A stretch of 5,156 nt of DNA from the IMG/VR virus record IMGVR_UViG_2693429634_000002, positions 1 through 5,156 of that record; one strand, 5' to 3'. The position numbers and the translations under genes are program-made. Below, in pieces: positions 1 through 5,156 of the stretch; positions within the stretch are counted from its first letter, which is position 1, and each line of letters begins with the position of its first letter. Source of the stretch: a virus. Taxonomy: Duplodnaviria > Heunggongvirae > Uroviricota > Caudoviricetes. The notes under the pieces are model-generated. The model was not told where the DNA came from and did not search any database. It saw nothing but the letters and a program-made list of their open reading frames with translations.

Positions 1-72
1 TAAGAGACCAGGCGGGGGAGAAATCCCTCGCCACCGCTGATGTGTCAGGCATCCTCAACGCACCCGCACTTA

Positions 73-99
73 ACCCGCTTCGGCGGGTTTTGTTTTTTC
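73..99 (+). terminator. Rho-independent terminator (stem ACCCGC / tetraloop TTCG / GCGGGT, then T-rich tail TTTGTTTTTTC)
   Basis: Perfect 6-bp GC-rich inverted repeat at 73-78/83-88 with a TTCG loop, followed directly by a T-rich run. It lies downstream of a TAA at 1-3 that may end an upstream gene. Confidence 0.5.
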
Positions 100-170
100 T
101 GGTCGTTCTGGTTTACAATCCATCCGTCAGCCTGAACAACTGGCACCTGCTGCGCCAGCAGAGAAAACAG

Positions 171-449
171 ATGGCGCACGATACCAAATTTTACAATTCG
201 GATAACTCTGCCGCCCCTGCCAGCAGGCACGGGCGGCGTTCTCATGCATTCAAATCTGACTGGTATCAGCACGACCCCTGCACCGAAGAACAGGCTGAAT
301 GGCTGATTCAGTGTTACCGCAGGCGCGGATACGAGATTAAGAAAGCCCTCAGCCTCGACTACCGTCACTGGATAATCTCCGTCAGGCTTCCTTACTCCGA
401 ACGGCCACCGCGTCCGTCCCGCACATTCCAGCAACGCATCTGGAGGTAA
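171..449 (+). CDS. Small hypothetical phage protein (nin-region), 92 aa, basic and Arg-rich
   Basis: The ORF track extends this frame back to GTG 42, but that extension would translate through the terminator hairpin and T-tract at 73-99. ATG 171 follows the terminator; its Shine-Dalgarno is weak (AGAGAAAACAG). The stop TAA 447-449 sits inside the GGAGG-TAAC-GTG junction with the next gene, suggesting translational coupling. Product identity not recognised. Confidence 0.45.
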   Translation: MAHDTKFYNSDNSAAPASRHGRRSHAFKSDWYQHDPCTEEQAEWLIQCYRRRGYEIKKALSLDYRHWIISVRLPYSERPPRPSRTFQQRIWR

Positions 450-450
450 C

Positions 451-1506
451 GTGCGGGTATTACTTCGACCTGTTCTGGTACCGGAACTCGGGCTGGTGAT
501 CGTTAAGCCGGGCCGTGAATCCATGCCGGTATTCCACAATACCCGGGTACTGGTGGAGCCGGAACCGAAAAGCATGCGTAATCTGCCGTCCGGGGTCGTT
601 CCTGCCGTTCGCCAGCCGCTGGCGGAGGATAAATCATTACTGCCATTTTTCAGCGACGAACGAGTGATTCGTGCTGCTGGTGGCGCTGGCGCATTGTCTG
701 ACTGGTTACTGCGCCATGTTAAATCCTGCCAGTGGCCACACGGCGATTATCACCACAGTGAAACCGTCATTCACCGTTATGGTACCGGCGCAATGGTGTT
801 GTGCTGGCACTGCGACAACCAGTTGCGTGACCAGACCTCCGAATCACTTGAGCAACTTGCTCACCGAAACTTGTCAGCATGGATGATTGACGTCATTCGT
901 CACGCAATGAATGGCACACAGGAGCGTGAATTATCGCTGGCTGAATTATCCTGGTGGGCGGCCTGCAATCAGGTGGTGGATGCACTACCTGAGGCAGTAG
1001 CGCGTCGTTCGCTGGGATTACCAGCGGAAAAAATCCGCTCCGTATACCGTGAGAGTGACATCGTACCGGGAGAACAGACAGCCACCAGCATACTGAAGCA
1101 GCGCACAAAAAATCTTGCGCCGCTGCCTCACGCCCACCAGCAAAACCCGCCACAGGAAAAGACGGTGGTCAGCATTGCCGTTGATCCGGAGTCACCGGCT
1201 CAGTATCTCCAGCGCCAGAAATCACAACGGGAAGAGATGCCTGTATACACGCGCTGGGTAAAAACGCAGAAATGCATGACGTGTGGCAATCAGGCAGATG
1301 ATCCGCATCACATCATTGGTCATGGACTGGGAGGGATGGGAACAAAGGCTGATGATTTGTTTGTTATTCCGCTGTGCCGTAAATGCCATAACGAACTGCA
1401 CGCCGGGGTAAAAGATTTTGAAGAAAAACACGGCAGCCAGCTGTTGTTGCTGATTCGTTTTTTAATGCACGCGAGAAATTCGGGTGTCCTGAAGTGGAAA
1501 GCATGA
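451..1506 (+). CDS. DUF968-like prophage protein (YdfU-like) with C-terminal HNH-like Cys/His cluster; putative nuclease or recombination accessory protein
   Basis: 351-aa ORF starting at GTG 451, preceded by GGAGG (442-446) with a 4-nt spacer. C-terminus carries C-x2-C...HH...C-x2-C-H-x3-H (CMTCGNQADDPHHIIGHG...CRKCHNELH). A second Cys/His cluster lies near residue 95 (CQWPHGDYHH...CWHCDNQ). Stop TGA 1504-1506 directly abuts the rusA ATG at 1507. Family assignment is from memory of DUF968/YdfU proteins of similar size and context, not from a search. Confidence 0.7.
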   Translation: MRVLLRPVLVPELGLVIVKPGRESMPVFHNTRVLVEPEPKSMRNLPSGVVPAVRQPLAEDKSLLPFFSDERVIRAAGGAGALSDWLLRHVKSCQWPHGDYHHSETVIHRYGTGAMVLCWHCDNQLRDQTSESLEQLAHRNLSAWMIDVIRHAMNGTQERELSLAELSWWAACNQVVDALPEAVARRSLGLPAEKIRSVYRESDIVPGEQTATSILKQRTKNLAPLPHAHQQNPPQEKTVVSIAVDPESPAQYLQRQKSQREEMPVYTRWVKTQKCMTCGNQADDPHHIIGHGLGGMGTKADDLFVIPLCRKCHNELHAGVKDFEEKHGSQLLLLIRFLMHARNSGVLKWKA

Positions 1507-1872
1507 ATGACTGAACGCATAGAATTTGTTTTGCCTTACCCGCCGACGGTGAACACCTACTGGCGACGTCGTGGCAGCACATATTTTGTGTCAAAAGCCG
1601 GTGAGCGTTATCGCCGGGATGTGGCACTTATTGTTCGCCAGCAGCGGCTGAAATTAAACCTGTCCGGAAGGCTGGCGATAAAGATTATTGCAGAGCCACC
1701 GGATAAGCGCCGCCGCGACCTGGACAATATCCTGAAGGCACCACTGGATGCGCTTACGCATGCCGGACTACTTATAGACGACGAGCAGTTTGATGAAATC
1801 AATATTGTGCGCGGTCAGCTCGTTTCTGGTGGGCGGCTGGGCGTGAAGATTTACAAAATTGAAAGTGAGTGA
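1507..1872 (+). CDS. rusA: Crossover junction endodeoxyribonuclease RusA (Holliday junction resolvase)
   Basis: 121-aa product MTERIEFVLPYPPTVNTYWRRRG...PPDKRRRDLDNILKAPLDALTHAGLLIDDEQ... matches the RusA hallmark (RRRDLDN acidic catalytic region, about 120 aa) and the typical position just upstream of Q in lambdoid phages. Confidence 0.9.
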   Translation: MTERIEFVLPYPPTVNTYWRRRGSTYFVSKAGERYRRDVALIVRQQRLKLNLSGRLAIKIIAEPPDKRRRDLDNILKAPLDALTHAGLLIDDEQFDEINIVRGQLVSGGRLGVKIYKIESE

Positions 1873-2435
1873 GCATAAATATGATATACCCGGAAATTAC
1901 AGGCAAAAGCGGTGAGCATTTACGCCTGAAAACGCTGGAAAGTGTCTGGATCCAGGGGAAACTGCGTATGTGGGGGCGTTGGTCGTATATTGGCGACGGT
2001 AAGACGGGAAATATGTTCAACCAATTACTGACCTCTAAAAAGCTGACAAAAACGGCAATTAACGAGGCGCTCCGGAGGATGAAAAAAGCGGGTCTGGACA
2101 AACCTGAACTTGAGGCTTTTTTGCGGGATATGATCAACGGCAATCAAAAAAGCTGGCTGGCACATTGTACCGATTCAGAGGCGTTAATAATCGACAGGGT
2201 TATTGGTGAAGTACTGGCAGGTTATCCCGGGCTGCTCAATGTTCTGAGTCAGCGTTATGTGGGGCGGGGGATGACTAAGCGCAAAATGGCTGAACTGCTG
2301 AATGATGCACATCCGGAATGGAGTTTAAGAACCTGTGAAAGACGCATTGAGCATTGGCTAAAGGTGGCAGAATTTATTTTGTACAAACCAATGGTTATGG
2401 CTTTTGGTATAGAGAAAAAAGTTATTGCTTTTTGA
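1869..2435 (+). CDS. Late-gene antitermination protein Q, phage-82/QuuD-like family (no lambda-Q zinc finger)
   Basis: 188-aa ORF whose GTG 1869 overlaps the rusA stop (GTGA); ATG 1881 is an alternative start. Contains an LRMWGRW...LLTSKKLTK segment resembling the ERWGAW...LITSK motif I recall from Q82/QuuD-type proteins. Sits immediately upstream of a promoter-like element and a strong intrinsic terminator (the PR'/tR' arrangement). No CxxC zinc-finger pairs as in lambda Q. Confidence 0.65.
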   Translation: MSINMIYPEITGKSGEHLRLKTLESVWIQGKLRMWGRWSYIGDGKTGNMFNQLLTSKKLTKTAINEALRRMKKAGLDKPELEAFLRDMINGNQKSWLAHCTDSEALIIDRVIGEVLAGYPGLLNVLSQRYVGRGMTKRKMAELLNDAHPEWSLRTCERRIEHWLKVAEFILYKPMVMAFGIEKKVIAF

Positions 2436-2462
2436 CGTAAAAACTGCTTCAATTCCGATAAG
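2425..2462 (+). promoter_or_regulatory. Candidate late promoter PR' and Q-utilisation region
   Basis: TTGACG (2432-2437) overlaps the Q stop codon. The -10 is ambiguous: CGATAA or GATAAG 18-19 bp downstream, or TTGCTT(2425)-N17-TTCAAT(2448). Position between Q and the terminator at 2514-2537 matches the lambdoid PR'-qut-tR' layout. Exact hexamers are uncertain. Confidence 0.3.
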
Positions 2463-2513
2463 CTTTCGCAAAGCTGTACCGCGAGGCGAATAGCAGACAT
2501 GGACATTTGAAAG

Positions 2514-2537
2514 AGCCCGCTTTTTGCGGGTTTTTTT
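2514..2537 (+). terminator. Rho-independent terminator, tR'-like (stem CCCGC / loop TTTTT / GCGGG, then T7)
   Basis: AGCCCGC-TTTTT-GCGGG followed by TTTTTTT at 2531-2537, about 80 bp downstream of the Q stop. This is the expected site of the terminator that Q-modified RNA polymerase reads through. Confidence 0.7.
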
Positions 2538-2648
2538 ATGACTGAAAAACGGCACGGGGCGTTAAACGCGCTGGTGGTTGCTAATACCGGTCTTTCAACT
2601 TGCTGGCTTTTTCGACAAGAGTTATTGGTATGTCACGTTAACCGGAAA

Positions 2649-2858
2649 ATGGAAAAAGACATGCTAAAACAGCAGGATATGACCGAAACCGCCAGAGTGG
2701 TGTTTAATGAATTAAGCGTCACCGAACCGGCGACCGCCGGGGAAATTGCGCAGAACACTTATCTTTCACGCGAACGCTGCCAGTTAATACTGACCCAGCT
2801 TGTTATGGCGGGTCTGGCAGATTATCAGTTCGGTTGTTACAGACGCCTTCCTCAGTGA
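2649..2858 (+). CDS. Small putative helix-turn-helix (winged-helix-like) DNA-binding protein, about 69 aa
   Basis: The ORF track gives 2538..2858, but ATG 2538 directly follows the terminator T-tract with no Shine-Dalgarno. Internal ATGs at 2649, 2661 and 2679 are more plausible starts. C-terminal segment TEPATAGEIAQNTYLSRERCQLILTQLVMAGL has an HTH-like pattern. Stop TGA 2856-2858 is embedded in its own terminator hairpin. The start is uncertain. Confidence 0.4.
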   Translation: MEKDMLKQQDMTETARVVFNELSVTEPATAGEIAQNTYLSRERCQLILTQLVMAGLADYQFGCYRRLPQ

Positions 2859-2868
2859 AGGCTTTTTT
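2845..2868 (+). terminator. Rho-independent terminator (GCCTTC / loop CTCAGT / GAAGGC, then TTTTTT)
   Basis: Perfect 6-bp inverted repeat 2845-2850/2857-2862 followed by T6 at 2863-2868. The loop/stem overlaps the stop codon of the small HTH ORF. Confidence 0.55.
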
Positions 2869-3008
2869 ATTTGTGGTAATGGGCGGCTGGTGGGTGTTAG
2901 CGGCACCTGCCAGCCATCTGCTCATGCGTTGGGGTCACAAGCAAACCTCAGGCCCATCTGCTTTGCGCAAAAGCGGTATGAGCCTATCAGAGAAGTGCTT
3001 ATTGATCT

Positions 3009-4067
3009 ATGGCTAATACTGTAAAAATATCCAGTTGTGAGTTAATCAACGCTGATTGCCTGGAATTTATCCAGACCTTACCGGAAAACTCTGTCGATCT
3101 GATAGTCACAGACCCGCCATACTTTAAAGTGAAGCCCGAGGGCTGGGATAACCAGTGGAAGGGCGACGATGATTACCTGAAGTGGCTGGACCAGTGTCTG
3201 GCGCAGTTCTGGCGGGTGCTGAAACCTGCCGGAAGTCTTTACCTGTTCTGTGGCCATCGCCTGGCATCTGACATTGAAATCATGATGCGTGAACGCTTCA
3301 ATGTGCTGAACCATATTATCTGGGCGAAGCCGTCCGGACGCTGGAACGGGTGCAACAAGGAAAGCCTGCGGGCGTATTTTCCGGCCACAGAACGCATTCT
3401 GTTCGCGGAACATTATCAGGGGCCGTATCGTCCGAAAGATGATGGCGATGAGGCGAAGGGCAGGGCACTGAAACAGCATGTGATGGCCCCGCTGATTTCT
3501 TACTTTCGTGATGCGCGTGCTGCTCTTGGGATAACGGCAAAACAGATTGCAGATGCCACAGGAAAGAAAAACATGGTGTCGCACTGGTTCAGTGCCAGTC
3601 AGTGGCAGCTACCGAACGAAAGCGATTATCTGAAATTACAGTCGCTGTTTGCCCGGGTGGCAGAAGAGAAACATCAGCGGGGAGAACTGGAAAAGTCCCA
3701 TTACCAACTGGTCAGCACATACAGTGAGCTGAACCGGCAGTATATGGAACTGCTGAGTGAATATAAGCATCTGCGGCGGTATTTTGGCGTGACGGTGCAG
3801 GTGCCGTATACCGATGTGTGGACGCATAAACCGGTGCAGTTCTATCCCGGGAAACATCCGTGCGAAAAACCGGCAGAAATGCTGCAGCAGATAATCAGCG
3901 CTAGCAGTCGTCCGGGTGACCTGATTGCAGATTTTTTCATGGGGTCGGGTTCGACAGTGAAAGCGGCACTGGCGCTCGGGCGTCGTGCAATTGGCGTTGA
4001 GCTGGAGACTGAACGTTTTGAGCAGACGGTTCGGGAAGTACAGGATTTAGTCAGCCAGAACGGATGA
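3009..4067 (+). CDS. DNA methyltransferase, beta-class amino-MTase (probable N6-adenine; N4-cytosine not excluded), apparently orphan
   Basis: 352-aa ORF. Motif IV DPPY (LIVTDPPYF) near the N-terminus is followed by LKPAGSLYLFCG. The C-terminal AdoMet motif is HPCEKPAEMLQQIISASSRPGDLIADFFMGSGSTVKAA. Motif order IV then I indicates the beta permutation. A roughly 150-aa insert between the motifs is a likely target-recognition region. No restriction endonuclease ORF is adjacent in this window. Confidence 0.9.
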   Translation: MANTVKISSCELINADCLEFIQTLPENSVDLIVTDPPYFKVKPEGWDNQWKGDDDYLKWLDQCLAQFWRVLKPAGSLYLFCGHRLASDIEIMMRERFNVLNHIIWAKPSGRWNGCNKESLRAYFPATERILFAEHYQGPYRPKDDGDEAKGRALKQHVMAPLISYFRDARAALGITAKQIADATGKKNMVSHWFSASQWQLPNESDYLKLQSLFARVAEEKHQRGELEKSHYQLVSTYSELNRQYMELLSEYKHLRRYFGVTVQVPYTDVWTHKPVQFYPGKHPCEKPAEMLQQIISASSRPGDLIADFFMGSGSTVKAALALGRRAIGVELETERFEQTVREVQDLVSQNG

Positions 4068-4069
4068 TA

Positions 4070-4098
4070 TTGAAGAATTAATTACGCGTCGTTATTAT
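4070..4098 (+). promoter_or_regulatory. Candidate sigma70 promoter for the tRNA cluster (TTGAAG-N17-TATTAT) with GC-rich discriminator
   Basis: -35-like TTGAAG at 4070-4075, 17-bp spacer, -10-like TATTAT at 4093-4098, then GC-rich GCGGCTCCC before the tRNA 5' end at 4108, resembling stable-RNA promoter discriminators. Overlaps the methyltransferase stop codon. Sequence-pattern only. Confidence 0.3.
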
Positions 4099-4107
4099 GC
4101 GGCTCCC

Positions 4108-4183
4108 GGCCCTTTAGCTCAGTGGTGAGAGCGAGCGACTCATAATCGCCAGGTCGCTGGTTCAAATCCAGCAAGGGCCACCA
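4108..4183 (+). tRNA. ileZ: tRNA-Ile2 (anticodon CAU, presumably lysidine-modified to read AUA); ileZ-like
   Basis: Manual cloverleaf: acceptor GGCCCTT/AAGGGCC, U8, D-stem GCTC/GAGC, anticodon loop CTCATAA (CAT), T-arm GCTGG-TTCAAAT-CCAGC, discriminator A, encoded CCA. Overall sequence is close to what I recall of E. coli ileX rather than elongator tRNA-Met. Ile versus Met cannot be proven from sequence alone. Confidence 0.85.
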
Positions 4184-4190
4184 TCACATA

Positions 4191-4267
4191 CCGCCATTAG
4201 CTCATCGGGATAGAGCGCCAGCCTTCGAAGCTGGTTGCGCGGGGTTCAAGTCCCCGATGGCGGTCCA
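4191..4267 (+). tRNA. argN: tRNA-Arg (anticodon UCG, reads CGA/CGG); argN-like
   Basis: Manual cloverleaf: acceptor CCGCCAT/ATGGCGG (C1:G72), U8, D-stem GCTC/GAGC with GG in the D-loop, anticodon stem CCAGC/GCTGG, loop CTTCGAA (TCG), T-arm CGGGG-TTCAAGT-CCCCG, discriminator U, encoded CCA. Lies 7 nt after the preceding tRNA. Confidence 0.8.
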
Positions 4268-4280
4268 TTATCTGCATCAT

Positions 4281-4357
4281 GCGTTGTTAGCTCAGCCGGA
4301 CAGAGCAATTGCCTTCTAAGCAATCGGTCACTGGTTCGAATCCAGTACAACGCGCCA
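4281..4357 (+). tRNA. argO: tRNA-Arg (anticodon UCU, reads AGA/AGG); argO-like
   Basis: Manual cloverleaf: acceptor GCGTTGT/ACAACGC, U8 A9, D-stem GCTC/GAGC, anticodon stem ATTGC/GCAAT, loop CTTCTAA (TCT), T-arm ACTGG-TTCGAAT-CCAGT, discriminator G, encoded CCA. Lies 13 nt after the previous tRNA. Confidence 0.85.
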
Positions 4358-4372
4358 CACTTATTTTCCCTG

Positions 4373-4396
4373 GCTCGCTTTTGCGGGCTTTTTTTT
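4373..4396 (+). terminator. Rho-independent terminator after the tRNA cluster (GCTCGC / loop TTTT / GCGGGC, then T8)
   Basis: 6-bp stem with one G-U pair and a TTTT loop, followed by TTTTTTTT at 4389-4396, about 15 nt after the last tRNA CCA. Confidence 0.6.
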
Positions 4397-4593
4397 AAAT
4401 GTCTCACAATTCAGGCGGTTGACTGTTGTCTGGTTTGCGGGGAGTTTGTTAAAAGAAACTGGCATGGTGAATCCCCCTGTGCGGAGGGGCAATCAGCGAG
4501 TAGGTATATGGGATAATCGCGGATTCAGGTGCTGGTACTGAATTCACCGGGAGGCACCCGGCACCATGCAATGGCACATAGCGCCACTCTCCA

Positions 4594-4621
4594 GCCCCTC
4601 TCCGGAGGGGCTTTCTTATGG
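4594..4621 (+). terminator. Terminator-like hairpin (GCCCCTC / loop TCCG / GAGGGGC, then TTTCTTAT)
   Basis: Perfect 7-bp GC stem 4594-4600/4605-4611 with a 4-nt loop and a moderately U-rich tail. No coding gene precedes it, so it may belong to a small RNA or to a convergent terminator pair. Confidence 0.35.
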
Positions 4622-4623
4622 AC

Positions 4624-4652
4624 AAAAAAAGCCCGCGCAGGGAGACGCGGGC
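4624..4652 (-). terminator. Terminator-like hairpin on the minus strand (A7 on + is U7 on -, adjacent to GCCCGCG / 8-nt loop / CGCGGGC)
   Basis: 7-bp perfect GC stem 4631-4637/4646-4652 immediately 3' of the A-tract 4624-4630 on the + strand. Read on the minus strand this is a stem followed by a U7 tract. No convincing minus-strand gene is seen to its right in this window. Confidence 0.3.
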
Positions 4653-4845
4653 GGCAAGGAATAAACAACAAAACGTGAAGTAATATTTCAGCTGGCGAAT
4701 AATATCCGACAGTAATCACTCTGCGCAATAGCGCGGCCTTTTTCGTATTGCGGGCTGTTGTCTCTCTTCTGCCATTGTCCTGTAACTTCCGGACTTCAGC
4801 CCGCTCCTCATTTTACTCACAATATTATCCCGGCCGGGAGGATTC

Positions 4846-5156
4846 ATGGCATTTAAACACTATGATGTTGTCAGGGCGGCGTCGCCGTCAGACCTTGCGG
4901 AAAAGCTGACACACAAACTGAAAGAGGGCTGGCAGCCGTTTGGTAGTCCGGTGGCCATAACCCCTTATACCCTGATGCAGGCGATTGCAGCAGAAGGTGA
5001 TGTGGTGGTCAGTGGTGCAACTGAGCCGGATTGGTACTACGTCATCGTACTGGCCGGGCAGTCCAATGCTATGGCTTACGGTGAAGGGCTTCCGCTGCCG
5101 GATTCATACGATGCTCCGGATCCGCGCATTAAACAGCTGGCGCGCCGCAGTACAGT
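4846..5156 (+). CDS. Prophage sialate O-acetylesterase NanS-p-like protein (DUF1737 N-terminus plus start of SASA/SGNH domain); 5' portion only, runs off the window
   Basis: ATG 4846 preceded by GGGAGGA (4836-4842). Open to the window end, so absent from the complete-ORF track. Translation MAFKHYDVVRAASPSDLAEKL...DWYYVIVLAGQSNAMAYGEG shows the GQSN block-I motif of SASA-type esterases. Matches the gene found downstream of stx in Stx phages as I recall it. Confidence 0.7.
   Translation, partial: MAFKHYDVVRAASPSDLAEKLTHKLKEGWQPFGSPVAITPYTLMQAIAAEGDVVVSGATEPDWYYVIVLAGQSNAMAYGEGLPLPDSYDAPDPRIKQLARRST

Follow-up and report, generated by a model that had tools for sequence, protein, structure and literature searches.

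A conserved non-coding leader precedes an M.EcoGII-type adenine methyltransferase gene in the late-regulatory region of a lambdoid prophage

A phage DNA methyltransferase gene that follows a small gene and a perfect palindrome, with no restriction enzyme beside it, raises the question of how such an enzyme is controlled and whether the palindrome and the small gene form a controller-protein/operator arrangement like those of restriction-modification (R-M) systems. The window analysed here (the whole stretch of DNA, 5,156 nt) is the late-regulatory region of a lambdoid E. coli prophage that is Stx-phage-like but without stx, with the gene order DUF968, RusA, Q antiterminator, terminator, small ORF, terminator, methyltransferase, three tRNAs, STnc100 and nanS-p. 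The features relevant to the question are as follows.

1881–2435, + strand: Q-like late antiterminator (DUF1133/Phage_antitermQ; PF06576, E=4e-105; PF06530, E=6e-8); start coordinate from RefSeq
2516–2537, + strand: intrinsic terminator after Q (tR'-like), CCCGC-TTTTT-GCGGG then TTTTTTT, read directly from the sequence
2661–2858, + strand: small conserved ORF of 65 aa, probable winged-helix protein, PHROG 331 (RefSeq WP_000917751.1)
2845–2868, + strand: terminator-like hairpin over the stop codon of the small ORF with a T-run behind it (hairpin scan)
2877–3008, + strand: conserved non-coding leader of ~135 nt ending at the methyltransferase start codon (alignments and covariance model)
2879–2925, + strand: leader hairpin 1, about 20 bp, irregular (MFE fold)
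2958–2976, + strand: hairpin CTGCTTT-GCGCA-AAAGCGG containing the palindrome TTTGCGCAAA at 2962–2971 (palindrome search and MFE fold)
3009–4067, + strand: beta-class N6-adenine DNA methyltransferase of the M.EcoGI/M.EcoGII clade (PF01555; WP_000024311.1)
4108–4357, + strand: three tRNA genes directly 3' of the methyltransferase (CAT-anticodon tRNA, tRNA-Arg TCG and tRNA-Arg TCT)

The 352-aa methyltransferase matched PF01555 (N6_N4_Mtase) over residues 29–340 with an E-value of 6e-44. Motif IV (DPPY, residues 35–38, nt 3111–3122) is N-terminal to motif I (FFMGSGST, residues 309–316, nt 3933–3956, with FMGSG at 310–314), which gives the beta-class order, and no restriction endonuclease was found within the window or its 17-kb RefSeq context, so that the orphan beta-class enzyme of the original prediction (DPPY before FxGxG) was confirmed. 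The DUF968/HNH protein (451–1506) was rejected as a cognate nuclease; it is a standard gene in this part of lambdoid prophages and also occurs in other Q modules, and RusA and Q lie between it and the enzyme. A segment of about 150 aa between the catalytic motifs, previously regarded as an insert that could not be assigned, corresponds to approximately residues 120–280 and is the normal, central target-recognition domain (nt ~3370–3850), which does not align to solved beta-class enzymes; those in the PDB (RsrI, CcrM and MboIIA) aligned to the two ends of the protein only (residues 8–140 and 264–345).

The enzyme shared 327 of 349 residues (~94%), target-recognition domain included, with M.EcoGII, the reference being the sequence printed in the SUPREM supplement and machine-read from the PDF with a few obvious errors; the differences amount to about 20 substitutions and a C-terminus 3 residues longer. 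M.EcoGII and M.EcoGI of the E. coli O104:H4 C227-11 prophage (PMC5778455) resemble the window enzyme in full-length identity (~94%), in beta-class motif order, in being prophage-borne and in having no partner endonuclease. The identity to the enzyme of phage 1720a-02, described by Murray et al. as very similar to M.EcoGII (PMC5778455), was 93%. M.EcoGII is a phage enzyme already characterised as methylating adenine regardless of sequence (PMC5778455); it is silent in lysogens, and its constitutive expression slows growth (PMC5778455; PMC12707154), and homologues with 92–93% similarity are listed as non-specific and inactive in lysogens (PMC6602927). By homology, the window enzyme would methylate adenine in essentially any context, and it may have a role in protecting phage DNA against restriction, as has been proposed for M.EcoGII (PMC5778455). 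An AlphaFold model has already been published for the 94%-identical M.EcoGII. The enzyme itself is not new and represents one more allele of an already characterised family. Enzymes of this M.EcoGII type are sold commercially and listed in REBASE. The orphan Dam-like enzymes M.EcoVT2 of Stx phages, T4 Dam and P1 Dmt are likewise phage-encoded, lack an endonuclease and have been proposed to protect against restriction, but they are GATC-specific and belong to other classes or families (PF05869/PF02086 type).

The order Q, small ORF, methyltransferase and tRNAs was found in ~250 phage records, mostly from Stx2 phages, in which the tRNA order is kept and stx2AB comes right after the tRNAs, and the cassette was present in 35% of complete E. 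coli genomes. The cassette was seen behind three different Q families. In Stx phages, the tRNA trio belongs to the same late transcription unit; the CAT-anticodon tRNA of the window is annotated as Ile by RefSeq. Klebsiella relatives of the cassette have an additional, separate Dam-family gene.

The Q-like protein also matched PHROG 753 (“anti-termination protein Q-like”, E=5e-81). The terminator at 2516–2537, which from its position would act as tR', is overlapped by weak terminator-type Rfam matches (Trp_leader and isrK, 2462–2539); it was not listed by the terminator scan, with greedy stem extension into the T-run as the suspected cause. The second hairpin (2845–2868), matching the terminator that had been proposed at the end of the small gene, recurs in most related loci, and in 22 of 40 its T-run would suffice for termination. 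The promoter scan gave neither a sigma-70 promoter in the spacer before the methyltransferase nor a pR' promoter between Q and the first terminator; inspection by eye gave only a weak TTGACG-N19-GATAAG. As no pR' was identified in that interval, dependence on Q rests on gene order: a gene downstream of Q and behind the terminators at 2516–2537 and 2845–2868 would be transcribed solely by Q-modified polymerase that passes both of them after induction. Expression of the methyltransferase is thus most likely gated by Q antitermination through the two terminators, and the Q gene with the two upstream terminators suggests that the enzyme is silent in the lysogen. The original prediction had missed this combination of a Q antiterminator and two terminators just upstream of the methyltransferase.

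The small ORF is a genuine conserved gene, linked to the enzyme in most but not all cases. Its 337 homologues span the Enterobacteriaceae, and substitutions showed a third-position bias (207:162:700 for the three codon positions). The homologues begin at the methionine of ATG 2661 and ATG 2649 is not conserved, so that the small gene originally proposed is real and coding but comprises 65 aa from ATG 2661 rather than 69 aa from ATG 2649. A longer ORF of 106 aa from ATG 2538 was rejected, as it starts in the T-run of the upstream terminator with its N-terminal part outside the conserved block, homology to other phages starting at 2526, 2563 or 2610 depending on the phage. Wherever IMG/VR records contained sufficient sequence, the methyltransferase came directly after the small ORF (66 full, 1 partial, 0 absent). 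Among species-level loci, the small ORF precedes the methyltransferase in about two thirds and is missing from 15 of 44, and for this reason cannot be essential for the enzyme.

The protein is probably a winged helix, as judged from profile and model comparisons. The best Pfam match was to TrmB, a winged-helix family (E=0.0017, below the Pfam cut-off), and the AF2 model (pLDDT 77) has three helices and a poorly formed C-terminal stretch at the position of the wing. Foldseek returned mostly winged-helix domains as best matches, all with E>0.4 and a TM of about 0.5, and no significant structural match. Support for the HTH-like segment first proposed for this protein is weak, with scores below threshold. 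No NCBIfam match was obtained, and PHROG 331 is labelled “unknown function”.

The palindrome was found where it had been announced, before the methyltransferase ATG, but at 2962–2971 rather than 2963–2972, ending 37 nt upstream of the start codon. As a bare 10-bp sequence it is not beyond chance: the window contains 8 such palindromes compared with 5.4 ± 2.5 in randomisations, and a 150-nt spacer would contain one or more with a probability of ~0.14. Rather than a free-standing operator, it forms the tip of a hairpin that belongs to a conserved leader. In every leader locus but L054, which has a mismatch, a GCTTT-N(5–6)-AAAGC repeat begins at a constant position relative to the ATG (−48 to −51). 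No second conserved copy of the repeat was present in 50 related loci, either near the small gene or elsewhere, and a GCTTT-N3-AAAGC at 2462–2474 was rejected as a second operator, being private to the Q module of the window. Off-target matches to the repeat motif numbered 7 in 369 kb, with about 2 expected.

The conserved feature is the whole 135-nt spacer and not the 10-bp palindrome alone, which the original prediction had not recognised. Leader alignments covered 45–51 loci. A covariance model of the leader (R1) matched the window at 2872–3014 with 138 bits and, with default filters, the same position in 47 further loci, drawn from already fetched sequences of other genera and species of Enterobacterales; the diverged locus L055 was matched in a filters-off search only. 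Identity of the leader to the window was 75%, compared with 45% at third codon positions of the methyltransferase. In IMG/VR, the methyltransferase came next in 114 of 121 leader occurrences, the sole exceptions without the enzyme being four recombination remnants cut inside hairpin 1, and the end of the leader coincided exactly with the start codon in every locus. Leader conservation was equally strong where the small gene is missing (15 of 44 species-level loci). A 45-aa ORF within it (2879–3016) was rejected, as indel lengths are not divisible by three and a stop comes after 7 codons in most loci. No Rfam family matched 2860–3008 even at E≤10. Leader sequence strings gave no relevant match in the searchable literature, nor did “EcoGII” combined with “antiterminat”; the leader and its linked small protein are unmentioned in the M.EcoGII literature examined, including PMC5778455, which does not discuss the upstream small gene, terminators or conserved leader. 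The leader is apparently the sole new item at the locus.

Covariation was seen in one long hairpin of the leader (hairpin 1). Across the leader, 11 double-change pairs were counted compared with 2.2 in shuffles (0/500), counts that derive in part from an alignment of related sequences fitted to the model, and most pairs never vary. The upper stem of hairpin 1 had changes on both sides in 4 to 6 of 9 pairs, and in L055 CGCGGGA/UCCCGCG replaces GGCUGG/CCAGCC. The tally for the sense-strand model was 128 G.U cells vs 8 A.C cells, while predicted folding energies do not separate the strands, the antisense folding about as well as the sense (−30.3 vs −27.1 kcal/mol). The consensus fold pairs GGUC (2933–2936) with GAUC (3003–3006), 2 nt before the AUG. 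Predicted loops are conserved to the same extent as the stems, a pattern also compatible with binding at the DNA level or by a protein. In the most likely reading, the leader is an RNA element that acts in cis on the methyltransferase mRNA and may affect its translation, processing or stability.

The resemblance to R-M controller systems originally suggested was not supported. C proteins such as C.PvuII and C.AhdI likewise combine a small helix-turn-helix gene with an inverted repeat near a methyltransferase, and the superficial layout (small putative HTH gene, palindrome, methyltransferase) would agree with a C-protein and C-box as a relic or part of an R-M system. C-boxes, however, precede the C gene. 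Here the repeat is on the wrong side, 3' of the small gene, paired operators and a second copy are absent, and conservation of the palindrome-bearing element is undiminished in the 15 of 44 loci without the small gene. The Pfam profile search gave no HTH_3 or Xre-type C-protein match for the small protein, PADLOC reported nothing for it except one marginal SWIM_XIII match (E=0.0035), no endonuclease lies in the 17-kb context, and a cognate endonuclease with a specific target is incompatible with the lack of specificity of the enzyme's closest characterised relative. A true R-M controller is accordingly very improbable. A DNA operator of another kind, in which a winged-helix dimer binds GCTTT-N5-AAAGC (2960–2974) or other spacer DNA and represses or activates methyltransferase transcription, would be consistent with the adjacency and co-conservation of small gene and repeat in most loci, with the fixed distance of the repeat from the ATG, with loop conservation that suits protein recognition and with a three-helix-bundle model for which most of the top structural matches are DNA-binding winged helices. 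It is nevertheless considered unlikely, since the spacer offers no sigma-70-like promoter to control and no second conserved repeat (the 2462–2474 copy being private to this Q module), the element does not depend on the presence of the small gene for its conservation, deviations from symmetry are by tally mostly of G.T type on the sense strand, suiting RNA over duplex DNA, and the winged-helix assignment is itself below significance.

Two further readings were considered. Instead of regulating the methyltransferase, the leader could be carried along as an independent product or signal, for instance a site at which RNase III would split the late transcript into an upstream and a downstream part, or a trans-acting small RNA. 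RNase III cleaves long irregular duplexes, and hairpin 1, the best-supported structure of the leader, is of this substrate type (~20 bp, irregular, without a U-tract). Stx-phage late regions are also known to give small RNAs, and occlusion of the start region by the leader was weak in silico, with a mean unpaired probability of 0.40 compared with 0.45 with shuffled upstream sequence. Yet the element never occurs apart from the methyltransferase, save in the four truncated remnants, it abuts the start codon in every locus and no terminator lies behind it, which leaves this reading a slim chance. Alternatively, the small protein might be a translational activator or RNA chaperone that binds the leader RNA and enables translation of a toxic enzyme, by analogy with com-mom of phage Mu. 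Mu Com is a zinc-finger protein that acts on the mom leader, and com overlaps mom. In both systems, the enzyme for a broad anti-restriction DNA modification would be encoded behind a small gene and a structured leader that runs up to the start codon (PMC12707154), and a review groups Mom and M.EcoGII as lysogen-silent modification enzymes that are harmful when expressed (PMC12707154). In line with this analogy, no Shine-Dalgarno sequence was read at normal spacing before ATG 3009, and synteny of the small winged-helix-like ORF reaches loci at 35–55% identity, possibly including L055. Mom, however, is not a SAM methyltransferase of the window enzyme's fold, and the small protein is winged-helix-like, with only two conserved Cys, no CxxC pairs and no zinc-finger motif; moreover, it lies behind a terminator-like hairpin instead of overlapping the next gene and is missing from a third of the loci, and the weak start-site occlusion also speaks against such an activator, which is thus regarded as improbable.

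The account considered likely as a whole is that of an accessory late-operon cassette with a Q-gated M.EcoGII-clade enzyme and a leader that acts as a cis-acting RNA. In this cassette account, accessory genes would open the late operon of a Stx-phage-like lambdoid prophage without stx, and in Stx phages the stx genes would lie further along the same late region. The enzyme would shield the DNA of progeny phage from many host restriction systems simultaneously and, being harmful to the host, would be kept off in the lysogen. Of this account, the data show the identity of the gene, its synteny, the conservation and the hairpin 1 covariation, and the dependence on Q, the anti-restriction role and the way in which the leader acts are inferred. 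It is possible, although less likely than not, that the leader is a new cis-regulatory RNA for M.EcoGII-type enzymes and forms, together with the small protein, a com-mom-like post-transcriptional gate on a promiscuous enzyme; such a gate would let a toxic DNA/RNA adenine methyltransferase act only at the appropriate stage of lytic growth.

The gene order offers a concrete and testable reason for the silence of these enzymes in lysogens, as the M.EcoGII-type gene would be placed behind tR' and a second terminator on a Q-dependent late transcript, in a late region that the stx2AB genes of Stx phages share with the methyltransferase. If the leader and the small protein do control the enzyme, they would be a new case of phages keeping a self-toxic hypermodification enzyme in check, and this control would also be relevant to users who express M.EcoGII as a tool.

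The window shares 99.9% identity over its 5156 bp with a chromosomal prophage of E. coli O55:H7 USDA5905. Its gene order was derived from Pfam, PHROG and RefSeq annotation and is listed here together with an Rfam match, a terminator read from the sequence and the two domains of the minimum-energy fold of the leader.

Features of the window
451-1506, DUF968/HNH protein
1507-1872, RusA
1881-2435, Q-like antiterminator, DUF1133 type
2516-2537, terminator, CCCGC-TTTTT-GCGGG-TTTTTTT
2661-2858, plus strand, small ORF
2879-2925, hairpin 1 of the leader, about 20 bp, irregular
2932-3007, second domain of the leader
3009-4067, plus strand, DNA methyltransferase
4108-4357, three tRNAs
4433-4623, sRNA STnc100 (RF02076; Rfam, 138 bits)
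from 4846, DUF1737/SASA esterase, nanS-p type, start only

The small ORF, methyltransferase and tRNAs form a block that recurs in about 250 phage records. Most of these are Stx2-converting phages, with stx2AB placed between the tRNAs and STnc100. The window has the same order with stx2AB missing and thus represents the late-regulatory region of a Stx-phage-like prophage without stx genes. In the Stx2a phage locus L002, STnc100 (7239-7453) comes after stx2B, which puts the stx cassette between the tRNAs and STnc100 and gives the window prophage the toxin-less layout. Stx phages have this three-tRNA block upstream of stx2; its first tRNA (4108-4183) was called as Met (anticodon CAT) by ARAGORN versus tRNA-Ile by RefSeq, and the phiP27 copy is named ileZ. 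A tRNA (6384-6456) also adjoins the methyltransferase in the Klebsiella locus L007. The sole 12-bp perfect palindrome of the window, TCCCGGCCGGGA at 4828-4839, overlaps the ribosome-binding region directly before the nanS-p-type start at 4846. A weak isrK-like Rfam match at 12-93 (27 bits, E=0.006, under the gathering score) sits on a hairpin and T-run just 3' of hokD in the RefSeq context and may simply be the 3' end or terminator of the hok mRNA. Close relatives of the prophage (96.8% identical), such as that of E. coli SLK172 (L004), have ~2.2 kb of extra DNA inserted 5' of the DUF968 gene (1169-3321 in L004, at about position 150 of the window), which codes for a HTH-domain protein, annotated as ImmA/IrrE-type in some strains, and small hypothetical proteins.

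The methyltransferase was confirmed as a beta-class enzyme (PF01555, E=6e-44; DPPY at residues 35-38, then FFMGSGST at 309-316) and as an orphan, neither the window nor 17 kb of annotated surroundings having an endonuclease. It belongs, as an ordinary member, to a family that has already been characterised, sharing 327 of 349 residues (94%) with M.EcoGII, whose sequence was taken from the supplement of PMC11551740 as machine-read text with a few evident errors, and 93% identity with the enzyme of phage 1720a-02, itself very similar to M.EcoGII according to Murray et al. (PMC5778455). According to PMC5778455, M.EcoGII methylates adenine in any context, also accepts single-stranded DNA and RNA, and blocks many restriction enzymes in vitro; lysogens do not express it, and its constitutive expression slows growth. 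Homologues from O111 STEC with 92-93% similarity are listed as non-specific, and their methylation was undetectable in lysogens (PMC6602927). What the original prediction took for an unassigned 150-aa insert is the family's target-recognition region, a segment of about residues 120-280 that is unaligned to solved beta-class enzymes; a weak HTH_3 match at residues 167-195 is in keeping with that. In Klebsiella prophages L007-L010, the M.EcoGII-type cassette is joined by two genes upstream of Q (302-3032), one of the Dam family and one for a large C5-cytosine methyltransferase, so that three DNA methyltransferases are stacked in them.

The small ORF is a real gene, as indicated by the codon-position bias of its substitutions (207:162:700 at positions 1, 2 and 3 across 23 diverged loci), with its start at ATG 2661 (65 aa) and not at ATG 2649 as first proposed. 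The Met of 2661 is the start of most representative homologues, in agreement with the RefSeq call; across related loci ATG 2649 is unconserved and the purine-rich stretch before 2661 is conserved. ATG 2538, the start of the interval originally reported, falls in the T-run of the canonical terminator at 2516-2537. As predicted, the ORF ends in its own terminator, a hairpin and T-run at 2845-2868. The small protein belongs to a narrow family (a search of 1.84 billion proteins gave 60 representatives at 50% identity), with named matches in a larger search coming from E. coli, Shigella, Salmonella, Klebsiella, Citrobacter, Raoultella, Lelliottia and Buttiauxella, and it falls in PHROG 331, a PHROG of unknown function. 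In some sources it carries the name "TrmB family transcriptional regulator"; the Pfam match (E=0.0017) is under the cut-off. AlphaFold modelled three helices, with the C-terminal stretch at the wing position poorly formed (pLDDT 77), and the best Foldseek matches were mostly winged-helix domains (Z-alpha, MarR/OhrR, ArsR), none of them significant. Among IMG/VR loci with enough flanking DNA, the methyltransferase follows the small ORF in full in 66, partially in one and is absent in none, and diverged small ORFs (35-55% identical) occupy the same position. The small ORF is missing in 15 of 44 species-level methyltransferase loci, some of which keep just its 3'-end hairpin.

In a cross-genus alignment, about 135 nt from 2877 to the methyltransferase start codon were conserved above the silent sites of either flanking gene, with a mean identity to the window of 75% versus 45% at methyltransferase third codon positions. 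Indels not in threes and an unpreserved overlapping ORF indicate that this leader is non-coding. Judged by sequence comparison, the conserved feature is the whole spacer and not the palindrome. A covariance model built on 45 leader sequences matched the window at 2872-3014. Under default filters it also found the element in 47 further fetched loci of other Enterobacterales genera and species, in each case with its end at the methyltransferase start codon; with filters off, a diverged Pseudocitrobacter copy was added (L055; weak, 27 bits). A Vibrio plasmid may hold another copy (weak, 24 bits), which ends well upstream of the gene. Across IMG/VR, the methyltransferase follows a 20-nt leader core in 114 of 121 occurrences, the others being three at contig ends and four recombination remnants. 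These remnants (viral contigs L107, L145, L171 and L190) keep just the first ~35 nt of the leader and share one breakpoint inside hairpin 1, beyond which unrelated AT-rich DNA replaces the methyltransferase. Another viral contig, L149, holds two copies of the leader and methyltransferase 5' end ~3 kb apart (402-421 and 3388-3407, minus strand). One of them is truncated, a sign that cassettes may have duplicated or recombined with each other. Rfam 15 gave no match in the leader even at E<=10, leader sequence strings did not occur in the searchable literature, and no earlier description was found of the conserved leader with its usual companion, the small and probably winged-helix protein.

The minimum-energy fold of the leader gave z=-3.3. 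Covariation was modest because the sequence is so conserved, with 5 double-change pairs versus 1.7 in shuffles in a MAFFT alignment and 11 versus 2.2 (0/500) in a model-fitted alignment, which leans towards the model. Support fell mostly in the upper stem of hairpin 1, where L055 has CGCGGGA/UCCCGCG instead of GGCUGG/CCAGCC. The excess of G.U over A.C cells (128 versus 8, under a model derived on the sense strand) favours sense-strand RNA over duplex DNA; folding energy did not separate the strands, and predicted start-region occlusion was weak (0.40 versus 0.45). Hairpin 1 is accordingly supported, and the rest of the predicted fold is provisional.

The palindrome TTTGCGCAAA exists, one nucleotide from where it was first placed (2962-2971, not 2963-2972), and as a bare 10-bp palindrome is unremarkable, with eight in the window versus 5.4 +/- 2.5 expected and a chance of ~0.14 for at least one in a 150-nt spacer. 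It lies inside the hairpin CTGCTTT-GCGCA-AAAGCGG (2958-2976) at the tip of the leader's second domain, and GCTTT-N(5-6)-AAAGC keeps a constant distance to the ATG, beginning at -48 to -51, in all leader-carrying loci but L054, which has a mismatch in the motif. An inverted repeat with the same arms, GCTTT-CGC-AAAGC at 2462-2474, downstream of the Q stop codon and ahead of the first terminator, is private to the window's Q module and absent from other loci, and is therefore probably coincidence or part of a putative pR'/qut region.

The original observation was thus largely real, given small coordinate and start-site corrections. Its likeness to the controller layout of restriction-modification systems was not borne out: such systems depend on an Xre-type protein, an endonuclease, and a C gene preceded by operator repeats, and none of the three was found. 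A milder form, with the repeat bound by the probable winged-helix protein, is weakened by the lack of a promoter in the spacer, by the lack of a second site and by full conservation of the element in loci lacking the small gene. A cis-acting RNA element on the methyltransferase message is the best explanation of the leader, which is obligately linked to the gene and abuts its start codon. The start codon has no Shine-Dalgarno at normal spacing; candidate roles for the leader are translation control, a processing site, or binding of the small protein or the enzyme.

In E. coli the cassette is very common, with 1915 of 5426 complete genomes carrying it (median two copies, up to nine). It follows three unrelated Q families, of the DUF1133 type (window), PF06530 (Buttiauxella) and PF06323 (Klebsiella), and in Stx phages lies between Q and stx2AB. 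Transcription of lambdoid late genes, stx2 among them, starts at pR' and requires Q for readthrough of tR' and later terminators; a promoter search of the window did not find pR'. From the gene order, the methyltransferase lies behind two terminators (2516-2537 and 2845-2868) and its transcription would need Q readthrough, which would explain its reported silence in lysogens. Late in infection, a burst of promiscuous adenine methylation on replicating phage DNA is predicted.

Follow-up and report, generated by a model that had tools for sequence, protein, structure and literature searches.

An unoccupied cargo site in a lambdoid Escherichia coli prophage with a predicted convergent pair of Hfq-binding small RNAs

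Organization of the late region

The DNA considered here, hereinafter the window, is a stretch of 5,156 nucleotides (positions 1 to 5,156 of the IMG/VR virus record IMGVR_UViG_2693429634_000002), and represents the late-regulatory region of a lambdoid E. coli prophage. Up to and including its tRNA genes it contains the following features:

451-1506, plus strand: DUF968 gene (context)
1507-1872, plus strand: rusA (context)
1869-2435, plus strand: Q-type late antiterminator gene (Pfam DUF1133, 349 bits; Phage_antitermQ, 33 bits)
about 2515-2540, plus strand: terminator, putative PR'/tR' region 3' of the Q gene
between the Q and methylase genes, plus strand: 106-aa ORF
3009-4067, plus strand: DNA methyltransferase gene (Pfam N6_N4_Mtase, 151 bits)
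4108-4357, plus strand: tRNA cluster of the ileZ (CAU)/argN (UCG)/argO (UCU) type (ARAGORN; Rfam tRNA, 59-72 bits; annotations of 933W and Sakai)
4108-4183, plus strand: tRNA with anticodon CAT (CAU) (ARAGORN, Rfam)
4191-4267, plus strand: tRNA-Arg TCG (UCG) (ARAGORN, Rfam)
4281-4357, plus strand: tRNA-Arg TCT (UCU) (ARAGORN, Rfam)

The initial annotation had proposed that Q, the tRNAs and an esterase gene follow one another in this order. The order itself was recovered, but the proposal had passed over the 106-aa ORF and the methylase gene, which separate Q from the tRNAs in the window and likewise in some Stx2a phages. The phage Stx2_14040 has the same methylase gene upstream of its tRNAs, and the gene order at Q in an O55:H7 prophage (L004) matches that of the window. 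The CAU tRNA is labelled Met by ARAGORN, whereas in 933W (ileZ, AUA codon) and by PGAP it is annotated as tRNA-Ile. Two weak isrK-like Rfam matches were also observed on the plus strand, against a gathering score of 50: one at 12-93 (27.2 bits), which lies 3' of a hok/sok-type region in the closest genome, and another at 2462-2536 (18.7 bits), which occupies the PR'-tR' position immediately 3' of the Q-type gene, corresponding to the source of the StxS sRNA in Stx phages.

The tRNA-to-esterase spacer

The end of argO and the ATG of the esterase gene at 4846 delimit a spacer of 488 bp (4358-4845). The features in and around it are:

4372-4396, plus strand: intrinsic terminator 3' of the tRNA cluster (stem 4372-4389, T-run 4389-4396), which borders the cargo slot on the left
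4392-4404, no strand assigned: empty cargo junction (alignments to Stx2 phages, blastn breakpoints, junction listings)
4395-4400, plus strand: putative -10 hexamer TTAAAT of the plus-strand sRNA, suggested by its conserved position
4406-4620, plus strand: predicted Hfq-binding sRNA gene, STnc100 family, EcOnc05 allele (Rfam match, probe, Sp4 identity; 5' end probably near 4400-4407)
4593-4620, plus strand: terminator of the plus-strand sRNA, a hairpin with a U-rich tail (corresponds to the terminal helix in the Rfam model)
4624-4652, minus strand: intrinsic terminator of the minus-strand RNA (stem 4652-4631 of 8 pairs, 7 of them G-C; T7 run 4630-4624)
4624-4894, minus strand: predicted Hfq-binding RNA, EcOnc08/21/42 allele (probe match; Sp4 peaks over 4626-4789; 5' end between ~4817 and 4894)
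4721-4745, plus strand: terminator-like hairpin with a CCTTTTTCG tail, conserved with 933W
4836-5156, plus strand: Shine-Dalgarno GGGAGG (4836-4841) and 5' part of a nanS-p-type sialate O-acetylesterase gene (ATG 4846), which runs off the window

All ORFs of the spacer are of 67 aa or less and the five largest have no Pfam match at E<=1, in agreement with the earlier view that no credible ORF follows the three tRNAs. That view had also placed here a terminator, several hairpins and a convergent hairpin pair, and terminator-like sites indeed exceed the shuffled expectation well, with five listed in 4000-5156 against 1.1 +/- 1.2 in shuffles. They lie at 4372-4389 (plus, with a T8 run), 4593-4612 (plus), 4652-4631 (minus, with the T7 run) and 4721-4736 (plus), the hairpin at 4593-4612 being listed twice, as the fifth site is its inner stem (4597-4610). 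The convergent pair corresponds to 4593-4612 and 4652-4631.

The terminator after the tRNA cluster is conserved up to the end of its T-run in 933W and at two other loci (L003 and L012), and the 933W annotation marks it as a terminator upstream of stx. The hairpin at 4721-4745 opens a block (4721-4953) with 90.6% identity to 933W, which spans the nanS-p leader and first 36 codons and is conserved although the sequences on both of its sides have diverged or been replaced.

The esterase gene is seen for 103 codons only, up to the window end. The N-terminus that these encode matches Pfam DUF1737 (60.7 bits) and shows 58% identity (E 9e-44) to the N-terminus of L0105/NanS-p of 933W, including the GQSN motif at the start of the esterase domain. 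L0105 is the characterised NanS-p esterase z1466, and in near-identical genomes the window gene is annotated as a SASA family carbohydrate esterase.

A plus-strand RNA of the STnc100 family

The spacer contains a match to the entire Rfam model RF02076 (STnc100) on the plus strand at 4433-4623 (138 bits, E 2e-31, model positions 1-206 of 206), well above the gathering score of 47 bits. As controls, the model recovered the copies 3' of stx2B in 933W (208 bits), 3' of stx1B in Sp15 (177 bits) and 3' of stx2B in Stx2_14040 (159 bits). We aligned 18 copies from six enterobacterial genera, namely Escherichia (coli, albertii and ruysiae), Shigella, Atlantibacter, Phytobacter, Enterobacter and Trabulsiella, and obtained an RNAalifold consensus comprised of a closing helix (GCAUGGUG/CACCAUGC), two invariant hairpins, a variable insert, an 8-bp hairpin and the terminator. 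Compensatory changes are found in 11 of the 34 predicted pairs and are concentrated in the 8-bp hairpin, where seven of the eight pairs keep pairing via two-sided changes; depending on the pair, these occur in 1 to 8 of the 18 sequences, and at five of the pairs in at least 5 sequences. A core of about 130 nt is almost invariant from Escherichia to Trabulsiella, and the minimum-energy fold of the single window sequence gives the same core. Folding energy relative to shuffles was not distinctive (z -1.57 for the plus-strand RNA and -0.47 for its minus-strand partner), and as neither value is significant it was left out of the evidence.

In every context examined, a -10-like hexamer (TTAAAT, TGTAAT or TATGTT) is located 2-5 nt upstream of the conserved TCACAATTCAG, and we infer that it is the promoter element of the plus-strand sRNA. 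A start about 7 nt 3' of this hexamer predicts an RNA of ~213 nt in the window and of ~230 nt in 933W, and the published Northern sizes of ~222 nt (window allele) and ~235/247 nt (933W) fit these lengths. Promoter scans of the locus returned no strong sigma-70 promoter for either the plus-strand or the minus-strand RNA; the plus-strand -10 is without a matching -35, and TTGACT at 4419-4424 was rejected as a -35 because it has no usable -10 downstream.

A predicted convergent minus-strand RNA

The terminators of the minus- and plus-strand RNAs stand back to back, with a gap of ~4-7 nt. At its other end the minus-strand RNA could begin at one of several points: promoter-like sites predict starts at ~4817, ~4844 and ~4855, that is RNAs of 194-231 nt rather than ~271 nt, and the Northern size of ~271 nt implies a start at ~4894. 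The candidate -10 hexamers on this strand include GATAAT at 4829-4824 and TTAAAT at 4856-4851. All of these starts other than ~4817 would render the RNA antisense to the Shine-Dalgarno (4836-4841) and start codon of nanS-p, and an RNA of ~271 nt would be antisense to the nanS-p leader, the Shine-Dalgarno and the first ~16 codons.

The position of this gene, convergent with an STnc100-type sRNA gene and between the cargo and the esterase gene, is that of AsxR in 933W. An identity with AsxR or AgvB (RF02703/RF02702) was nevertheless rejected, as 4358-4860 gave no Rfam match to them even at E<=10, with the AsxR model reaching 88 bits at the homologous place in 933W as a positive control, and as the hallmarks of these RNAs, a ~42-nt 3' region AGTATCTCATGC..TTGCCCGAACCCAYTCGGGC and a length of 51-60 nt, are absent. 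The minus-strand sequence (...TTATTCCTTGCCGCCCGCGTCTCCCTGCGCGGGCTTTTTTT) is unlike those of the published AsxR, AgvB and EcOnc03, and the published RNA that matches it is ~271 nt long. It also shares an 11-nt identity with Spot 42, which we take to be compatible with chance.

Some prophages, those of ST131 type among them, have the anti-adapter gene iraM on the minus strand between the STnc100 and esterase genes. At one such locus (L011, 2564-2899, minus strand) iraM lies where window 4624-4845 has the minus-strand sRNA, and the homology breaks exactly at the esterase ATG.

Correspondence to the published RNAs of Sakai Sp4

Only one base, an extra C in the T-run of Sp4, distinguishes the spacer from its counterpart in prophage Sp4 of E. 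coli O157:H7 Sakai, where the locus lies at about 1179669-1180260 of NC_002695.2. Sp4 shares the order of the window, with ileZ1-argN1-argO1, a 489-bp spacer, ECs_1088 and no stx. It differs in the upstream module, where a CAAX protease and an AraC-family gene precede the tRNAs in place of the methylase gene of the window, and in the esterase coding sequence, which diverges after about codon 33.

Convergent pairs of Hfq-binding sRNAs between a moron CDS and a conserved ORF were described in Sp3, 4, 5, 9, 10, 11, 15 and 17 (Tree et al. 2014, PMC4104026). Table S2 of that study lists EcOnc05 in Sp4 on the plus strand (~222 nt), and EcOnc08 and EcOnc21 in Sp4 on the minus strand (~271 nt), with the homologue EcOnc42 in Sp15; EcOnc05 and EcOnc08/21/42 were detected by both Hfq crosslinking and Northern blot. 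A review (PMC7873438) counts at least 8 Sakai prophages with such an sRNA dyad, flanked by the late promoter and the lysis genes. The toxin-free arrangement, both RNAs and the dyad layout can all be found in the literature (Tree et al. 2014; Sy et al. 2020; PMC7873438).

Since a direct use of the Table S2 coordinates placed the RNAs inconsistently, the mapping was settled by the probe sequences. The EcOnc05 probe is found exactly at 4491-4525 on the minus strand, and hence detects the plus-strand RNA, while the 35-nt EcOnc08/21/42 probe is found exactly at 4698-4732 on the plus strand, and hence detects the minus-strand RNA. The Hfq peaks of Sp4, when placed on the window, cover 4494-4602 (plus), 4626-4698 (minus) and 4704-4789 (minus). 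Expression and Hfq binding of both window RNAs are accordingly predictions, carried over from the Sakai strain with the identical sequence. The initial annotation had raised small RNAs as one possible content of the site, and both the Rfam match and the published RNAs of identical sequence point to two Hfq-bound sRNAs encoded in the spacer.

The Table S2 coordinates are ~137 bp lower than those of NC_002695.2 at Sp5 (1.27 Mb) and Sp15 (2.9 Mb), with no offset at Sp4 (1.18 Mb); left uncorrected, they put EcOnc42 on the nanS-p start. The location of EcOnc42 3' of stx1 and the PR'-tR' transcript of 258 nt (Sy et al. 2020) fit the offset of ~137. EcOnc15 was rejected as the Sp15 counterpart, being located upstream of stx1A and the same as StxS.

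The cargo slot

The flanking frame of Stx-converting phages is present in the window in the form of Q, ileZ-argN-argO and the terminator, followed by the sRNA dyad and nanS-p. 933W and Sakai Sp5 have ileZ-argN-argO, the terminator, stx2A, stx2B, about 490 bp and L0105/nanS-p, in this order. The window has no stx homology, and the stxA/stxB genes between the PR'/tRNA region and nanS-p are absent. Homology to 933W and Stx2_14040 on the left extends through argO and the terminator and ends at ~4395, the end of the T-run; on the right it restarts at ~4400-4404, where the conserved TCACAATTCAG is located. The end of argO and TCACAATTCAG are 46 nt apart in the window as against 1376 nt in 933W. Taken together, these two breakpoints make stx2AB a flush insertion of 1335 bp relative to the window. 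In Stx1 phages such as Sp15 the right junction is common with the window, but there are no tRNAs.

Several expectations of the initial annotation are borne out by these comparisons. It had suspected the frame of an Stx phage devoid of the toxin, and the window has the same order of tRNAs, terminator and esterase as 933W and Sp5, minus stx; it had asked whether the breakpoints coincide with stx operon boundaries, and in the alignment to 933W and Stx2_14040 they are those of the stx2 cassette. It would have been abandoned had stx been located elsewhere or the downstream gene been unrelated; stx does sit between the tRNAs and the esterase gene in these phages, and the downstream gene is a nanS-p homologue. 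One reading needs revision: the structured spacer had been described as standing in place of stx, and while the interval is without toxin genes, it is no stand-in, for about 440 of its 488 bp are ordinary stxB-to-nanS-p intergenic DNA that is present in Stx phages too.

The further suggestion of a landing pad for other cargo also holds, as the same frame in other prophages accommodates terB+DUF3927, DUF3927 with a minus-strand iraM, or stx2. In terms of the slot itself, the occupants are stx2AB, terB+DUF3927, or DUF3927; L011, the DUF3927 example, lacks argO, and its left homology already stops at ~4369. The stx2 and terB+DUF3927 cassettes open with a common short motif, ATATCTGCGCC and GTATCCGCGCC respectively, directly after the T-run of the tRNA terminator (L005 2410-2421 and L012 1686-1697, just right of the equivalent of window 4396). 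This cassette-start motif, RTATCYGCGCC, is absent from the empty site of the window.

Distribution and relatives of the locus

Of 5426 complete E. coli genomes, at least 951 have window 4000-5156 as one contiguous stretch, and in 1253 genomes a single locus covers 80% or more of window 3009-5156. Variants with the same tRNAs and esterase carry terB+DUF3927, DUF3927 alone with a minus-strand iraM, tandem STnc100 duplicates, or stx2. This variety of cargo in a single tRNA/esterase frame indicates a modular cargo site, as Tree et al. also proposed.

Among the named relatives, the stx2 locus of 933W/Sp5 consists of argO, stx2AB, EcOnc27 (STnc100, sRNA103), AsxR and L0105 (nanS-p). It resembles the window in the tRNAs, the terminator, the sRNA family convergent with a minus-strand sRNA, and the esterase family, and differs in the presence of the 1335-bp stx2AB and in the minus-strand partner, which is the 54-nt anti-sRNA AsxR rather than the longer EcOnc08/21/42 type; the 5' and central parts of the 933W sRNA are ~71% identical to those of the window sRNA. 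The stx1 locus of Sp15/VT1-Sakai, which has EcOnc42 3' of the toxin (Sy et al. 2020), is 98.7% identical to the window from ~4540 to 4845, a stretch that contains the 3' half of the sRNA, both terminators and the minus-strand RNA. Unlike the window, it has no tRNA cluster, with stx1AB directly after PR'-tR', and the 5' half of its plus-strand sRNA is a different allele. The near-identity to Sp15 from ~4540 onward, combined with strong divergence 5' of this point, implies a crossover inside the invariant sRNA core, and hence mosaic sRNA alleles.

Phage Nil3 (AM051322), a lambdoid phage of bovine O157:H7, is 99.8% identical over window 4358-4799, and its tRNAs run straight into the same spacer; it differs in having tR' and the tRNAs directly after Q, with no methylase, and its record ends inside the spacer. 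The PasD sRNAs of EPEC E2348/69 are described as structurally related to STnc100 and often directly 5' of a prophage sialic-acid esterase gene, though too diverged from STnc100 for BLAST (Pas-sRNA preprint, 2026).

Interpretation of the locus and alternatives

In light of these observations, the late region of this lambdoid E. coli prophage very likely has, at 4358-4845, an unoccupied 'moron' (extra-cargo) site with essentially the sequence of Sp4 that encodes a convergent pair of Hfq-binding sRNAs. From left to right, its elements would be: 1) the terminator of the phage tRNA cluster; 2) abutting it, the STnc100 sRNA gene (allele EcOnc05, about 215-220 nt) with its own terminator, whose relatives EcOnc27/sRNA103 lie 3' of stx2B; 3) the convergent gene of the minus-strand Hfq-binding RNA (EcOnc08/21/42), the 5' part of which would run antisense through the nanS-p leader; and 4) the ribosome-binding site of nanS-p. 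In the lysogen, each of the two RNAs would have its own promoter, associate with Hfq and target other transcripts; the minus-strand RNA could in addition lower nanS-p expression in cis. After induction, Q-modified polymerase coming from PR' would ignore all the terminators and continue into nanS-p and the lysis genes. The toxin operon of Stx phages would have been inserted in the few bases between the tRNA terminator and the plus-strand sRNA gene.

An extension of this scheme, which we regard as doubtful, is that the minus-strand RNA serves in the lysogen as a cis-antisense repressor of nanS-p, perhaps of lysis read-through, and that in parallel the plus-strand core, with its -10 at the cargo junction, anchors the recombination that fixes where cargo lands. 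If true, it would explain why sRNA dyads always accompany the cargo site.

The back-to-back terminators, 4-7 nt apart, could alternatively serve as nothing but an insulator that blocks transcription in both directions between the tRNA unit and the late genes, with the RNAs as by-products devoid of a role in trans. The unremarkable folding energy of both RNAs is consistent with such an arrangement, as is the fact that the EcOnc05 and EcOnc08/21/42 alleles are without validated targets (PMC7873438). A terminator alone, however, needs neither a near-invariant plus-strand core of ~130 nt nor compensatory changes in one helix; furthermore, the published data show that both RNAs of the identical Sp4 sequence crosslink to Hfq, and activity is reported for relatives, with effects of sRNA103 overexpression on fimZ and espA and many RIL-seq partners of PasD. 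We consider the insulator unlikely.

A recent deletion derivative of an Stx phage that lost stxAB appears still less likely. Loss would be compatible with the flush junction, which has no extra bases, and with the homology of both flanks to Stx2 phages, and repeated chromosomal stx loss was raised as one possibility in the Pas-sRNA preprint. Against it, there is no stx remnant and no RTATCYGCGCC motif at the site, and over the 5' half of the sRNA the identity of the right flank to 933W and Stx2_14040 is no higher than ~71-74%, so that the window has not recently been derived from either phage. This empty allele also occurs in Sakai Sp4, Nil3 and the complete genomes counted above (at least 951). 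The observations fit an ancient loss, or a replacement through recombination with a toxin-free prophage, just as they fit a site that never acquired stx.

Hardly any credence can be given to a small protein-coding gene hidden in the spacer, for which a PGAP 'incomplete hypothetical protein' on the minus strand (equivalent to window ~4453-4578) and hypothetical proteins at the site in some phage records might speak, since the five largest ORFs lack Pfam matches, a full-length RNA family match covers the region, homologues differ by large indels in exactly the PGAP-annotated stretch, and PGAP itself flags the feature as a partial pseudogene.

On the preferred reading of an unoccupied cargo site, the window is one more copy of the toxin-free allele present in the reference O157:H7 genome, and adds no new element. 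Its interest lies in the site itself, which is where the Shiga toxin genes ride and where the adjoining sRNAs have been linked to virulence regulation and, via sequence variants, to clinical outcome. The modularity of the locus is cleanly displayed, the slot being a few bases wide between the tRNA terminator and the putative sRNA promoter, and two abundant Hfq-bound RNAs at the cargo site are without known targets (EcOnc42/21/08 in PMC7873438).

Other occurrences of STnc100

A scan with an 18-mer across one genome per species gave about the number of hits that chance predicts. STnc100 was present at 10 of the 19 loci, of which nine are enterobacterial and the tenth is an 888-bp contig of 'Xanthomonas pisi DSM 18956' (NZ_JPLE01000080.1, L031). 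The STnc100 and AsxR matches of this contig (394-653; 207.7 and 88.1 bits) have scores identical to those of 933W, and it is most likely a contamination of the assembly by E. coli O157 or Stx2-phage DNA. Tandem duplicates of STnc100, with two different alleles ~470-480 bp apart from start to start, were observed at three loci:

L013 (E. coli IHE3034): 1720-1910 and 2188-2397
L012 (another E. coli): 2476-2681 and 2959-3168
L019 (E. albertii): 4825-5013 and 5289-5482
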